From positions 9,502 through 73,501 of the forward strand of contig JBAXOD010000003.1 of NCBI GenBank assembly GCA_037133435.1: a stretch of DNA of 64,000 nt, in the 5' to 3' direction. The position numbers were made by a program, and so were the translations under genes. This DNA is from Candidatus Moraniibacteriota bacterium. Lineage in GTDB: Bacteria > Patescibacteriota > Minisyncoccia > Moranbacterales > UBA1568. Positions 1 through 64,000 of this stretch are shown here, one piece after another. Each line of letters opens with the position of its first letter. Positions within the stretch are counted from its first letter, which is position 1. The notes beneath the pieces were generated by a model. That model had not been told where the DNA came from. It saw only the letters and a list, made by a program, of their open reading frames with translations, and ran no database searches.

Positions 1-155
1 TTCTTGGCCGCGACGCTGTGGCTTTGGTTGCCGTTTTATATCCTGTTTCCGCTTGTCCGAAATTCCAAGGATAAGCTGAAGAAGCTGATGGGTTGGGCGT
101 AAGACTGAATCTAATACGCGACCGTGAACCGTTGCCGAGTCAGGGAATTGTCGCT

Positions 156-611
156 ATGCATGTATTCGCAAGAAAACCATGGTCGGCACTGGCACTCATC
201 TTGTGGATGAGTGTCATTTTCGCGTTTTCCTCGGTCCCGGGAGGAACGCCGAGCGCCGAGATGCCGCTCACGTACTTTTTGGAGCGGAAGGGAGCCCATG
301 TCTTCGAATATTTCGTCCTTTTGCTGCTCATTTATAACGTTCTCAGGGCGTACTCATCATATGACCATTTCGGCCTGAAACTGGCGCTTGCCGGTCCTCT
401 CTCGCTTCTCTATGCCTTCTCGGACGAGGTTCATCAGCTGGTCGTTCCCGGCCGCGAAGGCAAGCTCGCCGACGTCGGTATCGACGCGATCGGTATCGCA
501 CTTGGGCTGATCGTAATTGCTCTTATGTCCGAGAAGAAAAAAATAAAAAAACGAAAGACCACGAAAAAGAAAATGAACCCAAAGAAAGCCAAGGATCCTT
601 TGAAGAAGTAA
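156..611 (+). CDS. VanZ-like family membrane protein
   Basis: ORF track 93..611 begins at a TTG; a probable ATG start is at 156 (MHVFARKPW...). Hydrophobic segments plus FAFSSVPGG...RKGAHVFEYFVLL...YAFSDEVHQLVVPGREGKLADVGIDAIG match the VanZ family pattern. Lys-rich C-terminal tail. Confidence 0.6.
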   Translation: MHVFARKPWSALALILWMSVIFAFSSVPGGTPSAEMPLTYFLERKGAHVFEYFVLLLLIYNVLRAYSSYDHFGLKLALAGPLSLLYAFSDEVHQLVVPGREGKLADVGIDAIGIALGLIVIALMSEKKKIKKRKTTKKKMNPKKAKDPLKK

Positions 612-638
612 CCCTCGAAATCTGTTATCTGGTATTGA

Positions 639-2024
639 ATGAGTATGAGTGAACTGAGGATGTATGGACGAGCACAAATAGACCCTGTCGTCCCGAAAAA
701 ACCGATAGAAGAAACGCCTGTGGAAAAGCCGCAGGAAGCGGAGTTTGATATCGTTGATGCTCCGGAGCCGGAAGCAGCAGACCCGGCGGTATCGCCGGAC
801 GGGGATATTGCGAATCGGCGTGGCAACAAATGGGAGACCCGGAAGCGGACCATCGAGATCGAACTCGACGGTATCACGATTTCGCTCGAGGCTGAAACCT
901 ACGACTACGACTATCCCGAGAAGATCCAACAGGAGACCGGGATTTTGGGCTATGAGAGGACGAGGATATCGAATGAATCGATGTTTAATTTTTACAGACA
1001 ATATTATAAGGAACGACATGGGTTTAGTTTTGAAGAACATGGAATAACAGATCAGGCGGAAATGGAAAAATTTATAGCGCCCTTAATCGAAGACGCAAAT
1101 AAGATAGCAAAATCGGATTGGCAAATTACTATCTGCGAAAAGAAGATGACTGAAACAACAATTAAATCAAAAAAACGAGAATATGAAAAATTGATAAAAA
1201 ATGAAAAAGAAAAAAAATCTGAGCCTTTAACGAGAATAGATTTGGCCTTTAAAGACTCAAGCTTAAGAGATGAGAATCGTTATAAAATAAACATTCCTCA
1301 TATAAAAAAGTCTTCACTACTAGCACTATCAGGTGGTGAATATCCGGATCATTGCTATACTCATGTTTTAGGTGCATATGGTTACGAGCAAGAACATCAA
1401 AATGAGATGCTCAAGAATACATGGGAAGATCGCATATTTACCCAAAAAATATATGATCTTGAACGCATCAAAAAAAATGGCAATCTAATGATAAAGGAAG
1501 ACAATCCCAGGCATTCCCGTTTTTATTTATATAATAAGAAAACGGGGGAAAAATCAAGTGATGGTCTTCTTTTAAATGAAATGCTGCAAGAGCCATATCT
1601 GACAATGATTAAGAATGACGAGGTTTATGTGGAGGGGGCTATTTTTACGTACGCCAGTAGATTCTGGGGCTATAATTATGATAATTTTTCAGTAGGTTTC
1701 CCCGTGGAAATGGAACAGTTTCAGAGAGAATACTTATTGAAAGTAATGGAAAATGATTCTTGGGGAAAATATTTAGCGGAAGATATGCTTAATTTCGCGG
1801 AAGATTTTTTGTCGGGAGGTGAAGAATATAAAGAAGGTAATTTAGTGGTAGGGGGCCTTAGCGAAGCTCAATATCCTATTATCATTAATCATTCAGAAAT
1901 CCCTCAACTCGCTTGGGGTCATGCCAAATACGCGCACTATTCCAACGACAAGAGCTTCAACTTCTTCAAATTCCGCCACGCAGATCATTTGCCGGTACCC
2001 GCAAGCGCAAAGGCGGTGGAGTAG
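639..2024 (+). CDS. hypothetical protein (acidic Pro/Glu-rich N-terminus, AT-rich body)
   Basis: 461-aa ORF. The first ~100 codons are GC-rich; the rest (about 960-1900) is markedly AT-rich relative to the window. No recognisable family. Confidence 0.45.
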   Translation: MSMSELRMYGRAQIDPVVPKKPIEETPVEKPQEAEFDIVDAPEPEAADPAVSPDGDIANRRGNKWETRKRTIEIELDGITISLEAETYDYDYPEKIQQETGILGYERTRISNESMFNFYRQYYKERHGFSFEEHGITDQAEMEKFIAPLIEDANKIAKSDWQITICEKKMTETTIKSKKREYEKLIKNEKEKKSEPLTRIDLAFKDSSLRDENRYKINIPHIKKSSLLALSGGEYPDHCYTHVLGAYGYEQEHQNEMLKNTWEDRIFTQKIYDLERIKKNGNLMIKEDNPRHSRFYLYNKKTGEKSSDGLLLNEMLQEPYLTMIKNDEVYVEGAIFTYASRFWGYNYDNFSVGFPVEMEQFQREYLLKVMENDSWGKYLAEDMLNFAEDFLSGGEEYKEGNLVVGGLSEAQYPIIINHSEIPQLAWGHAKYAHYSNDKSFNFFKFRHADHLPVPASAKAVE

Positions 2025-2027
2025 GAT

Positions 2028-2425
2028 AGGTGTCTTTGCGAGGAATCTGCGACGAAGCAATCCAGTCACGTCGTTCGCGAACGACGGTGACCAGGGGGTT
2101 GGGTCGGGAGTAGGAAACTTGGATTGCCACGCCCCGAGAACGGGGCTCGCAAAGACAGAGGGAACAAGGCTGAGGAACCGGGACTGGATTGCCGCGGATG
2201 AGTACATCCTCGCAAAGACGACAGGAATGGAGACGGGAAAAGGGACGACAAGTATAGGGATCAGGAAATGGAAACTTGGATTGCCACGGGCGACTACGCC
2301 CTTGCAAAGACGGAGGGAGCCGGGAAGAATTGAAAAGCGAGGTCTGTCTTTGCGAGCGGAGCGAAGCAATTCAGGAATCGGAATACTTCTGGGCCGCCAC
2401 GGACTTCGCCGACTCGTCCTCGCGG
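2028..2425. repeat. cluster of at least 6 copies of a ~36-40 bp hairpin repeat, GGATTGC-(palindrome)-CTCGCAAAGACAGA, in both orientations
   Basis: Copies read at about 2030(-), 2110(+), 2185(+), 2277(+), 2343(-) and 2385(+, degenerate). Each has conserved ends GGATTGCC(A/G)CG ... CTCGCAAAGAC and an internal short palindrome that differs between copies (e.g. gccccgagaacggggc). Confidence 0.6.
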
Positions 2426-2447
2426 AGACGGACAAGGGAGAGGGCAG

Positions 2448-2480
2448 AAAAAAATCCTCCGATTACTCGGAGGATTTTTT
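2448..2480. terminator. bidirectional Rho-independent terminator between convergent genes
   Basis: aaaaaaa-TCCTCCG-attact-CGGAGGA-tttttt: a perfect 7-bp stem flanked by an A-run and a T-run, between the 639..2024 (+) ORF and rplT (-). Confidence 0.6.
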
Positions 2481-2509
2481 CTGACGAAGATATCAGGAGT
2501 GAAGCTGAA

Positions 2510-2860
2510 CTACAGGCTCTTGATTTTCTCGACGAGGGCCTTGAAGGCGTTCTCGTCGCGGACGGCGAGGTCGGAGAGGACCTTGCGGTCGAGTTCCACC
2601 TTCTTGGTCTTCAAGACGCCGATGAAGGCGCTATAGCTGATGTCGAAGGAACGGAGCGCGTTCCCGAGGCGGATGATCCAGAGTGAACGGAAGGTGCGCT
2701 TCTTGTTGTGGCGGTCGCGATACGCGTAGGCGCCAGCCTTCATGACGGCCTGCTTGGCGGCGGCATACTGTCGGCTGCGGCCCCAGCGGTAGCCCTTGGC
2801 CATCTGGAGGACGTTCTTTCGTCTTTTGCTTGCGGCGACGCCGCGCTTTACTCGGGTCAT
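2510..2860 (-). CDS. rplT: 50S ribosomal protein L20
   Basis: 116-aa protein [55 protein letters not shown]... is a canonical L20. It lies in the infC-rpmI-rplT order on the minus strand. Confidence 0.9.
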
Positions 2861-2939
2861 AGGATTGTCTGGATTTCCTGATTACGAAATATCGGTCAAT
2901 GGTACCCTGGATACGGTAGGAAGTCAACCGGGACCGCGT

Positions 2940-3137
2940 TTACGCGTACGGGAGGGCGCGCTTCACGTTCTGTTCTTCCTTCGCCACCGCGAATCCGACG
3001 TCGCGCCGCTTCGCATTGATTTCCGACCCGGAATAGCGGGAATTGTAGTGGTTCTGTCCTGTCGCGCGATGAATCAGTTTGCCGCTGCCGGTGACCTTGA
3101 TCTTCTTCACGACCGATTTCTTCGTTTTCTGCTTCAT
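2940..3137 (-). CDS. rpmI: 50S ribosomal protein L35
   Basis: 65-aa basic protein MKQKTKKSVVKKIKVTGSGKLIHRATGQNHY..., canonical L35, between infC and rplT. Confidence 0.85.
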   Translation of the reverse strand: MKQKTKKSVVKKIKVTGSGKLIHRATGQNHYNSRYSGSEINAKRRDVGFAVAKEEQNVKRALPYA

Positions 3138-3169
3138 ACGGTTGTCTTATGCTGATACGATGTTAGGCG

Positions 3170-3718
3170 TTATTCCGGGATGATGACCATGCTGATGCCG
3201 TTGCGCATTCCCTTGATCTCTTCCTCCACTTTGTAGGGGATGGCGAGGAGATCGAGGAATTCCTTCATGGATTCTTTCGCGCGGTCGCGCATCGCCTTCT
3301 CACGTCCGCGAAGGAGCAGTTCTATCCGTACCTTGTGGCCTTTTGAAAGGAATTTTTCCGCCTGATCCTTCTTGAAGAGGAGATCGTGCCTGTCGACGCG
3401 GAGTCCGATACGGATACCCTTGATGTCGATCTTTTTCTGGTTGCTCTTGGCCTGCTGTTCCTTCTTGGTCTGTTGGTATTGGAATTTCCCGTATTCGAGG
3501 ATCTTGCACACCGGGGGGACCGCCTGTGGTGAGACTTCGATGAGATCGAGTTCGTCCGCCCGTGCGATCTCCAGGGCCTGCGCGACGGACATCTCGCCGA
3601 GCGACTCGCCGTTTAAGCCTATCACGAAAATGACCGGCGCGGTGATTTGCTCGTTGTGCCGGAATTTCTGCTTGATCTGCGGCTTCGGTTTCGGCCTTCT
3701 GCTGCGTCTGCGTCTCAT
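3170..3718 (-). CDS. infC: translation initiation factor IF-3
   Basis: IF3 N- and C-domain motifs are present (VIGLNGESLGEMSVAQALEIARADELDLIEVSPQAVPPVCKILEYGKFQYQ ... IKGIRIGLRVDRHDLLFKKDQAEKFLSKGHKVRIELLLRGRE). It sits upstream of rpmI-rplT. Confidence 0.85.
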   Translation of the reverse strand: MRRRRSRRPKPKPQIKQKFRHNEQITAPVIFVIGLNGESLGEMSVAQALEIARADELDLIEVSPQAVPPVCKILEYGKFQYQQTKKEQQAKSNQKKIDIKGIRIGLRVDRHDLLFKKDQAEKFLSKGHKVRIELLLRGREKAMRDRAKESMKEFLDLLAIPYKVEEEIKGMRNGISMVIIPE

Positions 3719-3815
3719 ATGGTAGCGTCAGAAGCTTCGGAAGCTGCAAGAGCTTCAAGAGCTTAAATATATATTTCGCGTTACCGAAGTTTTTGAGGCT
3801 TCGGTACGCTTCCTG

Positions 3816-4210
3816 TGGAGTTGATGGGAATCGCACCCATGTCCAAACGGGTTTTTCCAGAACCGCCTACAAGCATAGTCAGCCTTTGGTTCCCCGGAAA
3901 GCGGAAAGGCGGACGGAAATCCTTCCGGGACCTCTTTTCATGCCGGGCCGACTGAGTGAATCGAGGTAAGACTCGTGTCGGTCCGCCTGATGGTATGACA
4001 CCGGATGACCCTTATCAGACATCGGGGGTCCGATGGCTCTCGCGAATTAGGCGAGGGCTGAAGCGAAAGACGGGGAGAACGCGTTAGCGAACGCCATCTT
4101 CACCTTTGATACGATGTTGGCAGTTATCGTGTGCGGGGATTTTTTACGATGATTCCCCATCATCGGCTTGCAGGTTCTGAATGAACGCGCTGTCGAAACT
4201 AAACAACCCC
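3816..4210 (-). ncRNA. ssrA: tmRNA (SsrA)
   Basis: The minus-strand 5' end reads GGGGUUGUUUAGUUUCGACAGCG (compare E. coli GGGGCUGAUUCUGGAUUCGACGGG). The 3' end reads AUGGG-UGCGAUU-CCCAU-CAACUCC-A (T-arm, then acceptor 3' strand pairing with the 5' GGGGUUG, then discriminator A; CCA is not encoded). An internal in-frame reading ...AFANAFSPSFASALA-UAA is a candidate tag. It lies immediately next to smpB. Confidence 0.65.
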
Positions 4211-4279
4211 CGCCCGCAACGCTTCGCCAGCTCGCCACGCTGCGCTTGCGCTGCTGGCGAGCGTAGCGATGCGGGCGGG
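4209..4279. repeat. long GC-rich hairpin of the CCCGCCCGCAACGCTTCGC...GCGATGCGGGCGGG family, just upstream of the tmRNA 5' end
   Basis: 14-bp arms cccgcccgcaacgc / gcgatgcgggcggg with one mismatch, enclosing a second nested palindrome. The same arms recur at about 48059 and, in degraded form, inside ileS, glyQS and atpA. Confidence 0.5.
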
Positions 4280-4342
4280 CCCCTTGCCTGTAAATGCTAC
4301 GAATAATCGTTGCAAACGGGCCTCGAAACATATTGGAAAGCG

Positions 4343-4603
4343 TTATGAACGGGGACTTTCTAAGTCGCTCAGCCTTCTTTTCAAATAGGCTCTTCCAAAA
4401 CCAGTTTTCAAATCCTTTTCTCTACTGATTGCATCCGTCAAATGATTTGATGCCTCGTAATAGAGTAATATAAACGGAACGCGATTCCTCGTCGATTGGA
4501 CTTTTCCAGCATTATGCTCCTCAAATCGCCGACTCAAATCATTTGTATGTCCGACATACAGTTTATTGTCCTTGAGACTCTTAAGTACATACACATAGTA
4601 CAT
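4343..4603 (-). CDS. GIY-YIG nuclease domain protein
   Basis: 86-aa protein MYYVYVLKSLKDNKLYVGHTNDLSRRFEEHN... contains GIY-YIG core motifs. Confidence 0.7.
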   Translation of the reverse strand: MYYVYVLKSLKDNKLYVGHTNDLSRRFEEHNAGKVQSTRNRVPFILLYYEASNHLTDAISREKDLKTGFGRAYLKRRLSDLESPRS

Positions 4604-4628
4604 ATAAGTACATACACATAGTACATAT
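4584..4628. repeat. tandem direct repeat, 2 x 22 bp (agtacatacacatagtacatat) with a 23-bp period
   Basis: Read directly in the AT-rich spacer between the GIY-YIG gene and smpB. Confidence 0.5.
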
Positions 4629-4648
4629 CTCTTGCGTCATTGACAATT

Positions 4649-5095
4649 TCACTTTTCACGCATCGCCCTGCCGATGTCTTTTCCGGCCTCGCGCTTCTTG
4701 ATCGCCTCCCGTTTATCGATCTGTTTTTTTCCTTTTCCTACCGCAAATTCAAGCTTCACGAGTCGGTTCTTAGTGTACACCCGAACGGGGACCAAAGTCA
4801 AGCCTTCGACGCGCGATTTTCCTATGAGTGAGCGGATTTCTGAACGGCGCAGGAGAAGCTTCCGCGAGCGGCGGTCTTCGTGACGCGTATCCTTGTGGGC
4901 GAGCGGATATGCGGAAATCAGGGAATTCATGAGAAAGAGCTCATTCCCGTGGGCGACCACGAAGCTTCCCTTGAGACTCATATGTCCGGCTTTGGCCGAT
5001 TTCACTTCCGCTCCGGTCAGTATCAAACCCGCCTCAAACCGGTCGGTGAGGGCGTAATCGAATGGAGCGCGTCTGTTTACGGAGAGTGTTTTCAT
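4649..5095 (-). CDS. smpB: SsrA-binding protein SmpB
   Basis: 148-aa protein ...NRRAPFDYALTDRFEAGLILTGAEVKSAKAGHMSLKGSFV... matches SmpB. Adjacent to the tmRNA gene. Confidence 0.85.
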   Translation of the reverse strand: MKTLSVNRRAPFDYALTDRFEAGLILTGAEVKSAKAGHMSLKGSFVVAHGNELFLMNSLISAYPLAHKDTRHEDRRSRKLLLRRSEIRSLIGKSRVEGLTLVPVRVYTKNRLVKLEFAVGKGKKQIDKREAIKKREAGKDIGRAMREK

Positions 5096-5183
5096 GGCTT
5101 CACTCTACCGCGATACGGCTGCGTCGACAAGGTTGGGAGATATAAAAAAGGACACCTTGGTGTCCTTTGTCGTCGTTCCGGCT

Positions 5184-5366
5184 CTATTGGGCTATATACA
5201 TATTATTTCTGCGTGTTTCTAAAACGGGATCGGTTACAAATTTTTGTTCATCGTTCTCTTGTGGAACGTGCCCCTCTTTCTTTTGGGTTCCGTATTTGAT
5301 TTTATATATTTCCGCGACACGCTCGGCGGCTGACTTTCCTTTGACAGGGTTCTTTTCTTGAGTCAT
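5184..5366 (-). CDS. small Lys-rich hypothetical protein
   Basis: 60-aa ORF in an AT-rich spacer. No family recognised; it could be spurious. Confidence 0.25.
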   Translation of the reverse strand: MTQEKNPVKGKSAAERVAEIYKIKYGTQKKEGHVPQENDEQKFVTDPVLETRRNNMYIAQ

Positions 5367-5485
5367 TGCTCATCCCTCCGGATAATTGAAATGTTAACGA
5401 AATTCTTTCGACCTTGATTTTTTATCATAAATGGAAAGAGAGCGCAAGTCTTCACGATGAAGGCATTTTCCCGTAGGATGGGAAT

Positions 5486-7099
5486 ATGAAGACTCAATGG
5501 GAGGAACACATCGGGACTGCGATAGCGGAGCTGCAAGGGGAAGGCCGGCTTCCTGTTTTTGACGTGCCCAAGATCAGCGTCGAGTGGACCCGGGACGAGC
5601 GGTTCGGGGAATATGCCAGCAATGCGGCGCTCGCGCTCGCGAAGCTCGCGAAAAAATCGCCGATGGAACTCGCGAAACTTATCGCCGACAAGCTTGAATC
5701 GGCTGCGGACGGACATATCGAGGTCGCCGCGCCGGGATATATCAATATCACGCTTTCGCAGTCGGCACTTTCCGCCGTCGTGGAGGAGATTCTCGAGCGT
5801 GGCGGGAAATATGGCGACAGCGGTATCGGCGAAGGGGTGTCGGTGAACAATGAATTCGTTTCCGCGAATCCGACGGGACCGATGCATCTTGGGAACGGGC
5901 GGGGAGGGTTCTTCGGCGACGCGCTTTCGAACATCCTGCGCAAGACGGGATATACGGTCATCAGTGAATTCTACGTCAACGACGCCGGTGGACAGGTGAT
6001 GAAGCTCGGGCACAGCGTTTTGCGCGATGAGCAGGCGGTATATGAAGGGGAGTACATCGATGAGATACGGGAGCGGTTCGATATCGGCGATGAGTCCGCG
6101 GCAGACGATGCACGCGTGCGCGAGGTCGGGACGATGGCCGCGGACTTCGTTCTTGCGGAATATATCCGAAAGACGCTCGAGGAAAAGATGCATATCACGT
6201 ACGATTCCTTCATTTCGGAGCGTACGGACATCGTCGGCAAGGGATTCGCGGATCGGGCGATCTCGATACTTCGCGATAAGGGGCTGACGTATGAGCAGGA
6301 CGGAGCGCTCTTTCTTCGCACGACGGATTTCGGGGACGACAAGGATCGGGTGCTGATCAAATCCGACGGGAACCGTTCCTATTTCGCTTCGGATTGCGGT
6401 AACTTCCTCTCCAAGCTGGATCGTGGCGCGACCCGTCTCATTTTGGAGCTCGGTGCGGACCATCACGGATATGTCCCGCGCATCAATGCCGCGGCGCGTG
6501 CGCTCGGTTTCGAAGGTCGTTTCGATATCTATCTGCATCAGCTGGTACGGCTCGTGAAGGACGGCAAGGAAGTGCGCATGTCGAAGCGCGCGGGGAACGT
6601 GGTGACGATCGACGAACTCGTCGACCTGGTCGGGCACGACGTCGCACGGTTTTTCTTCCTCATGTTGTCGCTCGATACGCACATGAATTTCGACCTTGGG
6701 CTCGCAGAGGAGCGGTCGGAAAAGAACCCGGTGTATTACGTACAGTATGCGCATGCGCGGCTTTCCAGCATCCTGCGAAAGGCAGAGGAAAGCGGTTTTT
6801 CGGCGGAAGGCGCGGATTTGTCGCTTCTGGTCAACCTGAAGGAGCGAGGATTGTTTCGTGAACTTTTGCTGTTTCCCGAATTGTGCGTCGAGGTGGCGGA
6901 TACGGGCGCGGTACACAAGCTTCCGCAGTACGCGATCCGGCTTGCCGACCGACTCCATTCCTTTTATGCCGATTGCCGCGTGATCGACGAGGGAAATCGG
7001 GAGCTGTCCGTGGCACGGCTCGCGTTGGTTACGGCTATCCGGACCGTTCTCGCCGAGACGTTGCGGCTGATCGGCATCGAGCCGCTTGAAAAGATGTGA
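5486..7099 (+). CDS. argS: arginyl-tRNA synthetase
   Basis: Class I HIGH-type motif (PTGPMHLGNGRGG), ...SEFYVNDAGGQ..., and the DALR anticodon-binding region (NPVYYVQYAHARLSSILRKA). 537 aa. Confidence 0.9.
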   Translation: MKTQWEEHIGTAIAELQGEGRLPVFDVPKISVEWTRDERFGEYASNAALALAKLAKKSPMELAKLIADKLESAADGHIEVAAPGYINITLSQSALSAVVEEILERGGKYGDSGIGEGVSVNNEFVSANPTGPMHLGNGRGGFFGDALSNILRKTGYTVISEFYVNDAGGQVMKLGHSVLRDEQAVYEGEYIDEIRERFDIGDESAADDARVREVGTMAADFVLAEYIRKTLEEKMHITYDSFISERTDIVGKGFADRAISILRDKGLTYEQDGALFLRTTDFGDDKDRVLIKSDGNRSYFASDCGNFLSKLDRGATRLILELGADHHGYVPRINAAARALGFEGRFDIYLHQLVRLVKDGKEVRMSKRAGNVVTIDELVDLVGHDVARFFFLMLSLDTHMNFDLGLAEERSEKNPVYYVQYAHARLSSILRKAEESGFSAEGADLSLLVNLKERGLFRELLLFPELCVEVADTGAVHKLPQYAIRLADRLHSFYADCRVIDEGNRELSVARLALVTAIRTVLAETLRLIGIEPLEKM

Positions 7100-7374
7100 T
7101 AATCGTGATACAATGGTGGGGTAGTTTTCTGAGAACCGGTGATTCTTTCCGACTATGAAACAAACGCCAAGAGGAAAAGATGAGAAAGCATTCCTTTTCG
7201 CCGCGAAGGTGACCCTTTCGATCGTCGCAACACTGATCATCGCCGCCGGAATCGACGTATCTTCTTCCGTACATGGGGCGAAGCACTTCTTCGGGGAAGT
7301 GGCGCATGCGGCACGTGTATCATATTGAATAGCAGAGAGCATAATCGAGATTTTTACCCTGACTGTTTGCCATT

Positions 7375-7986
7375 ATGGGACAAGCGACAGTCTTTTTTCT
7401 TATACGGCACGGGGAAGCTGAATCGAATACCCGACGCATCTTGGATTCGTTTCCCGGAAATCCCGCTTTCGGTCTGACTGAGAACGGCCGACAGCGGGTA
7501 GCGCTCTCTGCGGCCGCCATGGCAGCTGAGGGAATAGACGTTATTTTTTCGTCTCCGATGAGACGGACACGCGATACGGCGGAAATCATTTCGGAAGCAT
7601 GCGGCGGTATGTCGATACGGTTCGACGAACGACTGCGGGAATCTGATAATGGCATATGGAATGGGAGGTCTCTCGATGAGTTCAGGGAAAGACACCCTGA
7701 TTGGTCATCAAATATAGACGGTGATGTCGAGGAGGGGACCGAAGGTTATCCAGCCATGCGGGAACGAATGGTCGAAGTAGTCCAAAACGCGCTTCGTGAA
7801 TTTGTCGGTTGTCGGATCGCTATCGTTTCGCACGGAGACCCTCTTGTGCAACTTCACGGCGCTCTGCTCGGTGAAACTGTCATGGAGAGTATAAGCGAAG
7901 AGAATTGGTATCCCGAGACGGGATCGGCGACCCGGATCGAGATGGATTCCGATGCCGTGTCACGCCTGTTGTCTGGGAACGGATAG
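7375..7986 (+). CDS. histidine phosphatase family protein (phosphoglycerate mutase-like)
   Basis: RHGE catalytic motif (FLIRHGEAESN) and downstream ...SSPMRRTRDTAE...SHGD pattern. Confidence 0.65.
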   Translation: MGQATVFFLIRHGEAESNTRRILDSFPGNPAFGLTENGRQRVALSAAAMAAEGIDVIFSSPMRRTRDTAEIISEACGGMSIRFDERLRESDNGIWNGRSLDEFRERHPDWSSNIDGDVEEGTEGYPAMRERMVEVVQNALREFVGCRIAIVSHGDPLVQLHGALLGETVMESISEENWYPETGSATRIEMDSDAVSRLLSGNG

Positions 7987-8003
7987 CGCTATACTGGGGA
8001 TAT

Positions 8004-8483
8004 ATGAGGGAAGATCATCGTGAAACCATCGAAGTACATGTGGCAGGTATCTGTCTGCGGGAAACGGAGGCCGGTATATTGGTATTGATCGCGAAACGCC
8101 GCGAGAACCGGACGCTCTATCCCGGTCTCTGGGAATGCGGCGGCGGGCAAGTGCGTGCCGGCGAGAATTTTGATGAGGCGATCGCCCGGCAGATGCAAGA
8201 GGAATTCGGGATCCATATCGGTGAAGCGACCCCGTTCTCGACCTATGAGATCGCCGTACCGGATCTGCCGCAGACGAAGATCCCCGGTCTCGAATTCGTG
8301 TGTTCCTTCAAGGGGTATACGAAGAATCAGTCCGATCCGGTATGCGATATCCGGGAGCATTCCGAATGCCGATGGCAATCGATCGATGATTTATCGGGAT
8401 TTGACTTTATTCCCGGAATACGGGATGATATTCGTGATGGGTGGGAAATATATTCCCGGAATCGGGATATTCTCATGCGGTAG
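8004..8483 (+). CDS. NUDIX hydrolase
   Basis: Nudix box GGGQVRAGENFDEAIARQMQEEFG. The ORF track start (7905, overlapping the upstream gene) is replaced by an internal ATG at about 8004. Confidence 0.65.
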   Translation: MREDHRETIEVHVAGICLRETEAGILVLIAKRRENRTLYPGLWECGGGQVRAGENFDEAIARQMQEEFGIHIGEATPFSTYEIAVPDLPQTKIPGLEFVCSFKGYTKNQSDPVCDIREHSECRWQSIDDLSGFDFIPGIRDDIRDGWEIYSRNRDILMR

Positions 8484-8892
8484 GAGCGTACAATACAACC
8501 GGCGTCAATGGGGCCCAGTCCGCAATGCTATGGCGTTGCAGACGGATATCACCTCTGAGCTGGCCTCATGAGAGGCAGGCGCGCCTCGGAAAGAAACGTT
8601 ATGTATGGCTGATAGTCAGCCTTCGCAAATGCATCTTATGAGGGCGGTCCGCCTTCGCAAATGCTTCGGCATGACGCTGTAGAATCCGACGGGTAGGCCC
8701 GTAATAGCCGCAATGAAGGCAAGTGCTTCCCCATTTGGTTTTTGTGAATTGGGGTTTGTGTTTTGCGAAGTGAAGGTGGTACCACGGTTTTTCCGTCCTT
8801 CCCTGTTTTTCGGGGAGGGATTTTTGTTTATAATGAGAAATGGGGTGAAATGGGTGTAAAGGGGGGAATATCGAGCGGAATACGCATTCATT

Positions 8893-9570
8893 ATGATCAA
8901 GCCGGAACGAAAACCATACGGGTATCGGGATTTACTCGCCTATAAGAAGGCCGAGGAATTACAGTTTTCCTGTATGGAATTGACTCATGTGTTTCCGAGG
9001 ATAAAGACCTTGATCGCATTGGCCGATCAGATGGATCGCTCGGCGAGGTCGGTGAAACAGAATATCGTGGAAGGGTGGAAACGGAATTCGACGAAGGAGT
9101 ATTATGATTTCCTGGGATTTTCGATCGGGGCGAATACGGAATTGGAGGAGGATTGTGACGATATTTGGAAGGGGATGTACCCGGAATTGATGAGGGAAAG
9201 GGGTGTAATGGGATGGGAACAAAAGGACAAGATGGGTGAAAGGGAAGTAACGGGTCAGGATCAAGGAGGGGAAATGGGAGCAAAGAGAGGGTTGGATATC
9301 GAGAAATTGAAATTCTATCCGTTGGATGCGGGGTTGCCGAAAGTGGTACGATTGAAATTGAGATGCAAGGAATTGAATTTCCTACTCGATCGGCTTCAAA
9401 AATCGTTGATTGAAAAGATGAAAGAGGAAGAAACCCTTTCATGGAAAGATAAACGATTCCTTGTCAAAGACGTGAAGCGGAAGGAAGAAGACTACGATGA
9501 AAAGATACTTAGGGAAAACGGATTGAAACGCCTTGAGAACGGCCAAGTAGTGGAAGATACCGAAGTATAG
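8893..9570 (+). CDS. four-helix-bundle protein (23S rRNA IVS protein / Avd-like family) with a repetitive Gly/Glu/Lys-rich C-terminal extension
   Basis: The N-terminal ~110 aa (YRDLLAYKKAEELQFSCMELTHVFPR...LADQMDRSARSVKQNIVEGWKR...EYYDFLGFSIGANTELEE) fit the PF05635-like pattern. Imperfect inverted repeats (GGGTAATGG-like motifs) lie at about 8840-8870 and 9625-9657. Confidence 0.6.
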   Translation: MIKPERKPYGYRDLLAYKKAEELQFSCMELTHVFPRIKTLIALADQMDRSARSVKQNIVEGWKRNSTKEYYDFLGFSIGANTELEEDCDDIWKGMYPELMRERGVMGWEQKDKMGEREVTGQDQGGEMGAKRGLDIEKLKFYPLDAGLPKVVRLKLRCKELNFLLDRLQKSLIEKMKEEETLSWKDKRFLVKDVKRKEEDYDEKILRENGLKRLENGQVVEDTEV

Positions 9571-9657
9571 AAAACATCGATATTTCCATTACATCCATTA
9601 TTCTCCTTACTCCTTTTTCCCATTACGCCCTTCCCCCCCATTAACCCCATTTGTCTT

Positions 9658-12600
9658 ATGTCATTCAAGAAAATAGATTCGAAATCCGATTTCCCGAAGA
9701 TGGAAGAAGAGATGCTCGCCTATTGGAAAGAGCATGACGTCTTTTCGAAGTCGGTCGGGAAGGAAGCGCCGAAGGGAGATTTCGTGTTCTATGAGGGTCC
9801 GCCGACGGCGAACGGTAAACCGGGGCTGCACCACGTGCTCGCTCGGGCGTTCAAGGACGCCATTCCGCGCTACAAGACGATGAAGGGATACCGGGTGCGA
9901 CGCAAGGCCGGGTGGGATACGCACGGATTGCCTGTCGAGCTGCAGGTGGAGAAGGCGCTCGGACTGCGGAGCAAGCAGGATATCGAGAACATCATCCCTG
10001 GTGATGCGCGTGCGAGCGTCGTCGAGTTCAACAAAAAGTGCAAGGAATCCGTCTGGGAATATCGGGATCTGTGGGAGAAACTCACGGAACGCATGGGGTA
10101 CTGGGTGGACATGGAATATCCGTATGTCACCTATGAGGACAGCTATATCGAGTCGGTCTGGTGGCAATTTTCCAAGATCGCGGAGCAAAAGGACAAGGAC
10201 GGGAACGAGCTCCTCTACCGGGGACACAAGGTCGTGCCGTACTGTTACCGGTGCGGGACGGCGCTTTCCTCGCACGAGGTGGCGCAGGGATATCAGACCG
10301 TGAAGGATAATTCGGCGTACGTGAAATTCAAAGTGAAGCCGGGACAGAGGATCGGCAATTTCGTTTCGGACGAAAAGACCTATCTCGTCGCCTGGACGAC
10401 GACGCCGTGGACGCTCCCCGGGAACGTGGCCTTGGCGGTGAGAGAGGACGCGGAGTACTCCATAGGGAAACAGGATAAACCCGCTCATCTTGAAGGCGAG
10501 GAGTTTTCTTCGATTCAGGATGATACGGTGATTCTTCTCACTGAAACGGCGAGAACGGTGATCGGTGATGAGAAGGAGCCCTTTATCGCAACGGAAAAGA
10601 TCACCGGCAAGGATTTGTCGGGCACGGAGTATGAACCGCTCTTCGCCACTTCGGAAGAGGACAACGGCAAGATGTATCGCGTCGTGTCCGACGAAGTGGA
10701 CGGTCTGCACTTCATTACGACCGATACGGGGACGGGCATCGTTCATATCGCGCCGGCGTTCGGCGAGGACGATGCGAACGTCGCGAAAGTGAGCGGTCTA
10801 CCGACCTTGCATACCGTGGACCTCGAAGGGAAAATGATGAGCGGGATTCCCGGAGCCGGTGTCGCGGTCAAGAAAAAGAACGACAAGAACAGGTATGTGG
10901 TCGATGAACTCGTCATCGCCGATCTGCGCGAACGCGGGATGCTGCTCAAGGAGGAAATCTATGAACACGAGTATCCGTTCTGTTGGCGGTGCGAGACGCC
11001 ATTGATATATTTCGCCAAGCCGTCGTGGTTCATCGCTATGAGTACGCTCCGTGACGAGCTTTCGGAAAATGCCGAGGCGATATCGTGGGTGCCGGAGCAT
11101 ATCAAGGAGGGGCGTTTCGGGGAGTGGCTCAAGAGCGCCAAGGATTGGGCGATTTCGCGTGATCGATATTGGGGGACGCCGATCCCGGTGTGGGAATGTG
11201 CCGAATGCGGACGTCGTACGGTCATCGATTCGAAAGCGAGACTCGAGGAACTTTCCGGGAAGAAACCGGAGGACCTGCACAAGCCGTATATCGACGAGGT
11301 GGAGTGGCCGTGTGAATGCGGGCAGGGGACATGCCGGCGGACGCCCGAAGTGCTCGACGTGTGGTTCGATTCCGGAGCGATGCCTTTGGCACAGTACGGA
11401 TATCCGGCAAGCGCGACCGACGAGGAGAAAGACCTGATCGGCGAAGGAAAATACTTCCCGGCGGATTATATCAGCGAGGCGATCGATCAGACCCGCGGGT
11501 GGTTCTATACGCTCCATGCGATCGCGACTTTGCTTCGCAAAGCCGGTGTCGTCGTGACGGGGAATGCGTATCGGAACGTCGTCTGTCTGGGACATATTCT
11601 CGATTCGAAGGGAAAGAAGATGTCCAAATCGATTGGGAATGTCGTTGATCCGTTCGAGATGTTCGGGAAATACGGGGCGGATGCGCTCCGGTGGTATCTC
11701 TATTCCATCAATCAGCCGGGATTGCCGAAACGCTTCGACGAGAAAGGTATGCGCGACGTGATGAACCGGATTTTCCGGATGTTGTGGAATTCATATTCGT
11801 TCTTCACGACATATGCGTCGATCGACGGGTGGGAACCCCCCCGCAACTCTTCGGGTAGTGAGGTGGGCGGGCCGAAAGAAGATATGAAGGTTTCGGAAAA
11901 TATCCTTGACCGGTGGATCTTGTCCGAGTTGCAGGTGCTGATCCGAGAAGTCGACGAATCGCTTTCATCATACGACCTGTATTTGCCGACCGCCAAGATC
12001 GAATCGTTCATCGACGAACTGTCGAACTGGTATATCCGACGCAACCGCAAGCGGTTCTGGAAAAACGAGAACGACGGCGACAAGGACTCGGCTTATGCGA
12101 CCCTCTACGAGGTGCTTGTCACGCTTTCGAAACTCATGGCTCCGTTCACCCCGTTCATCTCTGAGGAGATCTATCGGAACCTGACTGCGGGCGAGTCGGT
12201 GCATCTTGCCTTGTGGCCGGAAGCGGATGAAGGAAGGATCGACGAGAAATTGGGGACGAATATGGCGGCTGTCAGGGAAATCGTGTCTGTCGGTTTACAG
12301 AAAAGGGCGGATGCCGGAATCAAAGTAAGGCAGCCTCTCGCCTCGATTTCTCTCGGAATAAAATACGAGGAATTATTCGGCACGATTTTCGATGAGAAGA
12401 ATCAGGATTCTTTCGTGAATATCATAGTGGAGGAGTTGAACGTGAAAAAAGTCGAACTGAACATATTGCAGGCACTGCTGAATGCGAACGAAGATATCCT
12501 TTTGGATCTTGATATAACGAACCAGCTTGCGCTTGAGGGAGAGGCGCGGGAAATCATCCGGGCGATCCAGGAAGGGCGCAAGAAAGCCGGATTCGAAGTG

Positions 12601-12801
12601 AATGATCGGATTACGATCGGCATCATCGGCAAAGAGACGGTATTCGATGGTGATGCGGAAGTTTCCGGATTCGGGGAAGAGATCGCTCACGAGACGCTCG
12701 CGACCGAAGTCGTCCGCGGCGATATCGAGGACGCGGACTATCGCGAAATCGCGAAGATCGAAGGGGAGATATTTTCCTTCGCGCTGAAACGGAATGTATG
12801 A
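9658..12801 (+). CDS. ileS: isoleucyl-tRNA synthetase
   Basis: 1047-aa protein with HIGH-region PPTANGKPGLHHVLARAFKD, KMSKS (KKMSKSIGN) and class Ia editing/CP1 architecture. Confidence 0.92.
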   Translation: MSFKKIDSKSDFPKMEEEMLAYWKEHDVFSKSVGKEAPKGDFVFYEGPPTANGKPGLHHVLARAFKDAIPRYKTMKGYRVRRKAGWDTHGLPVELQVEKALGLRSKQDIENIIPGDARASVVEFNKKCKESVWEYRDLWEKLTERMGYWVDMEYPYVTYEDSYIESVWWQFSKIAEQKDKDGNELLYRGHKVVPYCYRCGTALSSHEVAQGYQTVKDNSAYVKFKVKPGQRIGNFVSDEKTYLVAWTTTPWTLPGNVALAVREDAEYSIGKQDKPAHLEGEEFSSIQDDTVILLTETARTVIGDEKEPFIATEKITGKDLSGTEYEPLFATSEEDNGKMYRVVSDEVDGLHFITTDTGTGIVHIAPAFGEDDANVAKVSGLPTLHTVDLEGKMMSGIPGAGVAVKKKNDKNRYVVDELVIADLRERGMLLKEEIYEHEYPFCWRCETPLIYFAKPSWFIAMSTLRDELSENAEAISWVPEHIKEGRFGEWLKSAKDWAISRDRYWGTPIPVWECAECGRRTVIDSKARLEELSGKKPEDLHKPYIDEVEWPCECGQGTCRRTPEVLDVWFDSGAMPLAQYGYPASATDEEKDLIGEGKYFPADYISEAIDQTRGWFYTLHAIATLLRKAGVVVTGNAYRNVVCLGHILDSKGKKMSKSIGNVVDPFEMFGKYGADALRWYLYSINQPGLPKRFDEKGMRDVMNRIFRMLWNSYSFFTTYASIDGWEPPRNSSGSEVGGPKEDMKVSENILDRWILSELQVLIREVDESLSSYDLYLPTAKIESFIDELSNWYIRRNRKRFWKNENDGDKDSAYATLYEVLVTLSKLMAPFTPFISEEIYRNLTAGESVHLALWPEADEGRIDEKLGTNMAAVREIVSVGLQKRADAGIKVRQPLASISLGIKYEELFGTIFDEKNQDSFVNIIVEELNVKKVELNILQALLNANEDILLDLDITNQLALEGEAREIIRAIQEGRKKAGFEVNDRITIGIIGKETVFDGDAEVSGFGEEIAHETLATEVVRGDIEDADYREIAKIEGEIFSFALKRNV
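11836..11873 (+). repeat. palindromic hairpin element inserted in-frame in ileS
   Basis: The DNA ccccccgcaactcttcgggtagtgaggtgggcgggccg encodes PPRNSSGSEVGGP. It is related to the copies at 4209, 22885, 34620 and 48059. Confidence 0.5.
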
Positions 12802-13307
12802 GCAGGGTAATCATATTTTGTGGCTTACCAGGTTCGGGGAAGACGACTCTAGCATCCGAGGTTTCACGACGGATGAACATATTCTGTCTGCATAAGGATG
12901 CGATCAAGGAACGTTTGTATGGGTATCTGAACGGTACGAGTCTTGAGGATAGTCGAAGGATCGGATTTCATTCCATACGACTCCTCGTTGACCTGGCTGA
13001 TGACGCAATGAAGAACGGAACCGATATTATCATCGAGTCGACGTTCAATCATCCGGACAATGTCGAGCAATTCATAAAATGGGTGGCAGAAGGGCTGGAT
13101 GTAAGAGTAGTTGTGTGTCAGGTGGACGAAGAGGAACGTAAGCGGAGGTTCGTTAGTCGTCCTCGGCATGAGGCGTATCATGGCACGGAGAGAACCTTTT
13201 CAGAGGAGATATTTGATTACGGATTGATGACTGGAAAGAGTCTCGTGCTGGATACCGGAAGACCGCTTGCGGAAATCGTCGGGGAAGTGATGATATTTCT
13301 TTCGTGA
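12798..13307 (+). CDS. P-loop NTPase (AAA_33 / zeta-toxin-like kinase family)
   Basis: Walker A motif GLPGSGKTT near the N-terminus. 169 aa. Its start overlaps the ileS stop. Confidence 0.55.
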   Translation: MSRVIIFCGLPGSGKTTLASEVSRRMNIFCLHKDAIKERLYGYLNGTSLEDSRRIGFHSIRLLVDLADDAMKNGTDIIIESTFNHPDNVEQFIKWVAEGLDVRVVVCQVDEEERKRRFVSRPRHEAYHGTERTFSEEIFDYGLMTGKSLVLDTGRPLAEIVGEVMIFLS

Positions 13308-13328
13308 TGTAATGTTCTTGCCACGCTC

Positions 13329-14045
13329 ATGGAACTCCGACTGACCGCTATCATTCTTCGCAAACGGGAGATAGGCGAGACCGATCGCCTGTATACTTTT
13401 TTCACGCGCGAGATGGGCAAAGTGCAGGCCAGGGCGGTGGGCGTCCGCAAGCCGACCGCCAAGCTCGCCGCCGCGCTTGAGACACTCACGCTCTCGGACG
13501 TGACGGTCGTGCGCGGTCGCGGTATCGGCAAGGTGGCGGGTGCGATCGCGGAGGAATCGTTTCCGGCGCTTCGGGGCGAATACGGCGTTCTTTCGACGGG
13601 GCTCGAAACGGCCGCGGTCTTCGATCGGCTTGTGGGGCTCGAACAGCCCGATCAGACGCTGTTTTTTATGTTGTCGGAGTACCTGTCGCTTTTGGACATG
13701 TTGGCCCGAACGGGACGATCGTCCGAGGTACTACTGCTGACCGAGGCATTTTTCGTGAAAACGCTCGACGAACTCGGATACAGGATAGAGGCGGATGCGT
13801 GTGCGGTATCGGGAATGGCGCTCAACCGGGGAAACCGGTGTCTCTTCAGTCCCGAAGCGGGCGGTATCGTCACGGAGGAACACGCGGGATCGGATGCCGT
13901 GCCGATCGGCGAGAACGCGGTGAAACTCATCCGCCTCTTTCTCGGTAACAGACTCCCGTCCATTCCCAAGATACGTGCCGGAGTCGGTGATCTCGCGGAA
14001 GTGTCCCGGATCCGGAAACTGTTCCTCGATCGGGTGGTCCGATGA
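13329..14045 (+). CDS. recO: DNA repair protein RecO
   Basis: N-terminal OB-fold pattern (AIILRKREIGETDRLYTFFTREMGKVQARAVGVRK) and a C-terminal Cys-containing region (CAVSG...RC). About 238 aa. Confidence 0.7.
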   Translation: MELRLTAIILRKREIGETDRLYTFFTREMGKVQARAVGVRKPTAKLAAALETLTLSDVTVVRGRGIGKVAGAIAEESFPALRGEYGVLSTGLETAAVFDRLVGLEQPDQTLFFMLSEYLSLLDMLARTGRSSEVLLLTEAFFVKTLDELGYRIEADACAVSGMALNRGNRCLFSPEAGGIVTEEHAGSDAVPIGENAVKLIRLFLGNRLPSIPKIRAGVGDLAEVSRIRKLFLDRVVR

Positions 14046-14107
14046 CGGGTACTCCGCTTCGGGGGGATTTTCTGGTATACTGAATATGGAAAATAAAACC
14101 TACCCAT

Positions 14108-16024
14108 ATGGCGTTGCAAGATCTGAACGAGGACCTTCATCAGCACGATTTCAAGAGCGACCGCGACATGCGGACGATATACGACCCGGGAGATACCCGG
14201 AAGGATAGGCTCGAGCAGGTCGATTTTCATGCGAAGAAGTGGGACGAGACGCAGATACCGGTCCGCAAGACCGTCATGCAGCGTTTTTTCGAGTTTTCGA
14301 CGAAACATTGGCGCTGGTATGTGGCCGGGATATTTCTCCTGACCGTCACCGGATTCATATTCAATTTCTCTTTTTTCGGCTCATTCCTGTTCTCGGGCGA
14401 CCGGGTCGCGGTCACGGTCGAAGGTCCGACCGAGGTGGCGAGCGGGGTCGTGGTTTCGTATACCGTTCATTGGGAGAATCGGAACATGCTCGGAGCCAGC
14501 AACGCGCAAGTCATGATCCAATTGCCGGACACGTTCCGGATGGATCCGTCGGAGGGTTTTTCGGTGAACGGAAATACGGCGACGGCTTCGGTCGGAACCA
14601 TTGGGAACTTCGGGTCCGGACAGCTGAAATTTTCCGGAAAATTCTACGGATCGAAAGGGGAACTCTCCTACCTGCATCCCAAAATCCGGTTCTCGCCGGC
14701 GGGTCTTTCGATCGTCTATGAGTCGGAAAGTCAGACCGGCGTCACGATCGCCTCGTCGCCGTTGTTTTTGGAGGTGGTCGGACCCTTGGAAGCCGCATCG
14801 GGCAACGATGTCACGTATGATATAACGTATCGCAACGACAGTGATGTGGCGTATTCGAATCTTCGTCTCGTGACCGAATATCCCGAAGGCTTCGAGTTCC
14901 GTGATGCCGATCCGCGTCCGATCGAGGGTGACAGTAAATGGCGGATCGGAAATCTGGCACCCGGTCAGAGCGGGAAAATCCAGGTACACGGGATATTGGG
15001 CGGGGACAGCAACCAAGGGAAGGTGATGTACGCGTCGATCGGTGTCCTGCAGGGGGATGGATCTTTCGTCACGTATGAGAAAAAGGAGCGGTTGATCCGT
15101 ATGGTCGTGAGTCCGCTCAGGATCGTCCAGAAGGTGAACGGAAAAGCCGATCTCTCCGCGAATCAGGGCGATTTGCTCGCGTATGAACTGACCTACAAGA
15201 ATCAGGGTGATGTCGGACTCCGGAACGTGATCGTCACGCTCGATGTGGATGCCACGCTACTCGACATGACGATGCTGCGGCTCAATAATCAGGGATCGTT
15301 CGATGTCGCGAAAAGCAGGATCACCTGGACCGCGGCCGATTTTCCGGGCTTGGCCTATCTCGGTCCGAACGAGGGCGGGACCATAACGTTCATGGTACCA
15401 GTAAAGGCGAATGTCGCGACGACCGGTCAGACGGGAAAATATCCCACGATCAAGACGACCGCGAAGATCGACAGTCCCGACGTGCCGTTTACGGCGGGAC
15501 AGAATAAGATCATCGTGAGCAGTTCGCTCGAAGTCCGCATCGGTTCGACCGTCGAATTTTCGGTGCTTGGGTTCAATACCGATACGGCGATACCGAATAC
15601 CGGCCCGATTCCGCCGAAAGTCGGTCAGGAGACGACCTACATGCTCCGTATCAGCGCGACGAATTATCTCAATGACCTCGCCGGAACGAAGGTGACGATG
15701 ACGTTGCCGACCGGTTCCCGATATACGGGGAAATTCCTGCCGGAGGATTCCTCTCTGGATTATAATGAGCGTACGAGACAGTTGATATGGGATATCGGAA
15801 GTCTGCCCGGGGGTGGTCGGGTTTCCCGCGACTTGTCGGTGCAGGTCGCCATCACGCCCGGACCGGATCAGATAAACCAGGCGCCGGAACTTCTGCAATC
15901 GGCGATTCTCGATGCGCGTGACACCTTCACCGACGGGGATATCCATCTCACGTTGCCCGGGAAGACGACGGATCTCAAGGAAGACAAAGGTATCCCATGG
16001 AACGGATATTCCGTCGTGCCATAA
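14108..16024 (+). CDS. membrane-anchored protein with repeated DUF11-like beta-sandwich domains
   Basis: One N-terminal TM helix (WRWYVAGIFLLTVTGFIFNFSFFGSFLF) followed by at least 4 repeats of a ~110-aa unit of the form ...VxGPxEAASGNDVTYDITYRNDSDV. Confidence 0.5.
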   Translation: MALQDLNEDLHQHDFKSDRDMRTIYDPGDTRKDRLEQVDFHAKKWDETQIPVRKTVMQRFFEFSTKHWRWYVAGIFLLTVTGFIFNFSFFGSFLFSGDRVAVTVEGPTEVASGVVVSYTVHWENRNMLGASNAQVMIQLPDTFRMDPSEGFSVNGNTATASVGTIGNFGSGQLKFSGKFYGSKGELSYLHPKIRFSPAGLSIVYESESQTGVTIASSPLFLEVVGPLEAASGNDVTYDITYRNDSDVAYSNLRLVTEYPEGFEFRDADPRPIEGDSKWRIGNLAPGQSGKIQVHGILGGDSNQGKVMYASIGVLQGDGSFVTYEKKERLIRMVVSPLRIVQKVNGKADLSANQGDLLAYELTYKNQGDVGLRNVIVTLDVDATLLDMTMLRLNNQGSFDVAKSRITWTAADFPGLAYLGPNEGGTITFMVPVKANVATTGQTGKYPTIKTTAKIDSPDVPFTAGQNKIIVSSSLEVRIGSTVEFSVLGFNTDTAIPNTGPIPPKVGQETTYMLRISATNYLNDLAGTKVTMTLPTGSRYTGKFLPEDSSLDYNERTRQLIWDIGSLPGGGRVSRDLSVQVAITPGPDQINQAPELLQSAILDARDTFTDGDIHLTLPGKTTDLKEDKGIPWNGYSVVP

Positions 16025-16054
16025 AGAGTGATTGAGATTTGAACGGTAACCGAT

Positions 16055-17200
16055 ATGTTCACGATCGGGACGGACAACGGCCACGGCCGCACGGGCACGC
16101 TTCGGACGGGGTCGGGGAGGATTCCTACCCCGTTTTTCATGCCGGATGCGACACGCGCGGCGGTTCGCGGGACGACCGCGGCCGAAATCGCGCAATCCGG
16201 CATCGGGGCGATCGTCGTCAATACGTATCACCTCATGCTTCAGCCCGGGGCGATGCTCGTTCGCGATGCCGGCGGAATCCATCGGTTCATGGGGTGGGAG
16301 GGCCCCGTACTTTCCGATTCGGGAGGATATCAGATCTATTCGCTGATTCATCGGAATCCGGAAATGGGAAAGATCACCGAGGAGGGAGCCGAATTCAAGT
16401 CTGTACTCGACGGCTCGAAACACCTGCTGACACCCGAGCGGGCGATCGCGATCCAATTCGATCTCGGCGTGGATATGATGGTCGTCCTCGATGATCCGCG
16501 TCCGAACGACGTGCCGGAAACCGAAATTTCCGAGGCGGTCGAACGCACGATCCGTTGGGCGAAACGGAGCCGGGAGGAATTCGATCGGCAGATCGCGGCG
16601 CGTGGATTGTCCGACGAGTCCAGGCCGCTTCTCTTCGGGGTCGTGCAAGGCGGTATGTTTCCCGAGTTGCGGACCCGCTGTGCGGAAGGGCTTCGTGAGA
16701 TCGGTTTCGACGGATACGGGTTCGGTGGCCGTCACGTCGATGCGGAGGGGAATTTCCTCGAGGATATAGTGCGTCATACCGCGGCCGTCATTCCCGTAGA
16801 AAGCGTCCGATTCGCGCTCGGAGTGGGTACTCCCGAGGATATCGTCCGCTGTCATGCGCTCGGTTGGGATATGTTCGATTGCGTGATCCCGACGCGGGAA
16901 GGAAGACACGGGAGACTCTTTCTTCGGAAGAAAAAACTGACAACTGACAACTTACAACTGACGACGGGGGATTTTTACGAAACGATCAATATACACAATG
17001 AGCGGTTCACGGCGGATTTCACGCCGATCGATCCGGACTGCGATTGTCCGCTGTGTGCGAACCACACTGCCAGTTACCTGCATCACCTGTTCCGCGTGAA
17101 CGATCCGCTCGGCAGCCGGCTCGCGTCGACGCACAATCTCCGTTTCTACGCGCGACTTATGGAGCAACTGCATAAAGAAAAAGTGAAGACGGAAGAATAA
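16055..17200 (+). CDS. tgt: queuine tRNA-ribosyltransferase
   Basis: TGT motifs PDATRAAVRG, YHLMLQPG, LGVDMMVVLDD and the zinc site CDCPLCANHTASYLHHL. Carries an in-frame heptamer-repeat insertion (KLTTDNLQLTTG). Confidence 0.85.
   Translation: MFTIGTDNGHGRTGTLRTGSGRIPTPFFMPDATRAAVRGTTAAEIAQSGIGAIVVNTYHLMLQPGAMLVRDAGGIHRFMGWEGPVLSDSGGYQIYSLIHRNPEMGKITEEGAEFKSVLDGSKHLLTPERAIAIQFDLGVDMMVVLDDPRPNDVPETEISEAVERTIRWAKRSREEFDRQIAARGLSDESRPLLFGVVQGGMFPELRTRCAEGLREIGFDGYGFGGRHVDAEGNFLEDIVRHTAAVIPVESVRFALGVGTPEDIVRCHALGWDMFDCVIPTREGRHGRLFLRKKKLTTDNLQLTTGDFYETINIHNERFTADFTPIDPDCDCPLCANHTASYLHHLFRVNDPLGSRLASTHNLRFYARLMEQLHKEKVKTEE
16936..16965 (+). repeat. ACAACTN heptamer array inside tgt coding sequence (in frame)
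   Basis: actgacaactgacaacttacaactgacgacggggg encodes LTTDNLQLTTG between the conserved PTREGRHGRLF and DPDCDC segments. The same array type is common in intergenic spacers. Confidence 0.55.
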
Positions 17201-17313
17201 ATGACGTTCCGTATCGTTCGGTTTAAGATGATTTGTTGTCAGTTGCCCGCTCGCGATGACGAGCAGGTCCGCCACGGGGATGACGCGGATAAGTCGTAAG
17301 TCATGCGAATCAT

Positions 17314-20046
17314 ATGAATGAGGAAAAACCGTTTTATCAATTGTCCGCCATGGAGGCGCTCGCCCGGTTGAAGACCTCCGCGAACGGACTGTCCGGAGCC
17401 GAGGCCGCCACACGGCAGAAACTGTACGGAAAGAACGCCATCGAGATAAAGCGTCGTTTCGTCGTGACGAAGCTCTTCGTCAAGCAGTTCAACGACGTAT
17501 TCGTGTGGATACTGGCGGTGGCCGGTGTGGCGGCGCTCGCGCTCGGCGAGTCGCGGGACGCGAACATTATCGCGATAATCATCCTTACCAACGCGGCGAT
17601 CGGGTTCTTCCAGGAATTCAAGGCGGAACGGATCATCGAGAAGCTCGCGACGTTCATCGCCGATACCGCGACCGTCATCCGCGACGGCGAGAAGCACGAG
17701 ATTCCGGTTGCGGACCTCGTTCCAGGCGATGTCGTGTTCCTCGATGCCGGATCGAGCATACCGGCGGATGCCGCCGTGCTCGAGGCGTACAACTTCAAGG
17801 TGAACAGTTTCATCTTCACCGGGGAATCGGTGCCGGAGAAACGCTTTTCCGGCGCGATGACGGGGATAGTCGCCAAAAGTGACATCAACAATCTCGTCTT
17901 CATGGGAGAATCGGTCGCGTCCGGCGAGGCTCGGGTCGTGATCTTCGCTACCGGCATCTCGACCGGACTCGGCCATATGGCCGAACTCACGCACGGGATA
18001 AAGGACATTCAGACGCCGTTGCAGAAGAAGATGGAGCGGTTCGGTCGCAGCGTGGCATTTCTCTCGATCTCGATCGGCGGCATCGTCGTCATAATCGGTC
18101 ATTATCAGCATATCCCGCTCTATCAGTCATTACTTCTCGCTTTGGCGCTTTCGGTGTCGGTGGTGCCGGAAGGATTGCCCGCGGCGCTCTCGGTCGCGTT
18201 CGCGCTCGGGATGAAACGTCTCCTGTCGAAGAACGTCCTCGCGAAGAAACTCTCGGCCGTGGAAACGCTCGGGTCGGTGTCGTTCGTGTGTACCGACAAG
18301 ACGGGTACGATCACCAAGAACGAATTGTCGGTATTGAAGATCATCCTCGGAACCGGGGAGTATGACCTGTCCGGAGCGGGATATGAACCCAAGGGCGATT
18401 TTTCACTCGATGGAAAGCTGGTGAACCCGTCCGGTATTCCGGGGGCGGAAATGTTGTTCCGCATCTGCACGCTTTGCAACGATTCGGCGCTGTCGAAAGA
18501 GGACGGGCGGTACAAGGTGACGGGCGACCCGACCGAAGGGGCGCTCATCGTCGCGGCACGGAAGTACAATTCCCGCCCCGACTTTTTCGAGATCGGCTAT
18601 CGGAAGGTCGCGGAGAACCCGTTCGAGTCGGAACGGCGTCGGATGAGCGTGGTGTATGAAAACGACGAGACGCGGTCGTATGTGAAGGGATCTCCCGAGA
18701 GTCTCTTGGACCTTTCGACAGAGTGGATCGAGAACGGCGTGCAAAAGCCGCTCACGGAAGAGGATAAGGCCCGACTCCGCGCGATCTATGAAGACCTGTC
18801 CTCGCAGGCGCTCCGGGTGCTCGGATTCGCCTATCGGGATCTCAACGGTATCTCACCGAACGCATACCCCGAGGAATCCGAACGGAATCTCGTTTGGGTC
18901 GGTATGACCGCGATGATCGATCCGCCGCGCGAGGGGATACGTGAGGCGATCGCGGAATGTCGGCTTCTCGGCGTGTCGGTCGTGATGGTGACGGGGGACT
19001 ACGAGACGACGGCCAAGGCGATCGCGAAGAAAGCAGGGTTTTTCGCGGAGGGGTCGGAAGCGATTTCCGTCAACGGGACCATATTCGACGCGCTTTCCGA
19101 TGATGCGATCCTTGCAGCCGCGAAAAAAGGCGCCGTGTTCGCGAGAATCGCGCCCGAGCAGAAGCTGCGGCTCGCGACGGTACTGCAAACTGGCGGTGAG
19201 GTGGTCGCGATGACGGGGGATGGTGTGAACGATGCTTTGGCTCTCAAGAAGGCCGATATCGGCGTCGCGATGGGCATCACCGGGACCGACGTGTCCAAGG
19301 ATGCCGCGGACATGATCCTTCTCGATGATCATTTCGCGTCCATCGTACGTGCCATACGGGAGGGGCGTCGGATCTTCGAGAACCTGCGCAAATTCACGCA
19401 TTACGTTTTCACCTCGAACGCGAGTGAGCTCTTTTCAGTACTGCTCGGGTTCCTCTTGCATATCCCGTCGCCGATCTCCGCGGTACAGATCCTCGCGATC
19501 GATCTGGCGACGGACGTTTTCCCGTCCTTCGCGCTCGGTGTGGAACCCGAGGAACCGGACTCGAAGAGTCACTCTTCTCCGGCGATGGGACGCAAGATCA
19601 TGGACGGGCGCGGCGTGATAAGGCTGCTCTCCATCGGGGCGATCATGGCGATCGGTGGCGTGACCGCGTTTCTCTTGGTGCTTGCCCGCGAAGGGTGGGC
19701 GTACGGCGACGATCTCGATCCGGTGAGTCTGCTCTATCGGCATGCGACGACCGCGACGTATGTGACGCTCGCCCTGACCCAGATGGCGAACCTGCTGCAG
19801 TCGCGGAGCGAGTCGCGTTCGTTCTTCAAGATGCCGTTTTTCTCGAACCCGATGGTCTTTATCGGTATGGGAATATCCATCATGATGCTGTTCCTGTTCA
19901 CGCAGGTGACATTTTTCCAGGACGCGCTCGGCATGGCACCGATCGAACGGATCGACTGGGCGGTGGCATGGTGCTTTACCGCACTCGTCTTCTTCTACGA
20001 GGAATCCCGCAAGCGCGGCGTTCGGAAAGCGACGGAGAATGCCTGA
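17314..20046 (+). CDS. cation-transporting P-type ATPase (P2-type, Ca2+/Mg2+-like)
   Basis: Phosphorylation motif CTDKTGTIT, hinge motif TGDGVNDALALKKADIGVAMG, about 10 TM segments. 910 aa. Confidence 0.85.
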   Translation: MNEEKPFYQLSAMEALARLKTSANGLSGAEAATRQKLYGKNAIEIKRRFVVTKLFVKQFNDVFVWILAVAGVAALALGESRDANIIAIIILTNAAIGFFQEFKAERIIEKLATFIADTATVIRDGEKHEIPVADLVPGDVVFLDAGSSIPADAAVLEAYNFKVNSFIFTGESVPEKRFSGAMTGIVAKSDINNLVFMGESVASGEARVVIFATGISTGLGHMAELTHGIKDIQTPLQKKMERFGRSVAFLSISIGGIVVIIGHYQHIPLYQSLLLALALSVSVVPEGLPAALSVAFALGMKRLLSKNVLAKKLSAVETLGSVSFVCTDKTGTITKNELSVLKIILGTGEYDLSGAGYEPKGDFSLDGKLVNPSGIPGAEMLFRICTLCNDSALSKEDGRYKVTGDPTEGALIVAARKYNSRPDFFEIGYRKVAENPFESERRRMSVVYENDETRSYVKGSPESLLDLSTEWIENGVQKPLTEEDKARLRAIYEDLSSQALRVLGFAYRDLNGISPNAYPEESERNLVWVGMTAMIDPPREGIREAIAECRLLGVSVVMVTGDYETTAKAIAKKAGFFAEGSEAISVNGTIFDALSDDAILAAAKKGAVFARIAPEQKLRLATVLQTGGEVVAMTGDGVNDALALKKADIGVAMGITGTDVSKDAADMILLDDHFASIVRAIREGRRIFENLRKFTHYVFTSNASELFSVLLGFLLHIPSPISAVQILAIDLATDVFPSFALGVEPEEPDSKSHSSPAMGRKIMDGRGVIRLLSIGAIMAIGGVTAFLLVLAREGWAYGDDLDPVSLLYRHATTATYVTLALTQMANLLQSRSESRSFFKMPFFSNPMVFIGMGISIMMLFLFTQVTFFQDALGMAPIERIDWAVAWCFTALVFFYEESRKRGVRKATENA

Positions 20047-20173
20047 GAAACGAAGTATTCGAATATTTTCTTCCGGCCAGGGATGCTGCTTGCATACCCC
20101 GGGCTTTTCTGGTAGATTCCGAGGTTGGCATATTTCAGATATTCTTTATCAATCCATAAAAAGGACGGCATAC

Positions 20174-20932
20174 ATGGCAGACCATAAGGGAAATTCGGGA
20201 AAAGGATTCATACGAAAGGATTTTCATGACAATCGGGATCCGGAACTTACATTGAAAGAGAACGGCGCATGGTTTGTGGCTGATCCGAAGTCGAATACAT
20301 TCCTAGCCGGACGTGATACATATGACGGTCCGAAGGGAAGCAGGCCACCTGTGCTTCAACGAGAACTGATCAATTTCGGATGGGCGGCGCAATGGTCGGC
20401 GGTGCTCGACTATTTCGCAGAGCTACTGAAAAAGAATGCGTTTAAGGGAAAGAAACCGTTGTTGGAGAAAGGGCCGACCGCCATCGCGTATTTGCCCGAG
20501 CATGGAGCATTCGCAGAATCCGTGTCGAGATTTTTTAAATGCGGTCTTCTGCAAGCTGTTCCCAGACATGACATCGCGAACGTGACGGAGCTGTTCTCGT
20601 TCCGGACGAATGTCGGGAAGGAAGAGCGGGTATTGATTTTGTATGAGATGCTTTCCGTTTCGGATTTCCCGGAAATAGATGCGCTTATCCGTTCCATCAC
20701 GAAACGGAAGGGAAAGGTGATCGGGATCGGTTGCGCGGTGAACGATACATTCCCGCTTCAGGACGCTTTCAAGGGAGTTCCGATCGTTTCGGTCCTTGCC
20801 CCGGGAATCGAGCGGTTTAAATTGGGAGAACAGGGTTCGTCGGATATGAACGCCGAAATTATCGGGGATCCGTATAATCCTGACGCGTGGGAGGAATTGA
20901 TTGAACCGAAGAAAAAGAAGAAAAAAGGGTGA
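20174..20932 (+). CDS. hypothetical protein
   Basis: The ORF track begins at 20039, overlapping the ATPase gene. The likely ATG is at 20174 (MADHKGNSGKG...). Lys-rich C-terminus. No family recognised. Confidence 0.4.
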   Translation: MADHKGNSGKGFIRKDFHDNRDPELTLKENGAWFVADPKSNTFLAGRDTYDGPKGSRPPVLQRELINFGWAAQWSAVLDYFAELLKKNAFKGKKPLLEKGPTAIAYLPEHGAFAESVSRFFKCGLLQAVPRHDIANVTELFSFRTNVGKEERVLILYEMLSVSDFPEIDALIRSITKRKGKVIGIGCAVNDTFPLQDAFKGVPIVSVLAPGIERFKLGEQGSSDMNAEIIGDPYNPDAWEELIEPKKKKKKG

Positions 20933-20948
20933 AGCAAGGAGTGTGAAT

Positions 20949-20976
20949 GGACGACTTTCAACGGTCGTCCTTTTTA
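20949..20976 (+). terminator. Rho-independent terminator
   Basis: ggacgac-tttcaac-ggtcgtcc followed by ttttt, immediately after the 20174..20932 gene. Confidence 0.55.
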
Positions 20977-21114
20977 TTTCGTCTGACTTTCACCCCGATA
21001 CGGCACATCGATCGGAGAGATGTCGGTTGTAATGAAAATCCATCGTCTAGATTCAACGCTCGTTCCGTGGTATATTTCACGGTAGAGTCGATGTTCTAGA
21101 GGGAAACATTCTAC

Positions 21115-21327
21115 ATGGATATGTCAACGACAGCATTCGGTATCATCGCGATTCTCGTACTGCTGGTGTTCGCCTGGCCACGTGCCCGGGCGTTCTTTTC
21201 ACAGCCCTCGTTGTTGGTCCTTTCGATCGCCTTCGTTGTGGCGATTCTTGCGGTAACGGTCATCATCCCTGAGACGCAGCGGTATGGAGGGGAGCTTACT
21301 AATGCATCGACAGGCGATGCGGGATAG
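21115..21327 (+). CDS. small hypothetical membrane protein
   Basis: 70-aa ORF with two hydrophobic helices. Weak support. Confidence 0.3.
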   Translation: MDMSTTAFGIIAILVLLVFAWPRARAFFSQPSLLVLSIAFVVAILAVTVIIPETQRYGGELTNASTGDAG

Positions 21328-21461
21328 AAGATGAATCTTTCGCTCGTCGTTTCTGTTCAACGAAATCCGACGTTAACCCTGGAAAGGTTGAAACATTTCC
21401 GAACGATCAGCTATTCAAACAGAGTTAAAATGAATCGTCTCACCGAATTAGAGGCGATTTT

Positions 21462-21490
21462 TTGACTTTCGGCTTGAGACGGGGTAGATT
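21462..21490 (+). promoter_or_regulatory. sigma70-like promoter (TTGACT-N17-TAGATT)
   Basis: Read directly about 300 bp upstream of glyQS. The same TTGACT core recurs in the atp promoter and inside the MITE. Confidence 0.4.
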
Positions 21491-21508
21491 TGAAGGGAAA
21501 GAAGGGTA

Positions 21509-21666
21509 TTTCGATACGGCGTTGTTGAATAATTCATTTAGCTTTAATAAGCCTTAAAATGTCATTTAATTTTTCAGACATCACTATTTATTGATAATTT
21601 TTTGACTTTTTACGAAAATAACAGCTTAGATAAAGGTTCGAATTATTCAACAACGCCTTTCGATAC
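21509..21666. mobile_element. MITE-like element: 18-bp terminal inverted repeats flanked by a 9-bp direct duplication (TTTCGATAC)
   Basis: Left TIR ggcgttgttgaataattc (about 21518-21535) and right TIR gaattattcaacaacgcc (about 21640-21657) are perfect reverse complements. The AT-rich ~100-bp interior contains a TTGACT box. An identical tttcgatac lies immediately outside both TIRs. Confidence 0.5.
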
Positions 21667-21793
21667 TATAAATCGGGAGTCTCCCACCCCTCAGTCATGA
21701 ATACATGACAGCTCCCCTCGGGCAGCCCGCCCGTATCACTACGTGAAACGTTGTGGACAGGGGGAGCAGGAACGTACTATAACGATATTTCTA

Positions 21794-23283
21794 TGGCGCA
21801 GATAGAGAACCTGATGGATAAGCTGGTTTCGCTTTCGAAAAGGCGCGGGTTCGTATTCCCGAGTTCGGAGATCTATGGCGGGTTCGCGGCGGTGTATGAT
21901 TTCGGACCGTACGGGGTTGAGCTTGCCCGCAATATCCGCGAAGCATGGTGGCAGGCCATGGTGCGCGAGCACGAGAATATCGTCGGTCTCGACAGTGCGA
22001 TTTTCATGCATCCGAAAGTCTGGGAGGCGTCGGGGCATGTCGGCGGATTCAGCGACCCTTTGGCCGAGTGCCGCAAGTGTCACTCGCGATTGCGGGTGGA
22101 TCATCTCCTCGAGGAGGCGGGCGTGTTCGCCGACGAAAAGATGAGCGAGGAAGAAATCAACGCGCTCTTCTCGGAACACAAAGGAAAAGTAGTCTGCCCC
22201 AAATGCGGTGGGCATGATTTCACCGAGGCGAAGAGCTTCAACTTGCTCGTGAAATCCAACCTCGGCAATTTCACCGGCGACTGGGACAAGGATCCTGCCC
22301 GCAATGCTACGGAGCATAACGTTGCAGGCGGGGCGACTTATCTGCGTGGTGAGACGTGCCAGGGCATCTACGTCAATTTCAAGAATGTGCTCGATTCGAC
22401 CCGCATGAAGGTGCCGTTCGGTATCGCACAGATCGGCAAGGCGTTCCGAAACGAGATCACCGCCCGGCAGTTCATCTTCCGCAAGCGCGAGTTCGAGCAG
22501 ATGGAGATGCAGTTCTTCGTGCATCCGGACACGGCTACGGAATTTTATGAAAAATGGCGGGCAAAACGTTTTCAGTATTATATCGACCTTGGACTCAAAC
22601 CGGAGAATTTGCAGTGGCACCAGCACGAGAACCTCGTGTTCTATGCGAAGGCGGCATGGGATATCGAGTACCGGTTCCCGTTCGGATTCAAGGAGCTCGA
22701 AGGTGTGCACAACCGGAGCAATTATGATCTGACCCAGCATTCGAAGTTCTCGGGCGTCGATCTTTCCTATCGCGACCCGCTGACGGGGGAGAAGTATATC
22801 CCGTGGATCGTCGAGACATCCGTCGGTGTGGATCGGACCTTTCTCGCCGTGCTGACCGACGCGTATACCGAAGAAGTAATCCGACCCGCCCACAATCCTT
22901 CGGATAGTGAGGCGGGCAGGGGAGTGGAAGACGAAATCAGGGTGGTGTTGAAGTTTCCGAAAAAACTCGCGCCGGTCAAGGTCGCGGTGTTCCCGCTCCT
23001 TCGCAACAAGCCCGAGCTCGTGGCTGCGGCACGCGCGATTTTCGATTCGCTCAAGGGCGATTTCGCCACCGAGTACGACGACAACGGAAATGTCGGCAAG
23101 CGCTATCGAAGACAGGACGAGATCGGCACGCCGTACTGCGTGACCGTCGACTTCGACACGGTCGGACTCGGTGAGGACCCGTCGCTCAAGGACACTGTCA
23201 CCGTGCGAGATCGCGACACGATGGAACAGATCCGTATCCCGGTTTCCGAGTTGCGCGCGTATGTCTCGGAGAATCTGAAATAG
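21794..23283 (+). CDS. glyQS: glycyl-tRNA synthetase (dimeric class II)
   Basis: The ORF track starts at 21751; the likely ATG is at about 21794 (MAQIENLMDKL...). Class II motifs and the archaeal/eukaryote-type GlyRS layout (FRNEITARQFIFRKREFEQMEMQFF, GIAQIGKAFRNE). Contains an in-frame hairpin-element insertion. Confidence 0.85.
22885..22918 (+). repeat. palindromic hairpin element inserted in-frame in glyQS
   Basis: cccgcccacaatccttcggatagtgaggcgggcagg encodes PAHNPSDSEAGRG. Arms GCCCGCC/GGCGGGC. Confidence 0.5.
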
Positions 23284-23284
23284 T

Positions 23285-23719
23285 ATGTTCAAGGAATTGT
23301 CGAAAAATATTTTTCTCAATAAGGAATTACAATACGAAGTTCCTACAAGAAAACTTCCATTTATAATACGAATATCAGGGAATAATGTTGAAATAAACGT
23401 GGAATATAAAATCGAGCCGGAACGAATTGTCGGTATCTGTGGAGAGTGCGGAGAGGAGAACAAAATTCTTTTTCGTGAGAAAGTTTCCGGTGAGCCGGTT
23501 GTGATATCCGAAAATCAGGAAGCTATTGTTGTGGCTCAGGAAAAAATTCGTGAATTGGTCGAGGGAGTAGAAAATAATATGCTCTGTTGTGAGGATTGCT
23601 TTACGGAAGAATTCCGGGCGAATCGTCCGAAGCGGTATCTGGAAGCCATGCGAACCGTTTCTCAGGAGCTGGAAATTTCGATTGATATGAAAAAACTGGA
23701 AAGCGCCATATCGGGATGA
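23285..23719 (+). CDS. hypothetical protein (AT-rich, Cys-containing)
   Basis: 144 aa with a CGECGEEN...CCEDCF pattern. Lower GC than its surroundings. No family recognised. Confidence 0.4.
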   Translation: MFKELSKNIFLNKELQYEVPTRKLPFIIRISGNNVEINVEYKIEPERIVGICGECGEENKILFREKVSGEPVVISENQEAIVVAQEKIRELVEGVENNMLCCEDCFTEEFRANRPKRYLEAMRTVSQELEISIDMKKLESAISG

Positions 23720-24558
23720 GTCCCATGAAATTGAAGCATATGGAGCCGACGCAGATCGCGATATTCAAGAGGAAGGAGATACGTAAGACGCTCCATGAGG
23801 GGGAATGGTGGTTTTCGGCTTCCGATGTCGTATTCGCATTGACGGATTCTTTGAATTCGACAGACTATATCAAGAAAATGAGGCTTAGGGATGCGGAGCT
23901 GAGCAAAGGGTGGGGACAAATTGTCACCCCCCTTTGGTTGGAAACGGAAGGGGGTCGGCAGAAGGTGAATTGCGCGAATACCGAGGGTATATTCCGTATC
24001 ATTCAGTCCATCTCGTCGCCGAAAGCGGAGCCGTTCAAGCGATGGTTGGCGAAGGTCGGCTATGAGCGGGTGCAGGAGATCGAAAATCCGGAACTGGCGA
24101 CGAAACGGACTCGCGCGCTCTATAAACTGAAAGGATATCCGGACGAATGGATTGAGAAGCGGATGCGTGGCATCGCGATTCGTGAAGAGCTGACCGACGA
24201 ATGGCAGAAGCGTGGAGCGAAACGCCCCGATGACTACGAAATCCTCACTGCAGAAATCTCGAAGGCGACGTTTGGGGTGACGCCGACGGAATACAAGAAA
24301 CTGAAGGGACTGAAGCGGGAGAATCTTCGGGACCACATGGACGATTTTGAACTGATTTTCACGATGCTCGGCGAGCGGTCGACAACGGAAATTCATCGGG
24401 TTGAGGATTCGAAGGGCGTTCGAAAACTGAAAAGTGACGCGAAAGCCGGTGGAACAATCGCTGGTGGGGCGAGGAAACAACTTGAGAAACGGCTCGGCCG
24501 ATCGGTTGTTACGCCGAAGAATTTCAAGGACGCTGTTAGTAAGAAGAAACTGAAATAA
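23716..24558 (+). CDS. Bro-N domain protein (phage antirepressor / DinD-like)
   Basis: N-terminal IAIFKRKEIRKTLHEGEWWFSASDVVFALTDS... resembles the Bro-N fold. Overlaps the upstream gene by 4 bp. AT-richer than the genome background. Confidence 0.45.
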   Translation: MSPMKLKHMEPTQIAIFKRKEIRKTLHEGEWWFSASDVVFALTDSLNSTDYIKKMRLRDAELSKGWGQIVTPLWLETEGGRQKVNCANTEGIFRIIQSISSPKAEPFKRWLAKVGYERVQEIENPELATKRTRALYKLKGYPDEWIEKRMRGIAIREELTDEWQKRGAKRPDDYEILTAEISKATFGVTPTEYKKLKGLKRENLRDHMDDFELIFTMLGERSTTEIHRVEDSKGVRKLKSDAKAGGTIAGGARKQLEKRLGRSVVTPKNFKDAVSKKKLK

Positions 24559-24682
24559 TATCGGATTAATGCCAGTGCTAAGAAATCAATTCCCTCAGTC
24601 TCCCTGCCCGAAATGCTATCGTTGCAGGCGGGCGCGAGGATTTGCGTCTGCGAAAATCCGTGGCGGTCCATGACCGGGTCTT

Positions 24683-24839
24683 AGAGCCTATCCGTTAGGG
24701 TCTCCGTCACGAGCCGTACAATCTTCGAGCGGAAAGGCGGGTAACCCGCGGAGCCCTATCGAGATAAGGCGACAAGGGGTACGCGCGTGTACGCCGAAGA
24801 TCGTAGGCGAAGTAGGTATGTTCCTAACGGATAGGCTCT
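24683..24839. other. 157-bp GC-rich element closed by perfect 17-bp inverted repeats (AGAGCCTATCCGTTAGG / CCTAACGGATAGGCTCT); candidate structured ncRNA or MITE
   Basis: The inverted repeats were read directly. The ~123-bp interior has several nested hairpins (e.g. ggcgggtaacccgc, gtacgcgcgtgtacgc). No target-site duplication seen. No match to RNase P, SRP, 6S or tmRNA cores that I can recognise. Confidence 0.4.
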
Positions 24840-24846
24840 CAATACT

Positions 24847-24907
24847 GGATTGCCACCCCGGCATACGCAGGGCAAGCTGCCCGAGTACGGGCTCGCAAAG
24901 ACAGACG
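24847..24907 (+). repeat. extended copy of the GGATTGC...CTCGCAAAGACAGA hairpin repeat
   Basis: ggattgccaccccggcatacgcagggcaagctgcccgagtacgggctcgcaaagacagacg. Confidence 0.5.
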
Positions 24908-25082
24908 TAAGGGACTACGTTCCCAATGGTAAGGAGTTTCAGTCCCTTCTATCTATAAGGTACCAGCAAATAGTATTCGGTATATACGTTATCCTTGCAG
25001 TCATGATGTGATTGTGCCAAGATGAAGTGTTTCACGTTCCCATTCATTATTCATAATTCCTTATTCCTAATTCCGCACCGAT

Positions 25083-26384
25083 ATGAAGTACAAGAAATTC
25101 ACCTTGGAGAACGGCCTGCGCGTGATACTCGCCCCGATGACAGAGACGGGGACGGCGACCGTGCTCGTGATGACCGGTGTCGGATCCCGTTTCGAAACGC
25201 GTAAGGAGAACGGCATCGCGCACTTCCTCGAACACATGATGTTCAAAGGGACGACGAAACGACCGACCGCATTCGACATCTCACGCGAGCTCGATTCGAT
25301 TGGCGCCGAGTACAATGCGTTCACAGGCAAGGAATATACCGGATACTACGCCAAGGTGGAGGCGCATCATTGGGAAACAGCACTCGACGTGGTCTCCGAC
25401 ATGTTCCTCAACGCGAAGATCGACCAAGACGAGATCGATCGCGAGCGGGGGACGATCATCCAGGAAATCAACATGTACGAGGATATGCCGGCACGCAAGG
25501 TGGGCGATTTCTGGGAAGAGCATCTTTACGGTGATACTCCGCTCGGATGGGACATCGCCGGACCGAAGGAAAATATCAAGGCGTTCAATCGTCGTGATTT
25601 CGTGAAGTATATGGAACGCGGTTATGTCGGCGGGAACGTCGTCGTCGGTATCGCGGGCAATATCGATCCGAAAAAAGTGATGGCTGAAGTCGAGGCCCGG
25701 TTCGGTGTCGTGAAAACAGGTGCACGTCCGGAATTCAAAAAGGCCTCCGATCGGCAGTCGGCACCGGGCGTTTTCATTCACAAGAAGAAGACCGATCAGA
25801 CACATTTCCTCTTAGGTGTCCGCGGGTATGATATGTATCACCCGGACCGTTTCGCTCTCGGCATCCTCTCTGTCATTCTTGGCGGTGGTATGTCGAGCCG
25901 TCTCTTCATCGAAGTGAGGGAGCGACGTGGTCTCGCATACCGGGTCCGTACCGAGGTGGAATCGTTCCATGATGCCGGGTATATCGCCACGCAGTGTGGC
26001 GTCGAACACGTGAATCTCGAGAAGGCGATCGCGGTCATTCTCGACGAGTACAAGAAGATCGCGACCGAGAAGGTCGGTAAGGATGAACTTCGCAAGGCCA
26101 AGGAATATATCAAAGGTGGCCTCGCTATGGGACTCGAGGGATCCGACGAGGTCGTGGAGTATCTCGTCTCGCAGGAAATACTCAAGAGCGAGATCGTACT
26201 GCCGAAAGACAAAGTCCGCGCGATCGAGCGGGTGACGGCTGACGACGTACTCCGTGTCGCGCAGGATCTTTTCCGCAACGACCGGCTGAACCTTGCGATC
26301 GTCGGTCCGCAGGACGCCCGTAAGAAGGCGAAACTCGAGAAGATGATGGACCTTAGAATCAGTAGTATAGTAAGTAGCGTGTAG
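25083..26384 (+). CDS. M16 family zinc peptidase (insulinase/pitrilysin-like)
   Basis: Inverted zinc motif HFLEHMMFKGT (HxxEH) plus glutamate further downstream. 433 aa. Confidence 0.8.
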   Translation: MKYKKFTLENGLRVILAPMTETGTATVLVMTGVGSRFETRKENGIAHFLEHMMFKGTTKRPTAFDISRELDSIGAEYNAFTGKEYTGYYAKVEAHHWETALDVVSDMFLNAKIDQDEIDRERGTIIQEINMYEDMPARKVGDFWEEHLYGDTPLGWDIAGPKENIKAFNRRDFVKYMERGYVGGNVVVGIAGNIDPKKVMAEVEARFGVVKTGARPEFKKASDRQSAPGVFIHKKKTDQTHFLLGVRGYDMYHPDRFALGILSVILGGGMSSRLFIEVRERRGLAYRVRTEVESFHDAGYIATQCGVEHVNLEKAIAVILDEYKKIATEKVGKDELRKAKEYIKGGLAMGLEGSDEVVEYLVSQEILKSEIVLPKDKVRAIERVTADDVLRVAQDLFRNDRLNLAIVGPQDARKKAKLEKMMDLRISSIVSSV

Positions 26385-26512
26385 ATAGTGGTGGGGAATA
26401 TTCATTGTTGGGGCTGTCGCTAAAGATGAATTATTCGGTTAACGGGTTCACGTGTTAACGGGTTAAGAAAGAAGGGAGACAGACAGGCTTGTCTTTTTGC
26501 TGATGTATATAT

Positions 26513-27202
26513 ATGGGAACCTTGTATCTCGTGGCGACACCAATCGGGAATATGGAAGACATCACGCTCCGGGCGCTTCGCGTGCTCGGGGAATGTGATG
26601 CGGTGCTCGCCGAAGATACGCGCGTGACGCGGCGGTTGCTTGATCGGCACGGCGTCGGGAAGCCGTCGATATCGTGCCATGAGCATACCGACGTGACAAA
26701 GCTCGCGTCGCTTGTTGCCCGTTTGAAAGCGGGGGAATCATTCTCATACGTGACGGACGCCGGTACGCCGGGACTTTCCGATCCGGGAAACCGGCTCGTT
26801 TCCCTCGCGCTTGAAGCGGGCGTCACAGTCGTTCCCGTACCTGGACCGTCCGCTCTCGGAGCGATCGTGTCGGTCGCTGGAATAGATATGCGTGAATTCA
26901 CATTCAAGGGATTTCCACCTCACAAGAAGGGGCGTGAGACATTTTTCCGATATGTCGCGGAATCAGAATTGCCTGTGATCTACTATGAGTCGCCGCACAG
27001 GGTCCTGAAGAATCTCAGTTTACTTGCTTCGTTTTCCCCGGAGAAACGGATTATTCTCGGACGTGAGTTGACCAAGATGTTCGAAGAGACCGTTCGTGGA
27101 ACCGTGAGCGAGGTCCTTGCTCGATTTGAATCCGAACCGACCAAAGTGAAAGGCGAATTCGTCATTATCGCGTATAATGGGAGTAGAGAAAAAAATATAT
27201 GA
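26513..27202 (+). CDS. rsmI: 16S rRNA (cytidine1402-2'-O)-methyltransferase
   Basis: LYLVATPIGNMEDITLRALRVLGECDAVLAEDTR... is the canonical RsmI N-terminus. 229 aa. The stop overlaps the metG start. Confidence 0.8.
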   Translation: MGTLYLVATPIGNMEDITLRALRVLGECDAVLAEDTRVTRRLLDRHGVGKPSISCHEHTDVTKLASLVARLKAGESFSYVTDAGTPGLSDPGNRLVSLALEAGVTVVPVPGPSALGAIVSVAGIDMREFTFKGFPPHKKGRETFFRYVAESELPVIYYESPHRVLKNLSLLASFSPEKRIILGRELTKMFEETVRGTVSEVLARFESEPTKVKGEFVIIAYNGSREKNI

Positions 27203-28644
27203 ACAAACCTTTTTTTATCACCACCGCGATCGACTACGTGAACGGAGAACCGCACGTGGGACACGCCGCCGAGAAAGTGCTGACCGATACGGTTGCACGG
27301 TATCATCGGGACGTCCTCCGAGAGGATACGTTTTTCCTGACAGGTACAGACGAGAACAGTCTCAAGAACGTGCAGGGAGCGGAGAAAGCGGGTCGACCGG
27401 TCGATGAATACGTGAAGGAAAACGCCGAGGCGTTCAAGTCTCTCGGTGATTCACTCGGACTTTCGTTTGATCGATTTATTCGCACGACAGAGGATATCCA
27501 TTTCGCCGGCGCCAAGAAATTCTGGAGCGCGATGAATCCGAATGATCTGTACAAAAAAAGTTATCATGGCCTCTACTGCGTCGGATGTGAAGAATTCAAG
27601 ACGGAGAAGGATCTGATCGATGGGAAGTGTCCGGAACACATGACCGAACCGGAAACGGTCGCGGAGGAGAATTGGTTCTTCCGGCTTTCCTCCTATGGCG
27701 ACCGGCTCAAGAAACTGATCGACTCCGGAGAGATCTCGATCGTGCCGGAATTTCGAAAAAACGAGGTGTTGTCGTTTATCGGCATGGGCCTGGAGGATTT
27801 TTCCGTTTCGCGATCCGTCGCGAGAGCGAAGGGGTGGGGTGTACCGGTGCCCGGCGACGAATCGCAAATCATGTACGTCTGGGTGGACGCGCTTGCAAAT
27901 TATATAACCGCACTTGATTACGCGGGCGACGGTACCGAATATGCGAAATTCTGGGCGGGTGACGGTGAACGGGTTCATATCATCGGCAAAGGCATCCTGC
28001 GTTTCCATGCTATTTATTGGCCGGCTATGTTGCTTTCAGCGAACCTTTCGCTCCCGACGAAGATATATGCACATGAATATCTGACGATCGACGGGGCCAA
28101 GATGTCCAAATCGCTCGGAAACGTCCTGTATCCCGGTGAGCTCGTGGAGCGGTTCGGTAAGGACGGCTCCCGATACCTATTGCTCTCCTCGATACCGTAT
28201 TCCAAGGACGGAGACTTGTCGTGGGCGAAGATGACTGAGAAATTCAATGCCGATCTCGCGAACGGGCTTGGCAATCTCGTGTCGCGCGTGATGCGTCTGT
28301 CCGAAGGGCTCGATGCCGATATGAAAAAAGTCTCGGAAATGCCCGTATTTCCTGAAGAAGTCGCCACGTTGCTTGAATCATACCGTTTCGCGGAAGCGCT
28401 TGAGAAAATCTGGGAGACGGTCCGTGACGCGAACCGCTACATCGAGGAAGAGAAGCCATGGGAGCTCGCGAAGACTGACCGTGAGAAATTCGCCGGCGTA
28501 ATGTCGATCCTGCTCGACCGGCTCGCGTACCTCTCCGTCGCGCTCGTCCCGTTCCTGCCCGACACCGCCGCGAAGATCCGTACATCGCTCGAATCCGGTA
28601 CGACGGAGATTCTTTTCCAAAGGGTGAAGGCAGAAAACAAATAG
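27199..28644 (+). CDS. metG: methionyl-tRNA synthetase (short form)
   Basis: HIGH region (PHVGHAAEKV), KMSKS (KMSKSLGN), zinc knuckle CVGCEEF...C. 481 aa, lacking the C-terminal dimerisation domain. Confidence 0.9.
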   Translation: MNKPFFITTAIDYVNGEPHVGHAAEKVLTDTVARYHRDVLREDTFFLTGTDENSLKNVQGAEKAGRPVDEYVKENAEAFKSLGDSLGLSFDRFIRTTEDIHFAGAKKFWSAMNPNDLYKKSYHGLYCVGCEEFKTEKDLIDGKCPEHMTEPETVAEENWFFRLSSYGDRLKKLIDSGEISIVPEFRKNEVLSFIGMGLEDFSVSRSVARAKGWGVPVPGDESQIMYVWVDALANYITALDYAGDGTEYAKFWAGDGERVHIIGKGILRFHAIYWPAMLLSANLSLPTKIYAHEYLTIDGAKMSKSLGNVLYPGELVERFGKDGSRYLLLSSIPYSKDGDLSWAKMTEKFNADLANGLGNLVSRVMRLSEGLDADMKKVSEMPVFPEEVATLLESYRFAEALEKIWETVRDANRYIEEEKPWELAKTDREKFAGVMSILLDRLAYLSVALVPFLPDTAAKIRTSLESGTTEILFQRVKAENK

Positions 28645-28679
28645 CAGTGAGCAGAGAATAACTACAGTAAACAGGATAT

Positions 28680-29276
28680 ATGAATCGGGAGTGCATCGAA
28701 GAACTTGAACGGGAAATCAAGGGACTTCATTATGAGCCGAAGATTGGGCTGCATAGTTTTTCCGACTCCGAAACGAAGGAATTCTACAAGTGGTTTTGGG
28801 ATATTCATATCAAGCCGGTTATCGGATTCAGTAAGAAAATGGCGGAGAAATACGGAGCCGATATGGAAGTAGTCTGGCTTGGGGCGATGTTGCATGATAT
28901 TGCTCGCCTTGAGGATGCAGAGCCGCACGATGAAATAGGTTCGAAGAAGGCGTATGAATTGCTCGTGAAGCGAGGCTTCGAAACAGATGTCGCGGAGAAA
29001 GTACGTGATGTCGTCCTAAGGCACCGATGTCGGAAATATCCGCCGGAGACATTGGAACAGAAAATCATCGCCTCGGCCGACGCTATGGCGCATTTCATAC
29101 CGCCGTTCTATCTTTGGATAGGAAAATACTCGAACAAGTCGTTTTTCGATGTTCTTGAAAAGAATCGGAAAAAGATAGAGCGTGATTACAACGAGAAAAT
29201 ATTCTTTGAGGATGAGAAAGAATCGGTCAGGGGACAATATGAGGTTTTGAAAGCATGGATGGCGTATGAGGCGTGA
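28680..29276 (+). CDS. HD domain phosphohydrolase
   Basis: H...HD...D signature (LGAMLHDIARLED ... ADAMAHF). AT-rich gene. Confidence 0.6.
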   Translation: MNRECIEELEREIKGLHYEPKIGLHSFSDSETKEFYKWFWDIHIKPVIGFSKKMAEKYGADMEVVWLGAMLHDIARLEDAEPHDEIGSKKAYELLVKRGFETDVAEKVRDVVLRHRCRKYPPETLEQKIIASADAMAHFIPPFYLWIGKYSNKSFFDVLEKNRKKIERDYNEKIFFEDEKESVRGQYEVLKAWMAYEA

Positions 29277-29285
29277 AGTCAAGTT

Positions 29286-29888
29286 ATGAATCCAGAAGTA
29301 AGCGAAATAGAAAATCTTCTTGTTGAGAAAATCCTTCCCGATCTGGAAAAGAGTCGGGGTGGGTTTGATAAGATACATACGTTCGAAGTCGTGGAATGGT
29401 TGAGGAAAATTATGAGTCACCATCCGGAGTTGGGACTCGATGAGGCTGTCATGATCATTGCCGCGTATGCCCATGATTGGGGCTATTCGGACATTTTCAA
29501 GGAAGGGGATGTCATGGATTTCGAGAGGGTCGAGGGCGCGAAGGTACTTCATATGGAGCTTGGATCGAAAAAACTGGAGGCACTTTTGTGTGACGATTTT
29601 TTCGACCTTCTTTCCGAAGAGCGGAAGGCTCGTGCGATTCACCTGGTCGCCGTGCATGACAAGAAATTCGAACTCAAGGATACCGACGAACTGGTACTGA
29701 TGGAAGCCGATATGTTGAGCGCACTTTTTATAGGGGGAGAGAAACCGAAAAATGATGCCGTATGGAACGAGAAATTCATGGAAGCGATGAAAACGACGAG
29801 GTTGCCGAAATTCATTACCGAATACGGGAAAAGGGAGGCGGAACGATTGATAAAAGAGCGGGAGGAGTATTATGATACGTTGAAATAG
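29286..29888 (+). CDS. HD domain phosphohydrolase (paralog of the upstream gene)
   Basis: IAAYAHDWGY ... VAVHDKKF ... EADMLSALF. A tandem paralog; AT-rich. Confidence 0.55.
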   Translation: MNPEVSEIENLLVEKILPDLEKSRGGFDKIHTFEVVEWLRKIMSHHPELGLDEAVMIIAAYAHDWGYSDIFKEGDVMDFERVEGAKVLHMELGSKKLEALLCDDFFDLLSEERKARAIHLVAVHDKKFELKDTDELVLMEADMLSALFIGGEKPKNDAVWNEKFMEAMKTTRLPKFITEYGKREAERLIKEREEYYDTLK

Positions 29889-30036
29889 CCGATATGCTCT
29901 CACCCCTCACCCAGCATACGCGGGTCAAGAGTCATGAATACATGACAGCTCCCCTTCCCAAAGGGACCCTGTTGGGGCTGGCAGGGGAGGAGGAGATCGT
30001 TTCCTCCCTCACTCCCTACTTCTGTCTTCAAGGTCT

Positions 30037-30954
30037 ATGCTTTTCGACACCCATGCCCATGTGAATTTCAACGCCTTCCGCGAAGATGCGGACGAGGTGC
30101 TTCGACGTGCGCTCGAAGCGGGGATATCGGTGGTGAACGTGGGATCGCAATTGTCGACAAGTCGTCGGGCGATAGAATACGCGAAAAAATTCGAAGGTCA
30201 GGGCGTGTATGCCGCGATCGGGTTGCATCCGATACAACTACGCAAGCGGTCGTTCGAGCATCGCGACGACGAGAATGATTGGGAATTGCCGTCAACCGAA
30301 ATCAAGACTATCGGAGAGGGATTTGATTACGATGCGTACCTTGAAATTGCGCGAGACCCGCACGTCGTCGCGATCGGCGAGGTCGGGCTCGACTACCATC
30401 ACTTCGAGGATGGGGACGATGTCGAAGCGATGAAGGAAGAACAGAAGCGCATCCTTCGCGAATTCGTCCGCCTGGCGAATGAGGTCGGCAAGCCGATGAT
30501 GATCCACTGCTGGGGCGTAAAATCGAGCAAGCTCGACCACGCCCGAACGGCCGTAATACCAAACCAGCTCGACCACGCCCGAACGGATGCCTATGACGAC
30601 CTGCTTGCGTTGTTCGATGAAACGGCACCCGAGAAACGGGGCGTGATACACAGCTTCATCGGGAGTCATAAGACCGCGAAAAAATTCCTGGATCGAGGAT
30701 GGAATATCGGTATCAACGGTATCGTTACCTATTCGGATTCGTATGATCGGCTGATTCGCGAAGTACCACTCCAAAGGATCGTCGTCGAGACCGACTGCCC
30801 GTACCTGGCGCCGGTTCCGCAAAAGGGGGAACGGAACGAACCGCTTCTTGTCCGGTTGGTCGTGGAGAAGATCGCATTCGTGAAGGGGATCCCGTTCGAT
30901 GAGACTGCTCGAGTGACGACGGACAACGCGCGAATGATGCTCGGAATCCGATAA
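30037..30954 (+). CDS. tatD: TatD family hydrolase
   Basis: MLFDTHAHVNF, GEVGLDYHH, MMIHCW, ETDCPYLAP. Contains a 25-aa in-frame insertion with an internal 30-bp tandem duplication (LDHARTAVIPNQLDHARTD). Confidence 0.8.
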   Translation: MLFDTHAHVNFNAFREDADEVLRRALEAGISVVNVGSQLSTSRRAIEYAKKFEGQGVYAAIGLHPIQLRKRSFEHRDDENDWELPSTEIKTIGEGFDYDAYLEIARDPHVVAIGEVGLDYHHFEDGDDVEAMKEEQKRILREFVRLANEVGKPMMIHCWGVKSSKLDHARTAVIPNQLDHARTDAYDDLLALFDETAPEKRGVIHSFIGSHKTAKKFLDRGWNIGINGIVTYSDSYDRLIREVPLQRIVVETDCPYLAPVPQKGERNEPLLVRLVVEKIAFVKGIPFDETARVTTDNARMMLGIR

Positions 30955-31014
30955 TCATTGCGGTGATGTGATATAATGAATAAGTAGTGACATATCATTA
31001 ACTGTAAAAAGTAT

Positions 31015-31296
31015 ATGGAAACGAATACGCACGCACAGAACCTGATTAGCGATAACAGTCCGATCGTGCCGCTTTCGGCCATGGGAGGGTCCGACGACGT
31101 GCCTGAGGTACCGGATTCCGCGGTCACCGGCACCGGGCAGGGAAACGGAAACGAGCACATCCGTTTCGGAGGACCTTCGGCAAAGCCGATATCACAGAGC
31201 GAGGATGAGGCGACGGCCGCTTCGGAAGACGTTTTCGATACATTTGGGAACTCCATCAAGACCGATGATGATTCTTCGGTGGAACGCTTCGTTTGA
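31015..31296 (+). CDS. small acidic hypothetical protein
   Basis: 93-aa low-complexity acidic ORF upstream of the atp operon. Weak support. Confidence 0.3.
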   Translation: METNTHAQNLISDNSPIVPLSAMGGSDDVPEVPDSAVTGTGQGNGNEHIRFGGPSAKPISQSEDEATAASEDVFDTFGNSIKTDDDSSVERFV

Positions 31297-31356
31297 TCAG
31301 AACCAGTGGAGGGAGGGAAAAAAATTAAGGAAGGAAAAATATCATTTCCCGTTTTT

Positions 31357-31385
31357 TTGACTTTTCCGCCGGATTTGTCTAGAAT
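31357..31385 (+). promoter_or_regulatory. sigma70-like promoter for the ATP synthase operon (TTGACT-N17-TAGAAT)
   Basis: Read directly about 90 bp upstream of atpB. Confidence 0.45.
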
Positions 31386-31477
31386 ACTCTTTGAGGAGGG
31401 TAAAGAAAGATCGAGTGAGGGCGAAGTGATGCCTTTTTCTTTTTGTCCGGTTCGGATGACTGATTCCCGTCACATAT

Positions 31478-32257
31478 ATGGAAATCTCGATCGTTGCCGA
31501 ACCGTTGTTCTCGATAGCCGGGTTTACCGTAACGAATTCGCTGTTCATGGCGATCGTAGTCTCTTTTTTTGGCTTTATTGCGGTATTTTTACTTATTCAG
31601 CCGAAAAAATTTACAATGGTTCCCAAGGGTGCCCAGAACGTTATCGAAGCGATCTTCGAAGGGCTTCTTTCATTTATGGAAGGAATTACCCAGAATCGCC
31701 GGCAGGCCACGCAGTTTTTCCCGCTAGTCGCCACGATTTTTCTTTTCGTGCTGTTTTCGAATTGGTCCGGTTTGTTGCCGGGAGCGGGAACGATCGGTCT
31801 GCATGAAATGAACGGGGGAAAAGTGATGTTCATTCCGATCATGCGAAGTCCGAGCGCCGACCTCAATATGACGGTCGCACTCTCTCTCATTTCCGTTTTT
31901 TCCGTACAGCTTTTCGGAATCCTCGCACTCGGCCTTCGGGGATACGCGTCGAAATTTTTCGTCGCCCCGTGGAAGGCCCCGTATGTCGTCGGTACGGCGG
32001 TCGGACTCTTGGAACTCATAGGAGAGGGTGCGAAGGTGCTCTCATTCTCCTTCCGTCTTTTCGGTAACGTGTTCGCCGGCGAGGTATTGCTTACGGTGAT
32101 GCTTTCGCTCGTGCCGTACCTGGTCCCGCTCCCGTTTCTGGTCATGGAACTGTTCGTGGGAGTGGTTCAGGCGGGAATATTTTCGCTCCTCACTATCGTC
32201 TTTCTCAAGATGGCGACGGCGGAACATGAAGCGCATGAAGCGCATGAGGCGCACTGA
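31478..32257 (+). CDS. atpB: F0F1 ATP synthase subunit a
   Basis: Multi-TM protein with the conserved ...LSFSFRLFGNVFAGEVLL... segment. Ends in a (HEA)3 repeat encoded by a 9-bp x3 tandem. Confidence 0.85.
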   Translation: MEISIVAEPLFSIAGFTVTNSLFMAIVVSFFGFIAVFLLIQPKKFTMVPKGAQNVIEAIFEGLLSFMEGITQNRRQATQFFPLVATIFLFVLFSNWSGLLPGAGTIGLHEMNGGKVMFIPIMRSPSADLNMTVALSLISVFSVQLFGILALGLRGYASKFFVAPWKAPYVVGTAVGLLELIGEGAKVLSFSFRLFGNVFAGEVLLTVMLSLVPYLVPLPFLVMELFVGVVQAGIFSLLTIVFLKMATAEHEAHEAHEAH

Positions 32258-32302
32258 TCGCGGAGTACGAACTCTCGGTTTATGGAAGCCGGCGGTTCGT
32301 AA

Positions 32303-32575
<273 letters not shown>

Positions 32576-32681
32576 GGCTTTCGATCGGCGGCCGGGAGAG
32601 GATTCTTTCATTGGAAAATCCTCCCGACCGTACATCGGGCACCGTGCTTATCAGGTCCAGACACTATTTTTCATCCGACGT

Positions 32682-33167
32682 ATGGAAATACTCACGCAGA
32701 TCGGCATCGACGGGAAACTCCTCCTCGCGCAGGCGGTGAACTTTTTGATACTTCTGTTCCTGTTGCGGCACTTCGCGTACAAGCCGATGCTCGCGTTCCT
32801 CGAGAAGCGGACGGCACGGATCGAGGAGGGGCTGAAGAACGCCGACGAGGCGAAGAAGCGGCTCGAGGAAGCGACCAAGAACGAGGAAAAGGTGCTCTCG
32901 AAAGCCCATGAAGAGGCCAGAAAGCTTGTGAACGAGGCCAGGGAAGCCGCCGAGAAGCGGGGACAGGAGCTCGTGGCCGAATTTGGAAAGAAAGCTGAAC
33001 GGATTGTCGAGGAAGCGAGGGAACGGGCAGTCGAGGAACGGGAGAAGCTCTTCCGCGAAGCCAAAGGAGAGATTGCCGATCTCGTCATCGCGACGACAGA
33101 GAAAGTGCTTCGCGAGAAGCTCGACACGGAGGACGCGAAAAAGTCGGTGAGTCGATTCCTGGCATAA
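32682..33167 (+). CDS. atpF: F0F1 ATP synthase subunit b
   Basis: N-terminal TM helix followed by a long charged coiled coil. Positioned between atpE and atpH. Confidence 0.75.
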   Translation: MEILTQIGIDGKLLLAQAVNFLILLFLLRHFAYKPMLAFLEKRTARIEEGLKNADEAKKRLEEATKNEEKVLSKAHEEARKLVNEAREAAEKRGQELVAEFGKKAERIVEEARERAVEEREKLFREAKGEIADLVIATTEKVLREKLDTEDAKKSVSRFLA

Positions 33168-33233
33168 AAAGCACTTAGCAATTGGACAATGAAACAATAT
33201 AACAATAGAGCAATTGAACAATAATCTTCGGCA

Positions 33234-33635
33234 ATGAAAATCTCACCGACACAATACGCGAAAGTCCTGGTCGCGCTCTCATCGGAGGGCGGCGATTCGT
33301 CGCGTGTGGCGGCATCATTCCTCTCGTTCGTGCGTAAACACAAAGGGGCGAAGAAACTTTCCGAGATTGTCCGTGCGGCGGAAACGTTTTCTGATGAGGA
33401 GGCCGGACGCGTGTCCCTTTCGGCGGAGACGGCGATTGAAGCGGATGATGCGATGAGAAAAGATATCGCGAAGAATGCCGCAACGCTGTTTCCGGGAAAG
33501 GACGTGTCGCTTTGTTATGTGGTACGACCGGACATTATCGGAGGAGTACGATTCTCTTCAAATGATGAAGTGGTCGATGGTAGTATCCGGGCGAGACTCC
33601 GGGCACTGAAAGGGAAGATGCGAACGAACAACTGA
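33234..33635 (+). CDS. atpH: F0F1 ATP synthase subunit delta (short)
   Basis: Assigned by position in the operon and a C-terminal ...RPDIIGGVRFSSNDEVVDGSIRARL... OSCP-like motif. Confidence 0.65.
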   Translation: MKISPTQYAKVLVALSSEGGDSSRVAASFLSFVRKHKGAKKLSEIVRAAETFSDEEAGRVSLSAETAIEADDAMRKDIAKNAATLFPGKDVSLCYVVRPDIIGGVRFSSNDEVVDGSIRARLRALKGKMRTNN

Positions 33636-34062
33636 AAGTATTACTAACAACTCACAATTAACAACTGACAACGACCGAAAATACAAGAGACGAAGACACT
33701 ATATCAATCTAACAATTTATCAATATAACGATGTAGCTATCGAGTCAACGATTTGTTTCCGGAACGGTCCGGGGACATAAGTCGATTGGAAGATCTAGTG
33801 ACAGATAACAGATATTGATATAAGCATCCCCTTCTCCCTCTGGGAGAAGGTGGATCGGTACTCCGAGACGGATGAGGGTCGGGTTCAGGGACGGGTCTAA
33901 TGAATTCAGACCCTCACCTGTCAGGAATACCTGACATCCTCTCCCGGAGGGAGAGGTGACAGAAAAAGGGAGTGAGGGAGGGGAAGGTTTTGAAGTGGCA
34001 GACAGAAAGACGGAAAAAGGAACCCTATATCGCAATCTATCATTCATTGATTCAAAAACACT

Positions 34063-35601
34063 ATGGCAAACATACTCATCGAGGAACTGAAGAAACAGAT
34101 AGCCGATTTCCGATTCGAAGCGGAGAAGGAATCGATCGGTCGGATACTCGAAACCGGTGACGGCGTAGCACGCCTTTCCGGGCTTTCCGGCGTGGCGGCA
34201 TCCGAAATCATCTCGTTTGAAAGCGGGGCGGTCGGGGTCGCGCTCAATCTCGAAGAGGCCGAGGTCGGCGTGATGATGCTTTCCGGCGGCAACGGCGTCC
34301 GTGAGGGTGAGACGGCCAAGGGGACCGGGAAACTCCTCTCCATTCCTGTGTCCGATGCGATTATCGGACGGGTCGTCGATCCGCTCGGTGTGCCGCTCGA
34401 TGGGCGCGGCGAGATCGCGGGCGAGAAGAAACTCATGCCGATCGAGAAAGTCGCTCCGGGCGTCATCACCCGTCAGGGCGTGAACCAGCCGCTCCAGACC
34501 GGAATCAAGGCAATCGACGCGCTCATCCCGATCGGTCGCGGACAGCGCGAACTGATCATCGGCGATCGTCAGACCGGCAAGACCGCGATCGCGATCGATG
34601 CCATCGTGAATCAGAAGCCAGCCCACAACGCTTCACGTAGTGATGCGGGCGGGGGACAGGACGTGATCTGCGTGTATGTCGCGGTCGGTCAGAAGGAATC
34701 CAAAGTCGCGCGTATCCTCGGCGAACTTACGAAACGTGGGGCGATGGAGTATACGATCATCGTTTCGGCCGGCGCATCCGACCCGGCGGCGCTCTCGTTC
34801 CTCGCACCGTATGCCGGTTGTGCAATCGGCGAATATTTCATGGACCAAGGCAAAGATGTACTCGTCATCTATGATGATCTTTCCAAGCATGCGTGGGCGT
34901 ATCGGCAGATCGCGCTCATCTTGCGTCGTCCGCCGGGACGCGAGGCCTATCCGGGCGACGTGTTCTATCTTCATTCACGGCTCCTTGAGCGGAGCGCCAA
35001 GATGAACCAGGAGAACGGCGGCGGGTCGCTCACCGCGCTTCCGATCATTGAGACACAGGCCGGCGACGTGTCCGCCTATATCCCGACGAACGTCATTTCC
35101 ATCACCGACGGACAGATCTATCTCGAATCCGATCTCTTCCACAAGGGCATCCGCCCAGCGCTCAATGTCGGTCTCTCAGTTTCCCGCGTGGGTTCCGCCG
35201 CACAGATCAAGGCGATGAAACAGGTCGCGGGCACCTTGCGACTCGACCTTGCGCAGTTCCGCGAACTCGAGGCTTTCGCACAGTTCGGTTCCGACCTCGA
35301 CGAGAAGACCCGCTCACTCATCGAACGCGGTCGCCGGTCGGTGGAAGTCCTGAAACAGGGTCAGTATTCGCCGCTCTCCGTGGAGCAGGAAGTCGCGGTG
35401 CTCTATGCGCTCTCGCGCGGATATCTCGATACCGTGCCGGCCGACAAGATTCGTTCCTGGGAAAAGGAATTTCTCGAGTATCTCGCTTCCGAAGGGGAAG
35501 ATGTGCTTTCGGCGATCCGAGAGAAGAAAGCGCTCGACGAGGAGACGGAATCGATGTTGAAAGCGAGAATAGAAGAATTTGGAAAGAGATTTTCGGAGTA
35601 A
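34063..35601 (+). CDS. atpA: F0F1 ATP synthase subunit alpha
   Basis: P-loop [15 protein letters not shown], 512 aa. Contains a ~13-aa in-frame hairpin-element insertion ([14 protein letters not shown]) right after the P-loop helix. Confidence 0.92.
34620..34655 (+). repeat. palindromic hairpin element inserted in-frame in atpA
   Basis: gcccacaacgcttcacgtagtgatgcgggcggggga is nearly identical in its 3' arm to the intergenic copies at 4209 and 48059. Confidence 0.5.
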
Positions 35602-35738
35602 TCATGATGTTTTCCAGTTTTGTCATCCCGGGCTTGACCCGGGATCCAAGGAGTAGATTCCGGCTCGTGGGCCGGAATGACAGACCGGTGTTGTCGGTTG
35701 TAAGTGGTAAGTTGTAAGTCGTAAGTTCGCGAAGCGCT

Positions 35739-36617
35739 ATGCCGAACGTGGCCGATATCAGACGGAGAATAAAGGGCGTGAAGAGCACGGGGAAAATCAC
35801 CCGGGCTATGGAAATGGTGTCCGCCGCCAAGGTTCGCCGTGCGGTTCAGACTGCAACGGCACTTCGACCGTATGCCGAGGAGGCGATATCAGTACTTCGT
35901 CAGGTCCGCCTCGCATTCCCCGAGAACAAGCATCCGCTCCTTGAAACGCGTGAGACGAACAAACGGATCGTTCTCTTGGTCAGTGGGAATCGTGGACTCG
36001 CCGGGACATTCTATGCGCAACTCTTCCGCGCGCTTCGTGCACACCTGTCGGATATTTCCGGCGAGGTGTCATTCATCACGATCGGCAAGAAGAGCGACGC
36101 GCAGGCGAAACGGATGGAAAAGGACGTACTCGCGTCGTTCCCGGATATTCTCGCTCTTCCCACGGCGGAGTCGGTGCGTCCGGTCGCCAAGATGCTCCTC
36201 GAAGAATATCGTTCCGGTCGGACGGACCGTATCGAGGTGGCCTATACGAACTTCTTTTCCATGATGCGGCAGGAGCCGGTCATACGGACGATCCTCCCGA
36301 TCTCGTCGGAAGAGGCGGAGTCCGAGCTCGAAGTCTCGGGTCGCAAACCGGAAGAGGGGAAATACGCGATCGAACCGGGGCCGGACGCGGTACTCGAGAC
36401 GATGGTGCCGCGGCTCCTCGAGGTCGAGATCTTTCACGCGATCCTCGAATCGAATGCGTCACAAGAAGCGGCGCGCATGATGGCGATGCGAAGCGCGACC
36501 GATGCGGCGACTGAGATGGCTGAGGGACTTACGCTCTCCTATAACCAGCTGCGACAGTCCAAGATCACCCAGGAAATCGCCGAGCTCTCGGCGGGGAAAG
36601 CAGCTTTGGAAAACTGA
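35739..36617 (+). CDS. atpG: F0F1 ATP synthase subunit gamma
   Basis: Starts MPNVADIRRRIKGVKSTGKITRAMEMVSAAKVRRA; ends ...YNQLRQSKITQEIAELSAG. Both are canonical. Confidence 0.85.
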   Translation: MPNVADIRRRIKGVKSTGKITRAMEMVSAAKVRRAVQTATALRPYAEEAISVLRQVRLAFPENKHPLLETRETNKRIVLLVSGNRGLAGTFYAQLFRALRAHLSDISGEVSFITIGKKSDAQAKRMEKDVLASFPDILALPTAESVRPVAKMLLEEYRSGRTDRIEVAYTNFFSMMRQEPVIRTILPISSEEAESELEVSGRKPEEGKYAIEPGPDAVLETMVPRLLEVEIFHAILESNASQEAARMMAMRSATDAATEMAEGLTLSYNQLRQSKITQEIAELSAGKAALEN

Positions 36618-36732
36618 CAACGTACAACGTACAACTAACAACTTATAACTTACAACGGGGAAATCGCAGTTAACAATGAACAACTAACAACTAACGACAG
36701 GGAAATCATAACTAACAACCAACAACGACTGA
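36612..36732 (+). repeat. longest ACAACTN heptamer array in the window
   Basis: ctgacaacgtacaacgtacaactaacaacttataacttacaacgggg ... caactaacaactaacgacaggg ... actaacaaccaacaacgac. Similar arrays lie at about 33625, 35690(-), 38344, 38824(-), 43557, 44591, 45781, 45850(-) and 60233. Confidence 0.6.
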
Positions 36733-36942
36733 AAATGCACACGAAGAAAACAATGTAACAATACGGCAATAGAGTAGTGGAGCAATATGACAATGTAAAT
36801 ATCGAAAGTCGATTTGAAAGGGAGGAAGTGAGAATGAAAAATTAAGTGGATTCTTTGCTCCCACCCCTCAGTCTCGAAGACTCGACAGCTCCCCTCGGGC
36901 AGGGGAGCGGGCGGGAAAAGAATGAACGTAATCTCGTATTAG

Positions 36943-38349
<1,407 letters not shown>

Positions 38350-38462
38350 CAACCAACAACTGACAACGGGGAGCGGGGAGGGGACTGACAACTAACAACT
38401 AACAACTGACCACTGACAACGGGGAATTGGGAGTAGGGGGGTGATTTGAAATAGTAAAAGAT

Positions 38463-38822
38463 ATGGAAAAATTCCGGTTCAGGAAATGGAAAGTGTACAA
38501 TGATTCGCAGGAGCTCTTTTCCCTTATTCTGAAAATTGTTAAGGATCTACCGAAAGAATTCCGTTTCGAAATAGGAAGTCAGATGATCCATGCCGCCTTG
38601 TCGGTAGCGCTTAATATTGCGGAAGGAAGTGGAAAAACTACGGATAAGGAACTGAATCGTTTTCTGAATATTTCCCTCGGCTCCCTCTATGAGACGATGA
38701 CGGCAATGGATGCGTTGAAATTAAACGGGATGGTTCAAGAAGAGCGGTATGATGAGGCGATGAAACAGATAGATGGGATTTCAAACCAGCTTGGTGGGTT
38801 AAAGAAAACACTTGTGAAATGA
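38463..38822 (+). CDS. four-helix-bundle protein (23S rRNA IVS protein / Avd-like family) inserted between atpD and atpC
   Basis: The 119-aa protein (ELFSLILKIVKDLPKEFRFEIGSQMIHAALSVALNIAEGSGKTTDKELNRFLNISLGSLYET...) fits the family. It is flanked by heptamer arrays in opposite orientations: acaactN upstream, ttgtaag downstream. Confidence 0.65.
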   Translation: MEKFRFRKWKVYNDSQELFSLILKIVKDLPKEFRFEIGSQMIHAALSVALNIAEGSGKTTDKELNRFLNISLGSLYETMTAMDALKLNGMVQEERYDEAMKQIDGISNQLGGLKKTLVK

Positions 38823-38850
38823 CGGTTGTAAGTTGTAAGTTGTAAGTTGT

Positions 38851-39294
38851 ATGTTACTCAGACTGAAGATAGTGACGCCGGAACGGCTCGTGCTCGAAGA
38901 GGACGTGTATTCGGTGACGTTGCCGGCCGAGGACGGGGAGATCACTGTATTGCCGGACCATATCCCGTATATCGGGTCGCTCCGGTCCGGGGAGATTTTC
39001 TTTCGCCGAGAGGCGAACGCGGAGCCGGAGAGTCTTGCGACCTCGGGCGGGTTCGTGGAGCTCCACGGCAATGTCCTGTCCGTCATGGCCGATACCGCCG
39101 AACGTGCCGAGGAGATCGACCTCGAACGTGCCGAAGTGGCGAAGAAGAAAGCCGAGGAGCTCAAGGCCGAGCGGCATCTGCTCGACGACGAACAATATGC
39201 CCGTGTCGCGGCGTCTTTGGAGAAAGAATTCGCCCGGCTGCACGTCGCCCACAAACATCGGAGTAAAGGCGGATTCGTCGCTCCGGGACAGTAG
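38851..39294 (+). CDS. atpC: F0F1 ATP synthase subunit epsilon
   Basis: The N-terminal beta-sandwich start (LRLKIVTPERLVLEEDVYSVTLPAEDGEITVLPDHIPYIGSL) is typical, and the gene closes the operon. Confidence 0.8.
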   Translation: MLLRLKIVTPERLVLEEDVYSVTLPAEDGEITVLPDHIPYIGSLRSGEIFFRREANAEPESLATSGGFVELHGNVLSVMADTAERAEEIDLERAEVAKKKAEELKAERHLLDDEQYARVAASLEKEFARLHVAHKHRSKGGFVAPGQ

Positions 39295-39316
39295 GAATAG
39301 AATATCTGGCAACTTT

Positions 39317-39358
39317 GCAGAGTCGCTCCGGTGGAGCGACTCTGCTTGATTTTCGGCT
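39317..39358 (+). terminator. Rho-independent terminator after atpC
   Basis: gcagagtcgctcc-ggtg-gagcgactctgc followed by ttgattttc. Confidence 0.55.
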
Positions 39359-39413
39359 TGAAAAAAGGCGGGGAGTGCGTTAGAGTAGGGGGAGTAATCG
39401 TGATGTTTGCATT

Positions 39414-42400
39414 ATGGAAGGGCGATATATTCCCGAGAATATCGAGGGAAAGTGGCAGAAAAAATGGGAGGAACAAGGGACGTTCCGGCAATACGGCCGT
39501 GAGCGGAAGTTCTATGCGCTTGATATGTTCCCGTACCCTTCGGGGGCCGGGCTGCATGTGGGGCATCCGAAGGGCTATATCGCGACGGATGTGATCGCAC
39601 GGATGAAACAGCTTCAGGGGTATGCGGTGCTGCATCCGATGGGGTGGGACGCATTCGGTCTCCCGGCGGAACAGTACGCGATCAAGAATAAGACGCATCC
39701 GAGCAAGACGACGCGGGAGAATGTCGCCACCTTCAAGGGGCAGCTCGGCCGGCTCGGCTTCACGTACGACTGGGATCGTGAGATCAATACGACCGACCCG
39801 GAGTATTACAAGTGGACACAGTGGATATTTCTGCAGATGCTGAAGAAGGGGCTCGCGTATGAATCGTACGAGCCGATTATCTGGTGTCCGTCGTGCCAGA
39901 CGGGACTCGCGAACGAGGATCTGGAGAACGGCGCGTGCGAGCGGTGCGGGACGATCGTCGAGAAGAAACCGATGCGCCAGTGGGTGCTGCGCATCACCGA
40001 TTATGCTGATCGACTATTGGAAGGGCTCGGCTCGCTTGATTGGCCGGAGTCGATCAAGGAATCGCAGCGCAACTGGATCGGACGGAGCGAAGGAACCGTC
40101 ATACGGTTCCAAATCATAAATCCCAAATTACAATTTCCAAACAAATCCCAAAACACGGATTCGAAATCACAAACGAAGGAGGAATTCATCGAGGTGTTCA
40201 CGACGCGGGTGGATACGCTGTATGGTTGCACCTATGTGGTGGTGGCGCCTGAACATCCTTTGATCAGGGAACAGTTAACAGATAACAGTGAACAGATAGC
40301 AGAGATCAAGAATTGGGAAGAGGTCCGTGCGTATATCGAAGAAACGAAGAAGAAGACCGAGATGGAGCGGACGGCGGAGGGGCGCGAAAAGACCGGCGTT
40401 CGGCTCGAAGGTATCATGGCGGTCAATCCGATAAACGGTGAGGAAGTGCCGGTGTTCGTCGCGGATTATGTGCTCGGTGATTACGGTACCGGCGCGGTGA
40501 TGGCCGTCCCGGCGCACGACACGCGTGATTTCGCCTTCGCGAAAAAATACGACCTGCCGATCAAGAATGTCATCATGCCGCACCTGACCGATAAGAAGAA
40601 CCCTCCGCGGGAAGGGAAGAAGTCCGTCGAACGCAATACCATCCACGCGTTGGTACGGAATCCGAAGGACGGGAAATTCCTGTGTCTAGAGTGGAAGAAT
40701 CATCCATGGACCACATTCATCGTGGGCGGCGTGGAAGACGGTGAGGACATCGTCGAGGCCGCCAAACGGGAAGTGCTCGAGGAGACGGGATTCTCGAATC
40801 TGCGACATATCGGAACCTTGGACAGGAAAGTGCGAAGCGAATATTTCGCGGCGCACAAGGACGAGAATCGGGTCGCGAATACGACAGCGGTTTTGTTCGA
40901 ACTTGAAGACGAATCACGAGAATCGGTCACCGAGGAAGAGGTCGCGAAACACTCGGTCCTCTGGCTTTCGCTCGACGAGATCAGGAATCGCGAAATGACC
41001 TGTGCGGAACTCGATATCTGGCTTGGGTGGCTCGAAGGGAAAGACGATGCGTTCGTTGACGACGGGGCGCTTACGGATTCCAGTGAGTTTTCCGGACTCT
41101 CTTCCGAAGCCGCGCGTGAGAAAATCAACGCGAAACTTGAAGCCGATGGGAACGGGAAGAAGGTCGTGAAATACAAGCTCCGCGAGTGGGTGTTCTCGCG
41201 TCAACGGTATTGGGGGGAGCCGATCCCAGTCGTGCACTGCGAAAAGTGTGGTGTGGTGCCCGTGCCGGAAAACGAACTCCCGGTGTTTCTGCCGGATGTC
41301 GAAAGCTACGAGCCGACGGGAACGGGGGAGTCGCCTTTGGCCGCGATTGAGAGTTGGGTGAATACGACCTGTCCCACGTGCGGCGGGCCCGCGAAACGCG
41401 AGACGAATACGATGCCTCAATGGGCAGGGTCTTCGTGGTACTACCTGCGCTATATCGATCCGTTGAACCAGGACGTGCTCGTCGGCAAGGAACTGGAAAA
41501 GGAATGGATGCCGGTCGACGTGTATGTCGGCGGGGCGGAGCATGCGACACGGCACCTTATTTATGCCCGGTTCTGGCATAAGTTCCTCTTTGATATCGGC
41601 GCGATTTCGACGGACGAGCCGTTTCGGAAACTTTGCAATGTGGGGCTTATCCTCGCCTCCGACGGGCGCAAGATGTCCAAGCGGTGGGGGAACGTCGTCA
41701 ATCCGGACGATATGGTCCGCGATTTCGGCGCGGACGCGATGCGGCTCTACGAGATGTTCATGGGTCCGTTCAACCAGAATATTTCCTGGAACACCGACGG
41801 TGTCGTCGGCACGAGGCGGTTTTTGGAGAAGGTGTGGAAGCTGCAAAACAGACTTACAACTGACAACTTACCACCGACAACAGAAGAATCGGGACTGACA
41901 ACTGACAACTCATCCGCGACATCTCCGTGCGCGGACCCGCTCGCAAAGACGAGCGGGCAACCGACAAAAATAGATTGCCTTCTTCATCGGACTATCGTGA
42001 AGGTGATGGAGGACATCGAAGCTATGCGGTTCAATACGGCAGTGAGCACACTTATGATCCTTGTGAACGCGTTCGAGAAGGAAGGAACGATCACGAAGGA
42101 ATCATACGGCATCTTCCTCTTGCTCCTGTCGCCGTTCGCTCCGCATATCGCGGAAGAGCTGTGGGCCGGACTTGGAAATCCCGAATCGATATTCCTCTCG
42201 ACATGGCCCGTGGCCGACCTGGCCTTGCTTGTGGAAGATACCGTGAAAATCGTCGTCTCGGTCAACGGCAAGGTCCGCGATACGTTCGAAGTACCCGCAG
42301 ACGCGACCGAAGACGATCTGAAAGCGAAAGCGTTCGCGAGTGACAAAATCGCCAAGTTCCTCGACGGCCGGGAGCCCAAGCGCGTCATCGTCGTTCCTGG

Positions 42401-42425
42401 GAAATTGGTGAACGTGGTGGTATGA
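39414..42425 (+). CDS. leuS: leucyl-tRNA synthetase with an embedded NUDIX domain
   Basis: HIGH region (GAGLHVGHPKGY), KMSKS (KMSKRWGN), CP1 editing domain. A ~150-aa NUDIX-fold segment containing GGVEDGEDIVEAAKREVLEETG lies between ...KYDLPIKNVI and ...SSEFSGLSSEAAREKI. A heptamer/hairpin insertion (LTTDNLPPTTEESGLTTDNSS...PLAKTSGQP) sits near the anticodon-binding domain. 1003 aa. Confidence 0.9.
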   Translation: MEGRYIPENIEGKWQKKWEEQGTFRQYGRERKFYALDMFPYPSGAGLHVGHPKGYIATDVIARMKQLQGYAVLHPMGWDAFGLPAEQYAIKNKTHPSKTTRENVATFKGQLGRLGFTYDWDREINTTDPEYYKWTQWIFLQMLKKGLAYESYEPIIWCPSCQTGLANEDLENGACERCGTIVEKKPMRQWVLRITDYADRLLEGLGSLDWPESIKESQRNWIGRSEGTVIRFQIINPKLQFPNKSQNTDSKSQTKEEFIEVFTTRVDTLYGCTYVVVAPEHPLIREQLTDNSEQIAEIKNWEEVRAYIEETKKKTEMERTAEGREKTGVRLEGIMAVNPINGEEVPVFVADYVLGDYGTGAVMAVPAHDTRDFAFAKKYDLPIKNVIMPHLTDKKNPPREGKKSVERNTIHALVRNPKDGKFLCLEWKNHPWTTFIVGGVEDGEDIVEAAKREVLEETGFSNLRHIGTLDRKVRSEYFAAHKDENRVANTTAVLFELEDESRESVTEEEVAKHSVLWLSLDEIRNREMTCAELDIWLGWLEGKDDAFVDDGALTDSSEFSGLSSEAAREKINAKLEADGNGKKVVKYKLREWVFSRQRYWGEPIPVVHCEKCGVVPVPENELPVFLPDVESYEPTGTGESPLAAIESWVNTTCPTCGGPAKRETNTMPQWAGSSWYYLRYIDPLNQDVLVGKELEKEWMPVDVYVGGAEHATRHLIYARFWHKFLFDIGAISTDEPFRKLCNVGLILASDGRKMSKRWGNVVNPDDMVRDFGADAMRLYEMFMGPFNQNISWNTDGVVGTRRFLEKVWKLQNRLTTDNLPPTTEESGLTTDNSSATSPCADPLAKTSGQPTKIDCLLHRTIVKVMEDIEAMRFNTAVSTLMILVNAFEKEGTITKESYGIFLLLLSPFAPHIAEELWAGLGNPESIFLSTWPVADLALLVEDTVKIVVSVNGKVRDTFEVPADATEDDLKAKAFASDKIAKFLDGREPKRVIVVPGKLVNVVV
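41851..41960 (+). repeat. ACAACTN heptamer array plus CCCGCTCGCAAAGACGAGCGGG hairpin, in-frame in leuS
   Basis: acttacaactgacaacttaccaccgacaac...ggactgacaactgacaactcatcc followed by gacccgctcgcaaagacgagcgggcaacc. Confidence 0.55.
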
Positions 42426-42450
42426 AAAAATGAAAAATTGAGATATAAAA

Positions 42451-42831
42451 ATGGAAAATGACAAAGAAAAATTCAAAGTTAAATTTAAAAGACGTCTCTA
42501 TGTATTCGCTCTTAGTATAGTGAAATGTATCGACACGCTTCCTCGTGGGACCGTATCAGACGTACTTGGAAAACAGCTCTTAAGAAGTGGAACGAGCGTA
42601 TTGGCGAATTATATTGAAGCGCAGGCGGCAAGTTCAAAAAAAGATTTCAGGAATTTCTTCTCATATTCACTGAAGTCGGCAAATGAATCAAAAGTGTGGA
42701 TTGTTCTGTTGAAGGATTCCGGAAAAATCGGGACAGAAAAGGCGGATATGCTTCTCAAGGAATGTATCGAGATATCGAATATACTTGCGAAAAGTGTCAT
42801 TACCATGAAGGAGAATGAAAAGAAGAAGTAA
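42451..42831 (+). CDS. four-helix-bundle protein (23S rRNA IVS protein / Avd-like family)
   Basis: 126-aa protein (YVFALSIVKCIDTLPRGTVSDVLGKQLLRSGTSVLANYIEAQAASSKKDFRNFFSYSLKSANESKVW). An inverted repeat gaaaaat(t/g)gagatataaaaatg lies at about 42426-42455 and, as reverse complement, at about 42850-42880. Confidence 0.6.
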   Translation: MENDKEKFKVKFKRRLYVFALSIVKCIDTLPRGTVSDVLGKQLLRSGTSVLANYIEAQAASSKKDFRNFFSYSLKSANESKVWIVLLKDSGKIGTEKADMLLKECIEISNILAKSVITMKENEKKK

Positions 42832-42883
42832 CTGACCGTCAGAAAGTTTTCATTTTTATATCTCCATTTTTCACTTTTATCCT

Positions 42884-43555
42884 ATGCGTACGACCATCAC
42901 AGATTATTTGAAGCTCGACAAGCCGTTGGTGATCTTCGACCTCGAGACGACCGGCCTTTCCGCGGGTGAGGATCGGATCATCGAGATCGCCTACGAGAAG
43001 ATTTTGCCATCGGGCGAGATCGTGGCGGAATGCAAGCGGATCAATCCGGGGCGTCCCATACCGGAGGCGTCGACGCGGATCACCGGCATCACCGATGCGG
43101 ACGTGCAAGACGAGCCGTCGTTCACCAAGCTTTCCTACGGGCTCTGGAACGTGTTCGAGGGCGTGGACGTGGGCGGGTTCAACATACTCGGGTTCGATCT
43201 GCCGTTTTTGCGCGGTGAGTTCGCGACGGTCGGCAAGACCTTCGATTATTCCCAGAAGAAGGTGCTCGACGCGAAGATCCTGTATCACAAGACCGTACCG
43301 CGTGATAATTTCGCCCCGCGCAACCTCTCCGCTGCATACAAGCTGTACTGCGGACAGGCACATCAGACGGCCCATACCGGGGCGGGGGACGTCCGAGTCA
43401 CGGTTGAGATTCTCGAGAAAATCCTCGAGAAGCATCCGGAGTTCCGAAGCTGGGATACGATCATGGAACTCAACGGTCAGAAGAAACTCCTCGAATCGGC
43501 GAAGAACGAGCATGCGCCGCTCGTGACGGGGGCGTCGTCGGGAACGCTGTTCTAG
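42884..43555 (+). CDS. DEDDh 3'-5' exonuclease (DnaQ/epsilon-like)
   Basis: Exo I (VIFDLETTGL), Exo II (FNILGFDLPFL), Exo III (HTGAGDVRVTVE) motifs. Confidence 0.7.
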   Translation: MRTTITDYLKLDKPLVIFDLETTGLSAGEDRIIEIAYEKILPSGEIVAECKRINPGRPIPEASTRITGITDADVQDEPSFTKLSYGLWNVFEGVDVGGFNILGFDLPFLRGEFATVGKTFDYSQKKVLDAKILYHKTVPRDNFAPRNLSAAYKLYCGQAHQTAHTGAGDVRVTVEILEKILEKHPEFRSWDTIMELNGQKKLLESAKNEHAPLVTGASSGTLF

Positions 43556-43800
43556 CTGATAACAGGAGAGTAACTGACAACTAATAACTAACAACAGATA
43601 ACAGGAAACCCGCCTTCGCTGAAACTACGGAGCGGCAAAGCAAGGAATCCCTTCCACCCCTCAGTCACGAAGACGTGACAGCTCCCCTCGGGCAGGGGAG
43701 CAGGATTCGTGAGACCTGATCAGTCTCCGTTGAAAGCTGTCAGTTATACGTTGTTAGTGCCTCTCAGCCATCAGTATTAAGTTGTGAGTCATAAGGGACT

Positions 43801-44577
43801 ATGTCCATATTTCATGCCATAATTCTCGGTATCGTCGAAGGGTTGACGGAGTTCCTGCCGGTGTCTTCGACTGGGCACCTCATCTTGGTGTCCGACGTGC
43901 TCGGTATCACGCAGACGGACTTCGTGAAGTCGTTCGAGATCGTGATCCAACTCGGTGCGATACTGGCAGTGGTCGTCTTGTACTTCCGTCGGTTTCTTAC
44001 CGATTGGGAAACGCTCAAACGCCTTGCAGTCGCTTTCCTGCCGACGGCCTTCGTCGGACTCGTGCTCTATCGGTTCATCAAGAGCCTGTTCGAATCGCCG
44101 ATGACGATCGTCGCGACGCTCTTGCTTGGCGGCGTGGCCATCATTCTCTTCGAACGGTGGCTGAAAACACGGAAGCCTGTCGAAGAGACGACGACCGGCG
44201 CAACGATGACCTACCGGCAGGCATTCCTGATCGGCGTAGCACAGTCGGTCGCGGTGATTCCCGGCGTATCACGCTCCGGCGCGACGATTGTCGGCGGACT
44301 CGCGCTCGGACTTTCCCGGACGGCGATCACGGAATTCTCGTTCCTTCTGGCGGTACCGACCATGACCGCGGCGGTCGGGTACGACCTGTTGAAAAATGCC
44401 GGCGCGTTTTCTTCCGCGGACCTGCCAGTACTCGCGGTCGGTTTCTTCGTCTCGTTCGTCGTCGCGTTCGTCGCGGTGAAGTCGTTCCTCTCCTTCGTGA
44501 AGACGCATTCGTTCACCGGATTCGGCATCTATCGCATCATCGCGGCGATCGCGTTTTATCTGCTGGTGATTAGATAA
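43801..44577 (+). CDS. uppP: undecaprenyl-diphosphate phosphatase
   Basis: MSIFHAIILGIVEGLTEFLPVSSTGHLIL... and PGVSRSGATI are UppP/BacA signature motifs. 8 TM segments. Confidence 0.85.
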   Translation: MSIFHAIILGIVEGLTEFLPVSSTGHLILVSDVLGITQTDFVKSFEIVIQLGAILAVVVLYFRRFLTDWETLKRLAVAFLPTAFVGLVLYRFIKSLFESPMTIVATLLLGGVAIILFERWLKTRKPVEETTTGATMTYRQAFLIGVAQSVAVIPGVSRSGATIVGGLALGLSRTAITEFSFLLAVPTMTAAVGYDLLKNAGAFSSADLPVLAVGFFVSFVVAFVAVKSFLSFVKTHSFTGFGIYRIIAAIAFYLLVIR

Positions 44578-44711
44578 CAGGGAATAGGGGAACTGACAAC
44601 TAACAACATACAACTTATAATGGGGAACAAAAGGGATGGATTGCCACGGACGGATACGTCCTCGCAAAGACAGACGAGGATTTGTTCTCTGGTCGGCCTA
44701 AAAATCGTTGA

Positions 44712-45554
44712 ATGAATGAAGAATTTACTATGATCATATCAGGAGCACTAGTCGCGAAGAGGATTTTCGATGAGGCGAAAGCTATCACGTCGAGCCTTTC
44801 AATCCGGCCGGGATTCGGCGTGGTGCTTGTCGGAGATGATCCGGCATCGCGGATCTATGTCGGTATCAAGGAGCGTCGTGCCGCCGATCTCGGATTCGTC
44901 TTCAGGAAAGAAGTATTGCCGATGACCGCGACGGAGGAAGAGATCATCCGTGCGATCGAATCGCTCAATGCCGACGAGGCGATCCATGGCATCCTCGTCC
45001 AACTCCCGCTTCCGGACGGCCTCGATACGGACCGGGTCATCGCCGCCATCGATCCGAAAAAGGATGCCGACGGATTCCACTCGGAGACGGTCCGGAATTT
45101 TCTCTCCGGTGACCGGGATTCCATTCCGGTTTTTCCGGAAGCGATCATGGAACTCGCGAAGTCGACCGGGATCGATTTGTCCGGAAAGAAGGGGGTTGCC
45201 ATCGTGAATTCGGAGCTGTTCGGTTTCATCATGAAAAAGGCGTTCGAGTACGAAGGAATCAATCCGACGATCGTTCCGACTGCCGATGTCAATGCGCGCA
45301 TTGATGAAATTTCCAATGCCGACCTGGTCGTGACCGCCGTCGGTCAGCCGGAGCGGTTTCCGCGTAACGTTTTCAAACAGGGCGCCATCGTCATCGACGG
45401 CGGGATTTCCCAAAAGGATGGCAAGGTCCGAGGGGATGTTTCCATAGAAGGGGATGACGCTGATATTTTTCTTTCCCCCGTTCCCGGCGGTGTCGGTCCC
45501 GTGACCGTCGCCTGCCTTCTTCGCCGCACGGCGAAATTGGCTAAAGGGAATTGA
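44712..45554 (+). CDS. folD: bifunctional methylenetetrahydrofolate dehydrogenase/cyclohydrolase
   Basis: YVGIKERRAADLGF, ILVQLPLP, DADGFH, GGVGPVT. Confidence 0.85.
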   Translation: MNEEFTMIISGALVAKRIFDEAKAITSSLSIRPGFGVVLVGDDPASRIYVGIKERRAADLGFVFRKEVLPMTATEEEIIRAIESLNADEAIHGILVQLPLPDGLDTDRVIAAIDPKKDADGFHSETVRNFLSGDRDSIPVFPEAIMELAKSTGIDLSGKKGVAIVNSELFGFIMKKAFEYEGINPTIVPTADVNARIDEISNADLVVTAVGQPERFPRNVFKQGAIVIDGGISQKDGKVRGDVSIEGDDADIFLSPVPGGVGPVTVACLLRRTAKLAKGN

Positions 45555-45616
45555 TACCCACACGTTTATGGAAACGAAAAACGGCACGGATACGTGTCGT
45601 TTTTCGTTCTTTATAG

Positions 45617-45700
45617 TACCGCGGGAGAGACTCGAACTCTCATGGTATCGCTACCGCGGGATTTTGAGTCCCGTGTGTCTACCAGTTCCACCACCGCGGC
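45617..45700 (-). tRNA. tRNA-Leu (anticodon CAA), type II with long variable arm
   Basis: Folded by hand on the minus strand: acceptor GCCGCGG/CCGCGGU (G1-U72), 3-bp D-stem GUG/CAC, anticodon stem CGGGA/UCCCG with loop CUCAAAA, variable arm GGUAGCGAUACC, T-arm GAGAG-UUCGAGU-CUCUC, discriminator A. CCA is not encoded. Confidence 0.8.
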
Positions 45701-45940
45701 GTTTCAGCCCTTTTCTTCGGCCTCCACTAGGTTCAGGATAGGGAATTGAAAAGATAGTGTCAATGGAATATAATAGGGGAGACCTACGACTGACAACGAA
45801 CAACTTATAACGGGGAGGGGAAAGTCGTCAGGAGTGGTCGGGTCGTCGGTTGTCAGTTTGTTGTGACTTGTAAGTTTTCTCTCTGTGACTTCTGTTATTG
45901 GCTGTTAGTTGTTAGTTTTGCGTTGTTAGTGACTTCTACT

Positions 45941-46744
45941 ATGTCTAAGATCGTCGCGTTCGTGAACCAAAAGGGCGGGGTGGGGAAGACCACCTCGACC
46001 ATCAATGTCGCCCGATGCCTCGCCGAACTCGGCAAGAAGGTATTGTTGGTGGACCTCGATCCGCAGGGGAATGCCTCGTCGGGACTCGGTATCGATCCCC
46101 GCGGCATCGAGAAGAACCTCTATCATGCCATGATCGGGTCGCTTCCGCCGCAGGAAATCGTATTGTCGACGAATGTGCCGAGGCTGCATATCATTCCCGC
46201 GGCGCAGGACCTTGCCGGCGCGGAAATCGAGATGGTCCATATCGATGCGCGGGAGTTCCGATTGTATTCCGTGCTCCGTCCACTGCGTTCGTTTTATGAT
46301 TATATCTTGATCGACAGCCCACCGAGTCTCGGACTCCTTACCGTGAACGGGCTCGTCGCGAGTGACGAAGTGGTCATTCCGGTACAGACCGAATATTATG
46401 CGCTCGAGGGACTTTCCCAGCTCCTCGGAACCATCGAGCTCGTCCGTGAGCGGCTGCAACCGAACCTCAAGATCATGGGGGCGCTTTTGACGCTGTTCGA
46501 TCGCCGTAACCGGCTCGCGCAGCAGGTAGTGAACGAGGTCCGGGCGCACTTCCCGGGTCCGGTGTTCGAGACGGTCATTCCCCGTTCCGTACGACTCGCC
46601 GAGGCACCGAGCTATGGCAAATCGATCCTGGATTTCGACGCGTTTTCCAAGGGTGCCAGGGCATACAAATCCGTAGCGCGGGAGATCGTGGCGAAAGAGG
46701 ATCAGGTAACAGATAATCCGCTTCATCTCCGCAAAGCGGAGTGA
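45941..46744 (+). CDS. parA: chromosome partitioning ATPase ParA/Soj
   Basis: The ORF track starts at 45863; the likely ATG is at about 45941 (MSKIVAFVNQKGGVGKTTSTINVA). Deviant Walker A present. Confidence 0.85.
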   Translation: MSKIVAFVNQKGGVGKTTSTINVARCLAELGKKVLLVDLDPQGNASSGLGIDPRGIEKNLYHAMIGSLPPQEIVLSTNVPRLHIIPAAQDLAGAEIEMVHIDAREFRLYSVLRPLRSFYDYILIDSPPSLGLLTVNGLVASDEVVIPVQTEYYALEGLSQLLGTIELVRERLQPNLKIMGALLTLFDRRNRLAQQVVNEVRAHFPGPVFETVIPRSVRLAEAPSYGKSILDFDAFSKGARAYKSVAREIVAKEDQVTDNPLHLRKAE

Positions 46745-46869
46745 GCGGACCCGCTCGCAGCGAAGAGCGGGCAGATATCAGATAGCGGAGAACTCACAAC
46801 GGGGAACGGATTTTTTGAACGGGTAGATTTTGGGAATTGTGAATTGGTCATTGATCATTCTGAATCACT

Positions 46870-47844
46870 ATGGTACAGCAACACGGACTCGGACGCGGAC
46901 TCTCGTCGCTCATTCCTCCGAAAAAGGAAGATCGGGAAGCATCGTTCAAGGATATGACGATCAAGACCATGGAGGCACAGGGTGTCGATCTTTCGACGAC
47001 GCACGTTCCGAACGATCGGGAACGTATCGCGACTTCCGATCCGGAACCGGCCGCGTCCTCGGTAGGGGCCCCGGGCGTCACGGAAGTCCTTATTTCCGAA
47101 ATCGTTCCGAACCCGCATCAGCCGCGGTTGCATTTCGACGAGGATCGGCTCCGGGAGCTTGCGGAATCCATTCGGGAACACGGTGTCGTCCAGTCGCTGG
47201 TCGTCTCGCCGAGGCAGGATGGAACCTATGAATTGATCGCCGGAGAACGTCGGTTGAAGGCCTCGAAGCTCGCGGGACTTATGAAGGTTCCCGTGGTCAT
47301 CCGGGACGCGGACGAGCGTGAGAAACTGGAACTGGCCATCATCGAGAACGTCCAGCGTCACGATCTCAACCCGATCGAGGAAGCACGGGCGTATGCGAGA
47401 CTGATCGACGAGTTCGGTCTGATCCAAGAAGACGTGGCGAAGAAGATGGGCAAGAGCCGGAGTGCGGTCGCCAACGCGGTCCGATTGCTCGTTTTGCCGA
47501 TCGAGATCCAGCGCGCGGTCGCCGAGGGGAAGATTTCCGAGGGACATGCCAAAGTGCTCCTTTCGGTCGAGAATCCGGAAAAGCAACGTGCGGTCTTCGA
47601 GCTTATCATGAAGACCGGATTGACCGTTCGCGGGACGGAAGCCAAAGTCCGGGAATCGGTGGTGCATACGCATACGCGTCGCGTTTCCCCGGTAGCTCCC
47701 GGGCTCGTCGAGAAAGCTGACCGGATTTCTGCGGCTCTCGGGACCAAGGTCGAAGTGAAGCCGGCCGGCAAGGGCGGCCGGATCGTCGTCGAGTATTATT
47801 CGGACGAGGAACTCGAACAGATCGTCTCGAGAATCCTGCCGTGA
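46870..47844 (+). CDS. parB: chromosome partitioning protein ParB
   Basis: ParB box (ISEIVPNPHQPR), GERRLKASKLAG, HTH region. Confidence 0.85.
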   Translation: MVQQHGLGRGLSSLIPPKKEDREASFKDMTIKTMEAQGVDLSTTHVPNDRERIATSDPEPAASSVGAPGVTEVLISEIVPNPHQPRLHFDEDRLRELAESIREHGVVQSLVVSPRQDGTYELIAGERRLKASKLAGLMKVPVVIRDADEREKLELAIIENVQRHDLNPIEEARAYARLIDEFGLIQEDVAKKMGKSRSAVANAVRLLVLPIEIQRAVAEGKISEGHAKVLLSVENPEKQRAVFELIMKTGLTVRGTEAKVRESVVHTHTRRVSPVAPGLVEKADRISAALGTKVEVKPAGKGGRIVVEYYSDEELEQIVSRILP

Positions 47845-47858
47845 ATCCCTTTTCTTAG

Positions 47859-48167
47859 TATCTCTCTCAAATCTCATGTCGAACTGAAATACGGAAATTT
47901 CGATAGGAGCGCCAACCAGAGGTTGGTCACCCTCTGGGTGAAAAACCCTGAAAATCGAGGACGGGTATCCGAAGGAGATGGGGATCCCGCTGTCGTAACC
48001 TGACGATTTTTGAATGATTTGTCCGCCCGCGACGATCGCTTGGCGAGACGGTCGGGGTCCGCCCGCAACGCTTCGCGTAGCGATTCGGGCGGGCAGCCGA
48101 AATTTTCGGATTTCAGCCGGCAAGCGGATTTTTTGCCTTATAGAGGCGTTGAGATTTGAGAGAGATA
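47859..48167. repeat. 309-bp segment bounded by perfect 17-bp inverted repeats (TATCTCTCTCAAATCTC / GAGATTTGAGAGAGATA)
   Basis: Read directly. The interior contains hairpins ccagaggttgg/caccctctgggtg and a family-B hairpin (about 48059-48093). The right arm overlaps the TTG start of the next ORF. Confidence 0.4.
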
Positions 48168-48533
48168 CTTACTTGCATTGAAAACGATATGAAATTGATC
48201 ACAAATGACGAAACAATCAGTCGATCCGAATTGAAAGATATGGCCGGGAAGATGTTTGGCGGACTGGTAAAGGGCGTTGTGGATGTCTCGCGCGGGATCA
48301 TGGCCGTGGATGCCGAACTGCATGCCGACGAGGAAGCGTTCCTTCTGAAATCCGGCTCGTCGCAAGACGATCTCTGGGGTATCAACCTTTATCCGGACGA
48401 GACGGGTGAGGATTTCATCGAATTCGATTCCATGATAAACGTCCGACCCCGACAGGGAAATAAGAGTCGTGGCGTCGAGAATGCCGATCTTCGGAGTGCA
48501 ATAATCGGAATCGTAAACGATCTAGTCGTATGA
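48156..48533 (+). CDS. hypothetical protein (TTG start)
   Basis: 125-aa ORF. Its stop overlaps the next gene's start by 4 bp. Confidence 0.4.
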   Translation: MREILTCIENDMKLITNDETISRSELKDMAGKMFGGLVKGVVDVSRGIMAVDAELHADEEAFLLKSGSSQDDLWGINLYPDETGEDFIEFDSMINVRPRQGNKSRGVENADLRSAIIGIVNDLVV

Positions 48534-48865
48534 GCGATATCTTCCATGAGGGTTTGGCGAACGGCGGATGGGAAGTACTCCCGCTCGTTTCGCAGATGGC
48601 CAATATCGGCAGTGAAGTCGGTCGTGCATTCTCGTGGCGGGGAAAAAATCGTGAGGAACGGGCGAACGACGCGGCGTGCCGGGCTTTGGAACTGTTTGAT
48701 TTTTCCCTTTCCGATGCGAAAAACCGTGAACGCCTACGCGAGATCGCACGAGCGCGCGAAGTGTTCGTCGATTCTTTTTTTGGTGACAATGAATACGGCT
48801 CCACCCCTGAATTGTGGCAATCATATTTCTTAGCCTTCGCGACGGCTGCCCGACAAGGGAAGTAA
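48530..48865 (+). CDS. hypothetical protein (possibly MazG-like all-alpha NTP pyrophosphohydrolase)
   Basis: 111-aa acidic helical protein. Weak resemblance to the MazG family only; not diagnostic. Confidence 0.3.
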   Translation: MSDIFHEGLANGGWEVLPLVSQMANIGSEVGRAFSWRGKNREERANDAACRALELFDFSLSDAKNRERLREIARAREVFVDSFFGDNEYGSTPELWQSYFLAFATAARQGK

Positions 48866-48903
48866 TACCGAAATAACTTGATGTGTTGTATATCGCCACC
48901 AGG

Positions 48904-48958
48904 GGAGTTCGCCCAGCCCTTCGCGAAGAGCGGGGCGAACTCCGGCTGAGTCTTTTTT
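48904..48958 (+). terminator. hairpin (ggagttcgccc...gggcgaactcc) followed by a T-run
   Basis: 11-bp perfect stem with a cttcgcgaag inner palindrome; tttttt 9 nt downstream. Confidence 0.4.
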
Positions 48959-48992
48959 CCATGCTATACTGAAGACAAACATCATCCGGAAT

Positions 48993-51671
48993 ATGTCTGA
49001 AAAGGATTTTTTCGCTATCGGAGAGGAACGACGGAAGCTTCGTCACGAGGTGCTTGATGCGACCGGGTTTTCGGCACACGAAGTGTCTTCGCGTGGCGGA
49101 GTGGTCGCGAAACCGGAATTCATGAAGGAGGTCAATGAAGGCAACCTTTCAAATGTCGCGGAGAAGGTCGTGCTCGATGCGGACTCGGCGCCTTCGGTAT
49201 CCGAGGGACTTGACCGTATCGAGGCGTTGAACGAGAAAGCAAAGGAGTTCAAACTTTTTCCGGACCGACCGGAGAAAACCGAAGCGGTGTCGCCTGAACA
49301 AACGGAGCGGTCACTTTCCGATGTCCGCCGACGATATGCAAAAGCGCGCGAGGCCAAGGCGCTTGATGGTGGAGGAGAGAAGCCGACGAGGATGGATACA
49401 GAAGAGACGCTCATCGAGCCAAACGAAAAGGAACAGCGAAAGGCAAACCTTTTCCAGGAACTTTATTCGATGGAACGATTTTCCACACTCCAGAAGCAGG
49501 GTCGGTATCGTTTGTTGCGCCGACCGGAAGATGAGCGACTTGCCGAACGGCTTCGTATAGGCGCGGACCTCACGCGGACCGTCATAAAACGGCGCGAAAC
49601 ACTTGAGGCGGATGTGGATACGAGATACGTGGTCCGTGAATATGAGCTGTCGAAATATCGGCAACAGCTGACAAACGAACGCTTCGTGGTCACGCCGAGT
49701 CGGCGTGGCTATATCGATCGGATCGGATCACTCATCGAACAAGGAAAGCCGATTCTTGAGGAAGGGCATACCGGTGGTGGCAAGACCGAGCTCGCGAAGT
49801 ATGCCGCGCGCGAATGTACCGGTCGTGAAGCTGAGGTCGTGTATTGCAACCCACAGACCCGCCAGAGCGATATTTTCGGCAGGCAATCACTTCGTGAAAG
49901 TGACCGCGGGGCAACCGTGACGGATATCGATTTCGGTCCGCTCACGAGGGCTCTTACCGAAGGGAAAATCTGTATTTTCGATGAATTTAACGAGCTTGAC
50001 CCGAGATTCCGGCAGGTGCTCAAAGCCCTCTACAACGCGAAACCTGGGGACATGGTGAACGTGCCGGGCAATGGCAAAGTTCTCGTCGCACAAGGGTTCG
50101 GTTGCATCATGACCGCGAACCTCAAGAGTGAGAAATATGCCGAGAAGGGTGCGCTTGAACCGCAAGAAACACGAGTGTTTCTTGATTCGACCATTCGGAC
50201 GGACTATCCGCCTGCTTCGGAATTGTACGATGTCGCACTGTCCTCACTTGCCGATACGCAGGGGAACGTGCTTCTGACGCGCGAAGAGGCGGACACGACC
50301 CTGAAGCATTTCACCGATGCCATCCACGATATACAGGAGGCATATGCGAACACACTCCCGGCACACTATGGAAATGACACCGATTTTTCGGCGTTCGGGA
50401 AGGGGTCGAAACGGGGGAAACGACCGCAACTCGAGAAATACGTGCTCGATACCGGTATGGCGGTGCGACTCTTACAGGGATTTCGAATCGCACGGATGGA
50501 ACACGGGACATCGCTTGTCGATTTCCTCGACGAAGCACTCATCCGGACCTTCGAGGGGGACAAGATCGGTGAAGAGGACAAGCGCCTCGCGATCTATATG
50601 TTGGCCCAAAAAGGATTCCTCTCAGGATACAAGCAAGAGGACTTTCGGACACGCATCGGGGTCGATTACTCCGACAAGAAGCTCGATCCGACGACATTAT
50701 CAAAATCGAAACGAGCCGAGCTTTCTCCGGACGAAAGCTTTGCGACCCTGTCCGCCGAAGAGGTGGCGAGAATCGATCCGTATGAACGGATGAGAATCGA
50801 CGCGAATGAGGAGCTCGGATTGCCGTCCACGTCACCGGATAAGCCGGGCTCTCCTGAATACCACAGTTTCAGGGAGGCACGGGATATCTTCAAGGAGCGT
50901 TTCTATGGGCCAGAGGAAACAGAGCAGGTCTTCGGGTTCCGACCGGAAGCACCACCGATCCCGTATACAAAAGCAGACATGCTCCGGCACGAACAGCTCG
51001 GTCATATCCTGATGTACAATCCGGATATATTGCCAGACGGGACGCCGTTCGATATTCAGACCATGGCCAGTCGTGCGCTTTCCGGCGGACGCAATGTCTT
51101 GGAACGCGATGCGAGCGGAATTCCGACGAAGTATCTCCTCTACAAGGAGCAGTTTGACGAAAATGGTAAGATCTTGGACGGTGCTTGGTTTTCTGGCGAT
51201 CAAGAAGTGAAAACCGGCACCCCACAGTCTGGGTGGCAGTTTGTCTCGCCCGAGGCCTTGCCTGATACGGAAAACAAAAACTTCGTCGCGCAGACGGATA
51301 TCCTGATCGAGAATGCGAGAGAAAATTTCTTTGGCGGAGGAGTACCGGATGCATTTCAAAAAGCCGTCGATGAATGGCATTCAAAGAAGGTTATGTTCAA
51401 AGATGATGCCAACAAGCTTGCGTCGCTTCCAATCATGAACTTTGTGCGTGAACGAGTACAAAATACGATATTTCGGTTTCTCCTCGTACATGGAACAGGA
51501 AGAGGGACGCTGTTCGCGGACGGCAATTATGTCTGGTCATATGCACTCTCGTCGGGCGGCAGCCTCGTTTCCTTCGGCTTTGCGGTCGCGGTTGGCGCGG
51601 ACGTGTACGGGTACGCGCCGGTTGACTCGTACTCGGATTTGCGTGCCGTGGCCTCCCGCAGTGGATGTTGA
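48993..51671 (+). CDS. DGR target protein: MoxR-like AAA+ ATPase (AAA_5-type) with a C-terminal hypervariable (VR-encoded) domain
   Basis: Walker A LEEGHTGGGKTELAKYA, Walker B ICIFDEFNELD, sensor GFGCIMTANLK. The last ~40 codons are the VR of the DGR; they differ from the downstream TR only at adenine positions. Confidence 0.8.
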   Translation: MSEKDFFAIGEERRKLRHEVLDATGFSAHEVSSRGGVVAKPEFMKEVNEGNLSNVAEKVVLDADSAPSVSEGLDRIEALNEKAKEFKLFPDRPEKTEAVSPEQTERSLSDVRRRYAKAREAKALDGGGEKPTRMDTEETLIEPNEKEQRKANLFQELYSMERFSTLQKQGRYRLLRRPEDERLAERLRIGADLTRTVIKRRETLEADVDTRYVVREYELSKYRQQLTNERFVVTPSRRGYIDRIGSLIEQGKPILEEGHTGGGKTELAKYAARECTGREAEVVYCNPQTRQSDIFGRQSLRESDRGATVTDIDFGPLTRALTEGKICIFDEFNELDPRFRQVLKALYNAKPGDMVNVPGNGKVLVAQGFGCIMTANLKSEKYAEKGALEPQETRVFLDSTIRTDYPPASELYDVALSSLADTQGNVLLTREEADTTLKHFTDAIHDIQEAYANTLPAHYGNDTDFSAFGKGSKRGKRPQLEKYVLDTGMAVRLLQGFRIARMEHGTSLVDFLDEALIRTFEGDKIGEEDKRLAIYMLAQKGFLSGYKQEDFRTRIGVDYSDKKLDPTTLSKSKRAELSPDESFATLSAEEVARIDPYERMRIDANEELGLPSTSPDKPGSPEYHSFREARDIFKERFYGPEETEQVFGFRPEAPPIPYTKADMLRHEQLGHILMYNPDILPDGTPFDIQTMASRALSGGRNVLERDASGIPTKYLLYKEQFDENGKILDGAWFSGDQEVKTGTPQSGWQFVSPEALPDTENKNFVAQTDILIENARENFFGGGVPDAFQKAVDEWHSKKVMFKDDANKLASLPIMNFVRERVQNTIFRFLLVHGTGRGTLFADGNYVWSYALSSGGSLVSFGFAVAVGADVYGYAPVDSYSDLRAVASRSGC
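51543..51658 (+). repeat. DGR variable repeat (VR) at the 3' end of the target gene
   Basis: 116-bp gapless alignment with the TR at about 51925-52040. About 15 mismatches, every one at a TR adenine. The 3' end ...gatttgcgtgccgtggcctcccg is identical (IMH-like). Encodes ...ALSSGGSLVSFGFAVAVGADVYGYAPVDSYSDLRAVASR. Confidence 0.8.
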
Positions 51672-51924
51672 GCTTTGATCTTTGAACCTTTGAGTCGGCT
51701 TCCGCCCCGGAAAGGGGTGGAAGCGGTTTTGAATATGATATACTGATTGTGGGAATGAGACACGGCGTACGCGTCGTGACCCCAGCAGTTTCTGCTTGTC
51801 CGGTGTCGGCGCGAGTATCGACAGAGAGGGGAGTAGGAGCGCGCGCATATTTTCTCCCCACGTCCGGTGCCGGTACGAGACCGTATCCGCTTCGGAACGC
51901 ATTCGGATGGCACCGGGCACCATG

Positions 51925-52040
51925 GCACTCTCGTCGGACGGCAACCTCGTTTACTTCGGCAATGCGGACGCGAATGGCGCGAACGTGAACGGGAACACGC
52001 CGGATGACTCGAACTCGAATTTGCGTGCCGTGGCCTCCCG
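51925..52040 (+). repeat. DGR template repeat (TR)
   Basis: gcactctcgtcggacggcaacctcgtttacttcggcaatgcggacgcgaatggcgcgaacgtgaacgggaacacgccggatgactcgaactcgaatttgcgtgccgtggcctcccg. Rich in AAC/AAT codons (8 Asn in frame). Non-coding position between the target gene and avd. Confidence 0.8.
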
Positions 52041-52052
52041 AAGGAACGGCGA

Positions 52053-52442
52053 TCACCGCGGACGACCCGCGGTTTTCGTTTCCTCCGATTCGGTCGTCTT
52101 TTTGAGCCAGCCACCGATCATCTTGCCGATCTCGACGCCGTATCCGGATAATTCGGCGTACCCGGCATCGTTGAGACATCGGGTATCGTGCGCGAGCCGG
52201 AGATGAAAGAAAAATATCCGCAGTGTCACGTCCATCTTGTTGAGGATCATGGCCCTCGATGTGCCACGTTTCGATTGAGCCAGGTAGCCGAGCTCGACAA
52301 TCTCGAGGAGGGACTGTTCGAGACGCATACCGAGCGAGTAGCGTGACGCTTTCGGAAATGAAAGAATACGGGTATGGAGACACCGATAACAGTCGGCAAG
52401 CCGAAGGAAAATGACCGGTTCCGAGAAGTTGCTGTCGTTCAT
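52053..52442 (-). CDS. avd: DGR accessory variability determinant (Avd), four-helix-bundle family
   Basis: 129-aa minus-strand ORF: ...FPKASRYSLGMRLEQSLLEIVELGYLAQSK...LNKMDVTLRIFFFHLRLAHDTRCLNDAGYAELSGYGVEIGKMIGGWLKK. This aligns well with the bAvd/PF05635 pattern (...LRLA...EIGKMLGGW...). Divergent from the RT. Confidence 0.7.
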   Translation of the reverse strand: MNDSNFSEPVIFLRLADCYRCLHTRILSFPKASRYSLGMRLEQSLLEIVELGYLAQSKRGTSRAMILNKMDVTLRIFFFHLRLAHDTRCLNDAGYAELSGYGVEIGKMIGGWLKKTTESEETKTAGRPR

Positions 52443-52448
52443 GATGAT

Positions 52449-53474
52449 ATGTTCGAACGGATTATCTCACTTGAGAACCTGGTTGGCGCGTGGCGTGAAT
52501 TCCGAATCGGGAAACGTTCCAAAAAAGACGTCATCGAGTTCGGTGATCGGGTCGAAGAATATCTCGTGGCGCTCGCTCTCGACCTGAAAGCCGGGAAGTA
52601 TCGTCACGGACAGTATACCCGATTCATCGTCCACGATCCAAAACGGAGGGAAATATCCAAGGCGCCGGTCCGTGACCGGGTGCTCCACCATGCCCTTTGC
52701 CGAGTGATCGTTCCCGTGTTCGATCGCGGATTCATTTTCGATTCGTATGCGAATCGGACCGGGAAAGGGACACTTTCCGCGAATGACCGGCTCGATGCCT
52801 TCGTCCGGAAATGCTCGCGAAACGGCTCGCGCACGGCGTTCGTATTGAAGGCTGATATCCGGAAATACTTCGATTCGGTCGATCACGAAACGTTGCTTCG
52901 GATTTTGGGTCGACGGATCCGATGTGAACGAACGCTCGGATTGCTTCACTTTGTCGTTTCGAGCTTTGAAACGTCTCCCGGTAAAGGTATTCCACTCGGA
53001 AACTTGACGTCGCAACTGTTCTCCAACGCGTATCTCGATCCATTTGACCAGTTCGTAAAGCGAGAGCTCGGTGTGAAATACTATATCCGGTATGCCGATG
53101 ATTTCGTGGTCCTTTCGGACGATGTGGGAGCGCTTGACCGCATGCGGTCACGTATGGATGCGTTCCTGACCCTGAATCTCGGCCTCACGCTACATCCCGA
53201 GAAGACACGGATTGTTCGATTCGGGAGCGGGGTGGATTTTCTCGGGAAGGTGCATTTCCGATTTCACCGGGTCCTTCGCGTGAAAACGAAGAGACGAAGT
53301 ATCCGGAGAATCGCATCTCGGAATGAGTCATCGTATATCGGACTCCTGAGACATTCGCGGTCGCATGGATTGGTACGGATACTCCGTGATATACTGGAAC
53401 AAAGGAATATTTTGGAAGAAGTATGCGTGAACCCGTCTACAAAGCCGAGCGGAGCGTGGACCAGTCGGGTATGA
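52449..53474 (+). CDS. DGR reverse transcriptase
   Basis: RT motifs including YADDFVV. The DGR-diagnostic LGNLTSQ (I/LGxxxSQ in motif 4, replacing the group II intron QG). N-terminus MFERIISLENLVGAW resembles the Bordetella bRT start. The ORF track offers 52374 as an upstream start, but that would overlap avd. Confidence 0.85.
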   Translation: MFERIISLENLVGAWREFRIGKRSKKDVIEFGDRVEEYLVALALDLKAGKYRHGQYTRFIVHDPKRREISKAPVRDRVLHHALCRVIVPVFDRGFIFDSYANRTGKGTLSANDRLDAFVRKCSRNGSRTAFVLKADIRKYFDSVDHETLLRILGRRIRCERTLGLLHFVVSSFETSPGKGIPLGNLTSQLFSNAYLDPFDQFVKRELGVKYYIRYADDFVVLSDDVGALDRMRSRMDAFLTLNLGLTLHPEKTRIVRFGSGVDFLGKVHFRFHRVLRVKTKRRSIRRIASRNESSYIGLLRHSRSHGLVRILRDILEQRNILEEVCVNPSTKPSGAWTSRV

Positions 53475-55471
53475 CACGTCCCGATTCGGGCGACAACGGC
53501 GACCCGGTGGCCGATTTTATCGAACGAAACAAACGTGCGCTTACGCAGTATGCCGGCGATGCGTCGCTTTCCGTGCGTTCTGCCGAGGGGGTGATGACAC
53601 CAGACGGCCCGCTTGAGACATGCGCGATCGATCTTGAGAAGGGAGAATATTATTTGCATCGACGGTTCCGGGACGGGGCATACGGTGGATCCGAGGAGAA
53701 GATGCTCTTCGGGGCGTTTCATGAGATAGAACACTTCCGCGAGCTTCGGGGTCTTTTGCGGGAGCACACCGGGTCGGACGTCTGGCGGAAATTGCGAAAG
53801 AAAAAAGAAGAACGGACGCGGTATCATATATTGGATAATTCTTTTGGTGATGTGAAGATGAATAATGCGGTCGTGAATCGCGCGCCCGTATTGTCCGGGA
53901 CGCGGGAAGAACTGTATCGGAGCGACCTATTTCCCGAGCGGGACTTGACGGGCCTTCCGAAACATTTGCAGTTCGTGCACGTGCTGAATTGCGAGATGCA
54001 GATCCCGGGCGAGACCTGGACGGTCGATCCGGACGTCCGTGAGGAATTCGAGAAACTGAAAACGATACGCGGTCAGAAATCCGGACGCCCGATACTCGAG
54101 TATGCGACCCATCCGGATATCTCGATGCGTGATCGACTGATCGTGCAAGACGCGCTCATCGAACCGGTGTACGAAAAATTCTTCGTAGAGGACGTTCGGA
54201 AGAAACAAGAACAGCAATCGAACAAACCTTCGGAATCGGGGCAAAAAAATGGTGAACCGGACCAAAGCGGGGATGCATCGAAACCGGGAAGCAGTGATGG
54301 AAAGCCGGATACGAATCAGGAGCCTCCATCGGAATCGTCTTCGAAGCCAGGGAATGAAATGCCTGGGCAGAGCGAAGGGGCTTCGGGTAAGTCGACCGAT
54401 GAAAACAGGACTGACCCCGAGAATCCCGAGGCATATTTCCGTAAGGAATATGATGACTATTTTAAACAGCATCCGGAGGCGATACCAAAAGACGTGTTGA
54501 AGCGTGTTGTGGAAGAGGAAATCACACGACAAAACGAAAGCATGCGAGATCCTGGAAAAAACGCGTTCGATGCGTATGCCCGGGCGCAGGGCGTCGAGCC
54601 GAACGATCTTCGGAACTATATGCGTTTCCGTGACTCGCTCGAAAAAATAACCGATTCGGAAACAGGCGAATCGGTTGTAGATGCGATACGAGAACTGTTC
54701 GAGCGGATTATTTCGAAACGTTTGAAGTGGATGCCAGAGCCGAAATACCCACTTCCGGAAGGGGACGAGCTTGAATATCCTGCAGAAGCAGTTGTCAGGA
54801 CACGCGCTGGCGAGACAGAACCAGACGTATGGAGTGAGACGGAATTTCGTGAAAAAGAGGGGGATTTCACGGGTGACTTCGATGTGACTCTTGTTGGTGA
54901 TACCTCGATTTCGATGGCGGAAAATGGCGGGAAAAAACGGGACGAACAGAAGAAAGGCATCATATTGATCATGGAGGCACTTTCTGAATTCTCGGAGCGA
55001 TTAGAAGAGGTGCGCTCGCGGCTCCGACATGATCTGCACGTCCGTTCGGAAGGATGGGTATTCGGGAATTCGGCGGAATGTGTCAAACCGCTGTCCGAGG
55101 ATTTGTCGGAGAAAGACCGGGTCGCGATGTACAAGCGACTTGGGAACACGAGCGGATCGACGAAGGACTTTCTCGTACTCAAAAAGTTGTCTGATGCCCT
55201 GACCGAAGATGAAGTGAATCGCATACGTAATGGAAGTCTTAAAAAAATTGTTATCGTCATGACCGATGGAGATAGTGATAACGTAGCGCTTGTACAAGAA
55301 GAGCTCAAAAAACTTCGTGATAATGGCGTCATCGTTATCGGCGTAGGGATAACTGAAGAAGGGAAATCGGCACTGACGACCTATGCGCCGGAGGCGAGGC
55401 TTTGTGAAAAAGCGACGGATGTAGCCATGGTTCTCGGTGAACTGCTCAAGGAACATCTCCGGAGCCTTTAA
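53471..55471 (+). CDS. vWA domain protein (MIDAS motif) with N-terminal HExxH-containing region
   Basis: C-terminal vWA domain: DVTLVGDTSISM ... IVIVMTDGDSDN (DxSxS...T...D MIDAS). N-terminal FHEIEHF. Central low-complexity acidic/Ser-Gly-rich linker. The start ATG overlaps the RT stop (ATGA). The ORF track start 53423 is in the same frame. Confidence 0.7.
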   Translation: MTRPDSGDNGDPVADFIERNKRALTQYAGDASLSVRSAEGVMTPDGPLETCAIDLEKGEYYLHRRFRDGAYGGSEEKMLFGAFHEIEHFRELRGLLREHTGSDVWRKLRKKKEERTRYHILDNSFGDVKMNNAVVNRAPVLSGTREELYRSDLFPERDLTGLPKHLQFVHVLNCEMQIPGETWTVDPDVREEFEKLKTIRGQKSGRPILEYATHPDISMRDRLIVQDALIEPVYEKFFVEDVRKKQEQQSNKPSESGQKNGEPDQSGDASKPGSSDGKPDTNQEPPSESSSKPGNEMPGQSEGASGKSTDENRTDPENPEAYFRKEYDDYFKQHPEAIPKDVLKRVVEEEITRQNESMRDPGKNAFDAYARAQGVEPNDLRNYMRFRDSLEKITDSETGESVVDAIRELFERIISKRLKWMPEPKYPLPEGDELEYPAEAVVRTRAGETEPDVWSETEFREKEGDFTGDFDVTLVGDTSISMAENGGKKRDEQKKGIILIMEALSEFSERLEEVRSRLRHDLHVRSEGWVFGNSAECVKPLSEDLSEKDRVAMYKRLGNTSGSTKDFLVLKKLSDALTEDEVNRIRNGSLKKIVIVMTDGDSDNVALVQEELKKLRDNGVIVIGVGITEEGKSALTTYAPEARLCEKATDVAMVLGELLKEHLRSL

Positions 55472-55538
55472 TGGGTCGGAGCATAGTCTATTTTCCCGAA
55501 ATGACCTTTTCTGGTACAATGGTGGCAGGATAACTCCT

Positions 55539-56309
55539 CTATTTTCATCTATGGAAGGGAACGGCATCTACCTCTCGATCGTCATACCGGCATACAAGGA
55601 GGGAGAACGGATCGGCAGGAACCTGCTCGAGATAGACAAATACCTGAAAGCCAAGGATTTTACGTACGAGATCGTCGTCGTCGTGGACGGTTCGCCGGAC
55701 AATACCGCGGAAGTGGCCCGCAATTACGCTCATCAGGTCGCGAATCTCCGGGTGATCGAGAATACGGAAAATCACGGAAAGGGTTTCGTGGTGAGACAGG
55801 GACTGCTCGAGGCGAAGGGGAAGTATCGGGTTTTCCTGGACGCGGACGGCTCGACCTCCATCACGCATTGGGATTCCTTCGCACCGGTGTTCGAGAACGG
55901 GGCGGACGTGGTGATCGGCTCCCGGGATCTTCCGGATTCGTTCATCCAGGTCCATCAGCCGAAGTATCGCGAGGTGATGGGCAATATGGGGAATTGGCTG
56001 ATCCGTATCGCTTTGGGTCTGTGGAAATTTCCGGATACGCAGTGCGGTTTCAAGGCGCTGACCGGTGAAGCGGCGGATGCGGTCGCCAAGCGTATGGTCG
56101 TGGACCGGTTCGGATTCGATTTCGAGCTGATCACGCTGGCCAAACGGCTCGGGTTCCGGATAGAGCAGATGCCGGTCCGATGGATGAACGAGGAAGGCTC
56201 GACCGTCTCGCTCGCCGGAAAGAACGGTTTCACCCAGGTGCTGATCGATCTGTGGAATACGCGACTGAGGTTGTGGACCGGAGCGTATCGATTGAAAGAC
56301 GAGGCCTGA
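55539..56309 (+). CDS. family 2 glycosyltransferase (dolichyl/polyprenyl-phosphate hexosyltransferase-like)
   Basis: LSIVIPAYKEGERI, VVVVDGSPDNT, DADGS and QCGFKAL GT-A/GT2 motifs. The ORF track starts at 55437; the likely ATG is at 55539. Confidence 0.75.
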   Translation, partial: LFSSMEGNGIYLSIVIPAYKEGERIGRNLLEIDKYLKAKDFTYEIVVVVDGSPDNTAEVARNYAHQVANLRVIENTENHGKGFVVRQGLLEAKGKYRVFLDADGSTSITHWDSFAPVFENGADVVIGSRDLPDSFIQVHQPKYREVMGNMGNWLIRIALGLWKFPDTQCGFKALTGEAADAVAKRMVVDRFGFDFELITLAKRLGFRIEQMPVRWMNEEGSTVSLAGKNGFTQVLIDLWNTRLRLWTGAYRLKDEA

Positions 56310-56347
56310 CGGAAGAATAAAAAAAGGAAAAAAAATAACACAAAGCC

Positions 56348-57421
56348 GTGAAAATAGAAGTGATCGAAAAAAAGACGGAACGTGGGGCGTCAGTCGTCCC
56401 GCCGAAGAACAAGGACTCCCGCGAATCGGAGTCCGAGTTGCGGCAGGATATCATCACCGGCGACTGGGTGGTCATCGCGACTGGCCGGGCGAAGCGGCCC
56501 GATGAGTTCGTTTCGCCGGAACGCGTTCCTGCGGACGAGGATGTAGCGGATCCGTTCTCCGATCTCGTGGCGAGCGGTCAGAAGGAATCCGTGCTCGTCT
56601 ATCGTCGTGCGGACGGGGATTGGAGCCTGTCGGTGATCCCGAACCTGTATCCGTCGTTTTCGAGTGGCAAGGTGCCACGCGACCTTTCGGAAGGCCCGTA
56701 TTTCGCGATGAGCGGGGTGGGATACCACGAAATCATCATCACGCGAGATCCGAAGCTTTCCATCGCGGAACTTCCACTCTGGCAGGTGGCCGAAGTGATC
56801 GACGCGTACCAGGACCGGTATCTCGCGCTCATGGCCAGGAAGAGCGTCAAATACATCCAGGTGTTTCATAATCACGGCAAGGAAGCGGGAGCGTCGATCC
56901 CTCACCCTCATTCCCAACTGATGGCAATCCCGATCATCTCGCCCTTTATCGAGTCGCAGCTTCGCGGGGCGGAACGGTATCGGAAGAACCATCGGGAGAA
57001 CGTGTTTCAGACCATCCTCGATTTCGAAAGCGAATCCCGGACCCGTTTCGTCTTCGAAAACGAACACTTCTTCGCGTTTTGTCCGTTTTCTTCGAGAGTC
57101 GCGTTCGAGACGTGGATCATGCCGAAAAAATCGGGAAACCCGTATTTTGAACGGATCACGGAAGAAGAAAAGCTCGCGCTTGCCGAAGCCCTGCAGAAGA
57201 CATTGTCCGCCATTCACGAAGGACTCGGCGACCCGGCATACAATTTCTATCTCAATACCGCGCCGTGCGACGGCAGGGAATATCCGTTCTACCGCTGGCA
57301 TGTCGAGATCCTGCCGAAGACCTCCGTGTGGGCGGGATTCGAGATCTCGACCGGTGTGGAAGTTTCCACGATCCAGCCTGAAGTGGCCGCAGAATATCTC
57401 CGCTCACAGCTCGAATCTTGA
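56348..57421 (+). CDS. galT: galactose-1-phosphate uridylyltransferase family protein (HIT-like)
   Basis: Active-site HPHSQ (SIPHPHSQL), paired half-barrel HIT-like organisation. Zinc ligands not all obvious. Confidence 0.65.
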   Translation: MKIEVIEKKTERGASVVPPKNKDSRESESELRQDIITGDWVVIATGRAKRPDEFVSPERVPADEDVADPFSDLVASGQKESVLVYRRADGDWSLSVIPNLYPSFSSGKVPRDLSEGPYFAMSGVGYHEIIITRDPKLSIAELPLWQVAEVIDAYQDRYLALMARKSVKYIQVFHNHGKEAGASIPHPHSQLMAIPIISPFIESQLRGAERYRKNHRENVFQTILDFESESRTRFVFENEHFFAFCPFSSRVAFETWIMPKKSGNPYFERITEEEKLALAEALQKTLSAIHEGLGDPAYNFYLNTAPCDGREYPFYRWHVEILPKTSVWAGFEISTGVEVSTIQPEVAAEYLRSQLES

Positions 57422-57442
57422 TTCCGACCACCTGTACCACTT

Positions 57443-58231
57443 ATGACGAAACGATATTTTGTCGGCAATCTCAAGATGAATCCGGTTTCCGTGAGTCAGG
57501 CGGACGCGTATCTGGACGCGTTGCGGGAGGAACTCTCCGGAAAGGCTTTCAATGATACCAAGGTGATTATCGCCCCTCCGGCGGTGTATCTCGAACGGTT
57601 TGGAAACAGGCTTCCGAAGGGCATATCGCTTGCCGCTCAGGACACATTCTGGGAGCCGGAAGGATCGTTTACCGGGCAGATTTCACCGAACATGCTCCGG
57701 GATCTTGGATCGGCATTCGTCATCGTGGGACACAGCGAACGAAGGTCATACGCGCATGAGACCGATACCGAAGTGGGGCAAAAGGTCCGCGCCGCGATTC
57801 GTGAAGGTCTGCGTCCGATAGTGTGCGTCGGAGAGACGGCGGATGAAAAGGAACAAAACGAAACGGGAACCGTCATCACAAGACAGGTGACCGAGGCGCT
57901 ACGCGACGTGTCTTTTGAAGATATCGGTCGGATCATCGTCGCCTATGAACCGAGATGGGCTATCGGTACCGATCGGACCCCGGAACGGGAAGAGATCCGG
58001 GAAGTCGCGATTTTGATACGAAAGGTGATCGACTCGCTTCGCGGGGAGTCAGGCTCGGAGGTGCCGGTCCTCTATGGCGGATCCGTGAAGACGTCCCTGT
58101 TGGAAAAAGTCTGTTTCGGACCGGGTATGGACGGGGTGCTGGTCGGGCGCGACAGTCTCATCCCGAAAGAGGTGGTCGCGATGGTTGCGATAATCGACTC
58201 GTACGTGGAAAAAGGGACCGACGGGGAGTAG
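57443..58231 (+). CDS. tpiA: triosephosphate isomerase
   Basis: NLKMN, GHSERR, AYEPRWAIGT(D), YGGSV motifs. Somewhat divergent. Confidence 0.75.
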   Translation: MTKRYFVGNLKMNPVSVSQADAYLDALREELSGKAFNDTKVIIAPPAVYLERFGNRLPKGISLAAQDTFWEPEGSFTGQISPNMLRDLGSAFVIVGHSERRSYAHETDTEVGQKVRAAIREGLRPIVCVGETADEKEQNETGTVITRQVTEALRDVSFEDIGRIIVAYEPRWAIGTDRTPEREEIREVAILIRKVIDSLRGESGSEVPVLYGGSVKTSLLEKVCFGPGMDGVLVGRDSLIPKEVVAMVAIIDSYVEKGTDGE

Positions 58232-58265
58232 ACGGAATAATACGATAGAACCGATACGAAAGACT

Positions 58266-59123
58266 ATGATACGAAACACGAAGGAACTTTTGATAGAGGC
58301 GAAGAAGGACGGGTATGCCGTCGGAGCGTTCAATACCGTCAATCTCGAGACGAGCAAGGCGATTCTCGATGCAGCCGCCGAACTCTCGGCTCCGGTCATC
58401 GTGCAACTCACGGAAAAGACAATGGAATATGCTGGAGGACGGGTCCTTTTTCAGTTGATCCGGAACATGGCCGAATTCTATCATCCGAACCTTCCTGTGG
58501 CGATCCATCTCGATCACGGGAAGAGTTTCGAGATCGTGGAACGGGCCATCGAGATCGGATTGCCGTCCGTCATGTACGACGGCTCGCGGCACACGTACGG
58601 CGATAATATCCGCACGACCGCGAAGGTCGTCACGTTCGCTCATACGAAAGGTGTTTCCGTACAGGGGGAACTCGGGAATGTTCCGTACCTTTCCGAGGTG
58701 AACGGGGCCATCGATTGGGACAAATATATGACCGATCCCGACGAGGCGGTACGGTTCGTCAAGGATACCGGTATCGATACGCTCGCGGTGGCTATCGGAA
58801 ACGCGCACGGATTCGCGACGGAACGGCCCGAGCCGGACTATGACCGGCTCTCCGAAATCGCCGGAAAAGTCTCCATACCGCTCGTCTTGCATGGCGCATC
58901 CGACTGGGAGGATGGCCGGGCGGAAGAGGCAATCAAGCGCGGCATTTCCTGTTTCAATGTCGATACCGCCATCAAACTCGCGTTCGTCGGTGCGGTGACT
59001 CGGGCCATCGGGGAAGGTGACAAGACCGATATCCGAAGTATCCTCGAGCCGGCTCGCGAGGCGGTCAAGGCGGAAGTGAAACGCAAGATACGGCTGTTCG
59101 GAGCCGCGGGAAAAGCAGCGTAG
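58266..59123 (+). CDS. fba: class II fructose-bisphosphate aldolase
   Basis: GAFN, HLDHG, LHGAS(D) motifs of class II FBA. Confidence 0.85.
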   Translation: MIRNTKELLIEAKKDGYAVGAFNTVNLETSKAILDAAAELSAPVIVQLTEKTMEYAGGRVLFQLIRNMAEFYHPNLPVAIHLDHGKSFEIVERAIEIGLPSVMYDGSRHTYGDNIRTTAKVVTFAHTKGVSVQGELGNVPYLSEVNGAIDWDKYMTDPDEAVRFVKDTGIDTLAVAIGNAHGFATERPEPDYDRLSEIAGKVSIPLVLHGASDWEDGRAEEAIKRGISCFNVDTAIKLAFVGAVTRAIGEGDKTDIRSILEPAREAVKAEVKRKIRLFGAAGKAA

Positions 59124-59230
59124 TCGAACGTCCATCAAGTCCATAAAGTCACGAATCGAAAATCGTGAATATGGTCGGGAGATGGCAAATGTGGAATCAA
59201 AAATCATAAAAAACGATAACACGAAAACAT

Positions 59231-60229
59231 ATGGCGGCGAAAAAAATAGCTATCAACGGTTTCGGGCGGATCGGACGTGCCGCGTTCAAGATCGCACTGC
59301 AGCGGAAAGGAAGCGAAGTGGTCGCGATTAACGATTTGACGGATGCGCCGACTCTGGCGCATCTGCTCCGATTCGATACCGCGTATGGGATATACCGTCA
59401 CCAGGTGAAAGCAGAGAAGGACGCGATCATCGTGGACGGGAAGCGGTACCCGGTCTTCTCCGAGCCGGATCCGAAAAAACTGCCCTGGAAGGATCTCGGT
59501 GTCGATGTCGTCTTGGAATGTACGGGGCGCTTCGTCGACGGGGAATCGGCCGGCCAGCACCTGTTTGCGGGTGCGGGCAAGGTCGTGCTGTCGGCTCCGC
59601 CCAAAGGGGAAAACGAGATCCCGACCTATCTCATCGGCGTGAACGATCGGGAATACAAGGGCGAGGCCATCGTTTCGAACGCGTCGTGCACCACCAACTG
59701 CATCGCGCCGGTCGCGAAGATCATCTCGAAGCGGTTCGGGATCGTGAAGGCCATGATGACGACCATCCATTCGTACACGGCCGATCAGAACCTTGAGGAC
59801 GGTCCGCATCGCGATCTTCGTCGCGCGCGCGCGGCGGCACAAAACATCGTACCGACCACGACCGGCGCGGCGATTTCGGTGGCGCGGCTCCTTCCGGAGA
59901 TCGCGGGGAAGTTCGACGGGCTCGCCATCCGCGTTCCCACGCTCGTCGCGTCGTTGACCGACTTCACTTTCCTCGTCTCGAAGAAGACGACCGCCGAAGA
60001 GGTGAACGCCGCGATCGAGGAAGCGAGCCGGGACAAGGAATACGCCCGGGCGCTTGCCGTCACGCGGGAACCTCTGGTCTCGTCGGATTTCGTCGGCAAT
60101 CCGTTCTCGAGCATCGTCGATCTCTCTCTGACCAAAGTGGTGGACGGCGACCTTGTAAAAGTCATGGCGTGGTATGATAATGAATGGGGATACTCGAACC
60201 GGCTCGTCGAACTCGCCGAAGAAATATAG
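59231..60229 (+). CDS. gap: glyceraldehyde-3-phosphate dehydrogenase
   Basis: INGFGRIGR NAD-binding, active-site SNASCTTNC, WYDNEWGYS. Confidence 0.9.
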   Translation: MAAKKIAINGFGRIGRAAFKIALQRKGSEVVAINDLTDAPTLAHLLRFDTAYGIYRHQVKAEKDAIIVDGKRYPVFSEPDPKKLPWKDLGVDVVLECTGRFVDGESAGQHLFAGAGKVVLSAPPKGENEIPTYLIGVNDREYKGEAIVSNASCTTNCIAPVAKIISKRFGIVKAMMTTIHSYTADQNLEDGPHRDLRRARAAAQNIVPTTTGAAISVARLLPEIAGKFDGLAIRVPTLVASLTDFTFLVSKKTTAEEVNAAIEEASRDKEYARALAVTREPLVSSDFVGNPFSSIVDLSLTKVVDGDLVKVMAWYDNEWGYSNRLVELAEEI

Positions 60230-60340
60230 TCAAAAAACCACAACATACAACATACAACTTACAACTCTCAACCACCACTGTTTTTCCATCCGTGACAGTT
60301 TCCGGGTTGTCCGTTGTCAGTCGTAAGTTGTCAGTTACGT

Positions 60341-61942
60341 ATGTACGACATTCTCATAAAGAACGGCATGGTGATCGACGGCTCGGGAGTACCGATGTTC
60401 CGGGCCGATGTCGCCGTCAAGGAAGGGAAGATAGCTGCCGTCGGGATCTTGGCTTCCGAGACCGCCGAACTGGTGTACGACGCTGACGGATGCTATGTCT
60501 CACCCGGTTTCATCGACGTAAACAATCATTCGGACACGTATTGGGAGCTGTTCCGGTCGCCGGGACTTCCCGGCATGCTCTTGCAGGGCGTGACGACGAT
60601 CGTCGGCGGAAATTCCGGCGCGTCGCTCGCGCCCCTTACTCGGTCCGAGGATATCGTCGCGATCCAAAAATGGACGGATGTCGCCAAGGTGAATTTCAAC
60701 TGGTTGTCGATGAGTGAGCTGCTGACCGAAATCGGACGAAGGCCGCTCTCGGTGAATTTCGCGACGCTGGCGGGTCACGGGACGATACGCAGGAGCGTCC
60801 TCAAAAGTCCGACAAAAAAACCCGACGCGTCGGATATCGAGAAGATGAAACGGCTGCTCGATCAGGCGCTCCGCGACGGTGCCATCGGATTGTCGACCGG
60901 CCTCAAATACACGCATTCCAGGCTTGCCGAGGAAGCGGAGCTCTCCGAACTTTTCGCGTCGGTCGTCCGGGAAAAGATGGTTCACGCGACGTATCTGCGT
61001 GACGAGGGCGAACATCTGCTCGACGCGGTTTCCGAGGCGATCGTTTCGGCGAAGGCTGCCGGCATGTCGCTGCATATCTCGCATCTCAAGGCGGTCGGAA
61101 AACGGAACTGGCATCTCTTCGAGGAGGCGCTTTCGTCCATTCGGAACGCGGCGACCGATGGTCTCGACATCACTTTCGACGTCTATCCGTATACCGCGAG
61201 CGGATCGGTCCTTTATACGCTCCTGCCGGACTGGGTCACCGAAAGCGGACGTAAGACGATGCTTCATCGGCTCAAGGATTTTCAGGTACGGCAGTCGGTC
61301 GTGCGCGACATGAAAGCGAACGAGTATGACTATTCTGAAATGCGGGTCTCGGTATCGACGTTGTCGAAGATGGTCGCTCAGAAGAACGTGAGCGAGATGG
61401 CGACGGCCCGGGGCGTCGCTCCGGAAGAGGTCGTGATCGACGTGCTGCTCGCGAGCGAGGGACGCGCGATCGTCTCGCTCGAGGTCCTGAGCGAACGTAA
61501 CGTCGAGAAGGCCGTACAGGACCCGTTCTCCATCATCAGTTCCAACGGCGTCGGGTATCCGATAGAACATGAGGCTACCGGGGACATGGTCCATCCGAGG
61601 AACTTCGGCACTTTTCCGAGGATATTTTCGCAGTACGTTCGCGAGAAGAAGCTGTTGTCGTGGGAAGAAGCGGTGCACAAGATGACCGGCAAGCCGGCCG
61701 CGAAATTCCATTTCATGGACCGCGGTCTCCTGCGGGAAAACTTTCAGGCCGACATAGTCGTCTTCGATCCGGACACCATCGCCGACCGCTCGACGATGGA
61801 GATTCCGTACCTGTATCCGGACGGGATCCGTATGGTCGTCGTGAACGGGATCGTGGCCGCTCATGGGGGAGTATGGACCGGTTCCCGGTCCGGCCAGTTG
61901 ATACTCAGCAAGAAACGCGGCCCGTCGTTCCTGTTCCGATAA
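60341..61942 (+). CDS. amidohydrolase family protein (D-aminoacylase-like)
   Basis: N-terminal ILIKNGMVIDGSG...DVAVKEGKIAAVG and metal-binding HxH-like FIDVNNHSD. The ORF track start 60314 is a TTG; the ATG is at 60341. Confidence 0.7.
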   Translation: MYDILIKNGMVIDGSGVPMFRADVAVKEGKIAAVGILASETAELVYDADGCYVSPGFIDVNNHSDTYWELFRSPGLPGMLLQGVTTIVGGNSGASLAPLTRSEDIVAIQKWTDVAKVNFNWLSMSELLTEIGRRPLSVNFATLAGHGTIRRSVLKSPTKKPDASDIEKMKRLLDQALRDGAIGLSTGLKYTHSRLAEEAELSELFASVVREKMVHATYLRDEGEHLLDAVSEAIVSAKAAGMSLHISHLKAVGKRNWHLFEEALSSIRNAATDGLDITFDVYPYTASGSVLYTLLPDWVTESGRKTMLHRLKDFQVRQSVVRDMKANEYDYSEMRVSVSTLSKMVAQKNVSEMATARGVAPEEVVIDVLLASEGRAIVSLEVLSERNVEKAVQDPFSIISSNGVGYPIEHEATGDMVHPRNFGTFPRIFSQYVREKKLLSWEEAVHKMTGKPAAKFHFMDRGLLRENFQADIVVFDPDTIADRSTMEIPYLYPDGIRMVVVNGIVAAHGGVWTGSRSGQLILSKKRGPSFLFR

Positions 61943-62075
61943 GGGGGACCGCGCCGCGTATCGGGAAACGATCGTCCTGAAATCGTTTCATGGACGATTT
62001 TTCGTCTCCGAACGGTTGATGATAACGCGAAAGGATGCTAGCATCGATTCCAAGATAGATACTAACAAAACCGGA

Positions 62076-64000
62076 ATGAAATCGGGACCACAGGCGGATT
62101 CATTCATTTTTACGGATTATGGGCTGAACCCGGAGACGAGGGAGGCCGTTTTTCGCTATGAGATAGGGCTTTCAGACCGTCCGTCGCTTTCCTTCACGGA
62201 CACGGTCGTGTTTCCAAAAGAATTCTCGCTAGAGGGGATTCCGGAAGCGTTGCTCGGGAATACGCTGCGAAGCCTTCATCTGATGCTCGGTATCAGTTAC
62301 TACAAGCTGTATTGTCCGCCGGAAATCATCCTCTCGACGGATCCGATCTCGAAAGAGCAGGCTGACTTTTGGAACGTCATCTACGGAAGGGGTCTCGGTG
62401 AATTCTACTATCGCAACGGTCTTGACCCGGATATCCGGATACGGTTCCCGTATGACGAAACGCTGACCGCCCGCCCCGCTTCCATCCGGAGACAGGACCG
62501 GTCGCTCGTCGGGATCGGGGGAGGGAAGGATTCCATCGTGGCGGGAGAACTCCTCAAGGAACACGGTGACGATTTTTCGGCACTGCTCATCGAAACGCAG
62601 AAGGGGTCTCCCATTTCGGATGCCGTCACGGAACTGATGGGCGTCCCGTCCGTGAACGTTTCCCATATTCTCGATCCGAAAATCTTCGAGGTGCACGAAG
62701 GCGCCTACAACGGACACATCCCGATTTCCGCGGTGTTCGCGTTCATCGGTTACCTGGCGGCGATCCTCTACGACTATTCGTACGTGGTCGTCGGGAACGA
62801 GCGCAGCAGCGATTTCGGGAACGTGCGATGCGGCGAGACGGAAGTGAACCATCAGTGGAGCAAGTCCTCCGAGTTCGAAAGCCTTTTCAGGGGGTATGCG
62901 GACCGGTTTCTTTCCCCGGACATCGTCTATTTTTCCCTACTCCGACCGTTTCATGAGATCCGTATCGCGGAAATGTTTTCGAAACATGGGAAATATTTCC
63001 CGATCTTTTCGAGCTGCAACCGGAACGTGCGGATTTTCAAGGAACGTCCCGAGACGAAATGGTGCGGGGAATGTCCGAAATGCCTCTTCGTGTTCACGAT
63101 GTTTGCCCCGTTCCTGAATCGCGAAGAACTCGTCCGGATTTTCGGAAGGAACCTCTTCGAGGAAGAGTCGCTCATCCCGTCGTTCGCGGATATTTTCGGA
63201 TTCGGGAATATGAAACCGTTCGACTGCGTCGGCACGTTCGAAGAGGCGAGGGCGGCGCTCTTCCTCTCGCGGGAACGGTATGCGGACACCGTCGTCATGA
63301 AACGATTCGTGGGAATGATAGAACAACCGGAGGAGCTGATACAAGAGACATTCTCGACCAGTTCCGCTTTGCTCATTCCGACGCGTTTCGGATTGTACGG
63401 CATGAAGAACGCGCTCATTCTCGGGTACGGGAAGGAAGGAAAGATAACCGAGCAATATCTTCGGAAGTTCTTTCCTGATCTTGAGATCGCCGTGGCGGAC
63501 AAGACGACGGATCCGGAGTATCTGCAAAAGCAGGGCGGATACGACCTGGTGGTCAAGACGCCGGGAATCCGAAAGACCGCGGTCACGGTCCCGTATATCA
63601 CCGCGACGAACCTGTTCTTCTCCACGCTCCGAAACGTCGTCATCGGCGTGACGGGCAGCAAGGGAAAGAGCACCACCGCCTCGCTCATCTTCTCCATCCT
63701 GAAAGAAGCCGGAAAGAAAACGCGGCTCGTGGGGAATATCGGTACGCCGATGCTTGGCGTGTTGCTCGAACCGATCGATCCGGATGAGATATTCGTCGTG
63801 GAGCTCTCGAGTTATCAGCTTGACGATATCGCGTATTCTCCGGATATCGCGGTCGCGCTCAACCTGTTCCCCGAGCACATGAATTATCACGGCGATGCCG
63901 AACGATATTATGATGCGAAAAAGAATATCATGCGGTTTCAGGGTCCCGGAGATATTCTCGTGTACGATGCGAACGATCCGAGGTTGCGCGCGTGGGCGCA
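62076..64000 (+). CDS. fusion protein: N-terminal MurL-like (PP-loop-like, putative UDP-MurNAc-L-Ala-L-Glu epimerase) domain plus C-terminal MurD-like ligase domain; 3'-truncated by the window edge
   Basis: Not in the ORF track because it has no stop inside the window; translated by hand from the ATG at 62076 with no internal stops. The C-terminal part has MurD motifs (GVTGSKGKSTTASLI, ELSSYQLDD, NLFPEHMNYHG). The N-terminal ~330 aa have SLVGIGGGKDSIVAGELL (PP-loop-like SGGxDS). Confidence 0.6.
   Translation, partial: MKSGPQADSFIFTDYGLNPETREAVFRYEIGLSDRPSLSFTDTVVFPKEFSLEGIPEALLGNTLRSLHLMLGISYYKLYCPPEIILSTDPISKEQADFWNVIYGRGLGEFYYRNGLDPDIRIRFPYDETLTARPASIRRQDRSLVGIGGGKDSIVAGELLKEHGDDFSALLIETQKGSPISDAVTELMGVPSVNVSHILDPKIFEVHEGAYNGHIPISAVFAFIGYLAAILYDYSYVVVGNERSSDFGNVRCGETEVNHQWSKSSEFESLFRGYADRFLSPDIVYFSLLRPFHEIRIAEMFSKHGKYFPIFSSCNRNVRIFKERPETKWCGECPKCLFVFTMFAPFLNREELVRIFGRNLFEEESLIPSFADIFGFGNMKPFDCVGTFEEARAALFLSRERYADTVVMKRFVGMIEQPEELIQETFSTSSALLIPTRFGLYGMKNALILGYGKEGKITEQYLRKFFPDLEIAVADKTTDPEYLQKQGGYDLVVKTPGIRKTAVTVPYITATNLFFSTLRNVVIGVTGSKGKSTTASLIFSILKEAGKKTRLVGNIGTPMLGVLLEPIDPDEIFVVELSSYQLDDIAYSPDIAVALNLFPEHMNYHGDAERYYDAKKNIMRFQGPGDILVYDANDPRLRAWA

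What the first reader, a model, noticed from the sequence alone, without database searches (positions are those of the whole stretch)
48993..55471. Complete diversity-generating retroelement whose target is a MoxR-like AAA+ ATPase, sitting between that ATPase and its vWA partner gene
All four DGR hallmarks are visible in the sequence. (1) A 116-bp TR/VR pair with adenine-only mismatches. (2) An RT carrying YADD plus the DGR-specific LGNLTSQ motif. (3) An Avd four-helix-bundle gene. (4) An identical IMH-like 3' end on VR and TR. The unusual part is the target. The VR forms the C-terminus of an 892-aa protein whose core is an AAA_5/MoxR-type ATPase (Walker A GHTGGGKT, Walker B ICIFDEFN). The RT is translationally coupled (ATGA overlap) to a 682-aa vWA/MIDAS protein. 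MoxR AAA+ and vWA proteins are a known functional pair. The DGR targets I know of are mostly surface ligand-binding C-type-lectin-fold or Ig-like proteins. Mutagenic retrohoming wired into the substrate- or partner-recognition end of an AAA+/vWA chaperone-like module would be an undescribed use of DGR diversification, possibly a programmable recognition module.
Basis: partly seen in the sequence, partly recalled or inferred. Interest (0 to 1): 0.92.

Follow-up and report, generated by a model that had tools for sequence, protein, structure and literature searches.

The report
CPR-type DGR diversifying an AAA+ ATPase
This is a real and apparently active diversity-generating retroelement in a Candidatus Moraniibacteriota (CPR) genome that rewrites the lectin-fold tail of a MoxR-like ATPase encoded next to a vWA partner, but this kind of target and gene layout has already been reported for CPR bacteria, so it is a good example and not a new kind of system.

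Summary
VR (51543-51661) and TR (51925-52043) are a 119-nt repeat with 16 mismatches, all at TR adenines. A DGR-type RT, an Avd (on the minus strand) and a shared IMH-like end followed by a hairpin are present. The VR closes an intact 892-aa AAA_5 protein, and a 682-aa vWA gene follows the RT.

The novelty claim fails. Wu et al. 2018 describe TR-(avd)-RT as the layout of 90% of CPR DGRs, with midasin-like AAA-ATPase targets. Doré et al. 2024, citing Paul et al. 2017, call CLec-fused-to-AAA the commonest CPR target. MoxR–vWA systems coupled to DGRs are described by Kaur et al. 2020.

Modest extras that I did not find in the searchable literature:
- a conserved vWA partner with an invariant HExxH motif;
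- a covariation-supported structured leader upstream of the TR.

Verdict: new member of a known kind; interest about 0.33.

The parts
48993..51671 (+). DGR target gene, 892 aa. It has an N-terminal helical region, a MoxR/midasin-like AAA+ core, a helical linker and a C-terminal CLec-fold domain ending in the VR. No signal peptide or TM segment was detected.
   Evidence: ORF and translation. AAA_5 at 5e-13. Profile hits to midasin, NorQ and CbbQ. AF2 model pLDDT 80.8 with Foldseek best hits NorQ/CbbQ, TMt about 0.70. 21 homologues with the same architecture. Hydropathy scan.
49764..50129 (+). AAA_5 ATPase core (residues 258-379) with Walker A GHTGGGKT and Walker B CIFDEFN. G258, T260, G261, G263, K264, D330, E331, T374 and N376 are invariant in the family alignment.
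50856..51668 (+). C-terminal C-type-lectin/FGE-sulfatase-like domain (residues 622-892). The VR encodes its last beta strands and loops.
51543..51661 (+). Variable repeat (VR): 14 recodable codons between residues 855 and 882, about 1e13 amino-acid combinations, none able to become a stop codon.
   Evidence: Population variation is confined to these codons.
51637..51658 (+). IMH-like GC-rich segment, identical in VR and TR. The two copies diverge just downstream (IMH versus IMH*).
51698..51724 (+). GC-rich hairpin (11-bp stem, GGAAA loop) followed by a T run, 27 nt after the target stop codon. It is in the position of the DGR target-site hairpin/cruciform and/or the terminator of the target gene.
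   Evidence: Comparable hairpins lie after the target stop in L003 and L006; L005's is weak. L013 keeps the stem through a compensatory change, TTCC/GGAA to TTTC/GAAA.
51735..51744 (+). Extended -10-like box ATGATATACT. This is the putative promoter of the TR RNA (inferred).
   Evidence: Sequence. Conserved in L011, L013 and L015, with similar boxes in L003 and L006. The generic promoter scan did not report it.
51752..51924 (+). Structured non-coding leader of the TR RNA with four helices: P1 51761-51767/51772-51778; P2 51797-51807/51909-51919; P3 51809-51813/51840-51844; P4 51863-51876/51883-51896.
   Evidence: About 100% conserved among loci whose coding DNA is 71-85% identical. RNAalifold. 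93.5% of cells paired versus 29-52% in slid controls; 24 of 35 pairs with compensatory changes; 0 of 500 shuffles reach the observed values. Coordinates. No Rfam family at the gathering threshold.
51925..52043 (+). Template repeat (TR): 25 adenines, mostly in AAY codons. It ends in CCGAAG, which is invariant in nine related TRs.
52055..52073 (+). Hairpin (7 bp) plus T run immediately after the TR and abutting the avd stop codon. It is the likely 3' end or attenuator of the TR RNA (inferred).
   Evidence: An equivalent hairpin plus T run follows the TR in L003, L005 and L006. The loop varies and the stem is kept in L011 and L013.
52053..52442 (-). avd accessory gene, 129 aa, in reversed orientation between TR and RT.
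   Evidence: PF22296 bAvd 3e-13. NCBIfam DivGenRetAVD 8.6e-16, 58.1 bits, below that model's curated cut-off of 80. Reversed in all 34 related DGR loci where it was detected. This matches architecture B3 of Wu et al. 2018.
52449..53474 (+). DGR reverse transcriptase, 341 aa from Met 52449 (the ORF opens at 52374 and would overlap avd). It carries IPLGNLTSQ and YADD.
   Evidence: RVT_1. Best PDB sequence hit is 8ub7_A at 3.8e-48, against 2e-20 for the best group II intron RT. 34% identity to BPP-1 Brt, E 3e-56. 176 phage records with matches, including Bordetella and Vibrio VP585.
53423..55471 (+). vWA partner protein, 682 aa. The N-terminal ~260 aa carry a conserved HExxH (E101 invariant, H100 and H104 in at least 90% of 27 sequences; nt 53720-53734). 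An acidic/Ser-rich low-complexity linker follows. The C-terminal vWA domain (residues 487-658, nt 54881-55396) has an intact MIDAS (D493-x-S495-x-S497, T580, D615).
   Evidence: 64 homologues across Parcubacteria. It lies next to the AAA gene in 40 of the 41 related loci with enough flanking sequence.

Best explanation
This is a chromosomal, CPR-type diversity-generating retroelement with the layout target-VR / TR / reversed avd / RT. It sits inside a conserved two-gene AAA+–vWA module of a Candidatus Moraniibacteriota genome.

**Shown**
- All DGR parts are present and intact.
- The TR-to-VR differences are adenine-specific.
- The VR encodes the ligand-binding end of a C-type-lectin/FGE-fold domain that is fused to a MoxR/midasin-like AAA+ ATPase.
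- Close relatives differ almost only at the adenine-templated VR codons, so mutagenic retrohoming is operating in natural populations.
- The vWA(MIDAS) gene is linked to the AAA gene in nearly every related locus, including loci that have lost the DGR.

**Inferred mechanism**
- A short TR RNA (promoter, structured ~175-nt leader, TR, terminator hairpin) is copied by RT–Avd with misincorporation opposite adenines.
- The cDNA replaces the VR, guided by the IMH and the downstream hairpin. This recodes 14 codons, about 1e13 variants.

**Inferred function**
- Both proteins lack signal peptides and TM segments. The product is therefore probably a cytoplasmic AAA+ ring that displays hypervariable lectin-fold binding modules.
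- The ring would work with the vWA/MIDAS partner as MoxR ATPases do with theirs (NorQ–NorD, CbbQ–CbbO).
- It would act as an NTPase-coupled variable sensor or adaptor, most plausibly directed against invading or host-derived proteins. The HExxH-bearing N-terminal domain of the vWA protein is a possible effector.
For: **DGR identity**
- TR/VR: 16 of 16 mismatches at TR adenines, p 7.6e-14.
- RT: 34% identical to Brt with the LGNLTSQ motif.
- Avd HMM hits; the NCBIfam hit is below that model's curated cut-off.
- IMH-like segment and hairpin.

**Same system elsewhere**
- 39 related loci carry A-biased TR/VR pairs.
- avd is reversed in 34 of 34 loci where it was detected.

**Activity in nature**
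- Window versus L014: about 100% identical over 5 kb except the VR. 21 of the 72 differences fall in 119 nt (p 1.4e-17), and 20 of those 21 are at adenine positions of the TR.
- In the 90%-identity cluster of P0002, 17 of 21 variable columns lie in residues 856-883, with at least 5 VR haplotypes.

**Fold**

**AAA+**
- AAA_5; midasin, NorQ and CbbQ by sequence profile and by Foldseek.
- Walker A and B and sensor residues are invariant.

**vWA linkage**
- 31 loci have AAA+DGR+vWA. Nine have AAA+vWA without an intact RT. Only 1 locus with enough flank lacks vWA.
- MIDAS residues are invariant in 27 sequences.

**Cytoplasmic location**
- No TM segment or signal peptide by a simple hydropathy scan.

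**TR RNA unit**
-.

**Literature frame**
- PMC5758913, PMC10907252, PMC7159879.
Against: - No experiment or read-level data for this locus. Activity is inferred from comparisons between assemblies.
- Physical interaction of the AAA+ and vWA proteins is inferred from synteny and from analogy with NorQD and CbbQO only.
- No PADLOC defence family matches the AAA or vWA proteins.
- The TR RNA ends are inferred from consensus-like motifs. The generic promoter scan did not call the -10 box.
- The Avd NCBIfam score (58.1 bits) is below that model's curated cut-off (80).
Confidence: 0.8

Rival explanations
1. The variable protein is a surface adhesin that an episymbiotic CPR cell uses to attach to hosts. 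This is the usual reading of CPR DGR targets. On this view the AAA+ and vWA domains are incidental.
For: Most characterised DGR targets are surface or tail-fibre ligand binders, and CPR DGRs have been interpreted this way (PMC10221324; PMC8144416). vWA domains are common in extracellular adhesion proteins, and the PDB hits to the vWA profile are integrins, collagen and TRAP.
Against: Neither protein has a signal peptide or a TM segment. The CLec domain is covalently fused to an ATPase with intact Walker motifs, which needs cytoplasmic ATP. The closest structural relatives of the ATPase are cytoplasmic MoxR chaperones that work with vWA partners.
Confidence: 0.08
2. The AAA+–CLec protein works alone. 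The vWA gene is only a syntenic neighbour that is co-transcribed with the RT, with no functional coupling.
For: No interaction data exist. In 7 loci the vWA gene lies upstream of the AAA gene and not after the RT. One locus with enough flank (L072) shows the AAA gene without a vWA gene.
Against: Linkage holds in 40 of 41 informative loci across many Patescibacteria classes. It holds in two gene orders and in different genomic neighbourhoods, and it survives loss of the DGR (L001, L027, L030, L035, L041, L042). MoxR AAA+ proteins are an established functional pair with vWA proteins; NorQ–NorD complexes are in the PDB.
Confidence: 0.12
3. The DGR is a decaying relic. The TR/VR differences are old and the element no longer diversifies the target.
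For: Related loci do show decay: RT fragments in L001, L009, L027 and L070, and no TR in L001. No read-level data are available for this window.
Against: All ORFs are intact. RT and Avd are 100% identical to L014 while the VR differs at 21 positions, 20 of them adenine-templated, inside an otherwise ~100%-identical 5-kb block. A sister population carries at least 5 VR haplotypes.
Confidence: 0.04
4. The module is a housekeeping MoxR-type maturation chaperone, like NorQD for metal insertion, CbbQO for Rubisco or midasin for ribosome assembly. On this view the adaptor end happens to be diversified, and it is not a conflict or sensing system.
For: The best sequence and structural relatives are midasin, NorQ and CbbQ. 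Several related cassettes sit inside or beside ribosomal-protein operons (L001 between the EF-G and EF-Tu genes; L002 after the SecY–Adk–Map genes). Wu et al. note ribosomal genes within some CPR DGRs.
Against: Hypervariation of about 1e13 binding-site variants makes little sense for a fixed housekeeping client. The genomic neighbourhood is not conserved among loci. The DGR is dispensable in some lineages.
Confidence: 0.1

Closest known systems
CPR/Patescibacteria DGRs of architecture B3, TR-(avd)-RT, with AAA-ATPase (midasin-like, 'UVR4') targets. Sources: Wu et al. 2018 NAR (PMC5758913); Paul et al. 2017 Nat Microbiol as cited by Doré et al. 2024.
   Same: - Same phylum-level host.
- Same gene order, with avd reversed between TR and RT.
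- Target with an AAA ATPase matching midasin/AAA_5.
- VR at the extreme C-terminus.
- AAY-rich TR.
   Different: Nothing essential differs. Wu et al. left the fold of this VR class open. Here it is predicted with high confidence to be CLec/FGE. The vWA neighbour is not mentioned in the text of Wu et al. that I could read. I could not read Paul et al. 2017.
DGR-coupled MoxR–vWA 'VMAP ternary' conflict systems of cyanobacteria, gammaproteobacteria and Thiohalocapsa. Sources: Kaur et al. 2020 eLife (PMC7159879); Doré et al. 2024 PNAS (PMC10907252).
   Same: A MoxR-like AAA+ ATPase, a vWA protein and a DGR-diversified FGE/CLec domain are encoded together. The proposed role is an NTPase-coupled hypervariable sensor or effector.
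   Different: - In those systems the CLec/FGS domain is fused to the vWA component or to a separate protein, and MoxR is a small stand-alone ATPase. Here the CLec domain is fused to the ATPase itself.
- No VMAP component or conserved third gene is evident here.
- Those RTs belong to a different DGR clade (clade 5, versus the CPR clade 2 of Roux et al. 2021).
- The hosts here are ultrasmall CPR bacteria, not multicellular bacteria.
Bordetella phage BPP-1 DGR (mtd–avd–TR–brt)
   Same: - RT is 34% identical.
- Avd family accessory protein.
- Adenine-specific TR-to-VR substitution.
- GC-rich IMH followed by a hairpin.
   Different: - avd is upstream and co-directional in BPP-1, and reversed between TR and RT here.
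- In BPP-1 the essential non-coding RNA element, the spacer, lies 3' of the TR (my own knowledge of the BPP-1 literature, not checked here). Here the conserved structured element lies 5' of the TR, and the 3' flank is a short hairpin abutting avd.
- The BPP-1 target is a phage tail-fibre protein. Here it is a cytoplasmic ATPase.
MoxR AAA+/vWA chaperone pairs NorQ–NorD and CbbQ–CbbO
   Same: Best structural matches of the ATPase core (Foldseek E about 5e-10, TMt about 0.70). A partner gene with an intact MIDAS vWA domain lies adjacent.
   Different: - Those ATPases are about 260-aa single-domain proteins with fixed clients.
- This one carries a ~250-aa N-terminal helical extension and a ~270-aa hypervariable CLec domain.
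- Its vWA partner has an uncharacterised HExxH N-terminal region.

Membership tests
Diversity-generating retroelement (DGR) | TR/VR repeat pair whose differences are confined to adenines of the TR | tested here: met
   16 of 16 mismatches at TR adenines; 15 of 16 at codon positions 1 or 2; p 7.6e-14.
Diversity-generating retroelement (DGR) | RT of the DGR clade with the [ILV]GxxxSQ motif and catalytic YxDD | tested here: met
   LGNLTSQ and YADD. Brt, via its PDB entry 8ub7_A, scores 167.7 bits against 76.4 bits for the best group II intron RT. 34% identity to BPP-1 Brt. No formal phylogeny was built.
Diversity-generating retroelement (DGR) | Accessory variability determinant (Avd) | tested here: met
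   PF22296 at 50.6 bits, above its cut-off of 40. NCBIfam DivGenRetAVD at 58.1 bits, below its cut-off of 80. Pairwise similarity to bAvd is negligible.
Diversity-generating retroelement (DGR) | IMH at the 3' end of the VR, IMH* in the TR, and a GC-rich inverted repeat downstream of the VR | tested here: met
   A 22-nt identical GC-rich segment, then divergence. An 11-bp hairpin at 51698-51724, conserved with a compensatory change. Its function was not tested.
Diversity-generating retroelement (DGR) | VR located in a C-type-lectin (or Ig) fold ligand-binding domain | tested here: met
Diversity-generating retroelement (DGR) | Ongoing mutagenic retrohoming | tested here: inconclusive
   Indirect but strong. 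VR-restricted, adenine-position differences occur between near-identical assemblies, and there are at least 5 VR haplotypes in a sister cluster. There are no reads and no experiment for this locus.
CPR DGR architecture B3 (Wu et al. 2018) | Core order TR-(avd)-RT with avd on the opposite strand, in a CPR host | tested here: met
   TR 51925-52043 (+), avd 52053-52442 (-), RT 52449-53474 (+). The host is named Candidatus Moraniibacteriota. The definition is from PMC5758913.
CPR DGR target class 'UVR4'/midasin-like AAA (Wu et al. 2018) | Target matches the midasin AAA-ATPase domain | tested here: met
   Family profile versus PDB: midasin 4e-17. AAA_5.
CPR DGR target class 'UVR4'/midasin-like AAA (Wu et al. 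2018) | VR alignable to the UVR4 consensus | not testable with these tools
   The UVR4 alignment is in supplementary data that are not held.
MoxR-family AAA+ ATPase | AAA_5/AAA_3-type core with intact Walker A and B, structurally like NorQ, CbbQ or RavA | tested here: met
MoxR-family AAA+ ATPase | Genomic pairing with a vWA/MIDAS protein | tested here: met
   40 of 41 informative related loci. MIDAS D-x-S-x-S, T and D are conserved.
MoxR-family AAA+ ATPase | Hexameric ATPase that binds its vWA partner | not testable with these tools
VMAP ternary conflict system (Kaur et al. 2020) | Third component, VMAP (vWA-MoxR-associated protein), usually with a peptidase, cyclase or EAD domain | tested here: inconclusive
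   No conserved third gene appears in the synteny of 68 loci apart from extra small CLec targets. No VMAP profile was available to search with. I therefore do not file the locus under this family.
VMAP ternary conflict system (Kaur et al. 2020) | Diversified FGS/CLec domain fused to the vWA component | tested here: not met
   The CLec domain is fused to the AAA+ protein. The vWA protein has no VR.

The most novel reading that the evidence does not exclude
The AAA+–CLec protein and its vWA partner, which has a conserved HExxH motif, could form a single cytoplasmic machine that is widespread in Patescibacteria. Its substrate-recognition end would be reprogrammed by a DGR. It would act as an intracellular, ATP-driven 'antigen sensor' or programmable unfoldase/protease adaptor in ultrasmall symbionts, most of which lack CRISPR. 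This coupling to a vWA/HExxH partner has not been explicitly described. In addition, B3-type DGRs may depend on a previously unrecognised structured RNA domain placed 5' of the TR, where the BPP-1 paradigm has a 3' spacer.
Probability: 0.3. Interest if true: 0.6.

Novelty: new member of a known kind. Interest (0 to 1): 0.33.

Why it matters
As an example, the locus is clean and complete. It has natural VR variants in sister populations, so it could serve as a model for the little-studied CPR class of DGRs.

It ties together two strands of literature:
- the CPR targets described as 'AAA ATPase fused to CLec';
- the MoxR–vWA–DGR conflict systems of multicellular bacteria.

It does this by showing that the CPR ATPase also has a conserved vWA/MIDAS partner. 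That makes the hypothesis of an NTPase-coupled hypervariable intracellular sensor concretely testable: which ligands are bound, and whether the HExxH domain is an effector.

The structured TR leader offers a handle on how DGRs with a reversed avd organise their template RNA.

None of this overturns current understanding.

Tried and rejected
**Sequence searches that found nothing for the new domains**
- Pfam on the target's N- and C-terminal parts and on the vWA N-terminal 486 aa: no family, even at E up to 5.
- Pfam on 27 vWA-family members: only vWA families.
- phmmer of Avd against the PDB: no hit.
- BLASTP of Avd against bAvd: negligible. Only the HMMs recognise it.
- PADLOC: no defence family for the AAA, vWA, Avd or DUF5674 proteins.
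- Rfam at the gathering threshold: only tmRNA and tRNA, nothing at the TR.

**Literature that could not be reached**
- Paul et al. 2017 could not be read by DOI, PMC id or PMID.
- The supplements of Wu et al. 2018 are not held.
- As a result, UVR4 membership, and any earlier mention of the vWA neighbour, could not be checked directly.
- Full-text searches for retroelement + von Willebrand + Parcubacteria, and for 8UB7, returned nothing.

**RNA model**
- Covariance model R1 of the TR leader found only the training loci, plus L014 and a weak hit in L006. This leader is specific to a Moraniibacteria-like subclade.
- More distant Parcubacteria DGRs have a different leader (A8). I did not model it.

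**Explanations considered and rejected**
- Prophage or foreign island: the GC content matches the flanks and the neighbours are housekeeping genes.
- Frameshift artefact joining the AAA and CLec parts: at least 15 homologues have the same full-length architecture.

**Not done**

Full report
**1. The observation**

The repeat finder returns one long direct repeat in 46-58 kb: 51543-51661 and 51925-52043, 119 nt at 87% identity.
- In ungapped register (offset 382) there are 16 mismatches. In every one the TR copy has A and the VR copy has G, T or C.
- These 16 use 16 of the 25 TR adenines. Fifteen of them hit codon position 1 or 2 of the 48993-51671 ORF.
- The hypergeometric probability that 16 random mismatches all fall on adenines is 7.6e-14.
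- The last 22 nt before the copies diverge (51637-51658, GC-rich) are identical, as expected for IMH/IMH*.

- An 892-aa ORF with AAA_5 (5e-13), Walker A GHTGGGKT and Walker B CIFDEFN.
- An RT with RVT_1, LGNLTSQ and YADD.
- A 129-aa bAvd-family ORF (PF22296 3e-13; NCBIfam DivGenRetAVD 8.6e-16, 58.1 bits, below that model's curated cut-off of 80).
- A 682-aa ORF with a C-terminal VWA domain.

- avd is on the minus strand (52053-52442), between TR and RT.
- The ATGA overlap (53471-53474) involves internal Met17 of the vWA ORF. The conserved N-terminus of that protein points to a start at 53423.

**2. Source organism and family**

- The target is 100% identical to an NCBI protein named 'AAA family ATPase [Candidatus Moraniibacteriota bacterium]' on a 77-kb contig. 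The window carries a tmRNA gene and housekeeping genes.
- The cassette has the same GC content as its flanks. It is therefore a chromosomal locus of a CPR/Patescibacteria bacterium.
- Twenty-one homologues of the target were found, all with AAA_5 hits. Eighteen of these sequences align along their whole length, although a few short or distant ones lack the C-terminal part. The exception to the alignment is a hypervariable block in the last ~40 residues.

**3. The DGR is genuine and has been active recently**

- The RT's best solved relative is chain 8ub7_A (3.8e-48). The best group II intron RT scores 2e-20.
- The RT is 34% identical to BPP-1 Brt over 312 aa. The aligned 8ub7_A residues match the Brt residues, so that entry is Brt.
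- Related loci have their own TR/VR pairs with 15/15, 18/18 and 19/19 mismatches at TR adenines. A blastn screen found A-biased pairs in 39 of 73 loci.
- A second Moraniibacteriota assembly (L014) is about 100% identical to the window from 49020 to 54100. Of the 72 differences in that stretch, 21 fall in the 119-nt VR (p 1.4e-17), and 20 of those 21 are at adenine positions of the TR.
- In the 90%-identity cluster of the sister protein P0002, 11 full-length members show 21 variable columns. Seventeen of these lie in residues 856-883, forming at least five VR haplotypes.
- The TR allows 14 codons to vary, about 1e13 protein variants, and none of them can mutate to a stop codon.

**4. What the target is**

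- AlphaFold2 on the family alignment gives a full-length model with mean pLDDT 80.8.
- The ATPase core's best Foldseek matches are NorQ (including NorQ–NorD vWA complexes) and CbbQ, at E about 5e-10 and TMt about 0.70.
- The family profile hits midasin (4e-17), NorQ and CbbQ by sequence.
- Residues 622-892 modelled alone give pLDDT 93.2 and pTM 0.92.
- The VR therefore sits in a CLec/FGE fold, as in canonical DGR targets, although no sequence profile detects this.
- The C-terminal domain family is large: 1986 representatives at 50% clustering. The domain is always C-terminal. Most members are ~300-360-aa stand-alone proteins, with a subset of 800-1000-aa fusions.
- Neither the target nor the vWA protein has a signal peptide or TM segment by a simple hydropathy scan.

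**5. The vWA partner and the cassette**

I surveyed 68 non-redundant loci that encode an AAA relative. They came from metagenomes and from GTDB species representatives. In the genome scan nearly all records are labelled as Patescibacteria, including Moraniibacteriota, Paceibacterota and the Taylor-, Zambryski-, Kaiser-, Nomura-, Yanofsky-, Vogel- and Ryanbacteria groups. A few automatically labelled TPA assemblies carry other names. Results:
- 31 loci show AAA + RT + vWA together. The vWA gene follows the RT in 24 and precedes the AAA gene in 7.
- 9 loci have AAA + vWA without an intact RT. Four of these carry RT fragments, and L001 has no TR at all.
- 7 loci have AAA + DGR on contigs too short to show a vWA gene.
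- Only one locus with enough flank lacks a vWA gene.
- avd is reversed in all 34 loci where it was detected.
- Flanking genes differ from locus to locus.

The AAA–vWA pair is therefore the stable unit, and the DGR is a frequent but dispensable insert.

The vWA protein has these features:
- MIDAS residues are conserved: D493, S495, T580 and D615 are invariant and S497 is present in at least 90% of 27 sequences.
- An HExxH motif is conserved in an N-terminal region that no profile recognises: E101 is invariant, and H100 and H104 are present in at least 90% of the 27 sequences.

Many relatives carry one or two additional small CLec targets, often just after the vWA gene. The window has none.

**6. 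How it probably works**

Shown: the parts and their order, the adenine-specific information flow from TR to VR, the CLec fold, the MoxR-like core, the vWA linkage, and natural VR variation.

Inferred TR RNA unit:
- An extended -10-like box (51735-51744) follows the hairpin and T run that closes the target gene (51698-51724).
- A ~175-nt leader follows. It is almost invariant among loci whose coding DNA is only 71-85% identical.
- The leader folds into four helices. 93.5% of cells are paired, against 29-52% in slid controls. 24 of 35 pairs show compensatory changes, and 0 of 500 shuffles reach the observed values.
- The TR ends in an invariant CCGAAG and is followed at once by a hairpin plus T run (52055-52073) that abuts the avd stop codon. 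Equivalent hairpins follow the TR in L003, L005 and L006.
- I therefore propose a short, self-contained TR RNA that RT–Avd copies with adenine mutagenesis. The cDNA would home to the VR through the IMH and the downstream hairpin.
- RT and vWA are probably co-transcribed. The avd and RT start codons are only 6 nt apart and divergent.

Inferred function: a cytoplasmic AAA+ ring displaying hypervariable lectin-fold modules. It would act with a MIDAS partner in the manner of MoxR systems, as a variable sensor or adaptor. This agrees with the suggestion of Doré et al. 2024 that in CPR the ATPase may transduce signals detected by the C-terminal domain.

**7. Comparison with what is known**

- Wu et al. 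2018 define architecture B3, TR-(avd)-RT. They state that it accounts for 90% of their CPR set. They also report CPR targets ('UVR4') that match the midasin AAA-ATPase domain, and they leave the fold of that VR class open.
- Doré et al. 2024, citing Paul et al. 2017, say the most common CPR target architecture is CLec fused to an AAA ATPase.
- Kaur et al. 2020 and Doré et al. 2024 describe DGR-diversified FGS/CLec domains inside MoxR–vWA 'VMAP ternary' systems. There the variable domain is on the vWA component or a separate protein, and a VMAP protein is present. Here the CLec domain is on the ATPase and no conserved third component is seen, so I do not file the locus as a VMAP ternary system.
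- Roux et al. 2021 note that CPR clade-2 targets usually lack recognisable domains.
- I found no accessible text mentioning the vWA neighbour of the CPR AAA targets. However, I could not read Paul et al. 2017.

**8. Verdict**

Its claimed novelty does not hold: it is a new member of the known CPR class of DGRs with AAA-ATPase/CLec targets.

The increments from this analysis are:
- a confident CLec fold assignment for this VR class;
- quantified, near-obligate linkage to a vWA(MIDAS) protein with a conserved HExxH motif;
- population-level evidence of activity;
- a covariation-supported structured leader 5' of the TR in the Moraniibacteria-like subclade (model R1 finds it only there).

Interest is 0.33. 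The most novel reading still open is a DGR-programmed cytoplasmic AAA+/vWA machine, not yet described as such, together with a new DGR RNA element. I give that a probability of about 0.3.

Noticed in passing
window 51752-51924 (helices at 51761-51778, 51797-51807/51909-51919, 51809-51813/51840-51844, 51863-51896); also L011, L013, L014, L015, L016, L018, L003, L005: A ~175-nt non-coding leader immediately 5' of the TR is almost invariant among strains and folds into four helices with strong covariation. 24 of 35 pairs show compensatory changes, and 93.5% of cells are paired versus 29-52% in slid controls. No Rfam family matches. Model R1 finds it only in the Moraniibacteria-like subclade. More distant Parcubacteria DGRs (A8) carry a different conserved hairpin (GGCAT-TAT-GATGCC, with covarying variants).
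   Followed up: yes
window 49020-54100 versus L014 (JBAXFX010000009.1) and L015: Mosaic identity. The cassette from the target gene to mid-vWA is about 100% identical to L014, while DNA on both sides is mostly only 60-90% identical. L015 shows a different mosaic. This suggests recent recombination or transfer of the cassette among related Moraniibacteriota.
   Followed up: partly
window 53720-53734 (vWA protein residues 100-104): A conserved HExxH (HEIEH) sits in the uncharacterised N-terminal region of the vWA partner: E101 is invariant and H100 and H104 are present in at least 90% of 27 sequences. D143 and N147 are also invariant. It may be a zincin-like effector domain. No Pfam, NCBIfam or PDB sequence hit was found, and the region was not modelled.
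   Followed up: partly
window 48156-48533 (+); L001 11077-11427; L014 5252-5617: A DUF5674 gene lies about 460 nt upstream of the target. In L001, which has lost the DGR, a DUF5674 gene sits between the AAA and vWA genes next to an RT fragment. This may be a loose association or a coincidence.
   Followed up: partly
window 47857-47876 and 48150-48169: A perfect 20-nt inverted repeat (AGTATCTCTCTCAAATCTCA / TGAGATTTGAGAGAGATACT) brackets a 273-nt segment. That segment spans the 5' end of a 422-aa minus-strand ORF with no Pfam hit and reaches the start of the DUF5674 gene. The region is poorly conserved in L014. It could be an invertible segment or a MITE-like element.
   Followed up: no
L008 4207-5208 and 9069-10079; L009 5397-6248 and 9073-9930; L045, L052, L053, L061 around 12,400-12,750: Many related cassettes have one or two extra small (~280-340 aa) stand-alone CLec targets served by the same TR. 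These often lie just downstream of the vWA gene. The window has only the AAA-fused target.
   Followed up: partly
L001 (between the EF-G and EF-Tu genes), L002/L003 (after the SecY–Adk–Map–RuvX genes): In some genomes the AAA–vWA cassette is inserted inside or right next to ribosomal-protein or translation operons. This recalls the remark of Wu et al. about ribosomal genes within CPR DGRs, and the role of midasin in ribosome assembly.
   Followed up: no
L010 3530-8917 (5.5-Mb, non-CPR genome): A distant relative of the pair occurs outside CPR, without a DGR. It consists of a 641-aa AAA_5 protein, a 514-aa protein built of 37-aa (111-nt) tandem repeats, and a 638-aa protein of the vWA-partner family (29% identical to the window's vWA protein).
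   Followed up: no
window 52442/52449: The avd (-) and RT (+) start codons are only 6 nt apart and divergent, so each gene's promoter must lie inside the other's coding sequence or further upstream. A promoter-like site on the + strand (52123-52152) lies antisense within avd.
   Followed up: no
window 3813-4210 (-) and 45616-45700 (-): A tmRNA gene (tag peptide ANIVSKVKMAFANAFSPSFASALA) and a tRNA-Leu(CAA) gene. Both are ordinary chromosomal markers.
   Followed up: no

Follow-up and report, generated by a model that had tools for sequence, protein, structure and literature searches.

A probably complete chromosomal DGR of the Patescibacteria type in a metagenome-assembled Candidatus Moraniibacteriota genome

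A gapless pair of repeats, whose two copies differ only where one of them carries an adenine, was noticed in a window of 64,000 nucleotides (the whole stretch of DNA analysed here) from a metagenome-assembled genome of Candidatus Moraniibacteriota. The locus raises the question of whether these repeats are the VR and the TR of a DGR and, if so, whether the element is complete and has been active. We consider it highly probable (about 0.93) that the locus is a complete chromosomal DGR of the Patescibacteria (CPR) type, with the order target, TR, avd on the opposite strand, and RT. The two repeats are as follows.

51543-51661, + strand: VR; diversified positions 51545-51637; C51659 is a fixed VR-specific base
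51925-52043, + strand: TR; 25 adenines; 14 variable codons, eight of them AAY; conserved CCGAAG at the end

Base-by-base alignment of this direct repeat (offset 382, gapless, 119 nt, 87% identity) showed that all 16 mismatches between VR and TR are located at TR adenines (A to T, 8; A to G, 6; A to C, 2), with no indel and no mismatch at any other base over the 119 nt. The hypergeometric probability of finding 16 of 16 mismatches on adenines, with 25 A per 119-nt TR, is 7.6e-14. The original prediction, which read the pair as belonging to a DGR, had described 116 bp without gaps and about 15 substitutions confined to TR adenines; we counted 15 of 15 on adenines in that span (P = 1.8e-13), while the 16th lies just beyond it (C at 51659, A at 52041). 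Its two peptides and its count of eight AAC/AAT codons were correct. The identical 3' stretch, given as 23 nt, is really 22 nt long (51637-51658), and the g with which 'gatttgcg...' starts belongs to the mismatches (G/A, 51636/52018). Neither the indels or non-adenine mismatches nor the better-matching TR elsewhere that were named as counterevidence turned up. A scan of both strands of the whole window, in which any change at a TR adenine and up to 25 other mismatches were allowed, recovered only VR and TR itself, so that the window holds no second or better template or target.

The adenines of TR are placed at codon position 1 or 2 in 22 of 23 cases, and about 1e13 protein variants can be derived from TR, none of them with a stop codon. 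A 119-nt direct repeat with its copies 382 nt apart could also have arisen if the 3' end of the gene was simply duplicated in tandem and then changed by normal mutation or by A-specific damage or editing, with an unrelated RT nearby by coincidence. This explanation is effectively refuted by the restriction of 16/16 mismatches to the adenines of one copy only (P about 8e-14), by the concentration of those adenines in codon positions 1 and 2 as AAY, by the adjacency of Avd and of a DGR-clade RT, and by the recurrence of the arrangement with independent sequences in more than 15 loci. We then considered the genes around the repeats.

48993-51671, + strand: ORF of the DGR target gene; encodes a MoxR-like AAA+ ATPase of 892 aa that ends in a variable C-type lectin domain
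52053-52442, - strand: avd (accessory variability determinant), 129 aa; TR and RT are on the other strand
52449-53474, + strand: DGR reverse transcriptase, 341 aa; ATG at 52449, although the ORF could start at 52374
53423-55471, + strand: conserved partner gene for a 682-aa zincin-like/VWA protein; its first 52 nt are shared with the end of the RT gene

The RT belongs to the Pfam family RVT_1, and its homologues align from residues 1-2 of the 52449 start. It carries the motif L183GNLTSQ, which corresponds to the DGR RT signature [I/V/L]GxxxSQ (PMC7826257), the YxDD motif Y215ADD, and an arginine, R67, that aligns to R74 of bRT. Its best solved relative is bRT of the Bordetella phage (8ub7_A, E 3.8e-48), compared to 2e-20 for the group II intron RTs; a DGR-type RT is thus adjacent to the repeats. 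Avd was recognised by Pfam bAvd (50.6 bits, cutoff 40) and, under the curated cutoff of 80, by NCBIfam DivGenRetAVD (58 bits, E 8.6e-16), and a sequence search of Avd against the PDB gave no match. The RT and avd genes are arranged head to head, with 6 nt separating their start codons. Neither gene yielded a promoter motif, and the minus-strand placement of avd is kept in the relatives. The order TR 51925-52043 (+), avd 52442-52053 (-) and RT 52449-53474 (+) is that of the B3 architecture, TR-(avd)-RT, which accounts for 90% of CPR DGRs (Wu et al. 2018, PMC5758913).

The target protein is 100% identical to an NCBI 'AAA family ATPase' from a Candidatus Moraniibacteriota MAG. Pfam AAA_5 was found at residues 258-379 (E 5e-13), together with a Walker A motif at 258 (GHTGGGKT) and a Walker B motif at 326 (ICIFDE), and no Pfam family was found, even at E<=10, for the lectin domain or for the N-terminal and middle parts of the ATPase. 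Structure prediction, which was used where Pfam gave no family, yielded a confident model of the C-terminal 250 residues as a C-type lectin (CLec) fold that carries VR, and the modelled domain matches Mtd, TvpA and TaqVP. VR is therefore located at the 3' end of the target gene, inside a fold that tolerates variation. The passage of PMC10907252 that quotes Paul et al. 2017 gives an AAA ATPase with CLec as the commonest CPR target.

The partner protein starts with a zincin-like domain (HEIEH at 100-104), which an acidic linker joins to a VWA domain at the C terminus (MIDAS DTSIS at 493); for the N-terminal part of the protein no Pfam family was found, even at E<=10. The ATPase target and VWA genes are syntenic, in either order, in all loci with enough flanking sequence. 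Neither of the two proteins contains a transmembrane segment or a signal peptide.

The nature of the target bears on whether the DGR could be borne by a phage or prophage and diversify a receptor-binding protein, as in Bordetella phage BPP-1. Many DGRs are indeed phage-borne, and the 5.2-kb block holding the cassette was recently exchanged between related genomes. Such an origin is nevertheless very improbable for an AAA+ ATPase devoid of tail-fibre features and transmembrane segments, with housekeeping neighbours both in the window (ParB, tRNA-Leu, glycosyltransferase and GalT) and in the relatives (ribosomal protein, EF-G/EF-Tu, SecY and GroEL genes), the more so as CPR DGRs, in clade 2, are described as cell-encoded (PMC8144416). 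A chromosomal DGR remains our reading of the locus, and its noncoding elements are listed below.

48962-48970, + strand: extended -10-like promoter motif TGCTATACT; the target ATG lies 23 nt downstream
51698-51724, + strand: GC-rich hairpin, candidate DGR target-recognition hairpin/cruciform, 36 nt after VR; 11-bp stem, 5-nt loop GGAAA
51736-51744, + strand: extended -10-like motif TGATATACT, likely the promoter of the TR RNA
51751-51920, + strand: structured leader of the TR RNA, conserved in 12 lineages (aligned with MAFFT, folded with RNAalifold)
51751-51758, + strand: leader element GGGAATGA
51759-51767/51772-51780, + strand: leader hairpin P1
51792-51796, + strand: leader element CTGCT
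51796-51807/51909-51920, + strand: leader long-range helix P2
51836-51848, + strand: leader element GGAGCGCGCGCAT
52042-52084, + strand: stem-loop directly 3' of TR; core at 52055-52073, then TTTTCGTTT
53387-53395, + strand: -10-like motif TGATATACT, within the 3' end of the RT gene; the VWA start codon follows after 28 nt

The 3' end of VR contains an IMH-like block that is GC-rich and free of adenines (51638-51658), and VR and TR are identical over 21-22 nt there. Immediately after this block, VR has a C and TR has an A, and the sequences then diverge. Since C is found in VR and A in TR in every related lineage examined, C51659/A52041 is a fixed difference between the repeats rather than a product of mutagenesis, and it marks the IMH/IMH* boundary that had been proposed from the first inspection. 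IMH is thus distinct from IMH* at the sequence level.

A GC-rich hairpin downstream of VR, which had been suggested as a further check, is present at 51698-51724 and recurs in 13 related lineages. The stem there has 8-11 bp and is always closed by a C-G pair, and the loop reads G[G/T]NNA, while the stem sequences are completely different between these 13 lineages. The pair counts for this hairpin are partly circular, as each sequence was picked as a hairpin; its independent support is the recurrence, the loop motif and a shuffle control, in which stems of at least 10 bp were obtained in about 1% of shuffles. A plain terminator was rejected as the sole role of this hairpin, which is not followed by a T tract in most lineages and whose loop and closing pair are conserved. 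Comparison with the hairpins of the BPP-1 type showed a longer stem here (11 bp instead of 7-10 bp), a 5-nt G[G/T]NNA loop instead of a 4-nt GRNA loop, and, in this locus and its relatives, a distance from VR of 35-77 nt instead of 4-34 bp; the BPP-1 hairpin loses its function when 2 nt are added to the loop (PMC3240598).

The motif TGNTATACT occurs five times in the window versus 0.39 expected, and three of these five occurrences closely precede, respectively, the target gene, the TR leader and the VWA gene. The related loci have a TATACT, TATAAT or TATGAT box after the post-VR hairpin. These motifs suggest how the transcription units may be laid out. Support for the structure of the leader came from the alignment: 83.7% of the cells were paired, versus about 48% with the partners slid, and the covariation score of 0.756, versus about 0.2, was reached by 0 of 500 shuffles. 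No Rfam match was found for the leader or around TR at E<=1, nor at 47800-49000, and only tmRNA and tRNA were detected at the gathering threshold. A search with a covariance model of the leader (R1) recovered no more than the subclade from which the model had been built and missed the CPR DGRs with other VR classes (L014, L017, L026, L028, L030, L032 and L034), so that the leader is either clade-specific or too divergent to be detected elsewhere.

For the region 3' of TR, the MAFFT alignment was structurally uninformative and we relied on per-lineage folding, which revealed a strong hairpin (-15 to -23 kcal/mol) 3-27 nt after TR in 11 of 15 lineages. The stem-loop found here, which is followed by a T tract, is a candidate for an Avd-binding stem-loop and/or for a terminator between the convergent TR RNA and avd. 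If it terminates transcription, the priming of cDNA synthesis may differ from that of BPP-1, because the RNA left 3' of TR would then fall far short of the roughly 140 nt required in BPP-1. [quoted passage not shown] The P2 duplex beside the 5' end of TR has both of its segments upstream of TR, whereas in the duplex of BPP-1 an upstream segment is paired with a downstream one (10.1101/2023.10.23.563531). The RNA scaffold of this DGR subclade may thus consist of a domain of about 170 nt 5' of TR and of a short stem-loop only on the 3' side, and the helix that closes the leader, which abuts TR, may act as a cDNA stop. Priming and termination of the cDNA would then be unlike those of the prototype.

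More than 15 related loci, spread over several CPR lineages, show the same gene order, and every one of them has a separate TR/VR pair with an A bias. Target proteins of the same cluster differed at 0-3 positions before the last 45 residues and at 9-13 positions within them, and in one cluster 11 of 11 differences were within these 45 residues. Comparison of the window with the locus L008 showed 21 differences over the 119 positions of VR and 52 over about 5070 positions of the flanks, a block that is about 99% identical; 19 of the 21 VR differences are at TR-adenine sites and one more is located where the TR of L008 itself has an A. The window and L008 thus have VRs that are distinct at 21 positions next to RT and Avd proteins with 100% identity, which indicates that diversification took place after the very recent common ancestor of the block.

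This turnover of VR between near-identical genomes bears on whether the DGR is a fossil, with its parts intact and a VR that is no longer diversified. Decay does occur in the family, since L001 and L016 kept the target and VWA genes with only fragments of RT and no TR/VR pair. A fossil is however unlikely here: none of RT, Avd and TR is truncated, the catalytic motifs are intact, 119 nt hold no non-A mismatch, and an identical RT and Avd accompany VRs that have already diverged from those of L008. The suggestion that the element is active or was recently so is borne out by near-identical relatives that vary almost only at the TR-adenine positions of VR; these comparisons of proteins and loci support recent activity of the DGR and point to ongoing mutagenic retrohoming, and we infer, from sequence, activity in this very population as well as the ends of the TR RNA.

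Judging by motifs, a separate TGATATACT promoter at 51736-51744 would drive a noncoding RNA in which TR (119 nt) is preceded by the structured leader, about 170 nt long, and followed by the 3' stem-loop. By analogy with the DGR of Bordetella phage BPP-1, the RT, with Avd, would copy TR into a cDNA with random bases opposite the template adenines, and this cDNA would replace VR at the 3' end of the target gene, with the left limit set by homology and the right limit by the A-free GC-rich block (51638-51658), aided by the 11-bp hairpin downstream. Fourteen codons, with about 1e13 variants and never a stop, would be recoded on the predicted ligand-binding face of the C-type lectin, a domain fused to a presumably cytoplasmic MoxR-like AAA+ ATPase, which probably partners with the zincin-like/VWA protein encoded just after RT.

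Comparison with the CPR-type DGRs (PMC5758913, PMC8144416, PMC10907252) showed the same host group (Patescibacteria), the same gene order with a reverse-strand avd between TR and RT and the same cell-encoded target, a P-loop/AAA (Midasin-like) ATPase with a C-terminal VR and without a membrane domain. The likeness to RT clade 2 (Roux et al. 2021, PMC8144416) is by host group, Candidatus Moraniibacteriota, rather than by RT phylogeny. Nothing essential differs from these DGRs. What is added is fold evidence, from a model, that the VR class is a C-type lectin, where Wu et al. left the fold open for the UVR4 class (PMC5758913), together with the conserved zincin-like/VWA partner and the RNA and DNA elements around TR and VR.

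With the experimental prototype, the BPP-1 DGR (mtd-avd-TR-brt), the locus shares adenine-specific transfer from TR to VR, as judged here from the repeats, Avd, the [I/V/L]GxxxSQ motif and the R74 equivalent of the RT, a VR at the C-terminal end of a C-type lectin fold, an A-free GC-rich block at the 3' end of VR, a GC-rich hairpin after VR and a stem-loop just 3' of TR. It differs in that avd is on the opposite strand and 3' of TR, and in that the target is a cytoplasmic ATPase instead of a tail fibre.

Kaur et al. 2020 (PMC7159879) and Dore et al. 2024 (PMC10907252) described DGR-linked MoxR-vWA 'ternary' conflict systems in multicellular bacteria, among them cyanobacteria and gammaproteobacteria, and these systems likewise encode together a MoxR-like AAA+ ATPase and a vWA protein (here the AAA_5 target and the VWA protein), with a DGR-diversified C-type lectin/FGS domain and a peptidase-type domain in the module. 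However, the variable lectin is carried here by the MoxR ATPase and in those systems by the vWA protein, and the peptidase-like domain, in those systems a trypsin or caspase on VMAP, is replaced here by a zincin that forms part of the VWA protein. Synteny across the loci revealed no third (VMAP) gene conserved next to the ATPase/VWA pair besides the DGR core, and PADLOC gave no match for the VWA protein and only a marginal one for the target (mad8, E 0.006); a divergent VMAP may have escaped these comparisons. The host is also an ultra-small CPR bacterium, unlike those of the ternary systems, and Kaur et al. left CPR out of their multicellularity statistics (PMC7159879).

As a DGR, the locus is of the standard kind for Patescibacteria, with a layout and a target type catalogued since 2017, and it adds little; its value lies in being a clean and apparently active case for which numerous relatives, near and far, are at hand. 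These relatives allowed the CLec fold to be shown for this class of targets and revealed that the ATPase target always travels with the zincin-like/VWA partner. The conserved hairpin with its 5-nt loop, the TR leader and the post-TR stem-loop could guide the reconstitution of CPR DGRs or their use as diversification tools. The target and its partner, both without a transmembrane segment or signal peptide, bear on the question of Roux et al. 2021 of whether the targets of CPR DGRs are truly non-membrane proteins. Our more tentative proposal, which we hold to be doubtful, is that the DGR core of Patescibacteria is built into a conserved two-protein machine, a cytoplasmic MoxR ATPase whose hypervariable lectin would be the 'sensor', with a zincin-like/VWA partner, combined, maybe, with an RNA scaffold unlike that of BPP-1. 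The function of the pair is a matter of speculation, and may be ligand sensing coupled to ATP-driven remodelling or proteolysis. If true, such a machine would give ultra-small epibiotic bacteria an intracellular, antibody-like recognition coupled to that activity.

The single long direct repeat of the region was recovered by a repeat finder as two copies of 119 nt, 51543-51661 and 51925-52043 (offset 382, 87% identical). A base-by-base comparison showed 16 mismatches and no gaps, and the downstream copy, the template repeat (TR), carries an adenine at all 16 positions (A>T at 8, A>G at 6 and A>C at 2). With 25 adenines among the 119 nt of the TR, the chance that all 16 mismatches would fall on A is 7.6e-14, which bears out the original prediction that the copies differ at TR adenines only. 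The peptides read from the two copies and the count of eight AAC/AAT codons in the TR were also correct; the identical 3' block is 22 nt long (51637-51658) rather than 23 nt as first given, since the 23-mer as quoted opens with a g that is one of the G/A mismatches. The variable repeat (VR) lies in frame at the extreme 3' end of the 892-codon ORF 48993-51671, the target gene. The 14 variable codons of the TR allow about 1e13 possible proteins and never a stop codon, and of the 23 adenines of its coding part 22 occupy the first or second codon position. When both strands of the whole window were scanned with free substitution at TR adenines, no further copy of the TR or VR turned up, and no second, better-matching TR. 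The observation as a whole and its interpretation as a diversity-generating retroelement (DGR) were correct.

The sixteenth mismatch, C51659/A52041, recurs throughout the VR class of the window: in each lineage the TR ends in ...CCG-A-AG and the VR reads ...CCG-C-... Since this C/A difference is fixed across these lineages, it is not a product of mutagenesis; by analogy with IMH/IMH* in the Bordetella phage prototype BPP-1, it would mark the right-hand limit of information transfer, in keeping with the IMH/IMH* boundary first proposed. The other components of the element were located as follows.

Target residues 258-379: AAA_5 (MoxR/dynein-type) domain (Pfam)
51698-51724: GC-rich hairpin of 11 bp with the loop GGAAA, 36 nt past the VR
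51736-51744: promoter-like motif TGATATACT, after the post-VR hairpin
51759-51767/51772-51780: P1 hairpin of the TR leader, predicted by RNAalifold
51796-51807/51909-51920: P2, a 12-bp long-range helix of the leader predicted by RNAalifold, ending 4 nt before the TR
52055-52073 (core), 52042-52084 (extended): stem-loop directly 3' of the TR, followed by TTTTCGTTT
52442-52053, minus strand: avd, a 129-aa ORF with a bAvd domain (Pfam)
Next ORF on the plus strand after avd: RT, with an RVT_1 domain (Pfam)
53423-55471: ORF after RT, with a VWA domain (Pfam)

The nearest solved relative of the RT was by far bRT, the RT of BPP-1 (8ub7_A, E 3.8e-48), whereas group II intron RTs were matched at 2e-20 or worse. 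In the alignment to bRT, L183GNLTSQ matches the DGR signature [I/V/L]GxxxSQ, Y215ADD is the catalytic motif, and R67 corresponds to bRT R74, one of two residues shown to promote adenine mutagenesis (PMC7826257). The avd product was also matched by NCBIfam with an E of 8.6e-16, below the NCBIfam curated cutoff. The alignments of relatives to the RT begin at the ATG at 52449, which places avd and RT head to head with 6 nt between their start codons. The first 52 nt of the VWA gene (53423-53474) overlap the end of the RT gene. The Walker A and Walker B motifs of the target are intact, and hydrophobic segments and signal-like N-termini are absent from both the target and the VWA protein. In the target homologue P0014 the ATPase part is retained, with 49% identity across 68% of the query, and a shorter, unrelated C-terminus replaces the lectin domain.

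The GC-rich hairpin which the original prediction proposed to look for downstream of the VR is thus present, and was found at the same place in 13 lineages, with a stem of 8-11 bp that always closes with a C-G pair and a 5-nt loop G[G/T]NNA. The stems of the 13 lineages are unrelated in sequence, and stems of at least 10 bp arose in about 1% of shuffles per lineage. A plain terminator is disfavoured, as the T tract is missing in most lineages; the hairpins fit instead the DGR target hairpin/cruciform of Guo et al. 2011 (7-10 bp, 4-nt GRNA loop, 4-34 bp from the VR; PMC3240598), although the 5-nt loop of the window is one base longer.

The sequence TGNTATACT occurs five times in the window against 0.39 expected, and three of these copies shortly precede the target ATG, the TR leader and the VWA ATG, respectively. 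We read the motif at 51736-51744 as the putative promoter of a separate TR RNA. The VWA gene's own TGATATACT motif (53387-53395) is inside the RT coding sequence, and none of this type was found for RT or avd, which lie on opposite strands. The leader between the 51736-51744 motif and the TR is conserved: in a structure-blind MAFFT alignment 83.7% of cells were paired, against about 48% when the partners were slid, 18 of the 21 pairs showed compensatory changes, and the covariation score was reached by no shuffle. The leader had no Rfam match.

Strong hairpins were found 3-27 nt past the TR in 11 of 15 lineages; that of the window separates the TR RNA from avd, which converge on it, extends into the final codons of avd and might also act as a transcription terminator. 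The BPP-1 RNA has an Avd-binding stem-loop just 3' of the TR and, by the TR 5' end, a 'cPRT Stop' duplex of upstream and downstream segments, and such elements are predicted in 207 of 278 DGRs, CPR (Candidate Phyla Radiation) ones included (Handa et al., bioRxiv 10.1101/2023.10.23.563531). By analogy, the post-TR stem-loop is a candidate Avd-binding stem-loop; P2 has the right position for the 'cPRT Stop' duplex, but both of its strands are upstream of the TR.

We compared 45 loci, taken from the contigs of homologues and two collection scans, by tblastn with the four window proteins. The order target-(avd)-RT-VWA was found in at least 15 loci and the order VWA-target-TR in several others. Relatives belong to Moran-, Lloyd-, Ryan-, Yanofsky- and Kaiserbacteria, Paceibacterota and bins labelled Saccharibacteria. 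Wherever a locus had sufficient sequence past the target, an adenine-tolerant diagonal search detected a TR/VR pair, typically with 10-23 adenine mismatches and 0-2 others. A related CPR locus, L017, has one TR (3820-3943) and two VRs (3344-3467 and 1623-1744, one with 5 adenine mismatches and the other with 10), belonging either to two targets or to two lectin domains. In the scheme of Wu et al., TR-(avd)-RT is architecture B3, which makes up 90% of CPR DGRs, and their VR class UVR4 is linked to Midasin/AAA ATPases (PMC5758913). Roux et al. 2021 described a cell-encoded RT clade restricted to Patescibacteria, with targets without membrane domains (PMC8144416). An AAA ATPase joined to a C-type lectin is given as the most frequent CPR target by Dore et al. 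2024, after Paul et al. (PMC10907252). The DGR of the window is therefore the standard CPR DGR.

A Candidatus Moraniibacteriota metagenome-assembled genome encodes an 'AAA family ATPase' with 100% identity to the target. Proteins grouped at 90% identity with relatives of the target show 9-13 differences in their last 45 residues and 0-3 elsewhere; in one cluster, three proteins showed 11 positions differing from the representative, all in the last 45 residues. Comparison with L008, from another Moraniibacteriota metagenome-assembled genome, showed 98-100% identity from ~48960 to ~54150, against ~60-85% in the flanks. The VR differs from that of L008 at 21 of 119 nt and the rest of the block at 52 in ~5070 nt. 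Nineteen of the 21 VR differences are opposite window-TR adenines, one is where L008's own TR has A instead of G, and the last is a true non-A change. Despite the VR differences, the two genomes have 100% identical RT and Avd, and diversification has therefore occurred since a very recent common ancestor of the block. All three comparisons agree with the initial view of an active or recently active element, and point to a DGR that is complete and evidently was recently active. The ~5.2-kb block 48960-54150, compared with L008 and L021 and partly with L009 and L022, runs from the target through TR, avd and RT into the first ~700 nt of the VWA gene, and L009 has a similar, shorter mosaic (about 50560-54350). 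The pattern suggests that the DGR module was recently recombined or transferred between related species.

The surroundings include three genes that are ordinary chromosomal context.

3813-4210, minus strand: tmRNA gene, tag peptide ANIVSKVKMAFANAFSPSFASALA
45616-45700, minus strand: tRNA-Leu(CAA)
46870-47844: ParB gene

A MITE-like element of ~310 bp (47858-48170), with perfect 20-bp terminal inverted repeats (agtatctctctcaaatctca / tgagatttgagagagatact) and no Rfam match, has ends 88-97% identical to L008 and 81-95% to L009, where it is at another location in the opposite orientation. Two small overlapping genes, 48189-48533 (114 aa) and 48530-48865 (111 aa), are just upstream of the target; homologues of the 114-aa protein in L001 and L044 are annotated DUF5674. 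This pair is between the target and VWA genes in L001, upstream of the target in L044 and missing from most other loci. A palindrome (48904-48943, 20-nt arms GGAGTTCGCCCAGCCCTTCG/CGAAGAGCGGGGCGAACTCC, T run from 10 nt downstream) immediately precedes the target promoter motif and probably serves as terminator for the gene pair.

MoxR ATPases are often partnered with VWA proteins. Two loci, L001 (whose module is placed between the EF-G and EF-Tu genes) and L016, have decayed DGRs, in which tblastn found RT reduced to fragments (8808-9059 and 7916-8086, respectively) and no TR/VR pair was detectable, while the ATPase-lectin and VWA genes are intact; the protein pair seems to outlast the loss of diversification. 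DGR-linked MoxR-vWA systems are known from cyanobacteria and other multicellular bacteria (PMC7159879, PMC10907252), but in those it is the vWA protein that carries the lectin, as a fusion, and VMAP is a third component. Neither holds in the window, and the locus is therefore not classed with these ternary systems. Its mode of action may be similar, with the variable lectin as sensor, the ATPase as transducer and the peptidase/VWA as effector. The locus holds a complete DGR of the type most common in CPR. Useful refinements, which may be new details but leave this category unchanged, are the conserved partner gene, the hairpin with a 5-nt loop and the structured TR leader.

Follow-up and report, generated by a model that had tools for sequence, protein, structure and literature searches.

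Opposite-strand avd as the common cassette form of CPR DGRs: an actively diversifying example from Candidatus Moraniibacteriota with a probably separate template RNA

The DNA analysed here (the window) is a stretch of 64,000 nucleotides from Candidatus Moraniibacteriota bacterium, which carries a DGR comprising a target gene, two repeats, an opposite-strand avd gene and a reverse transcriptase (RT) gene. The target gene (48993-51671, + strand) encodes a protein of 892 aa, whose AAA_5 ATPase domain (Pfam, E 5e-13) lies close to the N-terminus and whose C-terminus carries the variable repeat (VR), and the same gene is found at the same position in the relatives L081, L083, L088 and L093 (the prefix L designates related loci). 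The VR occupies the 3' end of the target ORF (51543-51661, + strand), the stop codon following 10 nt past its end, and forms with the template repeat (TR, 51925-52043), the sense strand of which is the + strand, a direct repeat of 119 nt and 87% identity, the homology ending with a shared segment, GTGCCGTGGCCTCCCG (IMH/IMH*). All mismatches between the two repeats (16 of 16) fall at adenines of the + strand TR, and therefore the TR RNA has the sense of the RT strand and is opposite to avd. The strand logic of the original prediction, namely that a + strand TR transcript reaching the RT would be antisense to avd, was thus right.

Among four near-identical strains (the window, L088, L089 and L090, with RTs 96% identical) the VRs differ only at TR adenines, while the TR is nearly invariant between strains with differing VRs, the two TRs compared (window and L088) showing differences at 2 non-A sites. 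No second RT and no second VR is present within the window. The element is a complete, active and still diversifying DGR of the CPR/Patescibacteria type. Downstream of the target gene lies a GC-rich hairpin with a stem of 11 bp (51698-51724) followed by GGTTTTGAAT, the whole (51698-51734, + strand) being recovered as a terminator-like site in our scan. This hairpin is kept in L088, L081 and L083, where C/T and G/A changes preserve the pairing. It is the inverted repeat downstream of the IMH, a feature class described previously (PMC5758913), and probably serves also as the target-gene terminator. The statement that an inverted repeat occurs downstream of the VR only is true of this particular repeat; a different hairpin also follows the TR.

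In the window the TR (+) is followed by avd (accessory variability determinant; 52053-52442, - strand), a gene of 129 aa with an ATG start at 52442, and then by the RT gene (+), which begins at 52374 or 52449 and ends at 53474, with no HRDC, MSL or CH1-type genes between TR, avd and RT. As originally predicted, the avd ATG lies 7 nt from the RT ATG at 52449; the avd end, placed about 13 nt past the TR, is indeed close to it, the actual gap being 9 nt, and in 53 loci the distance from TR end to avd stop varies between -25 and +46 nt (median ~13). A minus-strand avd directly upstream of the RT is kept in 72 of 80 related loci, or in 72 of the 74 that are testable (GTDB), since 6 of the remaining 8 lack upstream DNA, and the proposed refutation, that homologues would not conserve this ORF, accordingly fails. 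A same-strand (+) avd occurs in none of the testable loci. The same order recurs in eight further loci with upstream DNA (L081, L083, L085, L088-L090, L092 and L093).

Wu et al. (2018, NAR, PMC5758913) designated this arrangement, TR-(avd)-RT, architecture B3 and assigned 90% of CPR DGRs to it (DGR clade 2 of Roux et al. 2021, PMC8144416). The window shares with the CPR B3 DGRs both the order and the orientation of the components, the single adjacent target and the chromosomal context, and its target, an AAA/P-loop (Midasin-like) ATPase with a C-terminal VR, belongs to the class noted for CPR targets by Wu et al.; there is no layout difference. The cassette is therefore B3, that is, target-VR, TR, (avd on the opposite strand) and RT. 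The reversed avd is the rule in the RT lineage of the window, and the layout is already published and ordinary for CPR DGRs, so that its earlier description as atypical holds only in comparison with the Bordetella prototype.

The RT (52374-53474, + strand; RVT_1) comprises 366 aa, or 341 aa if counted from the ATG at 52449, and contains the motif IPLGNLTSQ, of which LGNLTSQ is invariant in 23 aligned homologues. The motif-4 signature [ILV]GxxxSQ is diagnostic of DGR-clade RTs. Consistently, the best PDB match is the Bordetella bRT (8ub7_A, E 3.8e-48), the best group II intron RT reaching 2e-20. The homologues number more than 7,600, and where the homologues or related loci carry a taxon name, this is mostly Moraniibacteriota, Parcubacteria, Saccharibacteria, Paceibacterota and similar, a few bins being labelled otherwise (e.g. 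Gammaproteobacteria, Methanosarcinales).

One question then is where translation of the RT begins. The conserved core of the protein starts at F27 (52452), which aligns with bRT residue 9, and two in-frame ATG codons precede or adjoin it. The upstream start at 52374, one of the possibilities raised in the original prediction, does open an ORF overlapping avd in antisense by 69 nt, in the same codon register, and its use is slightly favoured rather than proven. The competing possibility, to which we assign somewhat less than an even chance, is that the RT begins at 52449 without any coding overlap, the segment 52374-52448 being open merely as the antisense of a constrained avd N-terminus. Between the window and L085 the changes in this segment are conservative in the Avd frame (S/A, N/S, S/T, I/L, R/K) and radical in the RT frame (P to M, K to P, P to F, D to A), in favour of a start at 52449, and the avd/RT codon register varies in the family. 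Most relatives have just 8-10 residues ahead of the core and some (L018, L029/L045) can start only 1-2 codons ahead of it. bRT itself has 8 pre-core residues, of which the one at -4 is a His and the one at -1 is hydrophobic, and the window has both (H23, M26); M26 hence looks like an internal RT residue. Position 26 is a valid start in 5 of 5 clade members (ATG; GTG in L085), but retention of H23 requires a start upstream of 52440, for which the sole canonical in-frame candidate is 52374, and this ATG is conserved in 4 of 4 relatives. Likewise, the N-termini of a sister lineage (L093 and the proteins P0005-P0028), of the form MK(N/T)D(R/S)(F/L)G, align with window residues 11-17. Codon-position and substitution reasoning at first pointed to 52449; the His at -4, the hydrophobic residue at -1 and the sister N-termini shifted a slight preference to 52374.

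Upstream of both RT starts (52374 and 52449) a Shine-Dalgarno sequence is lacking. A weak candidate promoter for the RT, TG-A-AAGAAT (52359-52367, + strand), lies inside avd and ends 7 nt before the ATG at 52374, a spacing with which a leaderless RT mRNA is possible. L081 and L083 retain this element as TGAAAGTAT, L085 has lost it, and any role as the RT promoter is speculative. Across the family no conserved + strand -10 peak that could represent an RT promoter appears upstream of the RT start. On the other strand, a candidate avd promoter, TGAGATAAT (52461-52469, - strand), is located inside the RT coding sequence, antisense to the codons I30-I31-S32. A minus-strand TGnTAnnnT motif falls within RT codons 28-32 in 39 of 72 loci, in 34 of them at one exact position and in 5 at the position of the window; the window hexamer itself, GATAAT, is a near match to TAnnnT which does not fit and was left out of this count. 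Codon usage at these positions is similarly skewed, I30 being encoded by ATC in 62% of loci against a background of 29% (Fisher p 2.6e-7) and D29 by GAT in 24 of 25. These regularities suggest that an avd promoter may be embedded in the RT codons.

The TR RNA likewise appears to possess a promoter of its own. Just past the post-VR hairpin there is a candidate extended -10 element, TG-A-TATACT (51736-51744, + strand), with a predicted transcription start at ~51750-51752. At the aligned position 56 of 58 loci carry TAnnnT and 41 of 58 the TG extension, and the element of the window is conserved in L088, L081 and L083. Its distance to the TR is 181 nt in the window and 214-253 nt in most loci. 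The TR RNA had been proposed to originate within or upstream of the target 3' end; a conserved promoter upstream of the TR is indeed indicated by the alignment, but it is positioned downstream of the target stop codon and of the hairpin.

The putative 3' end of the TR RNA is marked by a stem-loop on the + strand (52055-52083), likewise recovered in the terminator scan, in which ACCGCGG-ACGAC-CCGCGGT (52055-52073) is followed by TTTCGTTTCC. The stem of 7 bp starts 12 nt past the end of the homology, and the element overlaps the last ~10 avd codons. In L085 the stem shows a compensatory change of G-C to A-T, the loop varies freely, and the Avd tail encoded over the stem undergoes a radical change from TAGRPR to TANESR. 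Across the family, 40 of 58 loci show a hairpin with a T-run after the TR when the + strand is scanned; for the - strand the figure is 1 of 58, and among random windows it is 4%. It is thus likely that this stem-loop, which resembles an intrinsic terminator, forms the 3' end of the TR RNA, although the T-run, being inside avd tail codons, could partly mirror codon content and not termination, and the stem-loop could be solely an Avd-binding element. By position it is equivalent to the Avd-binding stem-loop that Handa et al. (bioRxiv 10.1101/2023.10.23.563531) describe just 3' of the TR in the Bordetella DGR RNA; they report post-TR stem-loops for 207 of 278 DGRs with an Avd, among them CPR elements. 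A function of the hairpin as a bidirectional or avd terminator was rejected, there being no minus-strand T-run and only 1 of 58 loci that fit. Both the promoter and the terminator of the TR RNA are thus predicted from agreement with consensus-type elements.

Between the promoter and the TR lies the presumptive leader of the TR RNA (51751-51924, + strand), a conserved non-coding segment. Its identity to L081, L083 and L085 is 93, 89 and 72%, respectively, and that of its core (51822-51870) 94, 96 and 88%; the corresponding values for avd are 83, 81 and 72%, and among close relatives the leader is more conserved than either avd or the RT. In most relatives the leader extends over ~230 nt and shows a covarying structure, RNAalifold predicting for the family 5' domain 46 pairs, 43 of them with compensatory changes. 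A covariance model of this domain (R1) recovered 22 held-out loci at E <=4.5e-9, all on the + strand and upstream of the TR. With default filters R1 did not detect the window or four close relatives; with filters off it matched 51742-51864 (+) of the window weakly, at 8.4 bits (E 0.008 in a 601-nt search) and with only the 5' half of the model, and L093 at 6.9 bits. Because the match is weak and partial, the structured-leader result applies to the window only in part, and the leader of the window would be a shorter, diverged form of the structured domain found at the 5' side of most CPR DGR RNAs. The leader has no match in Rfam, either in the window or in four relatives, and a metagenome scan with the leader-core pattern retrieved only two near-identical contigs, which added no covariation data for the window leader. 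In consensus folding of 39 loci, the leader yields 51 pairs, 48 of them compensatory. The 140 nt that follow the post-TR hairpin (antisense avd) contain no conserved pair, and a further 140 nt contain 2 pairs, neither of which covaries; a structured Sp-like RNA antisense to avd was on this ground rejected. In the family a long-range helix also links the leader upstream of the TR with the TR 3' flank, the consensus AAAUGAAGA..UUG pairing with CAA..UCUUCAUUU.

We propose, with a probability of roughly 0.7, that the cassette is organised as three compact transcription units, one of them the TR RNA, a model that draws on comparative sequence evidence. Transcription of the target gene would stop at the post-VR GC hairpin with its T-run, and the extended -10 promoter located immediately after would start the TR RNA on the + strand. 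This RNA would run from ~51751 to ~52083 (~330 nt) and consist of the conserved leader, the TR and the stem-loop with its U-rich tail, the latter overlapping just the last ~30 nt of avd, such that TR RNA and avd would be convergent; since the overlap is confined to these ~30 nt, the TR RNA need not run antisense through avd. In its turn, avd would be transcribed on the minus strand from the promoter-like element in the RT 'IIS' codons, the RT would be transcribed and translated divergently from avd, and both proteins, like their Bordetella counterparts, would work in trans on the TR RNA. The RNA structure presumed to bind RT/Avd lies in most relatives 5' of the TR (in the ~230 nt leader), and not 3' as does the Bordetella spacer, which probably leaves room for a reversed avd in the DNA that follows the TR.

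A different and, in our opinion, unlikely possibility is that one long + strand transcript starts upstream of the TR and proceeds antisense through all of avd into the RT, the post-TR stem-loop being merely an Avd-binding element or a leaky attenuator. The lack of a conserved RT-specific + strand -10 upstream of the RT start leaves such read-through as a possible source of RT mRNA, yet this transcript would cover the whole of a partner gene, itself essential, in antisense. In Bordetella the essential RNA elements are downstream of the TR, where the stem-loop just 3' of it binds Avd and is not a terminator; in the family of the window, by contrast, the structured domain and the long-range helix to the TR 3' flank lie upstream of the TR, and the covarying pairs of the leader have no conserved counterpart in the 140 nt past the hairpin. 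Similarly, the T-run coincides with avd tail codons and the strict terminator scan is passed by no more than the 40 of 58 loci mentioned above, but the combination of hairpin and T-run is strongly strand-specific. The conserved post-TR hairpin with its T-run, and the absence of conserved RNA structure beyond it, thus disfavour the obligatory form of the read-through envisaged in the original prediction, and we retain the separate TR RNA as the preferred reading.

Still weaker is the notion that the ORF on the minus strand is either spurious, as mere antisense sequence, or the remnant of a decayed avd, the element working without Avd, which we consider highly improbable and in effect already refuted by conservation. 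With the Pfam bAvd model (PF22296) the ORF scores 50.6 bits (E 3e-13; model positions 13-106 of 107), exceeding the gathering cut-off of 40 bits, while with the NCBIfam model DivGenRetAVD (NF033474) it obtains 58.1 bits (E 8.6e-16), which is below the equivalog cut-off of 80 bits, this model presumably deriving mainly from non-CPR Avds. In a phmmer search of the PDB the single window Avd sequence found no match; a profile of 47 CPR Avds, however, has as its top PDB matches the entries 4dwl and 8ub7_B (Avd) of the Bordetella bAvd, whose solved structure is a pentameric four-helix bundle, with 4dwl_A (Bbp7 = bAvd) aligned over nearly the full length (positions 3-112 with 19-127, E 0.003). Some DGR lineages lack avd altogether (PMC5758913), but here the ORF is intact, with 69-90% amino-acid identity in the clade of the window, its GGW motif is invariant, Avd is recognisable across 72 loci, and the DGR is demonstrably diversifying. 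The residues P9 and Y19 are conserved in at least 90% of the 47 homologues. Both reside inside the RT overlap, which gene callers spare by trimming the avd of relatives to 91-98 aa, and their conservation argues that the long form of 129 aa is the real one and, together with the Avd homologue in 72 of 80 related loci, that the minus-strand ORF is not a chance occurrence. The spurious or decayed gene was rejected on the combined grounds of the Pfam score, conservation and the profile match. The reversed gene encodes a genuine homologue of bAvd, the window Avd being a divergent member of that family. Regarding a same-strand avd elsewhere in the window, the candidate at 38463-38822, which is flanked by atpD and atpC, is a member of the 23S_rRNA_IVP family (TIGR02436, 92 bits versus 17.8 bits for bAvd); it is the only other four-helix-bundle gene in the window.

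The organisation of the cassette can be compared with that of three other systems. The DGR of Bordetella phage BPP-1 (mtd-avd-TR-Sp-brt; PDB 8ub7; bioRxiv 10.1101/2023.10.23.563531) has an RT and an Avd homologous to those of the window and shares with it the adenine-specific transfer from TR to VR, the IMH, the GC hairpin after the VR and a stem-loop immediately 3' of the TR, which in BPP-1 binds Avd; a duplex joining the sequence upstream of the TR with that just downstream is likewise common to BPP-1 and the family of the window. The two differ in that avd of BPP-1 is on the same strand and upstream of the TR, whereas in the window it is reversed and placed between TR and RT. In BPP-1, moreover, a structured spacer of 140 nt (with primer A56, the Stop duplex, the thumb ring and the bRT-binding stem-loop) separates the TR from brt, whereas in the window this interval is antisense avd devoid of conserved RNA structure, and the family of the window has a large structured domain 5' of the TR, its RNA appearing to end right after the first stem-loop. 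A precedent for a separate template transcript is the DGR of Trichodesmium erythraeum, where dRNA-seq and northern blot revealed the TR as a discrete, abundant ncRNA of 265 nt that has its own promoter and transcription start and is distinct from the mRNA of the RT (Pfreundt et al. 2014, PMC4143802), while for the window we infer a separate transcript. Unlike the window, Trichodesmium has its TR downstream of the RT and 12 remote targets. The msr-msd ncRNA of retrons consists of a structured 5' part followed by the template; the 5' region pairs with the 3' end in a helix that sets the end of the template beside the structured domain, and a nearby RT acts on its own ncRNA. At the level of the family this RNA topology resembles that of the CPR DGR RNA, a speculative analogy which does not imply membership, for retrons have an RT of a different clade and no VR/TR system.

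Whether these observations can be united in a single scheme is a more tentative matter. CPR-type (B3) DGRs might use a permuted DGR RNA, in which a covarying domain of ~230 nt, not represented in Rfam and transcribed from its own promoter, would recruit RT and Avd from a position 5' of the TR, and the 3' end would be a U-tailed stem-loop read by avd in antisense. The duplex of the leader with the TR 3' flank would then bring the priming region to the template end in a retron-like manner, the reversed avd would be a consequence of this organisation, and the leader of the window would represent a further shortened variant. We rate this scheme as somewhat less probable than not. In the literature covered, which did not extend to Paul et al. 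2017 (Nat Microbiol), the principal study of CPR DGRs, we found no description of a promoter and a hairpin with T-run bracketing the TR, of a covarying 5' leader, or of an avd tail running through the post-TR hairpin.

The opposite-strand avd is thus a published and dominant form of the CPR cassette, and the locus in the window an intact, actively diversifying example of it. Annotators and DGR finders should expect the reversed-avd layout, and gene calls in which avd is cut to 91-98 aa, or in which an ORF of 195 aa is placed across the TR RNA, are not to be trusted. As a side result, the B3 layout seems to be accompanied by a differently organised template RNA, one that has a promoter to itself, carries a structured domain on its 5' side and finishes in a hairpin that overlaps avd. 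If this were confirmed, the Bordetella-derived model of the DGR RNA, in which the control elements are all 3' of the TR, would not fit the largest natural group of DGRs, and the design of minimal CPR DGR systems could be based on three small units.

The window contains a complete diversity-generating retroelement (DGR), in which the target ORF (48993-51671, + strand), with an AAA_5 ATPase domain near its N-terminus, carries a variable repeat (VR) of 119 nt (51543-51661, +) directly before its C-terminal codons. A downstream copy (51925-52043, +) is 87% identical to the VR, and since all 16 of the 16 differences fall at adenines of the downstream copy on the + strand, this copy is the template repeat (TR) and the sense strand is +. 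Beyond it lie avd (52053-52442, − strand; 129 aa), the stop codon of which is 9 nt past the TR end, and a DGR-type RT (52374-53474, +), which matches RVT_1, contains the invariant LGNLTSQ motif and has its best solved-structure match in the Bordetella bRT (E 3.8e-48). The avd ATG is situated 7 nt from an RT ATG at 52449 and 69 nt inside the RT ORF opening at ATG 52374; the geometry of avd, TR and RT in the original prediction is correct. The minus-strand ORF is a genuine, conserved Avd, scoring 50.6 bits against Pfam bAvd (cut-off 40 bits) and 58 bits (E 8.6e-16) against NCBIfam DivGenRetAVD, under the 80-bit cut-off of that equivalog, while a profile of 47 Avd homologues has as its top PDB matches the Bordetella bAvd entries 4dwl and 8ub7_B, aligned over nearly the full length. 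The element is active, since all differences between the VRs of four near-identical strains are restricted to TR adenine positions and the two TRs compared among such strains are almost identical.

The layout had been called atypical, which holds relative to the Bordetella phage prototype only and not for this lineage, the arrangement TR-(avd)-RT, in which avd is reversed, having been in the literature since 2018 as architecture B3 (Wu et al. 2018, PMC5758913). RT homologues with a taxon name belong to the CPR/Patescibacteria. Among 80 related loci from species-representative genomes, with RTs 45-53% identical to that of the window, 72 retain an Avd homologue, always opposite the RT strand and always directly upstream of the RT, which bears out the conservation that the original prediction had left to such a comparison; 6 of the 8 others have no upstream DNA, and a same-strand avd was found in none of the 80. 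In the 53 loci whose TR/VR pair is cleanly A-biased, the distance between TR end and avd stop ranges from -25 to +46 nt (median ~13), and the VR is found a further 230-520 nt upstream along the RT strand. The same gene order recurs, wherever upstream DNA exists, in closer relatives with RT identities of 96, 81, 75, 64, 58 and 54%. The reversed-avd layout is already known and, as a finding, of low interest. One related locus, L031, has two tandem leader-TR-(avd) modules (3615-3854 and 5311-5486, avd at 3979-4272 and 5609-5956) with a single RT downstream. Besides avd, the only four-helix-bundle gene in the window (38463-38822, +; 119 aa), located between atpD (36943-38349) and atpC (38851-39294), was rejected as a second, same-strand avd; it scores 92 bits with the 23S_rRNA_IVP family (TIGR02436) against 17.8 bits with bAvd, and its product is distantly paralogous to Avd and lies outside any DGR context.

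Any transcript running from the TR into the RT would cover avd in antisense, as had been pointed out originally; such read-through is possible but not favoured, and the 58 loci compared suggest a transcription unit of its own for the TR. The VR is followed by a hairpin and T-run, and these directly by an extended -10 element (TAnnnT in 56/58 loci, TG-extended in 41/58), which precedes the TR by 214-253 nt in most loci and by 181 nt in the window, where the candidate TR RNA promoter, TGATATACT (51736-51744, +), is kept in relatives with RT identities of 96-75%. Directly after the TR, a strict scan finds a GC-rich hairpin with a T-run on the + strand in 40 of the 58 loci, whereas the minus strand of these segments gives 1/58 and random windows give 4%; the hairpin of the window is ACCGCGG-ACGAC-CCGCGGT followed by TTTCGTTTCC (52055-52083, +). 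The close relative L085 has a compensatory G-C to A-T change in the stem and a different loop, and the Avd tail encoded opposite the hairpin reads TAGRPR in the window and TANESR in L085, so that selection preserves the hairpin and not the peptide. Beyond the hairpin, consensus folding gave no conserved pairs in the first 140 nt of antisense avd and 2 pairs, non-covarying, in the following 140 nt. In Bordetella the Avd pentamer has its binding site on a stem-loop immediately 3' of the TR, and similar stem-loops accompany 207 of 278 Avd-containing DGRs, CPR included (Handa et al., bioRxiv 10.1101/2023.10.23.563531); the post-TR hairpin of the window is its positional equivalent and, by analogy, may have a dual role, terminator-like and Avd-binding. 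The TR RNA would then start at its own promoter, for which the separate TR RNA start site of Trichodesmium is an experimental precedent, and end at the hairpin and T-run, with no need to cross avd.

The avd and RT genes stand head to head, and a candidate avd promoter is embedded in the RT gene. Across the family the codons of the conserved RT residues D-I-I-S are biased to GAT ATC AT, which creates a minus-strand extended -10 motif: ATC encodes I30 in 62% of loci, compared with a 29% share among the other Ile codons of the same genes (p 2.6e-7), and D29 is GAT in 24 of 25 loci. The motif occupies one fixed position in 34/72 loci and the position of the window in 5 more; the near match in the window, TGAGATAAT (52469-52461, −), lies ~12 nt upstream of the avd ATG, transcription start allowed for. 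RT codons 29-31 (in L011, L040 and L056, for example, and at 52461-52469 in the window) show a bias that points to a nucleotide-level signal, read as the minus-strand extended -10 of avd; no comparable conserved + strand promoter element for the RT was found in the family. In many loci (L003, L033, L072 and, as GGGGGGGG at 2911-2918, the sister-lineage locus L093), the stretch separating the starts of avd and RT contains a G-run (GGNGG to G8-G11), 43-54 nt ahead of the RT core. This run could be an RT Shine-Dalgarno sequence or else a homopolymer tract liable to slippage or misassembly; the window clade is without it.

For the RT itself we slightly favour, at a probability of about 0.55, a start at ATG 52374 over one at ATG 52449, which would leave no coding overlap with avd. 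The later start accords with substitutions in the upstream stretch that change the Avd frame conservatively and the RT frame radically, with an avd/RT codon register that varies over the family, and with the restriction of some relatives to starts 1-2 codons before the core. Against it, the aligned core of bRT is preceded by 8 residues, among them a His (-4) and a hydrophobic one (-1), both shared by the window as H23 and M26; the H23 codon and the avd ATG are exactly antisense to each other, a coupling also seen in L093, and 52374, kept in all four clade relatives, is the one canonical start in frame ahead of H23. Sister-lineage RT N-termini, MK(N/T)D(R/S)(F/L)G, moreover align to window residues 11-17. 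The 69-nt overlap offered as an alternative in the original prediction is plausible for the start at 52374. Exactly 7 nt separate this ATG from the end of a weak TG-n-AAGAAT element, a spacing that would allow a leaderless RT mRNA.

Minus-strand ORFs of 316 aa (51433-52383) and 195 aa (51527-52114) cover the VR-TR interval together with the TR and some of avd, and the latter ORF, without a Pfam match, is called as a gene in the annotations of several relatives (L081:2842-3432, L088:3154-3741); this ORF is most likely spurious, lying over GC-rich DNA for non-coding RNA. Calls of avd are shortened to 91-98 aa from the internal Met39 (L081:3371-3646, L083:3372-3668, L085:993-1268, L088:3680-3955), a start that keeps clear of the long RT call at the cost of helix 1, where the conserved P9 and Y19 lie. 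At its 3' end the RT ORF runs 52 nt (53423-53474) into the downstream VWA-domain gene (53423-55471), whereas the RTs of L081 and L083 are ~15 aa shorter, ending 3 nt before the VWA start and with an 8-nt overlap, respectively, so that a C-terminal RT extension is present in the window and in its 96% relative. In L081, L083, L088 and L093, too, the DGR is flanked by an AAA_5 target and a VWA partner, and a DUF5674 gene with a 111-aa ORF lies upstream of the target in the window (48156-48865) and between RT and VWA gene in L085 (2357-3048); the cassette neighbours have been rearranged within the lineage. The tmRNA gene (3813-4210, −; 123.8 bits) and a tRNA gene (45617-45700, −), with atp and parB-type neighbours, indicate a chromosomal, not a phage, context.

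Between the extended -10 promoter and the TR, most CPR DGRs are predicted to encode a covarying structured RNA domain of ~230 nt. RNAalifold on 39 loci gave 46 pairs, compensatory changes being seen in 43, and a repeat gave 51 pairs, 48 compensatory, with 91% of cells paired against 83% on the reverse strand; R1, a covariance model built from family leaders, matched 22 held-out loci at E <=4.5e-9, all on the + strand and all between VR and TR (among loci L002-L080, on the RT strand, for example L011:4087-4331 and L040:778-1023). No matching family was found in Rfam 15. Folding of the full-length RNA predicts a long-range helix of the leader segment AAAUGAAGA..UUG, single-stranded just 5' of the 'ACUUGGUG' helix (full.aln columns 142-156), with CAA..UCUUCAUUU of the TR 3' end and flank (columns 448-477), the 3' strand of which includes the avd stop codon in many loci. 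Complementarity is 80.7% for cognate and 70.6% for non-cognate pairs, a difference reached in 0/5000 permutations, phylogeny being ignored.

These results apply only partly to the window, where the leader has diverged and the evidence is weaker: R1 aligns only the 5' half, at 8.4 bits, and a metagenome scan with a leader-core pattern returned only near-identical copies. The window leader (51751-51924, +), conserved and non-coding, is nevertheless better conserved than avd or RT among the close relatives L081, L083 and L085 (93/89/72%, core 94/96/88%, against 83/81/72% for avd).

In Bordetella the control elements of the RNA lie 3' of the TR, in contrast to the structured domain 5' of the TR in the CPR family, the TR-RNA topology of which resembles a retron ncRNA, with a leader-TR flank helix reminiscent of the Bordetella primer/Stop duplexes or the retron a1/a2 stem. 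Such an organisation was not found in Rfam or the accessible literature. We regard as unproven, and moderately interesting, the reading that the TR RNA of CPR DGRs would be a self-contained molecule of different organisation, its structured domain preceding the TR.
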